DNA from: Basidiobolus meristosporus CBS 931.73
Lineage: Eukaryota; Fungi; Basidiobolomycota
Reading direction: 5' to 3'
Assembly: GCA_002104905.1 (NCBI GenBank)
Contig: MCFE01000129.1
Coordinates: forward strand, 96,098-160,097
DNA length: 64,000 nt
Shown: one piece after another, positions 1-64,000 of the stretch
Position numbering within the stretch: the stretch's first letter is position 1
How the letters are laid out: each line of letters opens with the position of its first letter
Position numbers and translations under genes: made by a program
Notes under the pieces: generated by a model
Told to the model about the DNA's origin: nothing
The model's database searches: none
The model's input: the letters and a program-made list of their open reading frames with translations, nothing else

Positions 1-499
1 CACTAAATAAGATCACAATCAAGAACCTCTTCTGTGGTAATGGAAAGTATTCCATTACTACAATATCTCTAAACCAATATTGCACTCATTTCTTTATTTT
101 GCTTTTTGCTATTGTAACACACAAGTGAAAGATCAAGAATTTCCAACTTTGATGAACAAATGCTCCAGGCCCTGACAAGCAATCCACCCAAGAATATTAT
201 GTCATACAGAACACATAGTAGCCAACACATGTTTCAGATCACAGCTCATTTGAAGCAGTACTTAAGGAGTTATGACCAAAAGAGTCCAACTATTATATAC
301 TATGCCTTATTGCTAGGATTACTATGGTGACTTTGATTGCGTGTAACTTTTGAACCAGCCAATCAAATCGCGTGAAATCTTTACAGGTACTGCGCCTATG
401 ACCGATCTGCACCACTGCAAAATTTTAGCTTTGTATCATGTGTATTGCTTGTGCAATTGCCCAAAAACTTTGATCCTTCAAAATTTTCATACATATGAC

Positions 500-3400
500 T
501 TCCCCAGCTGAAAAATAAAGAGAGAGCCTCTCTTTCCAGAATCTCCACACTACAATTACAAGTTTAAAGGTTATAAGGCTTCCCCTGCATCACTTTCACT
601 GTTGAGTATTCTGACTTTGATTGGTACTACATCAGTAAAGAGACTGCAAAGCTTACAAGAATCCAATCTAAGTTCTACAAGAAACTACCACTTTTCTGTT
701 GGAAAAGTCCCCTCTGAGAAACCCCTTTACTCTGAAGACACCCCTTTAGACACCCCTTTAGTCTAAAGACCCCTTTAGAGACCCCTTTAAGAAACCCCTT
801 TACTCTAAAGAAGCCCCTTTAGGCACCCCTTTAGTGTAAAGTCCACTTTAGAGACCACTACAAGAAGCCCCTTTACTCTAAAGACACCCCTTTAGACACC
901 CTTTTAGGTCTAAAGACCCCTTTAGAGACTTCTTCAACACACCCCTTTAGGTTAAAGGGGAGCTCAGAATTTCCATATTAGGAAATATTTTCTCAGAAAG
1001 GAAATTGACTTCCAAATAAGGAAAAGTTACTATAAAAGTAAATAAGCCCATTAGTCAACAGAAGGTCAGAACACTGCTGTAGAAGTGATAACCACTGCCT
1101 ACAGTATATTTTGAGCCTAAGATTGAGGAAATTAGTGAAAGTTATATCTTCTATTGGTATATCAAACTCTCAATAAACTATTTCAGTATTAGCATACTGG
1201 AAGTTGTTGTATATTGTTGATTAGCCTCTACATTGTAGAACCAGCCCCAAACTAATCATAGTACATCACAACACTTCCCTTTGCCCTTAATGAACACCCT
1301 GCTGGATCAACTCTCTTCTGCCACAGTATTTATCAAAATTGCTCTCAGAGGAGCATATAACCTTGTCAAGATCAAGCCTGGCAATGAATGGAAAATTGCC
1401 TTCCAAACAAGATATGGTCACTTTGAGTACAAAGTTATACCATTTGGTCTCACCAATGTCCCTGCTGTCTTTCAACACCTGATGAGTGCAATATTCCAAG
1501 AAGACCTTGACCAATTTGTGGTTATCTACCTTGATGATATCCTGATCTACTCCAAGATTTAAAAGAACATAATTCCCCTGTTAGGAAAGTCTTGACCAAG
1601 CTGGACACTGCTGGCCTCTATGCCAAACTGGATAAGTGCAAGTTTGAGTAGAAAGAAGTTGAGTTCCTACGTTATCATATATGCTCATATGGAACAAGCA
1701 TGGACCCCAATAAAATAGAAGCATCCTGTCCTGGAAAACTCCCTGTTCTGTAAAAGAACTGCAATCCTTCCTTGGATTTGCTAACTCCTACCATGGATTC
1801 ATTGCAACTACTCCAAGATGGCCACTTCCTGGACAAAACTCACCTGGAAAAGTCTACCCTTTCCCTAGAATGAGGAATAGTGTGAGTCCATTTATTCTAT
1901 TGAGAAATCCTTTTTGTCTGCCCCTCTGCTTGCCCAAGCTGATCTTGAGAAACCTTTCATCATAGAAACTGATACCTCTGTCTTTGCCCTTGGTGCCATT
2001 CTTTCCCAGCATGATAACAAGAATGTGCTACACCCTATTGCATTCTACTCTTAGAACTTTACTCCAGCTGAAGTAACCTACGATATCTATGACAAGTAAC
2101 TACTTGCAATCATTGTTGCCTTTGACCAATGAAGACACTACTTTGATGGTGCAGCCAAAAAGATAAAGATCTTCTGTGCTCACAAGAACCTTTAGTACTT
2201 TACCACCTCAAAAGTACCAAACCAGAGACAAGCCAGATGGTCCTTCTTCCAGTCTAGCTTTGACTTTGTCATCACCTATAGACCAGGTGTAAAACAAGGA
2301 AAACCTGATGCCCTGTCCAGAAGGTGGAGTATTCCCTTGAAGAAGAACATGATGCCTTTTGGTAAATGAAAATCCCTGTACTCAACAAAAGACACTTTGA
2401 ACTTCTTGCTACCCAGTCCTCCAATATTACAGCTCCTTTACTCCCTGAGAAAGTCAAGAGCAGCTAAGCCACCAACTCCACAGTGGAAACAATCAAGAGA
2501 TATCTTAAGTCTCCCACTGATCCACCACCCAAGTTCCCAAACCTCCAGTCTCTACATCTAGTCAATGACATCATCTATCACAAGCACCAACTGTTTGTCC
2601 CAGACCTGGATACCAAGTTTGATATAATCCATTCTTGCCATGATTCAGTGGCTGCAGGACATTTTGGTACTGCCAAAACCATGAATGCAATCAAGAGTGA
2701 CCTCTGGTGGCCCAAGATGATATCCCTTTTCAAGGAGTACCTCAATGCTGTGATACATATAATTATGCAAAATCTGCCAGACATCAGCCATGTGGACTTC
2801 TTCCACCCTTGCCAATCCCTGACCAGCAATGGAAGTCAATTTTGATGGACTTCATTACAAACCTCCCAGAATCCAACCCATTTGATCTATTCCTAGTAGT
2901 GGCAGATAGACTCACAAAGATGACTCACTTCATTCCCTACTCTAAGAGTATAGATATCAAGGAGACTGTCCACTTAGTAATCAAGAACATTTCCCAGCTC
3001 CATGGTATCCCTAGTGACATTGTATCTGATAGAGAACCCCAGTTCATATCAAAATTCTGGAAACACTTCATGCAATATCTTGTTGTGGAAGTCAAGCTCT
3101 CAACTGCTCTTCATCCTCAGTCAGATGGCCAGACTGAAAGAATTAACCAGATTCTTGATCAATACCTCAGGCACTATATCAGCTATCAACAAGAAAAATG
3201 GACCCAGCTGCTATCACTTGCAGATTTTGCCCACTATAACTCATGTCATAGTGCAACTGGTCTCACTCCATTCTAGGCAAGTTACGGTTTTCATCTGCAA
3301 TTTGATATTCAGATTCCAACAAACCCTATGAGCCCCCCAGCAGCTGAACATGCATCAACAATTTAGATATCCAAGAAACACTCTTAAAATAAGTATCCTT

Positions 3401-4566
3401 AGCCTATGGGGAGTGAAAGAAGTTTGCAAACAACAAGCAACAGCTTAGCCCCAAGCTTAATGAAGGAGATTTAGTATGGCTCTTGAGAAGAAACATTGCT
3501 ACCAGCCACCCTTGTGACAAATTAGACCATAAGAAACTAGGTCCATTCAGGATTGACAAGAAACTGAGCCCAAATGTATACCAACTACAGTTACCACCAA
3601 GTATGAAGATCCATGACAGGTTCCATGTATCTCTCCTAGAGCCATTCCATGAAAGTACCCTACCCAGCTGGAACCCAGTAAATCCCCCAGATATTCAAGT
3701 AGACAAATACCAAGAGTTTGAGACTCAGCAAGTACTAGATTCAAAGTACATCAGATCTCAACTTCACTACCTAGTAGACTGGGCTGGTTATGGCCCAAAT
3801 GATCAAACTTGGTAATCAGCAACAAACCTAAGAAACTGCCAAGATCTAGTTGCACTTTTTCACCACACCAACCCCAACAGGCAGAGCCAAAAGCTTGCGG
3901 AAAGCCCCTCAGAAGATGAGAACAGTGTCAGGATCACAAGACATCCATGACCTTTCATGATCTAGTCAGATCACATTGGTGAAGAAATCCCAGTTTCTTC
4001 TAGTGAGTTTTACTACATTCTAGCAACTTCTTGAAAGCTTGAAGCCAACTTTGCACAATGAAGTATTCTGTGGAAGCTTCTGCTAGGAACTTATGTAGCT
4101 CTTTACAATAAATGATAATTGCATGTCACATGACCTAGTCTCATGATCAGCTTGCTCTTGGCATATCCTCATGTAATTTCTAGTCTGTTCTTTAGTATAT
4201 CTATCTTGGCACACTTACTGTGCCTCACCCCAGAATCTCATCAGTATTAGCCAATATCTCTTGGTATCCATATTGCCAAAAAATACATTTAGTTCTATCC
4301 CCCCTTATGTATTCCTCAGTCTGATAATCACAGGTCTTGCATTAACAGCCTTGCCCTGGAATCCACCTTGCCATGTTGGTCCACACCTAAGTCCCTTCCT
4401 GGTCCTGCCTTGCCTAGCACTACTCTCCTGCCTTGTGTCTATTCATAACACAATGAGCCCTTTGGGAAACTGGAAAATTTTGAAGGAATTGGCAGGAAAT
4501 TACAGTATATCTACTGCTCAAAGTACTACTTGCAGCTCCTATCAGTATTCATACTCATATGTGACA
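500..4566 (+). mobile_element. Degenerate chromoviral Ty3/Gypsy LTR retrotransposon (pol remnants plus probable 3' LTR at 3926-4566); left boundary uncertain
   Basis: Fragmented ORFs carry RT motifs ([35 protein letters not shown] at 1281-1562). Also present: RNase H remnants (ETDTSVFALGAILSQ near 1970), integrase (2483-3276; HPQSDGQTERINQ), GPF motif (KKLGPFRI) and a chromodomain (VLDSKYIRSQLHYLVDWAGYGPNDQTW). A purine-rich tract at 3911-3925 precedes TGTCA (3926), and TGACA ends at 4566. Many stops and frameshifts. Confidence 0.9.
718..937. repeat. Minisatellite of 3 x 73 bp built from CCCCTTTA sub-repeats, inside the Gypsy pol region
   Basis: Units start at 718, 791 and 864 (GAA(A/G)CCCCTTTACTCT...). 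Confidence 0.85.
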
Positions 4567-4651
4567 ATACAGCTGCAAGGACTGGATGAGCTGGATATGT
4601 GTTTATTCAAGTGGTGTTGTGAAGCAATTTCTACCCCAAGTAGATTGAAAG

Positions 4652-7600
4652 TGTTGCAATATTCTGAGGAGTATTGGAAGTGATGTGGAGAACTAGAAGA
4701 TTTACATGTTATTCACTTGTAGATTTATTGATCAAAAGTATGGTATTTATACTTTTGATAAAGTAGAGGAAACAAACGTGTAGAGTTTGTTAAGGAAGGT
4801 CCCAAGAATATGTGTGCAAAGTTTGGGGTCTTTTGGACAACTTTGAGAAAAATAATAATCTGGGTACCTGATAACTTGGTGAAAATATTCTAAGTAAATC
4901 CCGACAAGAAATCTAGTCAGGACAGAATGCTAATCACAGAATAAGATCTATGTGACTAAGTTAGCATGAATATTTAGGTGACAATTCAATAATTACAACA
5001 CTCCCACTCAACAAAATATTCATGAGTAATAAATACATATTGTGAGTGTGCAATCTGTAATAAGCGTATAAGATTTAACTGTTTTGCATACTGGACTAAT
5101 ATATTATCCAAAGGTGTATGCATTTGTGTTCAACTTAATAGAACAAGTAACTTGGAATTCAGTATGCATATCTACTTAGTAATATGCCTAAAAATCTGAA
5201 TGATCTGATCATAATACTAATCATCAACTTTGATCAGTTGTACGGGCTTGAATAATAAGCTGAGTCTGATTGACAGATTGTAATAATGGTATATAGCCTC
5301 TGGGCTATTCAATGCTTCTTATTTGAGCAAAATTGACCCACTTTTGGTCAAGTTAAGGTTTTGTCATTTACGGCAGATCTGGAGTTTCCTTATTTCCGGC
5401 CAACAGTCTAATCCATTTAGACAACTTCACTGTGTGTCCATATTAGGCTCAGGGACAGTTACTTCCATCATATAGATGCTATATGAGGTAAAAAATAGTG
5501 ACCTACTTTGGGTCAAGTTAAGGTTTTGTCATTTACGCCTGATCCGGATTATCCTTGTTTCCTGGCACTGTGGCACATATAACATGGCCAAAAAAAGAAG
5601 GTTTTTGCTCAACTCTGAGCTGGGATGGCCTGCTCCCACTTGAACCACGTCTGTTTAGTGATTCAGATCCACAAATATGATCTAGAATGGTCATCTTTGT
5701 CTTCTTTAAATAGCAATAACTTTCTTTGGACTGATTACTTCATATGCGGTAGATTCAAAGTCCATTTGCTTCTTGATTTACCCAGTTTGGTATTGGACAA
5801 CACCATGGGTTGTTTAATAGCTATTCTTAGAGTGCTTCTACTGATTTGGATTGATACAGCTGCTTTTGTCTTATCAGAATATACTTGTAGAATAGAGATT
5901 GGCGCTTTTCCAGAAGTGAGATTCTCCTTAACAAGGGCTTTGATTATCCTTATTCTCCTGATAGTTATTTTCAACCTTGAGCTTGGTTTCCAAGGCTAAC
6001 TGATCTTCTCAGTGTCTTCAGAATCCATAAAAAAACATCTGGTTTATCCTTGCACCTTTTTCTTTCAGCTCCATAGACAGCAGACATCAAGACTTCTGCA
6101 CTAAATAATCTGTTCTAATATATACTACAATATCTAACAGATCCTGTTGAAGTTTCAAGGCTCTTCTGGGGTTTCTAGCTTGAGAACTTTGTACAAGAGG
6201 CTCCATAGAACATATCTGCATTGCCAGATAGTCCAAATATGGCCTACATAGGTTTTGGCACCATTTGGGAAGTACCCTAGTTTGCAGTAGTAGTATTTTC
6301 CATTTTTTCTTCTTTTCTTTTTCTGCTGATGACCCAGGGATAATTCCTTTTGTGGGGTGGTTCTGGACTTCCTTGCAGGTGGGACCATGGTGTTTTTGAG
6401 CACAAGAGTCTCCATGACATCATTGTTCCAGAATATCTGACTATTTGAGAGTGAAATAATCAAAATCGGCATCCACTTAGATCATTCATAACTTTTGATA
6501 GAGTTGACCAAATTTGATCAAATAAACTGCATTTGATAGCTAGCTTCATCAATACTTTGGTATCAGACTCCAATATATCAGTATTTTGAGTTGCAGAACT
6601 TGGCAGTGACTTGATCAATCAAAATTCTTTTGATCTTATCCAGAGAAGTTAAATATCACCAAGTGTTTTCTCCCACTATAATAAGTGATATATATATAAC
6701 AAGTATAAAGTACTATGTTATCTTCTGAGTGGCTCTTAGCTGTGTACTGACCAACTGTTGCTTGGTTGTATACTCCAATCAGGCTTGCAATTATATGCTT
6801 CACTCCTTTGGCTGGCGGTAGAATCTTCATGAGTTGATTTTGCTAAATTTGTATAATACTTTCTCCCACTGTTTTGAGACTTAAACAGAGTGATAGCACG
6901 TCTAACAGCTCCATATTTAGCTCCTGGTACACTGGTTTCAGTATCAAAACACTTGATACAATTATAGCATTCTTCTAATGGATTGTGTAGTACATATCCG
7001 TACTCCAGGTGGATATATATGTATTATATATCATTGGGATCCTTACAATTCAGGAAGCTTGTTTCTGAGATCTTTTTTCATCAGTAGATAGTCCAGAATG
7101 GCGGCTAACAGCTCCAGTATTTGCATTCTCAGCTGTATTTTGAGTGGCAACAGATTTTTGGTAAAATCCTCCTCCGGCAATCATTAATAATGATCTATAT
7201 TTTTTTTTTTGCAATTCAGGATAATATCCTATCCAAGAGCTCGTCTAACAGTCAATTGGGGTCATATGAATACATATTGCAGTTTATTTCATTGTAGATC
7301 TGGACCCTCAATTGCTGGAATTACGCAATTTTCTTCAGTAGTGGTAGAGCACCAACATACTATATTTCTTGACACAATTACATGCCAGTTTGATTGACTC
7401 TTCTTCATACTAACTTGGATAGTTACTGAAGGCATCTTTTGAAGGCAAGGCCTTCTTCTCCACAGCAATATCCTCATAAACATAGCCTTTAGCAGCGGTA
7501 GTCTTCTTTAACCTTAGCGGAGCAATAGTGCAGAAAGTCTTTCTCCAGACTAGCAGAAAAGGATCCAAAGCATAGTAGACACAAAGAGGACAGCAAGCTC

Positions 7601-7962
7601 GGGGCTCATAACCTGTTGCAATATTCTGAGGAGTATTGGAAGTGATGTGGAGAACTAGAAGATTTACATGTTATTCACTTGTAGATTTATTGATCAAAAG
7701 TATGGTATTTATACTTTTGATAAAGTAGAGGAAACAAACGTGTAGAGTTTGTTAAGGAAGGTTCCAAGAATATGTGTGCAAAGTTTGGGGTCTTTTGGAC
7801 AACTTTGAGAAAAATAATAATCTGGGTACCTGATAACTTGGTGAAAATATTCTAAGTAAATCCCAACAAGAAATCTAGTCAGGACAGAATGCTAATCACA
7901 GAATAAGATCTATGTGACTAAGTTAGCATGAATATTTAGGTGACAATTCAATAATTACAACA
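4652..7962 (-). mobile_element. Non-autonomous Ty1/Copia-type LTR element with two 349-bp LTRs (4652-5000 and 7614-7962)
   Basis: Both LTRs are TGTTGCAA...TTACAACA and differ at only 2 positions by eye. The 5-bp TSD GAAAG lies at 4647-4651 and 7963-7967. PPT (TGAGTGGGAG on minus) is at 5001-5010. PBS GGTTATGAGCCC is at 7602-7613. The interior has no long ORF; a remnant EALNSPE motif lies near 5295-5320. Confidence 0.93.
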
Positions 7963-10900
7963 GAAAGTACATGGAGTCCTATGCTGGCATTGTAGGAACC
8001 TTTATTCAGAAGTGGCTCACCCATAACAATTTCATAAATATGTGGCTTTTGTGCAAAGTGTATGTGACAGAATTTGAGCAGCTAAGCTTCAAGCATAAAG
8101 CTGAGTGTGTAGATCTCTGTCACAATTATATCAATCATTGACTCTCTCTTGCTTGCTATGTGGAGAATATTTGAACTTGCTTCATTTTTTGGGAGTTTCT
8201 CTGTGGGCTCTATCTTTGGGTACTGCTGTAGTGCTTCAAAGACTAGACAGTGTTCCTCTGATGCTACATTGGAAAATGACTCAATTCTGGTGTGTGACAT
8301 TAAGCTATTTGAGTTCCTTTTCAAAGTGAAGATACTGCATTCTCTACCTGCAATATTGTTTGCACTTCATAAATATCTGCTTATCCTGCCTCTGGATTGT
8401 TTTCTGATTTCTCTGGGCTATTGCATCTATTTTATTAGCCATTGCACCTAATTGCCTCATTAATACTTTGGTATGGGCTGACAACATACTTTCAAATACT
8501 GGTATTGGTGAAGTTATCATGGCCATTTGCTGTTCTTCAACTGGAGGCACTGCACTTGAAGCATTCTTATTTGCCAGAGCATTATGCTGGCCCAACATAT
8601 GGAATGATATAGTTCAGAAAGGATCAATAGGATATTACTAGTACCTGGGTAGTATAAGTTTGGAAGTCAAGAATATAAGAGTGGGCATATTTGTCTGCAG
8701 ATGGTATTATGAACCCAATCTAGCATATGATGAATTCTCAGTGAATAAGTACAATATCAACAAATCTTAATGGCCACTGATCCTCATCAACCTGAATCTG
8801 TGGGCAACAGTACAGATGTAGAGCAATAATAGTATCCCTGATATCAGGGCCTAAAATACTGCCCAATCTAAATAGCTGCCTGTATCCATTGCTAGATGAA
8901 TCTTGGATGCTCTCCAGTTGTGTACCAATAAATAGTCAGCATTTCAAAGCATATATTATTTTTATATGCAATGGAGATAGACCTGCCATTGGCAAGATAG
9001 CTAGCATTTCTGGGCACAATAGAGAGTATTGATTTCAAATATGGGGGATACACTGGGGTTACTCCATAATTTGCATACACCATCATTATTCAAACACCAA
9101 CACTAAGGGCATGATGATTCTAAAAATAATGTACAGAAGTCAGCACACACTTGTAGCACTGTTGGCAAGCTATTGGTTATCGGCCAGAGTATGGAATCAA
9201 TCAGAAGCCAGGGATACTCAAGATATGGGAATTTGTTGGAGCAGAAACTATCCACTGGGAGTAATAAATTTGCTCTTTAGCAATATCCCAGCACCAATGA
9301 CCAAGTTTAGTGCAAATAGAGATGAGCCATCAGCTCGTACCAACTACGTGCAATAGCTCACGTGGGGAATTGAAAGTGAATAGCGAGGACGTGTACTATT
9401 GTCGGGCATTTTAGACCCAATCGTAAGTCAGGATTTTCTACAAACTTGGTTACGAATATTGGTTAGACTCGGTTGTGATTATTTTCTTTGGAAAGGCCTC
9501 CGCACTGTCATGGACTGGAATCAGGATGTGGTAGCAGTGAACCGAGAATAAAATTTCTCCATCATAACGGTCCCCACTTCCAGCGACAGTTGGATCATTT
9601 GTCTGTTGGATTGGCCGAATGCTAGAATGAATCCTCACGTTGAAATGTGACCCCGTTTCGTTCCCCACTACATAGTTATCCACCGCTCCAGGCTAGAAGA
9701 ATACGATGGATTCGTCAGTTGGGATGTGAAGCTTTCCCTCCGACTCCGCAACCTGCATACCACTTGGTTTATAAACCATAGAAATCGGGTCTGGATTGAC
9801 AGTTCTGAGAGTGTTCCTTACGGAATATCCGTGAGAAAGTCAAAGAACTTTTAGAGAGCCCTTTGCTTCTACCCCCATGAGTTGCTCTCCTTTATTCATG
9901 TGTATGTTTTTCATGAAAGGTTTGTCACCAAAGGTGGTTGATAACGTGAAGCGCACGATGATCCCTCAAGATTGACCCCGAAATCCCAACCAATTGATCA
10001 AGCATCAATCCCGGGCCCATGAATGCCTAGGCACGCCACCAGTTATTTGCCACAGCGGGAGTCTTGAGGAGATTCGGCGTATCGAGCGGAAATCGGGCTT
10101 TCAAAGGTTAACTGATGAAGTAAAAATCCCGGGTTTATACTTCGGGAAGCGCTTCGTTCGACAAACCACGTGAGCCTGTCTCAGAATGTTACGGAAAGGC
10201 GGGTGCGAAGCTTGAGGACTTGGCAAACGACCGAGATTCTCAGTATATCTACGGCACCGAAGGATCAGCGAATCCACTTGTTCGAAGCAGCCTCCGGCAA
10301 ATGAAGTGCTAATCCACGATAGACGAACAATCTGGTGCAACACTAGTTGTCCACAACCCAAATTATCCTCCATACACACAGTTCAGTGGAGGCATAGAGC
10401 CAATAGATTCCCGGGAATGTGCTAAGTCAAAGCCAATCTCTAGCTGGTCCACCAAGTCGAAACCCAGAAATAAGAATCAATAGCAGCGATTCCGTTTATT
10501 CGTAACAGTTCACACCCCCTAAGTCTTGACTGATTACTCTGATGGCTATGCTAGTTTGATTGTATTCATACATCGAATCACGTCCGGGCAACTGATCCTG
10601 AATATGTGTATATTGGTCATATTTGGAGCTCCTATCACATATCGGGAAACAATACGATTTTCAGGTTAGTAGCACTTATGAAACAGTCCATCGCGCCAGT
10701 GATTGAGCCAACCTGTCATGTTCAAAGCGGCATATTTCCTAGCATCGATCTTCACGGTAGGAAGCAGCTACTGATAGCACCAGTATCAGCTTTCGTCGCA
10801 ACCAATCCTTACCCTCCTATCCTGCTCCCTAGCATTCGCTCGCTCGGCTAAGGGGCGAAAACACCCCTCTGCTTTCGGCATGGTTTTGTAAAGAGATATC

Positions 10901-13072
10901 AAGCGAAAGAAATGGACTGCGCAGCAGCAGAGCATGCAACCCCACCTGCAAAGTTTGGGGAGTTTTGGGATATTTACAGCACAGCTCGAAGTGAGATACT
11001 GAATCCCTGGTCTGATCAAACATTCCTACCCAAGTCTACTGCGGATGATCGTCAGGTGCTTGGTGGTATGCTGGGTAGTGGCTGAGGTAATTTAGGACAT
11101 TCCCAAAATGGTAGCAGTGTTCATGTCGTAGTGATTATGTCAGAAATCCATCATATGCACCCAAAATCCGCACACTCCAATGGGTTGTGTTTTTGCCGAA
11201 TTTGGAGCAAAACGAATGTCCGCGCTCTACAGGGGAATCCGTCATATGATGCCACTAGAGCTGTGTTGCAAACATCAACAGGGTTGGTTCATCGCCAATG
11301 AAGGCTTTGGAAAGAAATACACAACAATTGGCGTATGTGTGCGTTGACCAGTGTCCACTATTAGTGATCCGAAGGCCTAAGGAAGCCGAGGAAGACTGTT
11401 CCAGAGATTGTGGCCTCGAGGTCCATGTAGAATTTGGTGCCAGCTTGGAATCAATCAGCCATGTCAGCCGAATCATGATCGGTACCACCCTAGCAACCGG
11501 TGGCAGTGCAATATTGAAAAATCAGAGGTCGATTAGGATAATTCTATAATCACCGGTTTAATACGATCAATGTCCCAAACATCCCAGAGTCACCAGTCTT
11601 CCGCAAAACGTGAGGCCAGGTGTTGAAACGAGCCCGGCACCGATGGATGCTACCACTCAATGTTGTTGTTATGATGCATATGCTGGTAAGTAATTTAGCT
11701 GGGGAAATACTGAAAGTCGCCTGCACACTGAAATGCGCGATCTATATTTGGCGAGGTATGCAACTAGAACAGACCCTCCTGAAATGGCACTTTAATTAGA
11801 GTTTAAGATAAGGGCGACAAACTTGTTCAATTTCGAATAGAGTGGATCTTTCGAGCTCAGATAACGCAGCAATTTAACTGGTTTTTGAATCGCGGACTAG
11901 TGCCGAAAGTGTCCATTTCCAAAATGTAGACCAAGCAAAAGCCATTCAGTAGGTAGAGATCCATACGCGCTAGCAAGCTCTACGTTCCAAATGGGCTTGG
12001 TCTTGGGTGGGGCTAAAGAGCCATAATGGGTCTAAACCTTTCTCTTCCCCCTCTAGGGATCAGTCGATCCGCCACTCAGTCATTCCTAAATAGGAATCCA
12101 AAGTGGCATAGATATTGCTCGAACAGTCCACACCATCCCCATTTGGCCCAGACGGCAGTCACTGAAACACCTCAAAAGGAAACAAAAACACGCTGAGGGC
12201 ACTACCTCACTCTGTCCTTTTGGAAAACGACACCTTAAATTAAGCGATAATCCCATTTGGCGAAAGGACATCCCAACAATTCTCCGGTTTAAATATCCGC
12301 ATTGTCGGGCTAAATCATCTAGAACTCGCTGCGGCTAGCCGATATATGACAATATATGAGTCTTCGCCATGCAGCGAATCATCGAGCCGGAAATTATACC
12401 ACAACACTCCTCTACCATTTGGATCAGCTCAGGCTATTCCGTCACCATTGCTACCACTAGCCTGCATTTTTAACATCACGAAGCGACCAAATGGGTGATG
12501 GCCATCTACAGGGTGTGAAATGCACGGTGAGCATATACCCGAGTATTACCACGATAGCATCGAAATCTGTGACTACGGATTACATCTACTCAATTGGCAC
12601 CCTATGGCTTCATGCAATTCCAAGCTAGGGAAATATCAGGAGATGGGCGTCAGATCTGGGGCAGGTTTGTAGGCCCGTTGCTCCCTCGTGAAGAGGTGTG
12701 TGTTGATTCTACCCTTCGTTTCGAATAAAAATGCACTGAAGTCTCCGCCAAACAGTTGACCGGTCACTCTTTTCGTCAAGTAGGAAGCACATTCAGTGCG
12801 TTGTCCTCTCTGTGTATCTTGACTAGACCCAGTTGCCGGTATATGGACGGTGTTGCGGCTGGACTGATTTTCGGCATCAACTCTTCGTGGTACTTACACA
12901 TAGAGCGAGGATCATTTCGGCATCAAATAGTGTCAAATCTGAGCCATCACCCCCTCCCTCGCCCTCATAGTCCCTATCCTCGAATATAAAAGGAGCGCAT
13001 AGATGATTCCAACATCGGCCTATCTTCCCCACCCATCCTTCAAACTGATGCCTTGCTCCACTGCTCGATTTC

Positions 13073-14056
13073 ATGTCACTCACAAATAGCTACTTGTCGA
13101 ATTGGATCCCCAGCAGAAAACAGCAACATATTTCCGTTCCCACCGTGACCGGGGACATAACTCACTTGTTTGCGGAAGATAACACAGGAATCGAAGAGGC
13201 CTTGCCCTTTATCTTCACCATATTGTCATCAATCGAAGAAGAATTAGCAAATGAGTCTTGGTTGGAGGCATCGTGGGCGTCAAGCACACTTGACAAAGAT
13301 GACGTTCCACACGAACGTCAGGTTGAGGCGGTTTTTCTAATGGCCCTCAGTGAGTTATATCATGAGGATGTTGCGCAGAGCATTAAGCTGCTGGACGAGA
13401 TTCTGAACCATGGAATCCGCTCACCTAGATTAGCAACTATCTATCAAGTAATTTTGTCTATTCTTTCTTCAAATCACCAACGTTCACATACTGACGAGCT
13501 TACCTATCCTCCTGAATTCCCCCTCTCACCACAGATCTCTTTAAACACTGGATCCTTCCCTAATTCTCCTCCATCTGCCCAGACTGTTCCTTCTGCGAGG
13601 GATTTACCTAACTCTTCTCCATCTGGTCAAGCCGTTCCTTCCGCGTGGGACTTGCCAAACTCCCCTCCATCTATCCAGGCCGTTCCTTCGGCGAGGGATA
13701 CCGCGCCGGTGAGGTCAAGCACGCATTCCCCTGAGAGACAGGAGAGAGCAAGGAGGAGAAGCAGATCCTCTCGGGAGAGAAGGCTTTCATGCTCGGAGTG
13801 CGAGAAAACTTTCGATCGCCCCTCCGCTCTAGCAAGTCACCAAAAGACCCATTCACATCGCCGCGAGTTCGTGTGCAGCCTTTGCTCTAGTGCGTTCAAA
13901 TTCAAGCACGATATGGAGCGTCATGTTCGCAGGCATACCGGAGAAAAGCCTTACCCCTGTTGCTACTGTGACCAGGGCTTCTATCGGTCCGACACTATGA
14001 CCAACCATATGAAAACGAAGCACCCAGATGCCAAGGATCACACGGCTGAAAGTTAG
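13073..14056 (+). CDS. C2H2 zinc-finger transcription factor (3 C-terminal fingers), 327 aa
   Basis: CSECEKTF...HQKTH, CSLCSSAF...HVRRH, TGEKPY linker, CCYCDQGF...HMKTKH. Three 16-aa Pro/Ser repeats at 13559-13702. Confidence 0.92.
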   Translation: MSLTNSYLSNWIPSRKQQHISVPTVTGDITHLFAEDNTGIEEALPFIFTILSSIEEELANESWLEASWASSTLDKDDVPHERQVEAVFLMALSELYHEDVAQSIKLLDEILNHGIRSPRLATIYQVILSILSSNHQRSHTDELTYPPEFPLSPQISLNTGSFPNSPPSAQTVPSARDLPNSSPSGQAVPSAWDLPNSPPSIQAVPSARDTAPVRSSTHSPERQERARRRSRSSRERRLSCSECEKTFDRPSALASHQKTHSHRREFVCSLCSSAFKFKHDMERHVRRHTGEKPYPCCYCDQGFYRSDTMTNHMKTKHPDAKDHTAES

Positions 14057-16126
14057 TGCACTGTAACATCGATATCAGTGTCTGTACATTATTTACTAGT
14101 CGTTTTCCACCAATCCTAACGCCAAAAACAACCATCATATTGTTAGTGTATATATACTGTCATATTCAGGACAGTTGGTCAGAAATGGATTGATTAAGCC
14201 AAGTCTCTGGGCCATCCCTGGTGTATCTAGCCGAAACAAGATTAAGTTTGCTCTTCAATGATAATAAAATAGTGTGGAGTACTCGTAAGTCATTTCGGAT
14301 TTTATGGCCAGGCAGGTGCTCATTTTGGAAAGGGAACCTCGGTGGAGAGGAGTGTTGATAAGAGGGGCGAATCCTGCGGGCCTAGATCTTCGAAGATACC
14401 TGGCATTAGCATTGACCCGATGTTGGTAGTACGCATAAAATCGTAGATGCCAGCTGCCGCTCATTAAAATTAAGATTACCATGGACATCAAATGTAGTCT
14501 CAAAATATTGCGGAGTAGGCGGTGTCGGAGACCTGGCCAATCCAGTTACAGCCAACGATATTCGATTCGATGCTGCCTCGAAATTCTGACGTCCAATCAT
14601 ATCCAAGGGCTTGGCATGAGTCAGGAACATTATATTATACACTTCTTTGTTGCTGTAGTAGCTTGATCTGTAGTAGTGAAATGAGTTGGATCATTCTGTA
14701 AGAAACCCACTTCAAATACTTGATATTTCAGTATAAAGCACCGCACATTGAGCCTAATGTTACTTCATTTCGGAACCACCATAATAACAGGCCTCGCCTA
14801 CTCCCCATAAACGGACATTAGCGCCCAAGTTACTGGCGTAGTGGGATGACACCAAACTCGTATGGAAAGGGCATCAGTCAGTGTTAATTGCCACTTGCAA
14901 TTCTTACAGAGAAAAATATACCGACTCCACCTTCAAAGTATGTTAAGAATATAGAAGATTGACTTTTGCACTCAGGACCTGCAGAGTCCATTGATCTCAG
15001 TAAAGCTGGAGTTGCAACCTCAGCGATGTAGAATCAGCTGCACGCGTAGGGAGACAACAGGTGAAGAAGTGGGGTGAATACTGACTAACAATATGCTCAG
15101 CAGTTTGTTGGCTTTTTACGCTTTATTGTCTTTGCGGGAGGTTTCATCTCATAAATCAACGGTCAGATATCTATTTCATTTAGCCAGTGACTTCGTCTAC
15201 CATGAGAACCGACAAGAGCTAAACAGACCAGCCGTGGGATTCATTAGCTCTGTCAGTCGAAGTCAATAACTCTGCTTGGAGTAATCTCGAATTTAGCGGA
15301 GAACGATAGATTGCCATCGAAGACACCGACAAAATGGAGTAGCCACCGTCAAAATGAGTTAGAGGCATACTTGGCCTACTTATACCATCAGGAGCGTTCG
15401 AGAATCCTCACCCAACCAATGATCAGTGACCCCATGTAAAGGACCCAAAATGGCCCTACAGAGCGGATTAAACCATCCACTAATATGTGAGTGTGTGAAA
15501 AACCCCTGGTACATATCAGCAGCTACAAATTGATACTAGCAGATCTCATGTGAGCGAGGTGACGAGGGTTTCTCCAACGTCTGCTGAGTCGCACACGCTG
15601 GGGATTAATGGGGGAGTAACGAACTCTTCATTTCCTCACTTGGTCCCTAATGCAGGTACAATTGAATTGTGCATTCGACTCAAATTAATATGGGTGTACC
15701 GAGCCAAAAATAGTGGTTACGAATTACTCAGCATTGGGTGAGATTCATGTGAAATGAGCACCTTGTTTGTGAATACGGTGATATTGCATGTAGTGAGAAT
15801 GAAGAACGCTAAAGCTTGGGCGTGTCAGATGAGTACAGGATTTGCTCCTAGTGCGGTAAATAGGTGGTCTATCATGAACTACAAATCTCAACAAAGAACT
15901 CATTAGATTCAGGGCATGAGACCGCTGAGCTTTGGTGGCCTTGATATCTAGGATTCGGGTGGTTTTAGTGATTGTCCAGAGTAAATGGGAACTACCGGTT
16001 GAGTGCATCCTCCAGTTGCATATTCTTCTCCAAATAATGTGGCTACAGTAGCAGCGGCTTACCAGGAAGCATCCTCACCCAGTGATCCGTCGAGTAGCCG
16101 GGTGGTTACGGGAGCTCGGTAAGCGC

Positions 16127-16163
16127 TAGGGTTAGGGATAGGGATAGGGATAGGGTTAGGGTT
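16127..16163 (+). repeat. Interstitial telomere-like tract (TTAGGG/ATAGGG hexamers)
   Basis: TAGGG TTAGGG ATAGGG ATAGGG ATAGGG TTAGGG TT, about 790 bp upstream of the kin1 ATG. Confidence 0.85.
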
Positions 16164-16950
16164 GCGTGTACATCGACAAGGGGCAGCGGCCTTCCAAACC
16201 AGAACCTCACATCACACACATCACTGGTCACCTATATTGGCTCAAACAGGTCGAAGGAGGGAATGTTATCTGACGCTGTTTGTGTTTTGTAGGATGTTTC
16301 AGATCTTTCAAGCGTGACTGGGATTGACATTGGTAATGAACAGATGCTAATAAAAAAAGGTACCAAGACTCAGATTCCTAACCGGCAGCAGTGCTATTCG
16401 ATCTCAATTATATGATCCATTGCTAAATTAAGCTGCTATTGGTTTGTTGATGACTAACACTAAACAAGACACCTGCGTTACCATCACCACCCACGCCACC
16501 TATCAGCACCCATGATCATCTGGATCACTTCTACGTGATATATTTGTGCGCTCATAGAAGTGCGGATTGACTGCGAATATAGGCTTATGAGCAGTTTCAT
16601 GTTTCGATACAAGCCAGATTCTGCATCAAGTGATATATTTGGTTGCGGCAGTTATACAATACCATATTGCAGCAATCATCACTGATCTTGGCTTCATGCT
16701 GTTATATAACCCCATGGATGACAGCACTGATCCTTTTTCTTCTGCGACACCTAACTGCCACCGATCTTTCTTCTCCCATCCAGGCAAGGAAACATTAACT
16801 TTAATTCCGTCAGGCTTTCAGCTGAAAGCTCCACTCCCTTCTCCTGAGACCTCCCGTATTTTTCGCCAGGAGCCCTTTAGCCTTTCAGCGGAACACACAT
16901 TAAGCGACCTTGACTACGCATTACCAGTTATTCAGTGAACGTGGTTTGAT

Positions 16951-19718
16951 ATGCCATATCGCCGTAGCCTCGTACAAGAACACGACACTTTCAGCTCCAG
17001 ACACGACGCGTACCACATATCACCGAAGCCTCATTGCCATTCATCTATGAGCCCCTCTATTCAGATCATGACAGGCGACTCGAACACTTCCACCAGGGCC
17101 TCCAAAGCCGTATCCAACCGGACGTTTGTCGATTCCAGCGCGCTGCCCGAGCCCAAGTTGCCGGTGATAGTCGAGCGCCAGCCCCAACAGAGACGCCTGG
17201 TTGGCAGCTATCAGCTGACCAAGACGTTAGGCGCTGGTAGTATGGGTAAAGTCAAACTCGGCATCCACCAAACCACCAACGAGAAGGTAATGATTTGTGT
17301 TTTTCAAGCACAACTATCTCCCTGAAAGGCTAACCATTGCATTAAGGTTGCGGTGAAAATCATCCACAAACGGAGTAGCCGCGACCCCAATCGGCACGCT
17401 GGCACCACCGAAACCGAGGAAAACAAAGAGGCCCGGGTTATCCGGGAGGCGGCAATCCTATCGCTCCTCAACCACCCGCATATCGCCAAGCTGAAGGACA
17501 TGACTGTACATAGAAACCATTACTATCTATTCCTCGAATATGTTAGCGGCGGCCAGCTTCTGGATTACATTATTAGCCATGGAAGACTCCGGGAAAAGCA
17601 TGCCCGGGTATTTGCCCGTCAACTTTGCTCAGCACTAGGTATGTCATTGAACACGTACGTGGGACATGCTTCTAAAGGATAGAGTCACTCATTTCTCTGT
17701 GTTACTACCTGATCCATGCAGATTACTGTCACCGGAATTCAATCGTCCATAGAGGTAAGTTCACTCGAACTTTGATCCTTGCCGGATGGAGACTAATTAT
17801 TATCACCGGCACCTAGATCTCAAGATCGAGAATATCTTGATCTCTGCTGAAGGGTCCATCAAGCTGATTGATTTTGGCCTGTCGAACCTGTATTCCCCGA
17901 AGTCTCACCTTTCAACGTTCTGTGGTTCATTGTACTTCGCTGCACCAGAGCTACTGCACGCTCGGGCATATACTGGGCCTGAGGTAGACGTCTGGAGTTT
18001 GGGGATTGTCATCTACGTTCTACTATGCGGCAAGGTCCCTTTCGACGACAAGAGCATGCCTGGCCTGCACGCCAAGATCAAAAGAGGCCATGTCGAGTAT
18101 CCGCCGTGGTTGAGCAATGGTAAGTGATGCTTGTCTGTCCATTTTACACATCACATGGCTTATTCACCCCGCCTGCATCACAGAATCGAAGCACCTACTT
18201 TCCCGTATGCTAGTCACTAATCCCCCGGAACGGGCGACTATGAACGAGGTTCTTGGGCATCCTTGGATGTTGAAAGGGTACGATCAGCCGCTCACCAACT
18301 ACCTACCCGCTCGTCTCCCCCTTCATCTTCCTCTGGACCCAAATGTCGTCGAAAAGATGACCGGGTTTCAGTTCGGTGAGCCAGAGCAGATTACCAAGGA
18401 ATTGGAGGCGATCATCCTATCTGATGCATACCAACAATATGCTCATTCGGCGGCATCCGAGGAGTTTTCTCACCCACTAGTCTCCATCTACCACCTGGTC
18501 AAGGAGAAACTTGAGCGAGATGGCGAAGAGCCAGGGTTCAGCTCGTCCACCGATTCGCTAGAGAGCCAATTCGCGGATGGAATGAAGTTCGACTGTCCCA
18601 TCACACCGACCCTGTCGTACGAAGAGGCCAACCTCAATAGGCTTTCCCAGGCGGAGCGCGCGGATCGAATGGCTGCCCGGGCCCATATCGCCGGAAGTGA
18701 TGGTCAATGTGACGAGGTGGAGTATTCGTATGATTTCGAAGAGGGCTCCCCGAACCAGCACCAATCGGGCGAGAAGAATTCGAAAAAATCCAAGAAAGGA
18801 GTGTTTAGACGACTCAGCCAAGCCCTTAGGTCAGGCAAGAGCGGCCGCCGTCGATCCAAGCAGAACGCCTCTAACGAGGAACTGCCAGGGGGTGTGAAGG
18901 AAACCTCACCGAAGCGACCTGGAATCGGCCGTAGCAAATCGGTCTTCACTCCAAGACGTAACATCTCTCCCCTTACTGAAGACCTTCAAAACGAGACAAA
19001 ATCCGGTAGCAAGAAGAAAGAGCAGGCAGCGAAGCTATCGAGCATCATCTCGCGTACCAAAAGTCTCCGGGAGGCAGACCCTGAGACTAGCGCTGGGGAT
19101 TGTAGTACCTCCAACGCCTCAAGGGGCAGGCCCGCATTCACACGTCTTGTTAGCTCGCCAACTCCCCAAACACTCGAAACCTTGGTTGAGCCAAGAGATG
19201 TAGCACCAGCGGCTTGCAAATCGAGCATTCCTACCAAAGAGCACGATAAGGCCGACTCTTACACCAAGCCTGTATTTCTTAAAGGGCTGTTCTCTGTCTC
19301 CACAACCAGTACCAAAAAGCCGAAAGTTATTCGTCAAGATATCATCCATGCGCTAGATGAGCTACAGGTCCTGTGGAGAGAGGGTCGAGGCTATTTCGAA
19401 TGTCTGAAAACCTACCCATCACCTGCCGATCCTGAGCAACAGTCACCTACGCCCACCGAGGACCCTGCTCTCAGCACCGCCCATACCGACAGCTCCAACG
19501 AAGAAATACCAAACAGCCCCACGGGTAGCGGAGTTAATGACAGCGAGGATGAGTTCGATGAGGTTGCCAACCGTGGAAACACAGTTCGATTCCAGATCCA
19601 GATTGTCAAGATTCCCTGGCTTCTGGGCCTTCATGGCTTACAGTTTCGTAGGCTTGCGGGACACCCTTGGGAATATCGCGAAATATGCTCCAAAGTTTTG
19701 GGAAATCTCAACCTGTAA
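16951..19718 (+). CDS. kin1: Kin1/Kin2 (MARK/PAR-1 family) Ser/Thr kinase with C-terminal KA1 domain, 5 exons
   Basis: [40 protein letters not shown] and DVWSLG motifs; KA1-like tail ([15 protein letters not shown]...FQIQIVK...[16 protein letters not shown]). Inferred GT-AG introns: 17287-17346, 17639-17721, 17755-17816, 18120-18183. The start codon is assumed. Confidence 0.93.
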
Positions 19719-20087
19719 ATGTGTAATCAAATCTCCGATCCAACCTCAGAACGCTGCCCTCAATACAGTAAATTCTAATCTTGGGGGTGGGGTGGAATGC
19801 AGCAGCCATTTGCCGGGATTGGCTCCTGCTCTCCCTCCGCCCGCTTTCTCAACTGGAATGATTGATATATCCCTTTCCCAAATCGGACTACCCCATTTCT
19901 CTCTCTTACCAAGTGTTTGTATATTGTCGAGGTGTTTTGTAAAATCCGCTCACTTAATCATTAATATCAATAACACATATCCACTAGTTATTATGTAACA
20001 TAAGCCTCCTCATGCACTACGTTGATAATAAAGATATCATGTTCTGGCTACTCGAGAATCCTCAGTTACCTTGCAGTACAGTAGGTG

Positions 20088-20126
20088 GGTATGGATATGG
20101 ATATGGATATGGATACGGATACGGAT
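20088..20126. repeat. (GGATAY)n hexanucleotide microsatellite
   Basis: GGTAT GGATAT GGATAT GGATAT GGATAC GGATAC GGAT. Confidence 0.85.
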
Positions 20127-21119
20127 CACTCCTGAGGAGTGATTGTTCATATGATGTCGCACTCGAAACAGGTCAAGCAGCATATGCTCAAGCAAATGAA
20201 ATGCCTGCAAGTCGAACATCCTGATACGCAAGTTGGAGTGAAACGACTCCTCGTCTCATCACATGAAACTTTCGCCAACTACGATATGTGTGATACTTAG
20301 CGGCATGATTGGCGGACACTGGGAATCTCCTTGCGCACTATCAGGGCTTTGTGCTCTGACTTTGGGGACATCCGAATCGTAGGTGTGCAAAATTGGTCAA
20401 GGGGCGAGTCCGAGGGGTGGCGCAAGCAGTGGATTGCTCTTATCAGCAACTGAGAGATAACAAGGGAGCTAGAAACCAACACTTGGTGTTCTGGCTCCTC
20501 CGTGATCAGATCTTCATGATGGCCAGCAGTATCAGCAGATACAGGTATCGCCAACGAACAACCAATTGCGTTCGAAAAAGCCATTTTCCTTACATGGCAG
20601 TGAGGCTCAGGTGGGAGGATGCAATGGCCATTCCGGCATTGTGGTGGTCGCCGAGAACGGCATCGTTTTCTCAATTTGCAATGGCCTGGTCATGATTGGA
20701 CTCCGGCGGTGAGCTCTTGAATTTAACAGATTCGAATCAAATGCATGGCTCGGCTGGTCGTATACTCAAGGTTGGACAATCAACCACATCAGCTCACTGT
20801 GGATATCATCGCCATTAGGGACATCCATGTGAAACATGTTGTCAGTATTATCTTGTGGTACGTCGCATTAGCTGAGATGGTTTTGGAAGTATTTTCTCGA
20901 CCCTCAGCAGCCTATTTCGTGGTAAAAGACTCAGCACCGAGATGAAGTTTACCGTTTATACCCATCGGCGGCATTGTGAATCATTCTATATTCGTTCAAT
21001 CATTGGCCACGAGTGACGAGGGCTATGGGAGATCACGTGAAATCGGTTGAACGAATGTAACCACGCTTTTCGCCCATTTCCGCACTTTGCAACATTCCAT
21101 AACTCTTTAATGAGAAACC

Positions 21120-21716
21120 ATGAGGTCGCATGTATACTTACTGTTTCTGTCACTTCTAAGCTTTATCATTGCCTCCCCAATACCCGACCAATATCCATTT
21201 TCTAACGAGCCGTTAGTAGCCCAAAACCACGTCGGCTATGTGGAGGTGATCCAGGATGGCAAACCTACCTTGGGGGATATCATCCCCACTGATAAATCTT
21301 TGAGTACCTTTTTAGACGCATTGATGAGGTTTCCCGACTTGGTAAACGTGAGCTAAGATTTATTAACGCTTATTCCAAGTAACTCATAAGGGTTTTCGAA
21401 ATAGGCCAATGCTGTGTTCGATGTCGAGAATGAGCTCACCATTGTAGCCCCTGTCAATGCGGCATTTCAGAAGTACAATATCGTAGAGCACTTTGACGAG
21501 CTTCACGACATTGTTGCCTCTCACATCATCACCAGAAAGGTGAACAAATCTTCTTTGAAGGAAGGTCTTGAGTTCCCGACGCTCAATAGTAACCAACCTG
21601 TCAGGGTTGGCCGCTCGAACGGAGGGTTGGTATTGAATAACAAAGCCCGCTTTCTGGAAGGGGGGAAGGAGGCCAGCAACGGTAACCTGTACCGGATTGA
21701 CACCGTTTTCCCTTAA
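21120..21716 (+). CDS. Secreted fasciclin (FAS1) domain protein, 2 exons
   Basis: Hydrophobic signal peptide; intron 21348-21404 joins the two ORFs in frame; H1-like TIVAPVNAAF and H2-like NGNLYRIDTV motifs. Confidence 0.88.
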
Positions 21717-22923
21717 AGCTCCACCCACAATTACTACCTGAATTGGTTAATTATGCGTGGAGCTGTTTATTGATTATCGTATTATAAACATGGAAATACT
21801 TGCGTATCAGTGTACAATTTGCTTTATTAAATATCAACCATTTGGCTGGATAAGGGGTTGGTACCTCACCCAGTATACTTAGTATGCTGCATGCCAACGC
21901 GTTCTCAACCATGGCTGATCAGCGAATGGGATGGGGACGTAGTCTCTGGTGAAGTCTGTGGGCATTGTAGAATTGTAAGGGATGGTAATGACGAGTCTCT
22001 GTTCCCATCCAGGAATATAGGGGTGTGTTCGTGGAATTGGTTAATGTGCCGCTTAAAAGCGTACTTATTGTATTGGTATTATTTCCCAACCGATCGATGG
22101 CATGTATGACAATGAACGACCTACATGTAGATGCTGCGTACACCATGGACTAACGGTGTTGTCTGGTTGAATGTGCCGTTCCTCAGAGAAAGCGGTCTTG
22201 TGGGACTGAGGTTAATAAAGAGGTACAAGAGCAATTCACCTGTGCTGTGGGAATGCATGGCCATTTCACGACAAAACCAACGGCCAGTCCAGTGGCACTA
22301 TACTGAGTGTAACGACGTCATGATACCAACACCTCACTCCATATTCATATCGACCACCTCTTCAACCAGCATCCATCATGTCGGCGGTTTCAGTTCAATT
22401 ATCGCGTTGTGCCCCACACCCTGCATCATTGCTTCTTGTTTCTCTTTAGCATAAAGACGAATCCAATTGTCCGCCAGCTTATGTGCCCTCTGAGAGCGAC
22501 AATGTATGTGCGTTGCGCAGCACAGCTAATTTGGTCCTGAGTTTTGCTATATATCATATGCTAAGCTGTTACGCTTCCTTAAGGGGTGTCCATACCATCG
22601 GTTATCAAATGGGGGCTGGCTTGGTCCTGAGACAATCCCATCTCTTCCGGATAGGCGTCAGATAAATTTATCTCGATTCTATCTTTAACTTCACGAATGG
22701 TATGATTTATGCGGCCCAAAGAGCTTCATGATCTGCACGCCTGCTTCTAATATAAAATCCCTCTGCCAGGGTCATGACGACTATTGATGTAGACCGAACC
22801 TATTCTTTACTCTCGCTCTTAGGATCAATTTTACATATACACCTTTTCCTGGGTATCAGGAAGTCTCAGTATTTCTTTCCCGTCTCCTTCCCAATACATA
22901 GAATCCCTTGCATCTGCTTAACC

Positions 22924-23748
22924 ATGAACCTTTGGTATGGTCAGTTCCTCCTCACGGTCCTGATGCTGGGCCTTTCTCTGGTCTACGGGTACGATATCGG
23001 TGACCCATGTACACCAATCATCTTTAGCTCTCCCAATACGATAGGTTCTTGCCGAAATCATACACTTGCCTGTGACCCAGATTTACAGCTTTGTGTGCTA
23101 AGGGGATGCCGTAACGAGGAGTTTTCAGCCAACTGGCCTCAGAATTGGCAGCTTCCTCCACTCTGTAATAAGGATACAGAGTTTTGCCCGGACTCACAGC
23201 TGAAGTGTCTACCCAAAATCAAGACTGGCGAGATTTGTTCTCCCGGAAGAGATGACGCTTGCGATACAATCCAAGGTATCTGTCTAAATCAACGCTGCAA
23301 CGTCAAGAACGCCACCCTGAATCAACCCTGTGTTCTGGACAGCCTGACACTCTATAATATGAATCGGGATAATTGCATCACAGGCACCTTCTGTAACAAC
23401 GGGTCCAATACGTGTGTAAGCACATTCGCCAAAGGCCAAAGCTGCAACGAAGACAGGCAATGTGGTACCGGCGTGTGTAGAGGTGGTGCCTGTATTGAGG
23501 AATCCGAGTACAACAAACTACCATTTTGGATCTACATTATCATAGGGTGTGGAGCGTTGATCATCATCGTATCCTGTTTACTCTTCATCTATCTTCGCAG
23601 GCGGAAACGCATGCTGCGCTACAAGAAAAGGCTCTCGCAACGTGAGAGTGTGCTGCGCGAGATGGTGTTGAATCAACCTATAGAAAGTGCAACCCCATCC
23701 CCCAGAATCTCTCAAATTCCACCTCAACTACCACCACCTGAATTTTAA
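22924..23748 (+). CDS. Cysteine-rich single-pass type I membrane protein
   Basis: ATG at 22924 gives a signal peptide (MNLWYGQFLLTVLMLGLSLVYG), then a Cys-dense ectodomain, a TM helix (FWIYIIIGCGALIIIVSCLLFIYL) and an RRRKR stop-transfer. Confidence 0.85.
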   Translation: MNLWYGQFLLTVLMLGLSLVYGYDIGDPCTPIIFSSPNTIGSCRNHTLACDPDLQLCVLRGCRNEEFSANWPQNWQLPPLCNKDTEFCPDSQLKCLPKIKTGEICSPGRDDACDTIQGICLNQRCNVKNATLNQPCVLDSLTLYNMNRDNCITGTFCNNGSNTCVSTFAKGQSCNEDRQCGTGVCRGGACIEESEYNKLPFWIYIIIGCGALIIIVSCLLFIYLRRRKRMLRYKKRLSQRESVLREMVLNQPIESATPSPRISQIPPQLPPPEF

Positions 23749-24296
23749 TCCCCTTGACTCATCCGTCTTGGCATAGCATTAAATATGACATTTTCATGAA
23801 CACTTCTGAATTCTACCATTGTCTTTCATCTTTGCCGTTGCACTCCAGCTAGGCTGGCAACTGGTTACTTGGATGCATTTTCTAATCTATGGGAGGGTCA
23901 CGGCACCCAAGGATTACAGTGGCTTGGGCCCCACTCACTAATACACCGAGTGCGCACAGATGTGACATCCCATGCCTGGGTCTTGCTCTTTACTGAGGTT
24001 TATTTCAAATATTATCTTTTTAACGAAGCCATAGCACTTACATCGTTTATCTTATATCCACGAATAATAGAACTGTATAGTCAGAGGATAAGAAATATGT
24101 TACAACAAATGGAAAATTTATAGATTCGAGGTCGAGGCAGAGCGCCAGACAACCAGGACACCGCGGGGGCGGACAGTTAGAAAGTTTACGATGGTCCTCT
24201 TGTATTCATGTTGGTATGAGTGCGTGCTGAATGGATGAAGGACATCCTCATGGACTGCTTGCTGGGTCATATACCTGGGAGATCCTCACGTGCATC

Positions 24297-25655
24297 TTAA
24301 TTATCGAGTTGGATAAAGTACAAGGTCACACGATCGAAGCCGTGGGCCAGGGCACTGTTCAGCTCTTTTTCGCCAGTCACCAAAAACGCTTTCGAGTCGC
24401 TCAATCTATAAATCAACGTTCTGCTCTCTAAGTTCTGGAACTGCTTACCACAAGTCCGAAGCTTCAGCAGAATCCGGCAATACAAATCCTCGAAGCTGAT
24501 CGTACGATGGATGCGCAGGATAACAATGGTGTCTTCGTCCAAAACCACTTTCACCTTGAGGAAGGTGATTGGCTCTACTTCTCTTCGGGCTGCGGCTGAG
24601 AGTGAGTTGGTCGACGTAGATTTGCGAAGGGTACGCGTCGACCTGCAGCTGTCCATGCGCGAGATGGTTCCTGCCCTGCGAAGGGTGTTCGATCTGGAAA
24701 GATTGACAGGTGAGCCGCTCACGGTGTTGGAGCCCGAGTAAGGGGAGCTTGGTGCTGGGAGAGAGGGCAGTAAATCGCGCACCTTTTGTGGCTCAATATA
24801 GTGCAAATTCCAAGGGGCAACAATAGCTGGCCGATTTTCCAATTCCACTGGATCCATATCACCTCGCTTGACGCGATTCCAGGGCGCCTCACTCCCTTTC
24901 CGGGTTAGCATTGCGCTCTTGGAGCGGCGTAGATTCGGTCGGCTGGATGGCATTAAGTTTGGCGAATTCAGCGTTCCACTTCTAGTTAATGGTTTGTATT
25001 TCTGCATCAGGCTTGGATGTTGGAACGAAGTCTTCTTACGTAACAATGGCTGTTGAGTCGGCTTCGGCGAGGCTTGGATCTTGACTGTAGGGGATTTTGG
25101 ACTGGCTGGCATGCTCTGCTCCTTAGGGACCAGCTCCAGATCTGCCTTCTCGTCCAGGTCCACCGCAGAGTCCGCCCTATTGTAGTCATCGTCTCCGTAG
25201 AAATCTGGATATTCCGAGCCTAGATGTTCCCGCACATACTCGACATCACTTTTCCACACGCCAAAGAACTCCAAGACTGCTGAAGAAGCAGCAACATAAA
25301 TAGGGTATTGAAACAAACTCTTAATGTAAGCGTTCAGCTTTCCACGAATCTTGGCTCCTGACGGAACCAATAGTAAGAAAGTCCTCTGCGGCAACTGCAG
25401 CTCTGGGATATCGATCTGTTGACTCGCGAATATCTCATGCAATTTAGTGGAGAGCTGAACAAAATGCTCCTGGGTTCTATAGATTGAGTACGGTTTTTTG
25501 GCGTCTCCTTCACGGTTGAAGTCAGCGGGGATTACGGTCACGGTGAACCAGCGCTTCTTATCCGGGCGCTTATCAAACGTACCCACATTTGCTGCTGAAA
25601 TAAGAGGAGCCAGTTTGACCACACCGGTGTCAATTTTGGTAACAAGTGTAGACAT
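24297..25655 (-). CDS. PX-domain plus C-terminal PB1-domain protein (Bem1/p40phox-like architecture, no SH3 seen)
   Basis: N-terminal PX-like segment (FTVTV...YSIYRTQEHFVQLSTKL...KLNAYIKSL...VLEFF). C-terminal PB1-like segment (LKVKVVL...ISFEDLY...IYR...GEKELNSAL). First ATG in the long ORF is at 25655. Confidence 0.78.
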   Translation of the reverse strand: MSTLVTKIDTGVVKLAPLISAANVGTFDKRPDKKRWFTVTVIPADFNREGDAKKPYSIYRTQEHFVQLSTKLHEIFASQQIDIPELQLPQRTFLLLVPSGAKIRGKLNAYIKSLFQYPIYVAASSAVLEFFGVWKSDVEYVREHLGSEYPDFYGDDDYNRADSAVDLDEKADLELVPKEQSMPASPKSPTVKIQASPKPTQQPLLRKKTSFQHPSLMQKYKPLTRSGTLNSPNLMPSSRPNLRRSKSAMLTRKGSEAPWNRVKRGDMDPVELENRPAIVAPWNLHYIEPQKVRDLLPSLPAPSSPYSGSNTVSGSPVNLSRSNTLRRAGTISRMDSCRSTRTLRKSTSTNSLSAAARREVEPITFLKVKVVLDEDTIVILRIHRTISFEDLYCRILLKLRTCGKQFQNLESRTLIYRLSDSKAFLVTGEKELNSALAHGFDRVTLYFIQLDN

Positions 25656-27187
25656 TGAACAGAACCAGCTGTATTGGGGAAAAGTTAGCAAGAAGAATCG
25701 TCTTTTGAGAAGTCGGCAATCTCTAGGACGATTGGAGAGATAAAAATATGAATAAAAGGATTGAGGGAGCCCTATGAAGTCTCGAGTTATATGTCTATCG
25801 GGGACAGCATTGAACATAACATCTTTATAGGTGCAGCACTCCGATGGCCTAAATGGAAAAACAACAATCACTTCTGCATATTTTTGCCTTTCACTCCATT
25901 CTGTTCAGGTTGCATTTACATTGGTATCTACACCGTCGTCTATTGTACCCTATGGTTTGCATATACCCTGGATGCAGCTTATGCACATAGCGAGAACTAC
26001 TGCTGGCAAGGTTTCATGAGACATGTTGCTGAAAGTACTGTTTCAGGCCGAGAAAACACACCAGCCCGTAGGAGCATGTGAAGATTCCTCCATGGGTGCT
26101 GAAAGCCCCGGAGACGGGCGCACCACTTTTTACGAAAAATCGAGACTGAGGCAACACACTATGGCTCTTGCCATGCCTGGGTCAGGGGTCGAACTGGCTG
26201 ATGGGCCCGAGGTTGCAAGTCCCGTTCATTCAGTTGCCGCCAAGCACACTATATTTGTCCGCAAGTGTAGTATGCATCTCGTCTTGTGATCATTGGTGGA
26301 AAACTCGTGCATTGGGAAGGGAGCATGCCGCAAGAGGAAGACACTAGGAGTCAGATTGGTTCCATAAATTCCCCATATGGAGCCGAGCTGAATAAACATA
26401 TCGGCTATGCACAGCCGTGTTGAGGAGGAATTGGTGATCAGGAACTTGCTTGCACTCTGTGTTCTCTAGGATACCACGGAAAACCCTAATCGAATGCACA
26501 TATATTCAACAAGGAGGCTTGTAGTTTACACCCAGACTCGAGGCAGCCGTCGCTCACCTTATTTTCTCCATTGGCCGGCCAACACCTGCCACCCTCCGAT
26601 ATGTCTCGAGGGGTTTTGCCGAGCTTGATTCCAGCCTTGGAAAGTACACCAGTTCTCATAGCAAAGCCAATAAAACGACACTAATATGCTACACAGGAGC
26701 TTGTCAATCAGGAATACTGCGAAGATTCGCAGTCATCGGATTGTCACCCATTGGCCGGTTGAGTAGCGACTATCTACAAATATTGTCTCCCAGCGCAGGG
26801 TATTCCGGATTTCTTGTGTGGCTTCGATCACTAGCATTGATGCTATTGCTGCAAATTGGGCTGAAATACGGCGAAATATCGAATTACTCTGATATCCAAT
26901 CCGAGCTCCATCCCTCTTGTGGATGCTCCTGAGAAATGTAGTTGTCAACCCTGATTGAGAGTAGATGGCCCATGACGTCAGTATAGTCGAATCAAATTTG
27001 ACTGTGCTCAGTGCCAGTTAAGTTACTTCCATTTCTGGCCTAATCTTTCCAGGCTCCAACCAATTATCGTTGCGGTTTGCCCATTCTAACTTCCATCACT
27101 ATATATTGGTTTGGCTCATTTATTCTGACGCCTTCCTGTAGATACCTTGGACCCATATATAACAAAAATAAACTTCATCCACAAACC

Positions 27188-28292
27188 ATGAAGATATCCG
27201 CCCCTAACCTCTCGCTATTCTTAGCTTTTACTACTACAGCTGTGGCATTTAGTTGCGCAAAGTTATCACAGCCCTCAGGAAGGTGCCAGGATATAGTTAC
27301 ATATTATACGAATGTTACCGATGTAGCTGCCGCGGACGAGCAAGTAAAAGGTATGTTTCCAGTAGATCATCGTTTCCAACTCCATTCATTAATATGTTCT
27401 GTGCAGTTCTACTAGACAAAATCAGTAGAGAGGGTGTAGAAGGGGCAGGCGCAGATTGTTTCCTGGCTCTACACAGGGCTGCTTGCTACACCACTTTCAG
27501 AAAGTGTGACCCAGACACCAACACAATCTTACCCGTGTGTATGACAATCAGGAATAACGCCTTAAATACCTGCGAAACTTCCGGCTCCTTCACAGATTCC
27601 AACATTATCGAGGAAAATTTTGAGCCTTCCCTATTTCAACAATTTGCTGGCAAGTGCTACCCCGACTATAGTGACGAAGCGCCCATTGTTGAAGGGAAAA
27701 TTACCGATCTACCAATTGGCCATGAACTCGATAATATCCAACCCAATCCATCAGATAATCAGTCTTCTGGTGACGGCAACACTCGTCCAAACCCTTCGGA
27801 AACCCAAAGCGACCACACGGATCCCTCTAAGCCTAGTTTTCCAGGAGAAGGCGTAACTGACGCAGATGCTAATGGAACAAACAGCCAGAGTCGGCCTGTT
27901 GGTGTAGAGAATGCACGCGGGCCGGCTCAAGATTTGGCTTATTCATTTTCATCCTCTATTCTAGCAACATTTGTTGCGCTGTGTGGAGTTGGGGTGATAT
28001 GTAGTATTCCTGCCGGACTGATATACTGGAGAAGGAGAAACGGGCATTCAAGTGGTGGATTCTGGGACCTCAATTCAGAATACAAGCGAATTAACGTAGA
28101 CAATGCCTCTTTGGATTCTCGTTTGGAGGCTAATAACGAACCAACAGAGCCCCATGTGGAGATGGAGCACTTTTTCATCGAGGTAAATAGCGCACGCATA
28201 CAAATGACCTGTCAAGCACTAATACTGAGCAAATATTGACATCATAGGATGAAGAGTTTGGCGAGTTTAGTGGTGAACAGGATGTCGAATAA
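27188..28292 (+). CDS. Single-pass membrane protein with a Frizzled/Mid1-like cysteine-rich domain, 3 exons
   Basis: Signal peptide; introns inferred at 27351-27406 and 28183-28247. Cys pattern C..C...DCFLALHRAACYTTFRKC...PVC...C...C, then an S/P/T-rich stalk, a TM helix and YWRRR. Confidence 0.72.
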
Positions 28293-28885
28293 CCGACAAC
28301 TAGCACCTAACGAGGAACTCCTTATATTTTACTTGTTGCTTCATCTTTATGTTAATATTACATCCTGGCTCCAAGGCCAACATATTTTTGTTCATATATA
28401 TAAATCGGAATCAACGGATAATGCAATATATACATAGCTAGTGTCCAGTCATCGAACTCTGATATTCCATTAGATACTTCGTGTGTCTGGGTGTAACCAA
28501 TACATGAGTATGTTGAGGACTACGGAATAGACAAACACCAGAGCCCACGCTAAGCACCCCTACTCTTACCACTTGGAGAATATACTCGAGTTTGGGTTTT
28601 GTGTCTTGCCATGAAACAGTCATGCATGTCGGATTATATAGAAGCATTCTGTTTGCAAGACATACCGATCATTGATCATCCATCCATACATCAAACAATC
28701 CTCCTAACAGAGTCCCATCTGAGAAAGTACTTTCGCACACGATAAATACGAACAAGAAGGCTCTTGGCTACTGGAAAAAACTAACCTCCCCCATACTTCT
28801 GTCCCAGCCACCACTTAACCCGGATTGCGCACAATCAATAAAACATCTGTAGATAACTTGCTATTCCCTTGGCCAAGCCGCACCT

Positions 28886-29416
28886 ATGTACAACACCAGA
28901 GATAAATCAGAGTTACTATTAGGATGCCCCCAACTCTACACAATTGTACAGGAGCTTCGGGTTGACCCAACTCGAACCAATCTTTACGAAACACTAGAGA
29001 CATGCTTGTTGGAGAGCCTACCCACGTTGGTTATCACCCAAGAAGGCCGTAAGAAGCATACCCTGGAGTATAACGGGATCTGGGCCAACTCGGAAGCGCT
29101 AAATTGGATAATGTTCGATGTAATCCCTGTTCATCAGGTCTACCTCTCCAACCGTAAATGCTTTCAGAGGCCGCATCTCTCTATAGTGCTGGGGGACATG
29201 AATGAGAAAAAAGTTCCACTAAATATTGACACCGACGGTGTGCACAATATTGAAGAGCAAGATAAGTGGAAACTGACCTATTATGTTGAGAAGGCAGGAG
29301 TTGACGAGAAATGGGTGATAATTCTAAGCTACATCTGCCACTTGGATTATTTAAATGAGCTTCCAGGGAAAATGAATTTGGTGTCTAGGCTGAAGGAGAA
29401 ATTAACCTGCCATTAG
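28886..29416 (+). CDS. Hypothetical protein (176 aa; may have upstream exons)
   Basis: ATG-initiated ORF with protein-like composition; no recognised motif. Confidence 0.5.
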   Translation: MYNTRDKSELLLGCPQLYTIVQELRVDPTRTNLYETLETCLLESLPTLVITQEGRKKHTLEYNGIWANSEALNWIMFDVIPVHQVYLSNRKCFQRPHLSIVLGDMNEKKVPLNIDTDGVHNIEEQDKWKLTYYVEKAGVDEKWVIILSYICHLDYLNELPGKMNLVSRLKEKLTCH

Positions 29417-29602
29417 GCTCAAAAGGTGATCTACGTTGTTTAAAGGACCTATTCACCTCAGCTATTGGCCTGCCCAAGTTGCAATATAAAATAACTTTCA
29501 CTTGGTCGCCTCAGATTTCGGTCTTGAGGCTTTTATTTAATTGTTCAATATGATGCTCCTCCCTGCTCTCCCAACATGTAAAAATAGTAATATGGGCCAT
29601 AG

Positions 29603-30284
29603 TTACTGGAAATGCAATAATGTGGTAAATAAAAGGATCCCCATAATATATGTTGGGTAGATGATTTCCCTTGGTGCCACTGAGTTTGGTTTGACAGAAG
29701 CTACGACCGAGGTGCTACCACCAACCTTCGTGGGCTGCTGAAGGGCAACGTTGGGAAGCCCCTCGGAAGAGGAGGCTTGTGCAGTGGCGCTAGATGCAGT
29801 CGATGGTGACCCCTTTCCATCACTCTTATTTGGAGAGGATTTAGTGCGAGTGGCTTTTCCTGAGTTTGTGGAGGCGCTGCTCTTGACATCGAAATAATGG
29901 CTATACTTTACATTACTATTCTCTCCTGCACGAATGGCGTACTGATTACCAGGAGTCAATTCGTTGGGCACACGCCAACTAAGGGACCCGCTCTTGGTGT
30001 CTACCCCTGACTTGACGATTGTAACAACATTCATGGCTATAGCGGGGCCAACCATCAATGCTATATCAATTTTCTCTGGGTCAGGGCCAAGTCCTGGTAC
30101 AGTCGTCCTTTGTGAATGTCAGCTGAAAACTCTGCCTAGCAAAAATACAGAGAGATACGTACCAACTAATCAAAATTTGCTTTCCGGGCTCCCACACTGT
30201 CCCTTCTACAGGGCTGGTAATCGATATATCCCCTAGCACAAAAGACATCCACACACACAGAAATAAAAGACTTATGATATACAT
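29603..30284 (-). CDS. Ser/Thr-rich GPI-anchored cell-surface protein (Kre9/Knh1-like N-terminal domain), 2 exons
   Basis: Signal peptide, ITSPVEGTVWEPGKQILISW, intron 30108-30162, W.VP..L.PG.QYAIR...YSHYF, an S/T-rich stalk and a hydrophobic C-terminus. Confidence 0.85.
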
Positions 30285-32010
30285 TGTAAGTAGAACGAGC
30301 TTCGAAATGTAGCGCTTCGAGTACGAGATCAAAAATGAATTGTGCGACGGATGAATGTGTGTTTATTAGTCATTGGTATTTATATGTGCTGGAGAATTGC
30401 TTCCTTGGGTGTGGTCGCCTGCGATATCTCGAGAGTAACTGCTGTGTTGTTGTCTCGATAAAGATCTTACCAACACGCACACTCCTACATCATCTGCTGC
30501 CTCGCAATCGAGCTGTGTACATATGGGCGTGTGTGGAGCATTGGTGTAGTGAGATAGCATTGCCGATGGATATTCTAACATATGGAAGTCGCATATGCAC
30601 TACACGGGGTATCCATTAATTTGCGACACTCCAGACTAGTGGCTTGGTGGATTGCCATTCAAACAACCACCCTCTAATCTTACACTATACTTGACTACCA
30701 TCTAAGTCATAAACACTCTTACCCACATATTCGTGCATGGGAAACAAGAGAACCAACCAGATGGAACCAGATGCGACTCAGATGGAAAGTACATGTTATC
30801 TTAGGGTTGAAACCTTTCTCGCTATCGCGTTGGATATGGTTATCATGTCTGTTCAAGAAACCTGGTCATGGAGATATCTAGTAAACCTCAAGGCGGTGTG
30901 CATGCTTTACAATAAACATAAAATCAGGAGAGCTCCTTAAATTGTCTCTGCAGTAGTGCGGCTTCCTCGTCCTTGGAAAAATCTTGGAAATTGCTGGGCT
31001 ATGTAGGAACCTCGTAAATGGATATCAACCATCACACATTATATGACCATGCTATTAACCTCTTCTTTTATAGGATTGATGATCGCTATACTTCTGCAAT
31101 AGATATATTGGGCAACAAGTGACGTATAGAATAATTGCACGAATCTCACATCATGTAGGGCCTCCCGGCTAAGAAGGGATCACGGAGTGAGGAAAACTTG
31201 AGAATTATATCAATGCTATGGTCAAATCAGTTAGTTTCAAAAGAGTCAACCAAGTTTAGTATTGCACCAACTCCAGCGATCCATACACAACTGAGCTGGC
31301 CTACTGCAACATCCTACCCGCAAAATTAAGCAGAATCGAACTTCAAACCATGCCCCACCACATTAACATATCATCGGTATTTCTATCTAGCCCTATCGTA
31401 TACGTACAAGCAACCAAAGCAAGATAGCAAACCTACCTTTTGGATTTGATCACCGATAAAATCTTGATCAGTATTGATGATGCTTGACGAAGACAACGAC
31501 GACAATATCTCATATGAATCATTTATCTATGAAACACTAGCGTTGATAATCCTTTCCTCTGCTAAACGTGTTTAACAAAAGGCATTTTATGCAGGGTTAA
31601 ACACAACCTGCTTATCCTAGGGATCCATCACGGTAGATAAAATGCTAATATCTATCAGGTGTGAGCAAAACCCTTCCAATATAAGCCAATCATCCATCCA
31701 CTTGATCATATAATCTCTTAAAATGGGAGGTGGAGACATCCTTGGCCAAAACACAATGCGATCTAGCGTCGGGCACTATTGGGAGTGTTTCAGAATCGTC
31801 GTTTTTCAGCATTTTAATTGGCTGAGATTGACTGGCATATATACTTCAGGAAAATACTACGATAAATCTTTAGTGTACTATCGGTGACTATCTTCGAGTC
31901 ATGCTGCCTTATAAATATCCCAACAAAACCACCTCCCCACACACATATCCATTCGTAAAGATGACTTCCCCATTGAGTAAATATTAATACCAAGTAGCCT
32001 TACATTTCGT

Positions 32011-33462
32011 ATGGGATTTGCTAACGGCTTTTCCTTAGGACATCTTGAACAGCAACCCGAAAACCCATTCACTCGGCTGGTGAATTCCCAAAAGATTGCA
32101 GTGATTCCAACGTTTACCTTGGAAAGTGGCGTTGTTCTAACAGATGTTCCTGTTGGCTATAAAACGTGGGGAAATCTGAATGAGAAGAAGGATAACGTAA
32201 TGGTTATTTGTCATGCTTTGACTGGTTCTGCAGATGTTGCTGATTGGTATGAACAGAAGTAAACTACTCCTTCTAAGGACGCTAATAACATTCTTCTAGG
32301 TGGGGTCCGTTACTTGGCCCTGGTCTGGCATTTGACACCGACGCATTTTTCATAATATGTATGAATGTCTTAGGTTCTCCCTACGGAACTGCATCGCCTG
32401 TCACCAACAACTCAAAGCGCGGTAAACTCTGGGGTCCCGAGTTCCCAAAGGTTACCATCCGCGACACCGTGAATCTTCATAGAGAACTTCTTGCCGGACT
32501 TGGCATCAACCAAGTAGCTATCTGTATTGGTGGCTCACTTGGAGGAATGCAAGTCATGGAGTGGGCAATGTTTGGTGAAGAGTACGTGAGGTTCATTGTC
32601 CCTATTGCTACTTGCGGGAAACATTCTGCTTGGGGTATCAGCTGGGGTGAGGCCCAACGCCAATCTATCTACAGTGATCCAAACTTCGGTAAGCATCAAT
32701 TCCAACAAGGTATATTTTCGAGCTTAAACTAACAGATACATAGCCGATGGATACTACACCCAGGATAAGGCACCCAATAATGGATTGGCAGCCGCAAGAA
32801 TGTCCGCTCTCTTGACTTATCGCTCTAAAGGCTCGTTTGAAACAAGATTTGGCCGGAAAGTTATGCCCTCTAAGGGAGACCAAAGCAACAACGGCTTTGT
32901 CAAAAAGAATGAATCCCTCTCACCTGAAGACAAAGCGAGCGAAGGACTTGCAAGATCGCCACATCTCTTCTCCGCACAAAACTATCTTCGCTACCAGGGA
33001 GACAAATTTATCAAACGATTCGATGCCAACTGTTATATTGCCATTACAAAAATGATGGACACTCATGATATCTCAAGGGGCGAAGGAGATTACATCACTA
33101 CACTCCAAGGAATTACTCAGCCAGCACTTGTGATTGGTAAGCGGCCTTATAGCATAATTTTAATTTGATAATACTAATGACTGTGGTTAGGTATTGAGTC
33201 TGATGGCCTATTTACTATCGACGAGCAATATATTCTTGCCGAACATATGCCTAACTCTCACATGATCGTTGTGGATTCGCCAGACGGTCATGATGGGTTT
33301 TTACTGGAGTTTGAGCAGTTAAATGAGCACATTCTAAAATTCATCAGTGAGTATCTTCCGGAGTATCTTCACGAAGCCAACCGTAATGGCCCTCGCAACG
33401 TAGAACTGAAGTCAGGTGGTAACAGCCTCTTTGGTGAGGCGGAGGACATGATGACATGGTAA
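32011..33462 (+). CDS. MET2: Homoserine O-acetyltransferase, 4 exons
   Basis: QPENPF, FTLESG, CHALTGSADVADWWGPLLG, nucleophile GGSLGGMQ, RFDANCY and GHDGFLLE motifs. Introns at 32247-32299, 32689-32743 and 33137-33190. Confidence 0.95.
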
Positions 33463-34267
33463 ATAATTGTATTTCTACATCCTCTATTGGCGTTTTTCCA
33501 AATACACGGACAATTTTTTATTGTACTATCTCTACCTCATGGACAATCTCTTTACTTTATGATGGACATTTTTCGTAGCATAAGGGTCAAGTTTTCAGTG
33601 AAGCAACGTATATTTTTCTTTTCACCACTCAGTCTTTGGCGCTTCTTTAATTAATCAGAACTTCGGATCCTATTCTTGGTCTTCGGAAGCCAATAAATAA
33701 TCAGAGCAATCCCCCAACCACAACCATGTAATCTTATTCGCCTCAGTATTGTACTTCGATGTTGTCACCTGTCTGTGGCTCTATTTGTAACATTACATAT
33801 ACCATGAGTCGTGATCAGATAGAAGTGTACAATTGGGCAATCAGCAGTGATGGAACTGCCCAACTATTTTGAAAATAAGTTGTGAGGCTCTAGATTCTAG
33901 ACATGTGCCATAACCAGCAAACTCGTGTTCATGAAGGCATTGTCTTAAAAAGGCACTCTGCATGCTTGTTACGACCGCAATCCCGCTTCAGTACTCCAAT
34001 TAATTTTGATCAGATTGCCACTTAGCCGGTCCAATTCCAATCCGATCAATGATCAATTCAGCTCAACCTGAACCTTTGAAAGCCCGGGTGGCACAGATAC
34101 CTATTAGGAGGGTTTCGAATCGCATTCAACCGGCCAGTCTGATCAGGTGACAGTTCAAACAATACCATGAGTGCGTGAAGGTGTAACATTGAATGTCACC
34201 TAATGTTATCTCCAATCCAACAAAGCAGAGACCACTGGTTCAACGGACATTGGTTTAACCTAATCTC

Positions 34268-34555
34268 ATGTGCTCGATTGAAGAAGGAAATGCCAGGTGC
34301 AACTCCATTGTTACGAAGGGGTTTCTGTGTAACCTCCAGCTGAAACATCTTGTCTATGTTGCAAGAGGGGTTCCACCAGACCCACTTAAGCAGGCGATCA
34401 AAGCCCAAGTGCCCTATGGAGAGCGTCAGACCCGAGGGTGTGCAGTGATGCACAATGGCGTTAGGTTTTCATTGCCCAACTTTGCTCCAAGGGGCCCAAC
34501 AGGAGAAACAATAGAAAGCCACGTATTGATAAAAGAGTGTGGTTGCTACAACTAG
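34268..34555 (+). CDS. Small Cys-containing ORF ending KECGCYN (uncertain; possibly a last exon or pseudogene)
   Basis: 95-aa ORF with 6 Cys and a C-terminal CxC; no signal peptide found. Confidence 0.3.
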   Translation: MCSIEEGNARCNSIVTKGFLCNLQLKHLVYVARGVPPDPLKQAIKAQVPYGERQTRGCAVMHNGVRFSLPNFAPRGPTGETIESHVLIKECGCYN

Positions 34556-35207
34556 GAAATGACCTGTGCATTCGAACATTCCATCCATACTCACCAACTA
34601 AACCTAATATGTATCAGTGGGAGTACACGAGTCTTGTGCTCCACACAATTTTGAGTTAGCCAACGGGTGATGCGAGGCGTTCTTGGCGATCAGCTTCCTC
34701 CGTGACACCGTTCTTACACATGCCTCTGATTGTCATCATTCATTCCTTTCTGGATCAAATGTGCCCACAACGAAACGGCTTCCAGATTGTCCTTCACTAT
34801 TCCATAGGATCCCGGTGTGGCTGGAGAATCTTGGCCTCGTAGCAGGATATGCGACATAGAGAGGCGCACTGTAGTCATGACGACGCACGTTTGATGAGGA
34901 AATTTATTTTTGGGTAGCCACGGGTTTGAATATGGTTTGGAACAAATTAGTGGAAAATATGAAGTGAACGCATCGATAAATCTTCCTCTGGGGAGGAAAA
35001 CTGTACAATCTAGATTAGGTCGGTGGATATTAGGGGTTCGGCGATACTTGACGATTTAGAGAATGATTCATTAGGAGCGCGTGCTATCAAAAGTATGGAG
35101 GGAATTTTCAATAAGATAGAAAACTAGATCTTGAGGTAAGTGAGAAATTGAGGGTTGGGCGAGAGAAGCGAATGGTGTGATTGTTCGAAGTCACGGGCTT
35201 TTCTGCT

Positions 35208-37271
35208 TCAGACGATGCTGATTTGATGCTCTTCATGGCCCCGAGTATTCTCCTTCTCCAATGTATTCTGGCGATAGAGTTGTGGGATTTGATCAGCACA
35301 TTTTACAGCTTCGCTGACGGTTAAATGTACATAGCGATGCTCTCCTTCTGGGGGATCTTCGGGAGCGCGAGTAAAGCCTGCACCTTCAAGACGAGAGAAT
35401 ACTTCCGGTTGGAGGCCGACAAAATGAAGTTCGAATAGCGGATTTCCGGAGTATTCTATTAGCTGAGTCTTGAGGTCACGTAACGCTTGTATCCCTGAAG
35501 AGTCTATATGGTTTGTTCCGCTACATTCTAGAATAACCGACTTGAGGTACGGATAAGTGGCTTGCTGCTCCTTCTCCATCATCTTCTCCGGTACCTCGTG
35601 CCCATCCTCATCCAAGGGCTGGTTGGTTACCGGAAGTATTGTATGAAAGTTATTACGCATTCTTGAGATTCGAGCCTCCTGGTCATCCGACCACACCCGG
35701 TCGGCCCAGGAGGAGGGGAGCTCGGTGGAAGAGTCTGTGGCAATATAGACAGCGTTGAGGACCTTGCCCTTGAAATATTCGGCGTTCAGAAAACTGATGG
35801 ATTCCGATAGTCGGAAGATAATAACGCCGTCGGGTGGTGCAGAAGCACGGATTTTGGCATTGGCACGATCAGCATACACGCCGTCCATGCCTTCGACTGG
35901 GCCAATCATCTGCCAGTTAGGGCGGGCGATGCGGTGAAGACTGATGAGGAGGGTGAAGCCGACAGCCACCTCAATTCCAGTCTGAATATTCGTAAAAAGA
36001 GTGACAAAAAATGCCAACAGCGAGGCAATCATGTCAGTTGCCTGGATTTTCCACAACCTCCAGAATGTCTTGTAGCCCACAATAAGCGTGTAGATACTGG
36101 TCATGATGATCGCGGCCAGACTAGCCTTTGGCACATAATAAATCAAGGGTGGTAGAAAGTTGAGAGAGAAGATGACGATAACCCCAGTGATGATTCCGCT
36201 CAATGGGGTTTTGACACCTGACTGCGAGTTGACGGCAGTTCGGGAAAGAGCTCCTGGGCAGAGATACGAAGAAAAAAAGGAATTCGTTATGTTGCAGATA
36301 CCCAGACTGATCAGCTCCTGGCTGCCGTCCACTTTATAATGGTTTTGTCGGCCGTAGGTTCGAGCAGCAGCAAAATGCTCCAGTATGGCAACCAATCCCC
36401 CGATGATCGAGGGGCCGAGAACGTCGGAAAAGATAGACGAGCTAAGGTTAGGAAGGGTTGGTTTGGGGAGACCGGTGGGAATGGTGCCGACCAAGAGAAT
36501 TCGATCCTCGCCGAAAGCAACATGCATGATGTAAGCAGCAAGTGTGAAGATGATCACACAAACGGCATTGCGGCCAACACCGAGAACCTTGACCGCGGGG
36601 TGGATGTAGCCGAACCTATCTGCGATGTACTTCAGGGACATCAAGAAGGCGATGGATACAAACCCTACGATGGCGTCTTCGTATCTGGTCCTCCCGAGTG
36701 CGGAGAAGATCGATTTTAGCACAGTGTGGATCGGCCCTTGAACAACGACTCCTTTGATCCCCAGCAGTGAAGGTATTTGACTAACCAAAATGGTGATGGC
36801 AGCGCCTGAGGTGAAACCGAGTGTAACGGGCGAGGAGATTAAATCCATGATGATGCCCAATCGCAATATCCCCAAGATAAGACAGAAGCACCCGGACAGA
36901 AAGGCCATAGTGATGGCAGCAACAACTGGGTCCTGGCCTTTTTCTACGATGTCTTTCAGTGCCACACCAACATAGAGGGAAACAATTGCCGAGGGCCCTA
37001 TAGTGACATCTTTCGATGTGCCAAAAAGACAGTATAGCATCACGCCCAGGAACGACGAGTACAGCCCGTACTGAACTGGAAGAGTGGCAAGCGAGGCATA
37101 GGCCAGAGCTTGTGGGACCACCATGATGCCCACGGTTAGCCCTGCAATCACATCCCCAAGTAGCCACTTTCTGTTATATCTTGGAAGCCAGGAGATAATG
37201 GGCAGGAAGCGCTTGGCGAGGTGCTTAGCATCAATATTCTGCACTCTCTTTCGTACCTCGTGAGTGAACAT
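35208..37271 (-). CDS. SLC26/SulP sulfate permease with STAS domain, intronless, 687 aa
   Basis: GDVIAGLTVGIMVVPQALAYA, YGLYSSF, GFTSGAA, SQELISLG and SRTAVNSQSGVKTP motifs; STAS features (FLNAEYF, VILECSGTNHIDSSG). Confidence 0.95.
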   Translation of the reverse strand: MFTHEVRKRVQNIDAKHLAKRFLPIISWLPRYNRKWLLGDVIAGLTVGIMVVPQALAYASLATLPVQYGLYSSFLGVMLYCLFGTSKDVTIGPSAIVSLYVGVALKDIVEKGQDPVVAAITMAFLSGCFCLILGILRLGIIMDLISSPVTLGFTSGAAITILVSQIPSLLGIKGVVVQGPIHTVLKSIFSALGRTRYEDAIVGFVSIAFLMSLKYIADRFGYIHPAVKVLGVGRNAVCVIIFTLAAYIMHVAFGEDRILLVGTIPTGLPKPTLPNLSSSIFSDVLGPSIIGGLVAILEHFAAARTYGRQNHYKVDGSQELISLGICNITNSFFSSYLCPGALSRTAVNSQSGVKTPLSGIITGVIVIFSLNFLPPLIYYVPKASLAAIIMTSIYTLIVGYKTFWRLWKIQATDMIASLLAFFVTLFTNIQTGIEVAVGFTLLISLHRIARPNWQMIGPVEGMDGVYADRANAKIRASAPPDGVIIFRLSESISFLNAEYFKGKVLNAVYIATDSSTELPSSWADRVWSDDQEARISRMRNNFHTILPVTNQPLDEDGHEVPEKMMEKEQQATYPYLKSVILECSGTNHIDSSGIQALRDLKTQLIEYSGNPLFELHFVGLQPEVFSRLEGAGFTRAPEDPPEGEHRYVHLTVSEAVKCADQIPQLYRQNTLEKENTRGHEEHQISIV

Positions 37272-39881
37272 GTCTCTACTATCGACAAGAAAGATGGAGA
37301 AAGGTATAGAAGTGAAGGAAAGCCGTGCAAAAGCACCACCTGGAGGTAGTTAGAGTAAGAGAGTGAACGGGCGGGAAGTAGTTGAAAGCGAGTGGGCAGG
37401 CAAAGGGCGCCGAGATCTAATGGAGTTATCGAAGCAGTCAAATGGGCAGATGCAGAAGCCACCATTTTTATCGGCTTTATATATCAGGTGGTCGAGTCCG
37501 ATTCGCCCAAAATACTTTGTTTGGTGATATCTACCCTTCCATCCAGAGTACTTCTAGATATAGTAACTCATTTAAAAGTGTTACAAAACTTGGATGCACA
37601 TGATCTTAAACTTATGATCTGGAGTGGACGTGGCGATTGCGCTTCGACTTCTGATTGACTTCTCCCGGTGCTTGAAACATATGGCAACGGCACTTTCAGA
37701 GGTGCGCTACGGGCCCATCCGAGGTCCAGCCAGCAAATTACAAATGTAGGCCGTCGCTCAGATAGACCCTACATCGTGACCTGCCAAACCATTCCCAGGG
37801 CTGCCGTAAGGCCAGACACTAGCATCCCGTTCCCAACGCCAGTCGACTGTTAGTGACTTTGTGGCATGAACTTTGTCTCACTTCCTTCCTATTAGCATGA
37901 CGTAAAAGCGCGAGATTTCGGTCTCGCATAGATGGGCTTTTCCAAGCGGGATCTACCAAAGAGAGTGTCAAAACCATTCAAACATTAATCAACGTTCACA
38001 ACATTAATTAGTTGCAGCTGGATCCTTGTAGAACTCAGCAAGGCTTTTCATCAGGCCTATGCCCGGAATTGATCTAAGAATTGATCGGCTTGGGAAATTT
38101 CCATCACCAATATGGATGTAGGACATGAAATCATAAATTAATCGTAAATCATGAGTCTTCTGTGGTTAATGAAAAGCCAGTTGCGCAGGTTATTTGTGAC
38201 AAACCAAGAGAGCTGAGCGCCGCAGAGCTCATTAAAAATGCAAGGGTGAGGTGAGGAGTCGTTAATGAGTTCTGCTGTATCATGTGGAACTTGGTGTTAC
38301 CATCAGATTGTACAGATTATTTCTCCACCTGAAGAGTTTATTCTGCTGATTGCATTGTCGCACAGTAATTTTTTGCAAGGTAAGACTTTCCACGATATTG
38401 ACATCATTCCCTTGAGTATTTCAATATTTCAATGAGATGCCAGGTCGTGTTTTTCTTCCTTCAGGAATGTTACAGCGCTATGTTTAACGGAATCTCGGAA
38501 AATTTGGGCTCCCAGATAGGCGTGCATAGTGATTGCATCGCAAATAAACCTATTCCTTTGTACGAGAACATCCATTGCACAACTGCACGAGCACTTCATT
38601 TATCCAATGACACCCATATTCGCCCTCCACACCATACACAACTAAATACGTATTGTGGAGGGGCGCAAAGGCGATAGAGTGCCAAGGTTCGAAGTCTAAG
38701 TAACTATGCAGTTGAGAACATCTTATCTTTCATGCCATGAATATTTTATGCACCAGCTCGTCTGGTAGAGGCATGAAGAGGTCATTGATTACACATCCAC
38801 AAACAATAAGCGATTTTACAAGTTAGTGAGCACATATGGGTTCATTCACCACGGGTGTTCTTTCGTTGAAATGTGGGATGCTGATGATTAATATGTACAT
38901 TTCCAGGAACTTGAGTTTGTAACGAGGAAACAATGCGCAAACAACCTACATACTGATTAGCGAGTGAAGGGTTTAATGATAGCACTTGCACCACCTAATT
39001 AATAGTAAAAATTTTGGATTTAATAATTCCTAATCGATGATCATATATAATATATACGAAATCAATATTACCTTTTGAAGTGAAAGAAGTTGAGAACTCT
39101 GAAGTTCGAATACTGAATTGCTGGCCAATAAGTCAACAAGGGTATTGTTCACTTTGGAATTGCCCTCCGAATAACACCGGGCTGAGATTTAGAAGATTGA
39201 TCATGGAATTGTGATAAGGTAGGCCTGAGTACACTGTTGTTTGAACAGGTGTTGAGTTTTGGGCGGCTTTCGAATTCTCTTTTCAGTGTTTACACCATAA
39301 TTATTCATGTGTATGTTTTGAGTAGTTCTCTAGAATCTCCCAGCTATGGTAAGAAGGTGAGTTACCGATGGTATATGCCAATTTCCAGGATACTATCCAT
39401 TTTCCTGGCTTCTCACGTAATAATCTTTGAAGCCTCAATTGTCAGCAGATAGATTGAAGCGAGAGGGGATTTTTATCGGTTACCCACATGAGGTCTTTCA
39501 TGCAGCCATTTTAATAGCTTGAGCGATGTACCGACCTTTCTCAACAGAATGTCTTCAGATGGATCTCTGGATTCATTCCAATATCAAAGGATATTGGATA
39601 CATATAGCCTACCCTTGCATGCAGGAGAATACAGAATGGGAATAATGCCCAAATGCCAACATGGAGAGGTGTATCAAGAATGCATGGATCGTAGGTTGTA
39701 AGGGGAGGATAGTAATTACAAAATGCCAGGTGGAGCAGCGAGAGCCTAGGATGACTGAGGTTAAAATCCATTGGCCGTTTACCTAAATTAGGAATCAACG
39801 CTGAAGAAGTTTTGTGTATCATGCAGTTACATTCGTTGGAAGTGTCCGCTGTTGGCTTGAGCTATTTGATACCCATTCGTC

Positions 39882-40400
39882 TCAGCACTCAGAATCAAGA
39901 GTGAAATGAAGCTCCAACTGTTTTGAATCACGATTAGCGACGGTAAATACATTGAATGCAACAGTGTCACCGATCTGAAAGCTCTTCTTCAATATCGTCT
40001 GGTCCGTGCCATGGTTGCCAGGGCTCACGGACGAGCGAAGGAAAGAAGGCGGAGAGAATCGAAGTATTAGACGTTCCAATTTGAAAATGGGTGATGTGTA
40101 GAATGCCCGGGCGTAGTGAACTAACAGCGAGTCAGGATCCAGTCCTTTGGTTATTGACAGCCGTGAGGCAGGCATTCGGAGCTGGAATGTATCCCGATAG
40201 TATTGTGGATGGTTTTGAGGGGCAGAGTCAGGTGCTTGGAAACGCTTGGACGTGTTTATTAGGCTCCAGTTGGGCCCACTTGCTAGGGAGTGGATTCTAC
40301 CTAGTGCTCTACCATAGAAGTACGCAATCGCAGATAGGGTACCGACGGACGCTGTGGATACAGTAAACAAAGGAGTTAAGAGTAGTCGTGAGTATGCCAT
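39882..40400 (-). CDS. Hypothetical protein (172 aa; the 3' end may be spliced)
   Basis: ATG ORF with an N-terminal hydrophobic segment and YARAFYTSPIFKLER; no confident family assignment. Confidence 0.55.
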   Translation of the reverse strand: MAYSRLLLTPLFTVSTASVGTLSAIAYFYGRALGRIHSLASGPNWSLINTSKRFQAPDSAPQNHPQYYRDTFQLRMPASRLSITKGLDPDSLLVHYARAFYTSPIFKLERLILRFSPPSFLRSSVSPGNHGTDQTILKKSFQIGDTVAFNVFTVANRDSKQLELHFTLDSEC

Positions 40401-42193
40401 TTCGAATGTGGTTAGTCTCTCTATTGTAGCCCTTATAAACAGGAAGGAATGCCATCCTAATTCACCCGATCAATGTGAGCAGGTTTGAGTCTTGGCCCAC
40501 CAGTTGCAAAGATTCCGGGGATACTTTTGCCGGCGAGGCAGGCGTCGTATTATAGAAGTGGCCATACGGTAAATGCTTATTACTGTCTACAATCAACATC
40601 AATAGTTTTTCGAAGTTGTTGCGCGTGTGTTGCTCATCATTTCCAACTGTTTGTTAGATTCTGTACTGTAGTCTCGTAATGAGGAACCAACGATTTGCAG
40701 TTCCATCTATCCCGACCTTTGGCATACTCCGTCCGTAGCAGCCCCAGTCTGGACCAAATTACAAATCAATTCCCTAATCGGGTTTAAGCTTATATGTACA
40801 ATGACTACAGTGACTGTGGATGGGTCAACGTGGAGTCTTGATTTTAAGCTAATCGTTGCCAATGATATTGCCGAGCGTTAATGAAGGACATGCTATCACT
40901 AATATGCGTGGTTCTAGTGCTGGTACACAATACTTGAGATACGTATATAACGATACATACACTAGGCGCATTAATACGGTTGTCATGAAAGTGAGAACAC
41001 CACGTTCAAATTAATTTGTTCAATAGAATAGGGTTTGCTGGCGTTTTGAGTAAACCAGCATTCAAAAAATCTGTCCCATTTATCAAATCGCATCTCCAAA
41101 ATTGGTAAGTAAACATTTGACTAAGCGTGGTGAAAGGGTACAGGTGTGAGATTCTGTCAGATGCAGCTCACTTTGGTAAATGGCAACACATGGTTTGTTC
41201 TAAGTGTTCAATAGTAGCTTTAATCGTTCTTTGAGTAGTTCCTCATCCTGTACCTACTACAAGTATCAAACTATTCTTCGCTTCAGGATTATACCTAAAG
41301 TGATCATATATTCGTACCTTCTATCGAATTGAATATGCAGCAGACAATCACATGTAGGGGAATTTGAGTCTTGAAAGTGACATCCAGTCTACAAGAATAC
41401 TCTTACATGCTCACTTACTGATACTTAATGGCGCTCGGATGTTTTCAACGCAGATTTGTAAAGATTATTAACTGGTGCAAAAAGATTGGCATGCTAATCC
41501 ACATTGAAAATCCGATACATGTTATTCGCCTTTTTAACAATCAACGTATGTTCTTTTTAATACAACATTTTGGTCGACAAAAATATCTTTTCAAACTTTT
41601 TTTATCTCAGATACAAAATTAATTTAAAACTTTTTGGTTTGGCAAAAATATTTTTAAAAAACTTTTTAAGTATCTGAACAATCCCACTGAGAACATTATA
41701 AGATAGGCCTGATGCCACACTACCGGTGAATAAAGTGGCAGCATTCTCTTCATCATTGTTCTACAATTTGGTTCGTTGTCGACACACTATAAATACTACC
41801 GTTGGATACAGATAAATCTAGGAATCTGATGGAGAGTTACACACTGTTGAGTGTTAAATTCAATATCGCAGTTCTTGACAACGAGTTAATATGCCATTTT
41901 TAAGTCACTTACAATCAAAATAATGGGGAAATGTAGGCACTAACAGTCATATCATCCGAAGCTTTACCCGGAAATTATCCGCGCAACGCTCACTAATTCC
42001 AATTTCCTACCTTGTGCCATTGTGCTAGTGTGCCAGTATTAGATTTTATCATATTAATGCCACCGTATTGAGATCATGTACTATATTAGGTCATATTGAT
42101 TCTACCGTGTAGGCCAGTTGATATTCCTCAGAATTCCATTGTGCAATTAAGTTTCTATAAAATGCCGCTGGTTGCAGGTCACTGCTATGTATC

Positions 42194-42619
42194 ATGTGTA
42201 GAGCTCTTCTATTACTTTTCATACTTACTTTTACATACAAGGCTTTCGGTCAGTCTACTAATGGTACTGACAATGCTAGCTGTATCTTGGACCCTAAGCC
42301 GGGCACCACATGGAGCACCAATTTTGGCTACGTAGCTTGGAATAAGTCTGAAAGCTGCACCTTGGGCCCAGTACTCTCTTTTTCATTGATGTCCAAGGGA
42401 GTTCCGCAAATAGTAGGTCCGAGTATGGCTGTCTCTCCGGGACAGTCAGGCCAATTCAACATTACATTAACTGATGGTCTATCCGGACCACTCCTTGTAA
42501 CATCATCATCTGGAAACATTACTATAGATGTTAACATCCAGAGGTCTACAGCCCAAGTCATTGGATATTCGTTAGTTTTATTATGTCTAAGCTTGCTACT
42601 CCATGGGTTCACTATCTAG
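42194..42619 (+). CDS. Small secreted, probably GPI-anchored protein; last host gene before the subtelomeric array
   Basis: Signal peptide, a beta-rich domain with 2 Cys and N-glycosylation sequons, and a hydrophobic C-terminus. Confidence 0.78.
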   Translation: MCRALLLLFILTFTYKAFGQSTNGTDNASCILDPKPGTTWSTNFGYVAWNKSESCTLGPVLSFSLMSKGVPQIVGPSMAVSPGQSGQFNITLTDGLSGPLLVTSSSGNITIDVNIQRSTAQVIGYSLVLLCLSLLLHGFTI

Positions 42620-42809
42620 CACTTACCCTAAAAAGATACTATACTTAAAAGCAGTTCTGAACTTCCTCCTGCTTATCATCCTACTGAAATCTGTTGTATG
42701 TTGACCTAGGAATTTGGTTGCAAAGTGGATATATATTAAAATATTGCTAACAGGTGAAACTGTTATTTTCATAACCTGAAATGAGGAATCCAGGCACTTC
42801 AAAGGCAGT

Positions 42810-43917
42810 TTTTTAGGGTGAAGGTGTTGTAGTAAGGGCTAGAAGAGGTTTGAAGAGTAGGAGGTGGGGCATGCAGCTCACTTGTGAGTAAAAGAAGCAG
42901 GAGGTAAGCATGGGGAGGGAAAGCTCCTAGTTGAGATAAATCTTTGTTTTGCTAAGTTAGTACAAAGCTACCAAAGCCAGATAAGTGTTACTGAGTCTCA
43001 GAAGCTATTAATCTAACTTAAACTTTACTTCTTAAGAGATATTGTACTGAATAAAATGAATGTCAACTTGGGAAAAGAGAAAACTGAGGCAACTTGCAGG
43101 AATCATAAAGAGTTACAGAGGGCAAGTCACCATTATGGTGAAATCTTATTTTCTAAGTAGTTGCAAGAATTGCCAAAACAAATAAATAAAGAAGCATCTA
43201 ACAGTGTATGAATCTCTCATGTAAACAATCCAACCAAGACTTTTTTCTTTAACAATATTGCACCAAATCAAATGAAGCTGTTCTGGAGAGAAGAGAATGC
43301 CAAGGGATTTGGGGCAACTACAAGCTCAAAGTGATGTTGATCTACACAGCAGATATTTCAGCAAAAGCCTGGAATCCAATTGTCTGGAAAGGTGTGTGAA
43401 ATTTCATGTTACTTGGCCTAAGTGCATCAAGGTGATCAAGGGTCCTTATGAGAGACAATTTGCTCCTTAGGAGGAAAGAAAGTCACAAAGTATTTGATGG
43501 GAACTTTTATTGCAGCCTAGACTAAGATACAAGCAAAGAAGCCAGCAGGAATATAGGTCCCTTTTACAATAACTCTAAACTAGACTCAAAGCAGTATCCC
43601 AAAGTACAGCAAAGCTTGGAGATACATTAAAGTGGAGTAAAGCAGCCTGTGCATTATAGAAGTCATCAAGAAAGTTGGTAGCAGCAGATGAAGGAGAGTT
43701 TGGGACAAGTAAGATAAATCTTGTGAGAACAGTTTTCTCAAGAGGACAGTTTAATAGAGAGGTTAGTCAGGAAATTTCTCATAGTTGTGTTCAAGGCAGT
43801 TCCAGCTGAAAATGTTGTGGACATTCTCAGAAAACTCCTTTGCAATACTTATGAGAAGTACTATGGCCAGAGTTTGATGGTTGATAAGCCTCATGTCTAT
43901 ATGATTTGGCAAGTGGG
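42810..43917 (-). mobile_element. Degenerate relics of telomeric LINE family members
   Basis: Decayed copies of the shared 3' terminal motif at 42911-42950 and 43112-43153. GGAGAGTTTGGG near 43694 matches element A RT (LPKLS) at 61254-61263. No ORF. Confidence 0.6.
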
Positions 43918-44183
43918 TCAGGGGAAGAAAAGTAACTAAGTGGTGAAGTCCTTATTCACTTATGACAAATAACTAAAGAACCCAAGTTAATCTGAAGTTA
44001 TTCCTAGAAAGCTAGGTCTGAGAGATATCTTCCTGGTAAGCCAGTTCTGAGAGTTGAGAAGCTGAGTGTTACTGCATTTCCTTGTTAGCTATGTCCTGGA
44101 GAGGCCTCCTGGAAAGCCAGGCCTGAGAAGTGAGAACCTAAGTATATCTGAGGTGAGTTGTACTGGTTTGCAGTAGCTGAATC
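43918..44183 (-). mobile_element. Older copy (D3) of the SINE-like element D, interrupted by a Copia LTR
   Basis: Colinear with 58711-58970 (e.g. CCAAGTTAATCTGAAGTTATTCCTAGAAAGCTAGGTCTGAGAGATATCTTCCTGG) with scattered substitutions; stops at the TG of the LTR at 44184. Confidence 0.88.
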
Positions 44184-47100
44184 TGTTGTAAGAGTCATGG
44201 AGATATTGGAAGTGATCTGGAGAACAAGTACATTATATGCTTTGATTGAATGATTGATTGAATGTAAAAGTAGTATTTATACTTATACATGGTCTTGGCA
44301 TAACAAGCATGTAGAATAGGCTTAGGAAGGTCCCAAGAACATGTGTGCAAAGTTTGAGGCTGTTTGGACAACTTTGAGAGCATCATGTTCTGGGTACCTG
44401 GTATTTTGGTGAAAATATTCCAAGTAAATTCCAACAAGGAATTTGATCAGTGTTCTCTAGTATTTGAAGGTAATGATCTAAGTGACTAGGTTAGGTGAAT
44501 ATTTAGGTGGAATTACAAACTTTTACAACATTCCCACTCAGCTAAATGTTTTTACTGACTAGTCTTAATTTTGACCTACAATATTCAAACTTGTCTCTAG
44601 CTAATGGTTTGGTGAATATGTATGCAATCACTTCATCTGAAGGACAGTAAGCTAAGCTAACTAAGTTATTCTCTATAGCTTCACATATGAAACAATGTCT
44701 AATATCTATGTGCTTAGTTCTAGTATGAAAAGTAGGATTTCTATCTAATTATATACATCCTTGATTATCTTGAAATAAAGTAGTGGGCATTTTTTGACAT
44801 TAGCCTAAATCTGTAAAAAGCCTTCTTAACCACATTGCTTCTTTTGTAGCTTCCCGGGCTGCCATATACTCTACCTCTGTGGTAGAAAGTGCTACAGTTG
44901 GTTGCTTTCTTAAATTCCATGAAATTGCTCCTTGACAGTGAAGAAAGGTGTATCCTGTGGTGGATCTTGTGTCTTCAAAATTTTGTCCCCAATCAGCATC
45001 AGAATATCCCACAAGATCCTGCTCTGAATCCTTATAAGTGTATCTTAAGCAGACATCAGCAGCTCCTTTTAGGTATCTGAAAATCCGCTTAACAACTTCA
45101 ACATGATCAGATCATAGTTCTGATTATGCTGGCTGACTACTCCCATTGAGTATGAGATATCTGGTCTTGTTCCAAGCATGAGATACATTAGACTGCTGAC
45201 TATAGATTGATAAGGAAAGTCAGGGCTTTCAGATGGCCCCAAGCTCTCTTGATTTGGTTGAGTTTTGACCAAGTTAAGGTTTGTCTCCATTGGGGTAGCT
45301 GCTGGTTTACAGTCTTCCAATTGATTTTTCTTTAGATATCTTGAATATACTTGGATTGGCTTAGGGTGATAGTCTGGCTACTTCTGTCTATGGAGAACTT
45401 TATCCCTAAGTAGTAACTGAGTTCTCCTAGATTGGACATCTTGAACTCTCTAGATAGGCTGGATTTAGACTCTTCCAATGTTGATTGGTTGTTGGTGGCT
45501 ATAATAAGATTATCCACATATAGAGCTAATAGAGCTGGATTTGCTCTATCTGGCTTGTAGTATATAATATAGTTAGCATTACTCCTTTTGAAACTCAAAG
45601 ATTCCAAATAAGAATCTATCTTGCAATTCCAGGCCCTTGGTGATTGTGTGAGACCATATAGAGATTTTTTAAGCTTGCAGACCAAATGGGGGTTATCTTG
45701 GCCAAAAAACCCATCAGGCTGGTCCATATACATGTCCTCATCAAGTTCTTCCTTCAAAAATGCAGTTTTACATCCATCCAATATATAAAAAACTTGTATT
45801 TGGCTGTAATAACCAATATCAATCTGATGGAATTAAACTTGGCTACCAGTGCAAAGGTCTCAGTATAGTCAAGTAATTTTGCTTGAGAGTATCCTTTGGC
45901 CACAAGTCTTGCTTTGTATCTTTCAATTGTACCATTAGCCTTGTATTTTGTCTTAAAGACCCATCTGCACCCAATTGATTTTTGGTTGATTGGTAATTTG
46001 GCCAAGTCCCAAGTTTGATTTTCCATCAGGGCCTGATATTCCTCAGTCATTGCAGATCTCCAAAACTTTGTCTGAGGGCTATTTAGGGCCTCTTTTACAG
46101 TCTGGGGCTCATCAATATGGACTGAATAGGTATAGGCTAAGTTTGTGCCCTCATTGATATAGTAATTTGGGCTATTTCTTGTCCGATTTGATCTCCGGGC
46201 ATTTGGTACTGGAATGATCACTTCTGGGATATTCCTGGGCACTGATTCTGGCTGAACCACAGTTGTAGAGTCCTCTGGAGTGAAAAAATTTCATTGTTTT
46301 GCTCTGATTCAATCCTGACAATTGGTGGACTTGAGATCAAATTTTTGTCATCATCTGATGTTGTTTTTTGTGAAAGTTTCAAAATTTTCATCAAACAACG
46401 CATCCCTGGACTTGATCAGCTTCTTTGCTTTGGTATTGTAGAGTCTGTATGCCTTACTCTCATTGCAGTAGCCCAAAAATATACATTTTACACTTTTTGG
46501 CTCAAATTTTGACTGATTTCCAGCCAGTTTTTTGGCATATGCTGTACACCCAAATATTCTTAGATGTTCTGCACTTGGTCTGTGTCAATACCATGCTTCA
46601 AATGGAGTAGAATCACAAAGTATTCTGTTATAACTCCTATTTTTAAGGTATACAGCAGTGGCAACTGATTCCGCCAAAAATTATAGGATAATTTTTGATC
46701 ATGGATCATAGATCTTGCCATATCAATTATTGATCTGTTAGCTGGTTCTGCTACTCCATTTTGCTGTGGGGAGTATGGTACAGTGGTCTCTTGCTTTATC
46801 CCATAAATTTTGCAGAAGTGGATGAAGAGTTTTGAGGTATACTCTCCACCATTGTCAGAGCGTATTTTCTTGATTTTTTCACCAGTTTCTCTCTCCACCA
46901 TGGCTTTAAACTCCCTGAACTTAGACAGAGCTTTTTCCTTTCTCTCCATGAAGTAGACCCATGTGTATCTTGTATAATCATCAATAAAAGTGATTAAGTA
47001 CTTCATCCCGCCTAAGGATAAATTTTGCATAGGTCCACACAGATCTGAGTGAATTAGATCTAATTTTTTCTTAGTTTTGATTAACCCAGAGCTCTTGAAT

Positions 47101-47955
47101 GGTTGTATGGCTTGTTTCCCATATATGCAGACTTCACAGTGCTCCAAATTAGCTGGGGGATCAATTTTTACTCCAGAAATTAGCTGATCTTTGATCATTT
47201 TACGCAAATAATCAAAATTGATGTGTCCAAATCTCCTGTGCCAAAGCATTGGTGTTTCTTCATTTAAGTTACTTATATTGGCTTCCAGATATGATGGAAT
47301 ATAAGTCAACTTGTATAGATTCTGATCTCTGATGCCTGAAGCAATATGGGTACCATTTTGATCAGTGATCCTGCATCCAGAATTGTCAAAACTGAAAACA
47401 AGTCCTTCTGCTGTGGCCTTGCTTACAGAGAGTAGGTTCTTGGCTATTTCTGGTACATAGAGTACTTCTTTAAAGGTCAGTGAATGGCTTCCTTCACTGC
47501 TTCTAAGGTTTACTTGGATAGTTCCTTCTCCCACTGCATCAAGTGTTCTATCATCACCCATGAAAACCTTCTTAATTGGAATTTCTTGATATTGGGTAAA
47601 GAGTTCATTTTGGTGTGTAAAGTGTTGAGATGCTCCAGAGTCAATATACCACGTCTGAGAATCCTTGTTTGTGGTCATATTTAGTGCAGATATGAATAGT
47701 CTATCTTCAGTTGTTGCAGCATTTCCATATTCTGGCTTCTTTAGCTGATAATCTCTCTTTTTGAGACACCGGTCTGATGTGTGTCCTTTCCTCTTGCAGT
47801 AACTGCAAAACAGGTTGCTATTGCCTTTGTAGGGTCTTGGGTACCTCCTTTGTTGATTATCATTGCTTATTAAAGCATTTTCTTCTTCCTTCTTTTTGGT
47901 GCTTAATTTTCTTAATTCTTCATCCAGGAGCCTTCCATATGTTGTAATTATTAAG
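44184..47955 (-). mobile_element. 5'-truncated Ty1/Copia element: 3' LTR 44184-44530, decayed RNase H/RT, integrase, protease, zinc knuckle; cut in gag
   Basis: LTR TGTTGTAA...TTACAACA is related to the LTRs at 4652/7614; PPT at 44531-44540. Motifs: CSYCKRKGHTSDRC, WYIDSGASQH, HRRFGH...CEVC, IHSDLCGP, SDNGGEY, QQNGVAE, YKARLVAKG, LYVDN, GYSDADW. Frameshifts present; no 5' LTR. Confidence 0.93.
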
Positions 47956-48026
47956 TTAGGGTTAGGGGGGGAGACATTCACCAACAGGTGAAATCTTTAT
48001 TTCAGTTGAAACAAAGAAGCCAGCGC
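47956..48026 (-). mobile_element. One telomere repeat plus the terminal 65 bp of a family-B telomeric LINE
   Basis: TTAGGG TTAGGGGGGG AGACATTCACCAACAGGTGAAATCTTTATTTCAGTTGAAACAAAGAAGCCAGCGC, identical to 54601 onward except for one base. Confidence 0.92.
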
Positions 48027-51000
48027 TGTGGTGGTGTATAAGTCCAAAGGGCAAAATACGGCCAACACTTCTCAAGTGTGAATGTGTGTGGGGTGTTCAC
48101 TGGGTGCAATAACCTCTGGCAAAAGCTTGCTAGGAATACTGGGTGTTTTGTCTAATCTAATGTGATGGGGGATAAAGCTTGTCAAGGGAAAACTATTGAA
48201 CTACAATCCCCAACTTAGTTGGTGTCTTAACAAAAGTTTATAATGGCTTTGATGTCCTTTGAGATGACAATGTACTAAAGCTTCCAAAGTCAAAACAACT
48301 GTAAACTCCACCAACAGGGACTTGATAAGAATGCAGCTTTGACCAATAGTTACAAAGACTGAAAAGTATCTTTGCCTGTACAAGAACAAACTTGGGAAAA
48401 CAAACAAATATAATAAAATATACCTACTCTGAGTATTCCTCACAAGTAGTGCCTCCAAGGTCAGTTGGCTGTCAGCGCGGTTTCCTGGGAGTGTCGTCAG
48501 GTCTGAGTCAGAAAATAGTGGTAATAGGTAGCAGTGATCTCACTAATCAATAAGTGAGAATATTGGAAGAGGGATGATTTATTTTAAGGGATAGCCTCCC
48601 TTATATACTTTTCTGCTGCTCAAATATTTGCTAGAAAATACTTTCCGGAAGTTTCCAGAAGGTAGTAGACAGCCAATCATGTCATTGAGTATTAAAAATA
48701 GCGCAAATTCTTGGCGGATTGCTCCATGAGACATAGTAGCACTTAGCCAATCAGGTAGTGGTAATATGAAACCTCTGTGTCATGTGGTTGCCTCTTATGG
48801 TAGTAGGATGAGAGGATTGTGAAACCAAGATGGTCACATGACATGGGCACTGTTGGGGTACTTGCCTTATAAGGTAACTATCTTATCTTGGCATCTTGGC
48901 AAGGGATAAGAATAGCTTGTGCAATGGGTTAATAGTGACAAATAGTTTGTCAGGTTGCATAGTAATGATCACATAGACAAAAATAGGAAGTATTGCAAAT
49001 TTGGGATGATAATAATATAGGCGGGGTAATCCTTTTTAGGGAAGTGAACGCATAAGAATGAGCACATCTGCCTGTGGGTGTCACTGTGATCCCACTACAT
49101 CCACCCCCCTCTCAGCTTTGAACTCAGGTCAAAGCAAACTAAATGTGATGTGCGAAATTCCGGTGCTTGAATAGCTTAAGTCTGTTTCCTGCCACAGGTG
49201 CTCTCAGCGGTGTTTCATCAAATTCAGACAGGTAGTAGCTTCCATATCCAATCACCTTAGAGATAATATATGGGTCAGACCACTTATTGTCAAATTTGCG
49301 ACTCCACTGCTTGTCTAAAGTGGAATCATAGAGCAGTACTGGATCTCCTTGCAGTAATGGCTTTGGTCTAAGGCTATGTGACTTGTCAAATGGTTCCTTG
49401 TTCTGAAGTCTTGTCTCTTTGAGTTTAGCAGCTGCTTGGGTAATATCAAGTTCATGGTGATCAAGCTGTTTGATGCGTGTAGTCAGTAGTTCTTCTGTAC
49501 TCATTGTAGTCCCCCATTCTAGCATGTTCCAGGATGTTGAGTCAAGCTCTATGGGAAGAACGCAATCGTGTCCATAAAGCAATTTGAATGGAGATAGGCC
49601 TGTGCTGCGTTTTGTAGTGATTCTATCTGCCCAGAGTGCTAGATGAAGTTGTCTAGGCCACTGTAGTGTCATGTTGTTGCAGCTCTTGACTAGGGAGTTA
49701 ACTAAGGGGCCATGGCCCCTTTCAACCATTCCATTGGCCTGTGGGTGATACGTGGTGGTGAAAGCAATATGAATCTTGTACTGTGAGCAGAGTTCCTGGA
49801 TCAAATTTGAAGTCATTTCCCCTCGGTCAGCAACAAACTGGCTGATGCAGCCAAATCTGCATATTATATCTTCAAGAATAAATCTCCATATTGTGTGGCT
49901 TTTGTTATTGGATAGGGCTCAAGCTTCTACCCACCCACTCAGATCATCTCTGGCAACAACAAGGTACTTCTTGGCTCCAGCAGTTGGCATGTGGACCAGG
50001 TCAATGCCAACCTTGTGCCATAGACAAGGTGTGTAGGTTGGATGGAGCGGCTCCTCATATCTCTTGGTTGACCTTCTTTGGCAAATGTCACAAGATTCAA
50101 CAAAGTGTTGGACATCATGATACATATGCTCCCAGTAGTACCTACTGGAAACAACATTGTAAGTGGTGTCTCTGCCTCTATGACCACCGGGTCTTCCTTC
50201 ATGAAGGCTTGACATCATAGTCAGTTGTTCCAGGGGCTCAACTATAACTCTCCTTGGTGTCTGTCCAGGCTTTACTTGTTTGAAGAGGAGGCCATCCTTT
50301 ATGTAGAAATGATGGGCCTTCTTCCTGAGCTTTCTGAAATCATGTGGGCTCATTCCTGGTGGCTTCTCTAAGGTTCTCAGATAGTCTTGAATGGTGTTCC
50401 ACGTAGAGTTGCTGGGCTTCTTCACATGTAGTTATTGGATTTCTGCATCAATTATGTCATCAAAGTCAGGGTCCATATCTTCAGACAACTGTGGTCCCTT
50501 CCTAGAGAGTGCATCGGCCACAACATTTGTCTTGCCAGGGATATGTCTGACCTCAAAGTCAAACATTTTCAGCCATGCCATCCATCAATTTGTGGCATCA
50601 TCAGGTAGGTCAGGCTTGTTGATCATTCCTATAAGTGGCTTAGCATCTGTCTCCAGGATGAAATGTGTCATGTAGAGTTGTGATTTCAGCTTTCTCAGCA
50701 TCTTCACAACTCCTAGTAGCTCTCTCTTAATCTGTGGGTATCTTTGTTCTCTAGGAGAGAAGAGGCAGCTCTCATATCTGCAGGCATAGCGGTTGCCATC
50801 TTCATCATCTTGGCCAAGTAGTGCTCCAGCTCCTGTAGGGCTTGCATCCACTGTCAAGATAGGTGGGCATTCAGTGCTCTGATAGTCAAGAGGTCTCAGA
50901 ACTGGTGGAGATACTAAGGCCTCTTTTAGTAATTGCATGGCTTCTTCTTGCTCTTCTCCCCAGTTAAATGGGGCATTCTTTCTCTGTAGTTGGTAGATTG

Positions 51001-54000
51001 GTTCTGCTATCTCAGAAAATCTTGGGATCCAGATCCTAAAGAACCCACAAGCTGCCACAAAGCCACGAGCTTGTGTTAGATTTGTGGGGGTAGGCCAGTT
51101 GCATATTTTTTGTGTCTTGGAGTCTCCGGGTGAACGACCAAAGGTGTTGCATTTTTGTCCAACAATGGATATCTCTGATACACCAAAGCTACTTTTCTCA
51201 CCACTGATGGTGAGTCCAGCTTCTTCAATGGCTCCTAATATGGCATCATTGTCTGATATATGGTCATAGACAAACTTTCTTACTCCAGGCATAACTTCAG
51301 TTGTGTCCAGGAGTTTTGGTCCTTTGATGCCTATGTCATCAACAAAGACAGCAAGTTTCTCAGGTATAAACTGGTAGAGCACATTTACCATGCATCTCTG
51401 GAACTGAGCCACGGAGTTTGTTGCCCCTTGGCTAAGTCTTGTCATTCTTAACAGTCCAAATGGTGTCTGGAGTGCAAACATATCTCTTGATGTCTCATCT
51501 AGGGGGATCTGGTCATATCCTGAGTAGAGATCATATGTTGAGTAGATGGAGTGACCACTAAAGCTTTCTGCAAAGTCATCAATAGACGGAGGTATTGCGG
51601 CATCTCTGATGGTGACAGCATTTGCAGGTTGCATGTCTTGAATGAATCAGAGCTTCCCATTCTTCTTTTTGGTCACAAACCATCTGTTAGCAAAAGGTCC
51701 ATGGCAAGGTTCTAGGATACCAGCTTCAATCTTCTTCTTAAGTAGGTCATGCACATCAGCTTGGAGTCCTCTAGGTAGTGGGTAAGGCTTAAATGACCAG
51801 GGTGTGTGGGGCACTGTATGAATCTTGATAGGTTTTTCAACCGATGTCTTTAAGAGTCCCATCTCCTTGTCATTAGACTTGTTCCGTTGGATAGTGCCAC
51901 ATTGAGCCATGAGTGCCAAATGATGCCATAGTGTGCCAGAGAGGCCAATTGAGCCTCTACCTGGCCACAGGGTGTGAAACATAGCTCCGCATCTTCATGC
52001 AAGGCAGCCCCTGTGTTTCACCCATTGTGTTGGAGAAAATCCATTTTTTGACCTTTTTTTTTGGATCAATGTTGTGCAGGATATGTTAGAGCACAAGCAG
52101 ATTGAAGATATGCATCTGGTACTCAATACCCATGGCACTCTGAATCTAGCTCCTGTAGCTTGTATCATGTCACAAAAATGAATGGCACTATCTTGGTCCA
52201 CTGGTACTATCTGGCACTATAAGTGCTTTGTATAGATCTTACTTTAGGGCTAATATTTAAATATAGTGCCAGATAGTACCAGTGGACCAAGATAGTGCCA
52301 TTCATTTTTGTGACATGAGACAAGCTACTGGAGCTAGATTCAGAGTGCCATGGGTATTGAGTACCAGATGCATATCCTCAGCTCTCCTGTGCTCTTACAC
52401 ATCCTGAGCTACATTGATCCACAAAAAAAGGTCAAAAAATGGATTTTCTCCTGCGCAATGGGTGAAACACAGGGGCTGCTTTACATGAAGATGCAGAGCT
52501 ATGTTTCACACTCTGTGGCCAAGTGTAGGCTCACTTGACCTCTCTGGCACACTATGGCATCATTTGGCACTCATGGCTCAATGTGGCACTATCCAACGGA
52601 ACAAGTCTATTATATGAGAAAACCTTATCATGCCTTTTCAGGGTTTCTTCAAATAGTAAGATCTCCTCCGGTGTTAGGTTTCCATCACCAATGGTAAGTT
52701 GCTTAAGTCTCTCAGGTGTAAGTCGTATATCTTCTGGTGTTCCTTCTGGTGATCTGATGTAATCAGCAGGTTGAGATCCATCAGTTAAAGGCGTAAGTGA
52801 TGGTCTAATCTTCTGTTCCACTGTCTTGTACTTTGTGCAAACCATAGCTGTCTGCTCTTGTATACCTAATGAGCAGCTCCAACTGTTAGGGTGTATACTG
52901 TCAGGCTCCTCATCTTCTTCTATAACAAGATGTGTCTTCTGGCAAGCGGTATGTGTCCTCTTATTGTTGGGTGTTACCCCACAGAATGTTGACTGTAGTC
53001 CTGGGTTGGATTCTTGTATAGTGTACCACACTGACCCATCAGAATAGTTGGTAGTTGTAGCCTTAGTACTGGTCTCCCATGGTCTGCCTAACAGCAGGTC
53101 AAAGTTTGCCTTCTGGCATATAAAGAGGGGAAGCCAGACCTTGATTCCTTGTACCTCAATAGGGAACTTGTGCACTACACCATAGGGTGGGCTAGATCCT
53201 GAGTTTGCATCAGTCATGTTCCATCCAATATCTCTATCAACAGGCAGTAGCTCCTTGCTTCTAAGTGTCTTCCAGAAGTCTAGCGGCATAACACAAATCT
53301 CTGAACCACTGTCAATATGGCAGTCAACAAGGTCATCATATATATACCCTTTCACCACAGCAGTTGCAACTGAGTAAAAGGTCTTATATTTGGTAGCGTT
53401 GTCGCCCTTTTTGTGGTCTTCATGGTTTGTCTGGATTATATGGGTGTCCATATGTTCAACAGCCTGTCTTCTTGTTCTAAGCTGCTCATCAAAGGTCTTC
53501 CTAACAGATGGTGATACACTCATGATTTCTCCAACTGACAAAGTGAGGTTCTGCTTCAGCAGTTTCTCAGTAATCAATTGGGGGCTTGAGTAGCCTGCTA
53601 TCTTTGAGGTCATCTGAAAGTGAGGTAATGGGTCTTGGGTAGGCAGTGTTCCAGGCCTCTTGTCAATAATAACCTCAGGCTCTTCAAATTGTGGTCTTCT
53701 AAGGATGGGTTTGACAGGTTCTTCAGGAAGGTGTCTCTTAGTAGCAAAGGTGTCTACTTTGTATTTTCTGTTGTCAGGGCTGTTTGGACTCACTGTATGA
53801 GTCTCAATAGGGGCATCAACAGTAATCTTTCTAGTTGCTCAGTCAGACTTCTGGAAAAGGGCTCTCATTCCACCTCTTTGGAAATTAGTGGGAATCCTTT
53901 TTCCTTCCTTATCAGCAAGCATTCCATCAGCATCAAACTGTACTGCTCCTTCTCTAAGTAGCTGGCTAAGCTCTGAGCATTCTCGTCTGGCATGCTGAGT

Positions 54001-54600
54001 AGAGTCACACCAAATGCAGTGTCTAGGCAAAGCTCTTTGGCCCTCAGTAGCTACCTCAGCTGAGCCGTTAATCCTGAGGGCTAGCTTTTGTAGCTGTTCG
54101 GCAAGTTGGTCAATTCTGTTGGTAGTGTAGGTCTGATTGTCAGCAACAGCACTCTTTAGCTCCTTGGTTGGCTGGTCTGGCAGATTAGATGTCAGGAGTC
54201 TCATAAAGGTAGAAGTTTGCTTTGCCTCTATGAGTACACGTTTCAACTCTGCAAAGCAAGGAATGCCAGACTTGTCATCCTTGGCTGCATGTAGGTCAAC
54301 TTTCCTTGCCAATTCCTGGGGAAGCCCTTGTGCAAGGTAAAGTGTCATGGTAAACTCAGTTATCACCTAGGACTCTAGGAGTGGCTAGGCCATATCTTCA
54401 TATTGTTGAATGAACTCTTCAATTGGTAGCTTGGAGAGTCCCATCCTTCCAAAGTGTCTGAGGTCTTCAATTCCATAGTATATCTGGGGTCTGCCATACT
54501 TGGTCTGTATGTAGGTCTTCATTAAGGTCCAGTCAGTCAGAATGTCTCCTTGTCTGAGGAGCTTGGTAGTAATATCATCAGTGCAGTAGTAGGGGAAGTC
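48027..54600 (-). mobile_element. 5'-truncated Ty3/Gypsy element: 3' LTR 48027-49099, integrase, RNase H/RT, protease, gag; cut in gag
   Basis: LTR termini TGTGGTGG...CCACTACA form an inverted repeat; PPT GAGAGGGGGGTGGA at 49100-49113. Integrase (YHPQANGMVER; H..H..CDIC), RT (FVDD), RNase H (VDAS), protease (DSGSE), gag knuckle CIWCDSTQHARREC. Nonsense codons at 53839 and 54367. Confidence 0.93.
51876..52607. mobile_element. Foldback/MITE-type DNA element (732 bp; two inverted arms of about 346 bp and a 40-bp spacer) inserted in Gypsy pol
   Basis: GACTTGTTCCGTTGGATAGTGCCAC... mirrors ...GTGGCACTATCCAACGGAACAAGTC, flanked by TA on both sides. Removing it restores the pol frame (DKVFSYNN-DKEMGLL). 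Confidence 0.9.
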
Positions 54601-55166
54601 TTAGGGGGGGAGACAGTCACCAACAGGTGAAATCTTTATTTCAGTTGAAACAAAGAAGCCAGCGCTACTGTTGTAGCTTTGATACAAGAGTGTGTAGCTG
54701 AGGGGAATTTGTAGGTAAGTTAATAAGAAGTGATGATAGTTCTTCAGTGCTCAAGACACTGTTCAGTGGGAAGGGGGGTAGCAAGAGAGGTAAGAATGAC
54801 TTGTGAACAACATTAATGAGGGGAATGTGATAAGGGTTAGGGGAGGGAAAGTCACCAAGGTAGGTGAAATCTTAGGGTTAGGTTTAGGGGGGGAGACAGT
54901 CACCAACAGGTGAAATCTTTATTTCAGTTGAAACAAAGAAGCCAGCGCTACTGTTGTAGCTTTGATACAAGAGTGTGTAGCTGAGGGGAATTTGTAGGTA
55001 AGTTAATAAGAAGTGATGATAGTTCTTCAGTGCTCAAGACACTGTTCAGTGGGAAGGGGGGTAGCAAGAGAGGTAAGAATGACTTGTGAACAACATTAAT
55101 GAGGGGAATGTGATAAGGGTTAGGGGAGGGAAAGTCACCAAGGTAGGTGAAATCTTAGGGTTAGGT
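54601..55166 (-). repeat. Two identical 283-bp composite units (B 3' end + 35-bp 3' tip of a third variant + TTAGGGTTAGGT)
   Basis: Units start at 54601 and 54884; the long B copy starts one further period later, at 55167. Confidence 0.92.
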
Positions 55167-55230
55167 TTAGGGGGGGAGACAGTCACCAACAGGTGAAATC
55201 TTTATTTCAGTTGAAACAAAGAAGCCAGCG

Positions 55231-58000
55231 CTACTGTTGTAGCTTTGATACAAGAGTGTGTAGCTGAGGGGAATTTGTAGGTAAGTTAATAAGAAGTGAT
55301 GATAGTTCTTCAGTGCTCAAGACACTGTTCAGTGGGAAGGGGGGTAGCAAGAGAGGTAAGAATGACTTGTGAACAACATTAATGAGGGGAATGTGATAAG
55401 GATTGATATTCATCATAAAGGGAGTGTGCTGCTGCAGATATTGCTGCCAAAGGTCTGTCAAGTACTTCAGGTAGGCCAGCTTGGGTTTTTCTGACTGCTG
55501 AATATAGTGAGCAAACTTCTTGACTTCAGGATCACCAAGTATAGTTCTCCAGCAGGAGCCAGGTGTAGTGTGGTGTGTTCTCTTCCAGGTCTTAATCAGT
55601 GGGTTGTTGCAGATGTGAAGTCTGAGGTATAATCTGGTTCTAAGGTAGAGAAGTCTGATCTTATAGGGCATAAACCCAAAAGCACCAAGAATAGCATGTC
55701 TGTAGGGGCATTCAGGCAAATGAGGCACCAAGGAGGTAATGCACCATACTGCAAACTTGTCAAGCTTAGTGCAGTCTCTAAAAGTAAGAGAGAGAAGTGG
55801 TAAGCCAAATTCCAGGACAGGGAAGACAAACTGCTTGAGTAGAAGGAGGCAGCTGGGAGCTGAAGTTGTAGGAGGAGTAACAGCCAGTAGCTTGTGGAGT
55901 GCCTGTCTTGCTAGGATAATTCTCTTCTTCAGGTGTGCTCCAGAGTCTAGTCCAGTAGGAAGGAAAGGAAAGCCAGGATATGTAGCAGAAACCTGAGCAG
56001 GTAGAGTGGAGTTCTCCAAGTTGATGGGAGAGCCCAAAGGTACTGTCTTTGCAATGGAAAGCTGGAGATTATTCTTCTGCAGATACTGGTGGATGGTCTG
56101 GGAGTCTTCTTGCACACTGGAGGAGGATATTCTGATGTCATCAGCAAAGAGAGTAACCAGGCAGTCAGCTGAGAGTCTTGGGAAATCATTCAGGAAGATG
56201 GCAAACAGTATAGGACCAAGCACAGAGCCTTGAACCACTCCATTAGGAACTGAGAACACAGCTGATTGCTCACTTGGGTGCAGAATTCTTGCTTGTGGAT
56301 CCAGAAACAGAGACCTGACAAGGAGGGTGAGAGAGGTACTGGAGAAGCATTGCAACTTGGACCAAAGCAGATTTCTGTCAACTGAATCAAAGGCCTTAGT
56401 AATATCAAACAGAACAGAGGGATACTTGCACTGGAGAGAGTGATCTTGGCTAAGTATGACAGCATATTCCCAAGGAGAGGCCAGGAACAAAGCCAAACTG
56501 TGCAGGATGAAACTTGAGGGAGTCAGAGTAGAGCTCCTGAGCAAGCAGAAGCTCAAACACCTTTCTGCAGGTGGGCAGCAGAGATATTGGCCTGTAGGAG
56601 CTAGGATCCAGGTGCTTTCCTTTACCCTTGTACAGTGGCAGAACATTTGCAAAGGACCATTCCTCAGGAGTAGAAAGCTGGGCTGAGCATTGCTGAAACA
56701 GTGGAAGCAGAAGTGCAGACATGGCCTTGGTACTAGTCTTCAGAAGCTCATAGGAGATTGTGTCCACACCTGGAGCAGTATAGTTGGGAAGCCTCTTGAG
56801 CACATTATGGATTCTCCTTTGATCAAGTGCAAGTGGGTTGGGCAGAGTCTTGAAGTCAGAATGAAAGCCAGGAGTTGAGTACTGCTTTGTAGAGAAGAAG
56901 ATGTTAGCCAGTTGTTCTGTTGAAGGTAACTTCCTGGAAGAGGGCCTCATTGCCCTGTAGAGTCTTGATACTGTTCTTGTTATAGAGTTGGAAGATTGCA
57001 GAGGCAAAGAACTCATAATATGATCCCAGAGCTGAGTATGCAGAGTGTGGTGAATTGCCTTGGAGTGGTGTATTGCTGTCAGGAGGAGTTTCTCTGTTTT
57101 TGGGTTAGGGAAACTCAGGTAGCTTTGTTGCAGGGCTGAAACAATGGATTCCCATTTTCTTGAGGTAACAGCAGTAGTCTTGCATGGCAGTGAGAGGGAG
57201 GCAGACACCAGAATCAGATGCTTCACAAAGAGCCAGGCATAGTTGAGATCATCTGGCAGAGAAAGTAGCAAACTGGCAAGCTTCAAGTAGTTCCCAAAGT
57301 CTTTCTTCTGATTCTTGGTAGCTTTGTGGGTGAGCACAGTAAGTTTTGGCAGCTTCTTCTTCACAACTGGTTGCATAGAAAGGGACCAGGCTGGGTGGTC
57401 AGAGGCTCTCAAGGATCCTAGCTCAGCTCCAGAGAATTGCTTAACTTCATTCACAAAGTAGAGGGCAGCAGCAGAAGGGCAGATCCAGTCAACACATCTT
57501 TTCTCAGATTGAGCACCTAGTGCTAGCAGGTGGCTTTCTCTCAGGAAGTTCAGTAGGAATGTAGACCTTGGCTTCATTCTTGCAGTCAGAGTAGTCTTGT
57601 TCTCAGGATGGGGAATGTTGAGATCTCCAAGCAAGATAACAGGTGTTGATATAGATTGTTGGTATTGCTGAACTTTCTGGCATATAACTTGCACTTCCTG
57701 AAGGGCAAGACTTGGAGGCAGATAGCAGAGCACCAGACTGATAGTTGGCAACTGAAGAGCAGCACAGTAAGGGGAGTAAAGAGGAACACAGAGCTGAGGA
57801 GTATTGATGGTAGAAGAGATGAAGCAGATAGAGGAGGTATTCTTTGTTCTAGGAGTAGAAAAGCAATATAGATTAGTCAAAAGTATAGAGGGTAGCTGAA
57901 CATCAATCAAACACAGGAGGGAAAATCTTGAAAGAAGTCTCTCTAGAGTTGGTCTTGATGGCTGTATGCTGTTGCAGTTAAGCAACAGAACTTCAGGTAG
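55231..58000 (-). CDS. Family B ORF2: APE endonuclease + reverse transcriptase; one 1-bp frameshift at 56469-56471; no AUG at its start
   Basis: LLNCNS, YLPP, GDLN, VDW and SDH (APE); YRPISLL, QFGF, FDITKAFDSV, GVVQGSVLGP and FADD (RT). Deleting one C of CCC at 56469-56471 merges the two track ORFs. Confidence 0.88.
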
Positions 58001-58707
58001 TCAGGCAGAGGTTGTGGCTTCTTCAGAGGCAGCATTGATAATGTGACCTGCAGAGTCCCAGAGCTCTTCAAATGGTGCATCACTTAAGTCAGCAAGGAGG
58101 GAAATGGCATGATTCTTGAGGAAGTATGCCACATCATAGGAGGGGGCTTGTCTCTTGATGGCAGCAAAGAAAGACAGAATGGCAACATGGGCTGGTGACT
58201 TGTTGAACAGTAGAGAGTCAGAGGATTCAGATTCTTCAGGCACTATCTTGAAGTCAGTTTTCAGCCAGTTAAGGTTCTTCTCCACAAAGGCAACAAATGG
58301 GTCAGCAATGTTTTGGTCTAGGATAACCTCCAGAATCTTCCCTTTTCTCCAGGCCAGGTTGACAATTCTTGAGAGCTGAATATTGCATGCCTTGAGTGCT
58401 TTCCTGATGTTGGAAATGGGAGTCCAGGGAACTTGCTTCAAGTACACCACAGTCCAGGTAGAAGCTGGTGGTAGGTTTGCTGGGGGCTTGTAAGTCCTTC
58501 TGTGTTGCAATGGAGCTGCAGTAGTCAGATTGGATTCCACATTCTCAGTAGAAGGTTTTCTTGATGTGTCTTGCTGAATAGTACTGGAGCTGGATGTGCT
58601 GATAATTCTTGCTAGAACCTTGCCTGCATAAGTCTGAGGTATAGATGAGGTGACTGTAGAGGTGGTGGCAGCTGGTGCAGGTGGAGAGGCAGAGACTTGA
58701 GCAGGAA
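58001..58707 (-). CDS. Family B ORF1 (partial; nucleic-acid-binding, possibly RRM-like)
   Basis: Homologous to A ORF1 (YKPPANLP, VPWT.ISNIR, IVNLAWR.GKILE, YDVAYFLK, APFEELW). The track start at 58732 lies in the neighbouring element. Confidence 0.82.
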
Positions 58708-58710
58708 GGG

Positions 58711-59237
58711 TTAGGGGGAGGAAAGTCACCAAGTGGTGAAATCTTTATTTACTTATGACAAGTATTTAAAGAAGCCAAGTTAATCTGAAGTAATTCCTAG
58801 AAAGCTAGGTCTGAGAGATATCTTCCTGGTAAACCAGGTCTGAGAGTTGAGAAGCTGAGTGGTACTATATTTCCTAGTTAGCTAGGTCTGAGAGAGGTTT
58901 CCTGGAAAGCCAGGCCTGAGAAGTGAGAATCTGAGTATATCTGAGGTGAGTTGTACTGATTTGCGGTAGCTTGTTTGTGGCCAGAATGGCCAGTAGACTG
59001 GGGGAACTGAGGGGTATTTCTGGGCGATCACTGGCCAAATTTACTAGGCAAATTTGACCAATTAGCATTTCAAGGATTTCAGCCAATCAGAGCCTTTACT
59101 TTGCCCGATGGTTGATCAAGCCATCTCCCAATGAGCACACATCAATTTATTGATCAAATTTTGTTGGATCCAGGATTTGAACCCACAACCATGGGTATGG
59201 AAGGGTTAGGGATAACCACAAGGCTAAGTGTTCTTGG
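58711..59237 (-). mobile_element. Element D1: probable tRNA-headed SINE with a LINE-type 3' tail (527 bp)
   Basis: On the minus strand: A-box-like TAGCCTTGTGG (59226-59216), B-box GGTTCAAATCC (59183-59173), no TTTT run, no ORF, and a 3' end shared with families A and B. Confidence 0.72.
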
Positions 59238-59646
59238 TTAGGGGGGAGACAGTCACCAACAGGTGAAATCTTTATTTCAGTTGAAACAAAGAAGCCAGCG
59301 CTACTGTTGTAGCTTTGATACAAGAGTGTGTAGCTGAGGGGAATTTGTAGGTAAGTTAATAAGAAGTGATCATAGTTCTTCAGTGCTAAACACACTGTTC
59401 AGTGGGAAGGGGGGTAGCAAGAGAGGTAAGAATGACTTATGAACAACATTAATGAGGGGAATGTGATAAGGATTGATATTCATCATAAAGGGAGTGTGCT
59501 GCTGCAGATATTGCTGCCAAAGGTCTGTCAAGTACTTCAGGTAGGCCAGCTTGGGCTTTTCTGACTGCAGAATAAATTCAGCAAACTTCTTGACTTCAGG
59601 ATCTCCAAGTATAGTTCTCCAGCAGGAGCCAGGTGTTGTGTGGTGT
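59238..59646 (-). mobile_element. 5'-truncated family B copy (B2), followed by GGGTTAGGGTTAGGG
   Basis: Nearly identical to 55167-55577 with several substitutions; truncated in the HHTTPGSCW codons. Confidence 0.92.
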
Positions 59647-59661
59647 GGGTTAGGGTTAGGG

Positions 59662-59897
59662 TTAGGGGGGAGGAAAGTCACCAAGTGGTGAAATCTTTAT
59701 TTACTTATGACAAGTATCTAAAGAAGCCAAGTTAATCTGAAGTTATTCCTAGAAAGCTAGGTCTGAGAGATATCTTCCTGGTAAGCCAGGTCTGAGAGTT
59801 GAGAAGCTGAGTGGTACTATATTTCCTAGTTAGCTAGGTCTGAGAGAGGTTTCCTGGAAAGCCAGGCCTGAGAAGTGAGAATCTGAATATATCTGAG
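59662..59897 (-). mobile_element. 5'-truncated copy of element D (D2)
   Basis: Nearly identical to 58711-58945. Confidence 0.92.
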
Positions 59898-59991
59898 CTA
59901 AGTTAGGGGGAGGGAAAGTCACCAAGTTGGTGAAATCTTTATTTGGGTTAAGAACTAATCTAAGTACAAATAAAGAAGCCAATTAAGAGGT

Positions 59992-62841
59992 CTAGAACCT
60001 CTCTAATAAGTAATCTAATTTATGTTTTGTTTCATCTCTAATGTTTGTTTCAATAAAGTAAAGCTCATCAGGGGTAAATATAAAATTCAGGGGTTTTGGG
60101 GGAAGTACAAATTGTAGATGTTTCTGATCAATATAATCCAAGACTGGAACCCAGCCTGGGATTAGGTGTAGTAGGAAAGGTGTGTGGACTTGTAAGTAGC
60201 TCTGCCACATAGATCTTAGATGGTCCTGAGCCAGTAGTCTTGGTTTCTCAGCTTTTTGAAGTTTTGAAGCAAGCTCTGTTACTACAGCAGAGCCAACCAG
60301 GGTGTGCCAGCAAGAAGATTTCAGGGAGGAGTTAGATTGAAGCCATAGTTTGATGGAGGGGTTATGTGATTTCTGAAGTTTGACTAGGAAGGAAGCCCGG
60401 AGATAGATCATTCGGATTTGGTATGGGTAGAACCCAAAGGCTCCATTAGTTGCATGGATATAGGGAGATACTGGAAGATAAGGTACCAAGGATCTGATAC
60501 ACTGATGGAGAAATTTATCCAGGCGGTGAAGTTCTCTGGAGGTTAGGGGTATAATGTGGAGACCAAATTCAAGTACTGGCAGCACATAATGCTTCAGAAG
60601 TATAGGGATCTTTTGAATTGGAGTGTCTGGAGTGACTACTACCAGAAGCTTTTTGAGAGCCTGTTGGGCAAGACGGATCCTATTATTCAGGTGGAGCTTT
60701 GAGTCAATCCCATGTTGACAAAATGGCAGACCTAGATATATTGCAGTTTGTTGTGGCAGAATGCTAGTGTTCTGTATAGTTGTAGTGCATCCAATTGGGA
60801 CTGTCTTGGAAATTGAGAGTGAGAGGTTGTTGGCAGCCAAGTACTTCTCAATGATGGCAGTGTCTGCTATGGGATTAGGAGTAGCAATCTTGATATCATC
60901 CGCATAGAGAGTTAGTAGTGGATAGGGAGAGTCTGGTGAGGGGCCTTTTGGAAATAAAGGAAAGTCATGTAGGAATATCACAAATAGTAAGGGACCTAGT
61001 ACAGATCCTTGGACTACTCCATTTGGAACCTCATAAGTCTCTGATGTGCAACTTGGATGCAAAATTTTGGCTGAGTTCTCACAAAATAGAGAACGTACAA
61101 GAAGGGTCATTGGTAGTGTGGTAACTGCTAATAGCTTTCTCCAAAGCAGAGCTCTGTCCACAGAGTCAAAGGCTTTAGTAATGTCAAACAGAATGGTTGG
61201 CAATGAGAATTGAAGTGAATGATCATGGCTTAGCACTACAGCCATATCCAAGGAGAGTTTGGGCAAGAAGCCAAACTGAGAAGGATGGAATGGATATAGT
61301 TGAGATTGCAAGGATCTTGCTATCATAAGCTCAAAGATTTTCCGGCAGGTTGGTAGGAGTGAAACTGGCCGGTAAGAACCTGGGAGTGAGTGTTTCCCCT
61401 TCCCTTTGTATAAGGGTATTACATTTGCCTGTGACCAGGCCTTTGGGGTAGTCAATTGTTGGGCACAGATAGAGTAGAATGGGAGAAGTAAGTGACTCAT
61501 TTTGGAGTAGCACACCCGGAGTAGATCGTAGGTAATCAAGTCATGTCCAGGTGCAGTATTTGCAGGAAGCTTCTTTAAAATTTTCTCCAGAAGCTTTGCT
61601 GAAACCACAATTGGAGATGTTGGACTGGTGGATATGTTACCAGTATGGTAGAAAGGAGGAGTGGGATGCATGGTTGAATCAAAGAATATAGGGGCCAGTT
61701 TGTCTGGTGATGGTATACTCCTTGCTTGGGGTCTCATGGCTTTGTATACTCTTGATATGGACCTTGTGGTGGCATTCATATTTACTAAGGGCAAGGTATC
61801 CATGATATGAGCCCATAATCTAGTATGCTCAGTGATCTGTAGTGACTTGGAGTAGGAGATTGCGCTTTCCAGGAGGTTCTGTGTTTTTGGGTTAGGGAAA
61901 CATAGGTAGCTGGAATTTAAGGCAGAAATGATGGATTTCCATTTAAGTTGGTTTGCAGATGGCTTTTGGTAGGACTTGGTGGGCAGGGCCAGACAGCCAG
62001 TGATTATGATGAAATGCTGGTAAAATAGCCATAATGCATTTATATCATCACAAATCCATGCAGGTAAGCTGGGAAATGCATATTCTGTAAGCAAGGATAG
62101 GTAGTTGGCAAAGTCCTGTGTCTGTGATACTGAAGCTTTGGCTGGCAGGATTGTAAACGGCTGAAGAAGGGTGCCAATTGGTAGGGTTTTTCTGGCAGAA
62201 ATGATAATATGTATTGGCTTGTGATCAGATTTCTCTAGTGAACCACAGCTGATATCCTCTGGAATGCTTGTAACCTGGTGGATGTACTGTAAGGCAGCTG
62301 GAGTAGCTGTTACCCAGTCAACACAACGTTGAGCTTGCTGAGTGTTTACAGTGACCAGATGATTTTGTCGGAGGAACTTTTTAAAGTGCTCCTCTCGGGT
62401 TCTAAGTCTGGATGAAATAGTGGTGATATTTTCAGGGTGGGGGATATTTATATCTCCCACTACCATACAAGGGATTGATGAGCTGTTGATGAATTCTGAT
62501 GTGGCCAAGAAAATTGCCAGTGTTATGGAGTTAGACAGAGATGGAGGGAGATAGATAATAATGGCTACTATAGTTGGAAGTGTTAGAGCATAGCAGTAAT
62601 ACTCATAGATGATGGATACATTTGCTGAGGGTGCAAGCTTAGAAGATGAAAGAGCAACAAGTGCCATTGAGTGAGCTGGAAATTTTGGGTGAGCAGATGA
62701 ATATGCATTCAGTCTAGAGGGAAGTTTTGGCAACTTAACATCAATTAGTAGGAGCAAGGAATATTCCTTTTTCAGTAAGTTTTCTAATTCAGCTACAGTT
62801 GGAGTGATGGAGTTGCAATTGAGTAAGAGTATGTTCTGTAG
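59992..62841 (-). CDS. Family A ORF2: APE endonuclease + reverse transcriptase, intact, about 949 aa, no AUG at its start
   Basis: LLNCNS, YLPP, GDIN, VDW, SDH; YRPVSLL, QFGF, FDITKAFDSV, GVVQGSVLGP, YADD. The frame is open from the ORF1 TGA (62842-62844) to the TAG at 59992. Confidence 0.93.
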   Translation of the reverse strand, partial: LQNILLLNCNSITPTVAELENLLKKEYSLLLLIDVKLPKLPSRLNAYSSAHPKFPAHSMALVALSSSKLAPSANVSIIYEYYCYALTLPTIVAIIIYLPPSLSNSITLAIFLATSEFINSSSIPCMVVGDINIPHPENITTISSRLRTREEHFKKFLRQNHLVTVNTQQAQRCVDWVTATPAALQYIHQVTSIPEDISCGSLEKSDHKPIHIIISARKTLPIGTLLQPFTILPAKASVSQTQDFANYLSLLTEYAFPSLPAWICDDINALWLFYQHFIIITGCLALPTKSYQKPSANQLKWKSIISALNSSYLCFPNPKTQNLLESAISYSKSLQITEHTRLWAHIMDTLPLVNMNATTRSISRVYKAMRPQARSIPSPDKLAPIFFDSTMHPTPPFYHTGNISTSPTSPIVVSAKLLEKILKKLPANTAPGHDLITYDLLRVCYSKMSHLLLPFYSICAQQLTTPKAWSQANVIPLYKGKGKHSLPGSYRPVSLLPTCRKIFELMIARSLQSQLYPFHPSQFGFLPKLSLDMAVVLSHDHSLQFSLPTILFDITKAFDSVDRALLWRKLLAVTTLPMTLLVRSLFCENSAKILHPSCTSETYEVPNGVVQGSVLGPLLFVIFLHDFPLFPKGPSPDSPYPLLTLYADDIKIATPNPIADTAIIEKYLAANNLSLSISKTVPIGCTTTIQNTSILPQQTAIYLGLPFCQHGIDSKLHLNNRIRLAQQALKKLLVVVTPDTPIQKIPILLKHYVLPVLEFGLHIIPLTSRELHRLDKFLHQCIRSLVPYLPVSPYIHATNGAFGFYPYQIRMIYLRASFLVKLQKSHNPSIKLWLQSNSSLKSSCWHTLVGSAVVTELASKLQKAEKPRLLAQDHLRSMWQSYLQVHTPFLLHLIPGWVPVLDYIDQKHLQFVLPPKPLNFIFTPDELYFIETNIRDETKHKLDYLLERF

Positions 62842-63797
62842 TCAGGCAGACTCTGAGGTTGCCTGTTCCTGCTGAAACTCTTGCACTGCCCTTTGTAAAT
62901 TTCCAGAATTATTCCACAACTCTTCAAATGGAGCTTGCGTAATGTCTTTCAGGATTCTAATTGCTTCCTCTTTCAAGAAGTAGGCCACATCATAGGTTGG
63001 AGTCTGTTTCTTAATGGCAGCAAAGAAAGCCATAATTGCCATGTGAGCTGGCGGCTTGTTGAATATTCCTGGCTCAGTGTCCATTGACTCTGGTGGAATG
63101 ATTGTGAATTTGGTAGGCACCCAGTTTAGATTTTTTGCCAGATACTTAGTCAATGCAGTGGAGAAGTTTCTGTCTACAATCATTTCTAGGATCTTTCCTC
63201 TTCTCCAAGCTAGGTTAACAATTTTTGAAGTGTCAATATTTAGAGAGCGGAATGTATGTCTGATGTTTGATATAGTAGTCCATGGAACATTGGCAAAGTA
63301 TAGCAAGGACCAATTCTGGAGCTGAGGTAAGTTTGCTGGAGGCTTATAGGTAGACTTCCTGGCAGGTTGTGTGGTAGGCTTTAGTGTTTCCAAGGTAGCA
63401 AGTTGTGGTTGAGACTTTTTGGAATTACGTATGACTTTGGAAAGAATTCTGCCAGCAACTGTGTCAGGAATGTTAGTACTCATTGATGGTGCAGGGCCTG
63501 GCTCCTGGTACTGCTTTTGTAGAATACTTGAGTATGTCTCTTTTTGTTTTCCTTTATCCAATGTGCTATGCCTTGGAATGGGATTTTGGGGAATAGAGAC
63601 TTCAGGTATCAACTCTGGGGTCTGGTGATTGTCCAACATTGTTGCTTGAGCTTCCAGCTTTTCCTCTAAGATTTGAACTCTCTGCTTAAGCTCATCATTT
63701 GACGCTATAAGTGTTGCATTGTTTGGAGCCAGGTCAGGTGTTGAGTTATGAAGGCAGGTTGAGCAGCGTTCTAACTCCTTTGTTTGGTCATCCAGGC
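62842..63797 (-). CDS. Family A ORF1 (partial; CxxC, coiled coil and RRM-like core)
   Basis: The frame of the 265-aa track ORF stays open upstream into the telomere: SLDDQTKELERCSTCLH...NDELKQRVQILEEKLEAQATMLDNHQ. Confidence 0.85.
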
Positions 63798-64000
63798 TTA
63801 GGGTAGGGTTAGGGTTAGGGTTAGGGTTAGGGTTAGGGTTAGGGTTAGGGTTAGGGTTAGGGTTAGGGTTAGGGTTAGGGTTAGGGTTAGGGTTAGGGTT
63901 AGGGTTAGGGTTAGGGTTAGGGTTAGGGTTAGGGTTAGGGTTAGGGTTAGGGTTAGGGTTAGGGTTAGGGTTAGGGTTAGGGTTAGGGTTAGGGTTAGGT
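63798..64000 (+). repeat. Telomere (TTAGGG)n, about 33 repeats
   Basis: Uninterrupted TTAGGG to the window end, with one TAGGG variant at 63804. The G-rich strand runs 5'->3' toward the end. Confidence 0.98.

Follow-up and report, generated by a model that had tools for sequence, protein, structure and literature searches.

In-frame ORF1 and ORF2 separated by a single UGA-CU stop in fungal telomere-associated LINEs: probable programmed readthrough

The translation of ORF2 in LINE retrotransposons is a long-standing puzzle, for which unconventional reinitiation (in L1 and SART1), 2A skipping and proposed frameshifts have been described. Two LINE elements found in the window analysed here (the whole stretch of 64,000 nucleotides from the fungus Basidiobolus meristosporus) raise the question in a particular form, as ORF1 and ORF2 lie in one frame with a single TGA between them: do ribosomes start ORF2 anew behind this stop, or do some of them read through it? 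If readthrough at UGA-CU takes place, it is a fourth mechanism for LINE ORF2, and one that is simple to test.

The two elements, families A and B, are telomere-associated APE-type non-LTR retrotransposons (LINEs) of a Basidiobolus-like fungus. Both lie on the minus strand, stacked head to tail on telomere repeats (repeat TTAGGG), and their identity over 2.1 kb is only 57%. Copy A is 5'-truncated, its ORF1 frame being open into the CCCTAA telomere repeat at about 63803; copy B likewise lacks its 5' end, and a frame change falls in its ORF2 between 56652 and 56450. Because both are truncated, neither copy in the window can be an active source. ORF2 encodes an APE endonuclease at its N terminus and, behind it, a reverse transcriptase (Pfam RVT_1, E 1.6e-20; Exo_endo_phos_2, weak), and neither an RNase H nor a C-terminal Cys motif was detected in it. 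A host gene for a sulfate permease, elsewhere in the window, terminates with TGA at 35208. The parts of the two elements are as follows:

62845..63801, minus strand: family A ORF1, 5'-truncated, with the frame open from the telomere-repeat junction and the first ATG at 63639
62842..62844, minus strand: family A ORF1 stop TGA, the proposed readthrough site
62838..62850, minus strand: family A junction 13-mer TCTGCCTGACTAC, with the conserved core TCT GCC TGA CT
59995..62841, minus strand: family A ORF2 (APE and reverse transcriptase), 949 codons in the ORF1 frame, ending with TAG at 59992-59994
58004..58732, minus strand: family B ORF1, 5'-truncated copy
58001..58003, minus strand: family B ORF1 stop TGA
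57997..58009, minus strand: family B junction 13-mer TCTGCCTGACTAC, an exact match
56453..58000, minus strand: family B ORF2 part 1 (APE and the start of the reverse transcriptase), in the ORF1 frame
55234..56652, minus strand: family B ORF2, rest of the reverse transcriptase in a different frame, the copy being broken

The original prediction held that ORF1 and ORF2 share a frame in both families and are split by one TGA, and a reading of the minus strand confirms it: the junction is GAG TCT GCC TGA CTA CAG in A (stop 62844-62842) and ACC TCT GCC TGA CTA CCT in B (stop 58003-58001), and past the stop A has 949 further open codons in this frame, B 516. The 13-mer TCTGCCTGACTAC, said to be identical in the two families, does occur exactly twice in the window, both times on the minus strand; it is the tied third-longest exact run in the 2.1-kb comparison of A and B, set in a linker that is otherwise poorly conserved.

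Eight further lineages from public assemblies, with ORF2s that are 44-65% identical to that of A where measured, make with A and B a set of ten (A, B, L001, L002, L003, L004-8, L009, L011, L012 and the distant L015) drawn from at least eight different samples. Conservation of the TGA and of the frame among homologues, which had been proposed as a check, is complete in this set: a single in-frame TGA separates ORF1 from ORF2 in 10/10 lineages, and no sense codon, additional stop or conserved AUG is seen there in any of the ten. CT directly follows the TGA in every lineage (CTA in 6/10, CTC in 2/10 and CTT in 2/10; CTG and TTR in 0/10). The share of CTA at +1, six of the ten, stands against a background of 16% among Leu codons, and the missing TTR Leu codons at this position taken alone reach only a P of about 0.07. 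Spacing is constant as well, with the first catalytic Asn at codon +8 in 9/9 core lineages, and the codons on both sides are conserved at the protein level right up to the stop. Synonymous sites are meanwhile near or at saturation (pS 0.54-0.95, with dS of about 1 in the closest pairs); pN is below pS in every pair, and dN/dS is 0.06-0.15 in the closest pairs, most pairs being saturated at synonymous sites. The stops of ORF2 itself vary, being TAG or TAA.

Since their ancestry is common, the ten lineages do not represent ten independent events. An eleventh lineage (P0110) is in frame as judged by gene coordinates only. Scans of metagenome contigs with the APE alignment or with the ORF1 alignment gave no further relatives, and a search of 1.84 billion representatives with the ORF1 profile returned 15 proteins only, 0 of them of fusion length; a fusion-length match is not to be expected in any case, since gene callers would not report a readthrough fusion as a single gene.

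The start of the endonuclease fold places a constraint on where translation of ORF2 can begin:

62194..62841, minus strand: family A APE endonuclease domain, ORF2 residues 1-216, from the alignment and the fold model

In the model of family A (pLDDT 84) the fold begins at residue 1-3 after the stop, with the first beta strand at residue 3, and the invariant APE motifs of the alignment are N8, D34, GDxN at 129-132 and SDH at 205-207. A profile search with the APE domain against PDB sequences gave no match. By fold, the best match is the R1Bm endonuclease (Z 20.6 over model residues 1-216), followed by the TRAS1 endonuclease (Z 20.1), tied with ExoIII and APE1 (Z 19-20); APE1 residues 61-318 align to model residues 1-216, which places N8 at about N68 of APE1. 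The first in-frame AUG lies downstream of APE motifs, as had been claimed, at codon 59 in A (past N8 and D34) and at codon 142 in B (past GDLN). With residue 1 behind the stop already belonging to the fold, a protein begun at the first AUG would be without part of its catalytic apparatus.

In the seven lineages examined for it, the first in-frame ATG is at codon 59, 142, 71, 139, 2, 103 or 5, and with a range from codon 2 to 142 its position is thus not conserved. An ATG at the junction is absent in A, B, L001, L002, L004, L011 and L012, and in L001, L011 and L012 the whole interval from the stop to N8 is free of ATG and near-cognate start codons. Two distant relatives are out of frame, and both have a junction ATG: L013 with an AUGA overlap, and L016-18 with an ATG that precedes a TAG stop by 14 nt. 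A start codon is thus present in just those relatives that could not use readthrough, and stop/start overlap as in the UAAUG of SART1 or AUGA coupling is found only in the out-of-frame L013 and L016.

Does this arrangement speak for readthrough or for a restart? Human L1, according to work of 2006 by Alisch, is said to need no AUG for the reinitiation of ORF2, and as human L1 ORF2 is reportedly made by termination-reinitiation, a missing AUG alone is no proof of readthrough. Under an AUG-independent termination-reinitiation, ribosomes would end ORF1 at the UGA, remain on the mRNA and restart within a few codons, giving a separate ORF2p, and the in-frame layout would be inherited and functionless. 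Such a mechanism has been reported for L1 (PMC5972666) and SART1 (PMC3894237); the AUGA of L013 and the overlapping ATG of L016 resemble classical coupling, and L003 and L009 have an ATG shortly past the stop (2 and 5 codons). Reinitiation leaves unexplained, however, why frame, single stop, TGA and CT are invariant in ten lineages despite synonymous saturation, and why the distance from stop to Asn has no shift of even 1-2 nt; in three lineages no AUG and no near-cognate codon precedes the catalytic Asn, and it is the coupled-looking relatives that possess an ATG whereas the in-frame lineages do not. We regard reinitiation as an unlikely account of the junction.

Since ORF2 lies in frame behind a single TGA-CT and has no usable start codon, a fusion made by readthrough is the most likely product. 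We consider programmed UGA readthrough, yielding a minor ORF1-EN-RT fusion, to be the best reading of these sequences and a probable one; the in-frame TGA-CT of 10/10 lineages, the lack of a conserved AUG and an APE fold that starts at the stop all argue for the readthrough originally predicted from A and B, and each prediction at the sequence level that lent itself to a test here held. One mRNA would be translated from the ORF1 start; the majority of ribosomes would stop at the UGA and release ORF1p, while a minority, owing to poor termination at UGA-CU(A), would decode the UGA by a near-cognate tRNA, stay in frame and produce the ORF1-endonuclease-RT fusion, the outcome being a ratio like that of gag to gag-pol. 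From the sequences we infer the occurrence of readthrough, its rate, and the fusion as the active enzyme. To our knowledge, no N-terminal fusion of ORF1 to a LINE endonuclease has been demonstrated to be functional; if readthrough is true, a target-primed element can work with an ORF1-EN-RT fusion as its enzyme.

The claim that the stop stands in a leaky context holds for its core: UGA-CU is invariant and fits the minimal fungal motif (PMC4207609), but the full 13-mer and UGA-CUA vary between lineages. In Ustilago maydis and in HeLa cells a UGA needs only a CU behind it to be read through efficiently, with A at the next position helping and with UAG and UAA giving lower levels (PMC4207609), and UGA-CUA alone gives about 1.5% readthrough in human cells (PMC4132726). 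Genes read through at UGA-CU(A) include tpi1, art1 and rpe1 of Ustilago maydis and human MDH1 and LDHB (PMC4207609), and OPRL1 and AQP4 are read through at UGA-CUAG (PMC4132726). The LINEs share with the UGA-CU(A) metabolic genes the stop codon, the CU that always follows it and a preference for A at the next position; in fungi this context acts without any need for long-range structure. The difference is in what is appended: a short C-terminal tag (for example a peroxisomal signal) in the metabolic genes, and here a 950-residue endonuclease-RT in a retrotransposon.

A structure 3' of the stop is present in part of the set, and in family B it lies as follows:

57969..57988, minus strand: family B hairpin with a 7-bp stem (CUGUUGC/GCAACAG) and a 6-nt loop, beginning 12 nt past the stop

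Hairpins of 7-12 bp, 8-12 nt past the stop, occur in B, L002, L003 and L004/L007, and the stem shows one compensatory change from G-C to A-U with a G-U intermediate; no such hairpin is present in A, L001, L011, L012 or L015. An RNA structure common to all lineages was rejected, as the RNAalifold consensus is weak (6 bp, -3.3 kcal/mol), and the hairpin was kept as subclade-specific. In the subclade of B, L002, L003 and L004 it may raise the rate of readthrough.

Two further explanations concern the stop itself. It could be removed with a short intron or by some other event at the RNA level, which would leave the mature mRNA as one continuous ORF, and CCTGACT does include CTGAC, a fungal branch-point-like motif, with CAG following in family A. 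No downstream AG is conserved, however, and the first AG in L001, L003 and L004 falls inside or past the essential LNC(N/H)S motif; coding conservation extends up to the stop on both sides, and splicing needs neither an in-frame stop nor TGA. A search for sequencing runs with the element returned DNA runs only, four of them from one sample that is probably the source. The DNA contigs, which are silent on transcripts, are colinear through the stop, with no variant at it and no joints, and the joined form is absent from them. Splicing over the stop was rejected on sequence grounds, since no 3' splice site is conserved, and we hold the removal of the stop from the RNA to be highly improbable.

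Alternatively, a dedicated system might insert an amino acid at the UGA, through selenocysteine or a reassigned code, or the stop might be an inactivating mutation shared by dead copies. Selenocysteine machinery is present in some early-diverging fungi, and both copies in the window are defective. Yet in this genome TGA serves as a normal stop: it terminates a host gene, and it has zero occurrences inside the 949-codon ORF2 and none elsewhere in these long ORFs. Five lineages have a full-length intact ORF2 of 923-960 codons behind the same TGA, and the ORF2 protein of one lineage is present in identical form in five samples. Fungi are moreover described as being without selenocysteine machinery (PMC4207609), which counts against dedicated decoding. 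We give very little credence to either form of this explanation.

Programmed readthrough would bring these LINEs close to elements with a stop between gag and pol. In MuLV, readthrough at gag-UAG-pol involves a pseudoknot. Candida albicans Tca2 has the order gag-UGA-pol (PMC3956500). As in such retroviral and LTR elements, a single in-frame stop lies between a nucleic-acid-binding structural protein (putative for ORF1p) and a polymerase, and a minor fusion would set the stoichiometry. Different from them, the LINEs here are non-LTR elements (APE and RT, target-primed) without a protease to free the polymerase, and the signal would be a short context and not a pseudoknot, with a hairpin in some lineages only.

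Among non-LTR elements, SART1 (with its UAAUG) and the L1 elements of human and mouse (PMC3894237, PMC5972666) resemble the present elements in having a bicistronic LINE RNA with low-level ORF2 from ribosomes that translated ORF1, as is proposed here; the in-frame lineages differ in having no junction start codon and in keeping a strict frame and a leaky stop context, none of which reinitiation needs. Bombyx TRAS1 and SART1 (R1 clade) are likewise APE-type and lie head to tail in telomeric repeats, and the predicted endonuclease is closest to those of R1Bm and TRAS1, a likeness from which R1-clade membership does not follow because ExoIII and APE1 score equally well (Z 19-20). The present elements are set apart from TRAS1 and SART1 by their fungal host, the TTAGGG repeat and an RRM-like ORF1 domain without a Pfam match. 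The plant L1-type LINEs Ta11/ATLN of Arabidopsis are also said to have ORF1 and ORF2 in frame across one stop, read as possible suppression; they belong to a different LINE clade and the stop is UAG, versus TGA here. We know of no comparative or experimental test of that in-frame stop.

We lean towards the wider hypothesis that a deep clade of fungal telomere-associated LINEs makes its endonuclease-RT only as a UGA-CU readthrough fusion, and that sister lineages, having lost the shared frame, moved to AUG-dependent stop/start coupling. If true, this is the first group of non-LTR retrotransposons with retrovirus-like gag-pol recoding, without a protease, and the family captures an evolutionary switch between two modes of ORF2 translation. 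A literature search gave no report of readthrough in LINEs, nor of telomeric LINEs in Basidiobolus. The in-frame lineages and their relatives with an overlapping AUG form a natural pair for dissecting the ratio of ORF1p to ORF2p. In annotation, an ORF finder that insists on an ATG shortens these ORF2s by 58-141 codons and so drops the endonuclease active site.

The other partner of the proposed fusion, ORF1p, is predicted from its model to be an RNA-binding-type protein. ORF1 has no Pfam match, and a feature-based atlas search with it reached unnamed Mucoromycota clusters only. In family A what remains of a coiled coil comes first, followed by a beta-alpha-beta-beta-alpha-beta domain of RRM-like fold and, at the C terminus, a helical domain (model pLDDT 77). 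Model residues 106-180 resemble mostly RRMs, with a best Z of 8.0 and others of 5.5-6.9, values of Z under 8 being common. The C-terminal domain is conserved, and the ORF1 of full-length relatives carries an additional N-terminal Cys cluster and coiled coil.

The two APE-type LINE families, A and B, lie on the minus strand and adjoin the perfect TTAGGG array that ends the window (63803-64000, plus strand) and so marks a chromosome end. In both families, as originally predicted, ORF1 and the ORF2 encoding the APE endonuclease and reverse transcriptase (RT) share one frame across a single TGA:

Open from the telomere junction to 62845, minus: family A ORF1
62844-62842, minus: family A ORF1 stop, TGA
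949 codons in the ORF1 frame, ending in TAG at 59994-59992, minus: family A ORF2
58732-58004, minus: family B ORF1
58003-58001, minus: family B ORF1 stop, TGA
516 codons in the ORF1 frame, minus: family B ORF2, first part
55234-56652, minus: family B RT, continued in another frame

The TGA junction is real in A and B. The 13-mer TCTGCCTGACTAC, which had been claimed to be identical at the two junctions, has exactly two occurrences in the window, one per junction, in families that are 57% identical over 2.1 kb; it is the tied third-longest exact run between them and sits in an otherwise variable linker. Because the 5' truncation of copy A runs into the telomere repeat and copy B is both 5'-truncated and frameshifted, neither can be an active source.

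A search with the family A ORF2 returned only five close clusters (44-65% identity), all of them sequences assembled in Logan or ENA, and an ORF1 profile run against 1.84 billion representatives returned 15 proteins. DNA was obtained for twelve proteins from these searches, and metagenome scans for further relatives added no lineages. The nine core lineages group together in the ORF1 tree as a single clade, within which three subclades are well supported; L015 is a distant, GC-richer tenth.

Junction codons (-2, -1, stop, +1) and first in-frame ATG after the stop, by lineage
A: TCT GCC TGA CTA; codon 59
B: TCT GCC TGA CTA; codon 142
L001: TCA GCA TGA CTA; codon 71
L002: TCT GCC TGA CTC; codon 139
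L003: ACT GCC TGA CTA; codon 2
L004-8 (five samples sharing one ORF2 protein sequence): TCT GCC TGA CTC; codon 103 (L004)
L009: TCT GCC TGA CTT; codon 5
L011: TCT GCT TGA CTT
L012: TCT ATC TGA CTA
L015: CTC CTT TGA CTA

All ten lineages keep ORF1 and ORF2 in frame with a single stop between them; in the related sequence P0110 the two are in frame by gene coordinates only. Of the predicted conservation of frame and TGA-CTA, the frame, the TGA and the following CT hold throughout, but the full CTA stands in only six of the ten, compared with 16% of all leucine codons; elsewhere in L015 it accounts for just one of 26 leucine codons. The absence of TTR at +1 in all ten (P about 0.07) is weak taken alone. 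Over codons +1 to +38 synonymous differences are near or at saturation (pS 0.54-0.95), even the pairs A/L001, B/L009 and L003/L004 having dS of about 1 or saturated, and yet TGA-CT is unchanged; the stop that closes ORF2 is TAG in some lineages and TAA in others. In every pair pN is below pS. It is unlikely that these are junctions of dead copies, and splicing across the stop is likewise unlikely. TGA closes the window's sulfate permease gene (35211-37271, minus strand; 83% identity to Basidiobolus ranarum proteins) and is therefore a normal stop in this genome; this argues against a reassigned code, and either reassignment or selenocysteine at the UGA is improbable.

In Ustilago maydis and HeLa cells, UGA followed by CU suffices for efficient readthrough, which a subsequent A helps and UAG or UAA lowers (PMC4207609); readthrough of UGA-CUAG has been demonstrated, UGA-CUA alone giving about 1.5% (PMC4132726). 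The nucleotides invariant at the LINE junctions are those that these studies define.

The ORF2 product matches the Pfam RT domain and, weakly, Exo_endo_phos_2. Its first 260 residues in family A, modelled with nine homologues (pLDDT 84), have a predicted first beta strand at residues 3 to 12, and residues 1 to 216 superpose on R1Bm EN (Z 20.6), TRAS1 EN (Z 20.1) and APE1 residues 61-318 (Z 19), the last placing N8 at about APE1 N68. Invariant in this domain are N8, D34, GDxN (129-132) and SDH (205-207), and the catalytic Asn falls at codon +8 in all nine core lineages; in L015 a 28-codon Ser/Pro linker separates the stop from the APE start. Translation from the first ATG would cost A, B, L001, L002 and L004 both N8 and D34, and B and L002 also GDxN, which bears out the earlier claim that the first ORF2 AUG lies beyond APE motifs (N8 and D34 in A, GDxN too in B).

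Termination-reinitiation is the mechanism reported for L1 and SART1 LINEs in PMC5972666 and PMC3894237. Between the stop and N8, neither an ATG nor a near-cognate codon was found in L001, L011 or L012. AUG-independent reinitiation is a less likely alternative to readthrough. In two ORF1 relatives that are more distant, ORF2 lies in a different frame and an ATG stands at the junction: in L013 it forms a CA-ATG-A stop/start overlap (AUGA) 17 codons before YLNCRS (L013:1490-1560), and in L016-18 it is 14 nt upstream of the TAG stop, with a 17-nt overlap (L016:1600-1630). Relatives that could not use readthrough thus have a start codon at the junction, which those with both ORFs in one frame across UGA-CU lack. 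On these comparative and structural grounds UGA readthrough, as originally proposed, is the best-supported interpretation and a probable one. The overlapping ORFs represent a different ORF2 expression layout inside the same wider LINE group.

Our literature search found no description of readthrough in a LINE; there may be a precedent in a plant LINE. Zorro3 has four in-phase stops whose bypass is unknown, and the LTR element Tca2 is organized as gag-UGA-pol (PMC3956500).

A hairpin (CUGUUGC, 6-nt loop, GCAACAG) begins 12 nt past the stop in B and L002, and is lengthened to 10-11 bp, beginning 8-9 nt past it, in L003 and L004. One pair, G-C in B and L002, is A-U in L003 and L007 and G-U in L004; the hairpin is degraded in L009 and absent 3' of the stop in A, L001, L011 and L012. 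It is possibly a subclade-specific enhancer of readthrough rather than a family-wide requirement.

No Pfam family matches ORF1. In the model, the conserved 170 residues at its C-terminus form a beta-alpha-beta-beta-alpha-beta domain and then a helical one, the former matching mostly RRMs (best Z 8.0, the rest 5.5-6.9, values within the common range). Full-length relatives have an additional N-terminal CxxC...CxC cluster and then a predicted coiled coil (L002:193-400, L004:1169-1380), missing from both window copies through 5' truncation; the modelled layout suggests an L1-ORF1p-like protein. L014:264-1073 (NCBI GCA_040143965.1, contig JASJQH010002740.1) holds a 269 aa ORF1-like gene with a TAA stop and no ORF2 behind it, adjoining a subtilase gene on the opposite strand; this may be a solo ORF1, a decayed one or a copy that has been domesticated. 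Sample ERR14042384 contains both L001 (A-like) and L006 (L004-like), as A and B occur together in the window, and a multi-family LINE system seems common to related hosts.

The truncated 5' end of copy A is fused directly to the telomere repeats, and behind it come more LINE and SINE-like units in head-to-tail order, each junction carrying CCCTAA (59650-59667, about 58707-58715). Each unit ends in AATAAAGATTTCACC-N-TTGGTGAC, an inverted repeat whose arms enclose a short loop, followed by a C-tract and CCCTAA:

59930-59990, minus: AATAAAGATTTCACC-N-TTGGTGAC unit end
59690-59740, minus: unit end of the same form
59255-59300, minus: unit end of the same form
58715-58760, minus: unit end of the same form

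These ends look like a 3' recognition module common to families A and B and to the short non-coding units. At 46563-47984 (minus strand) a fragment of a Ty1/copia-type integrase (Pol_BBD, gag_pre-integrs, rve) adjoins a CCCTAA repeat, at 47956-47967.
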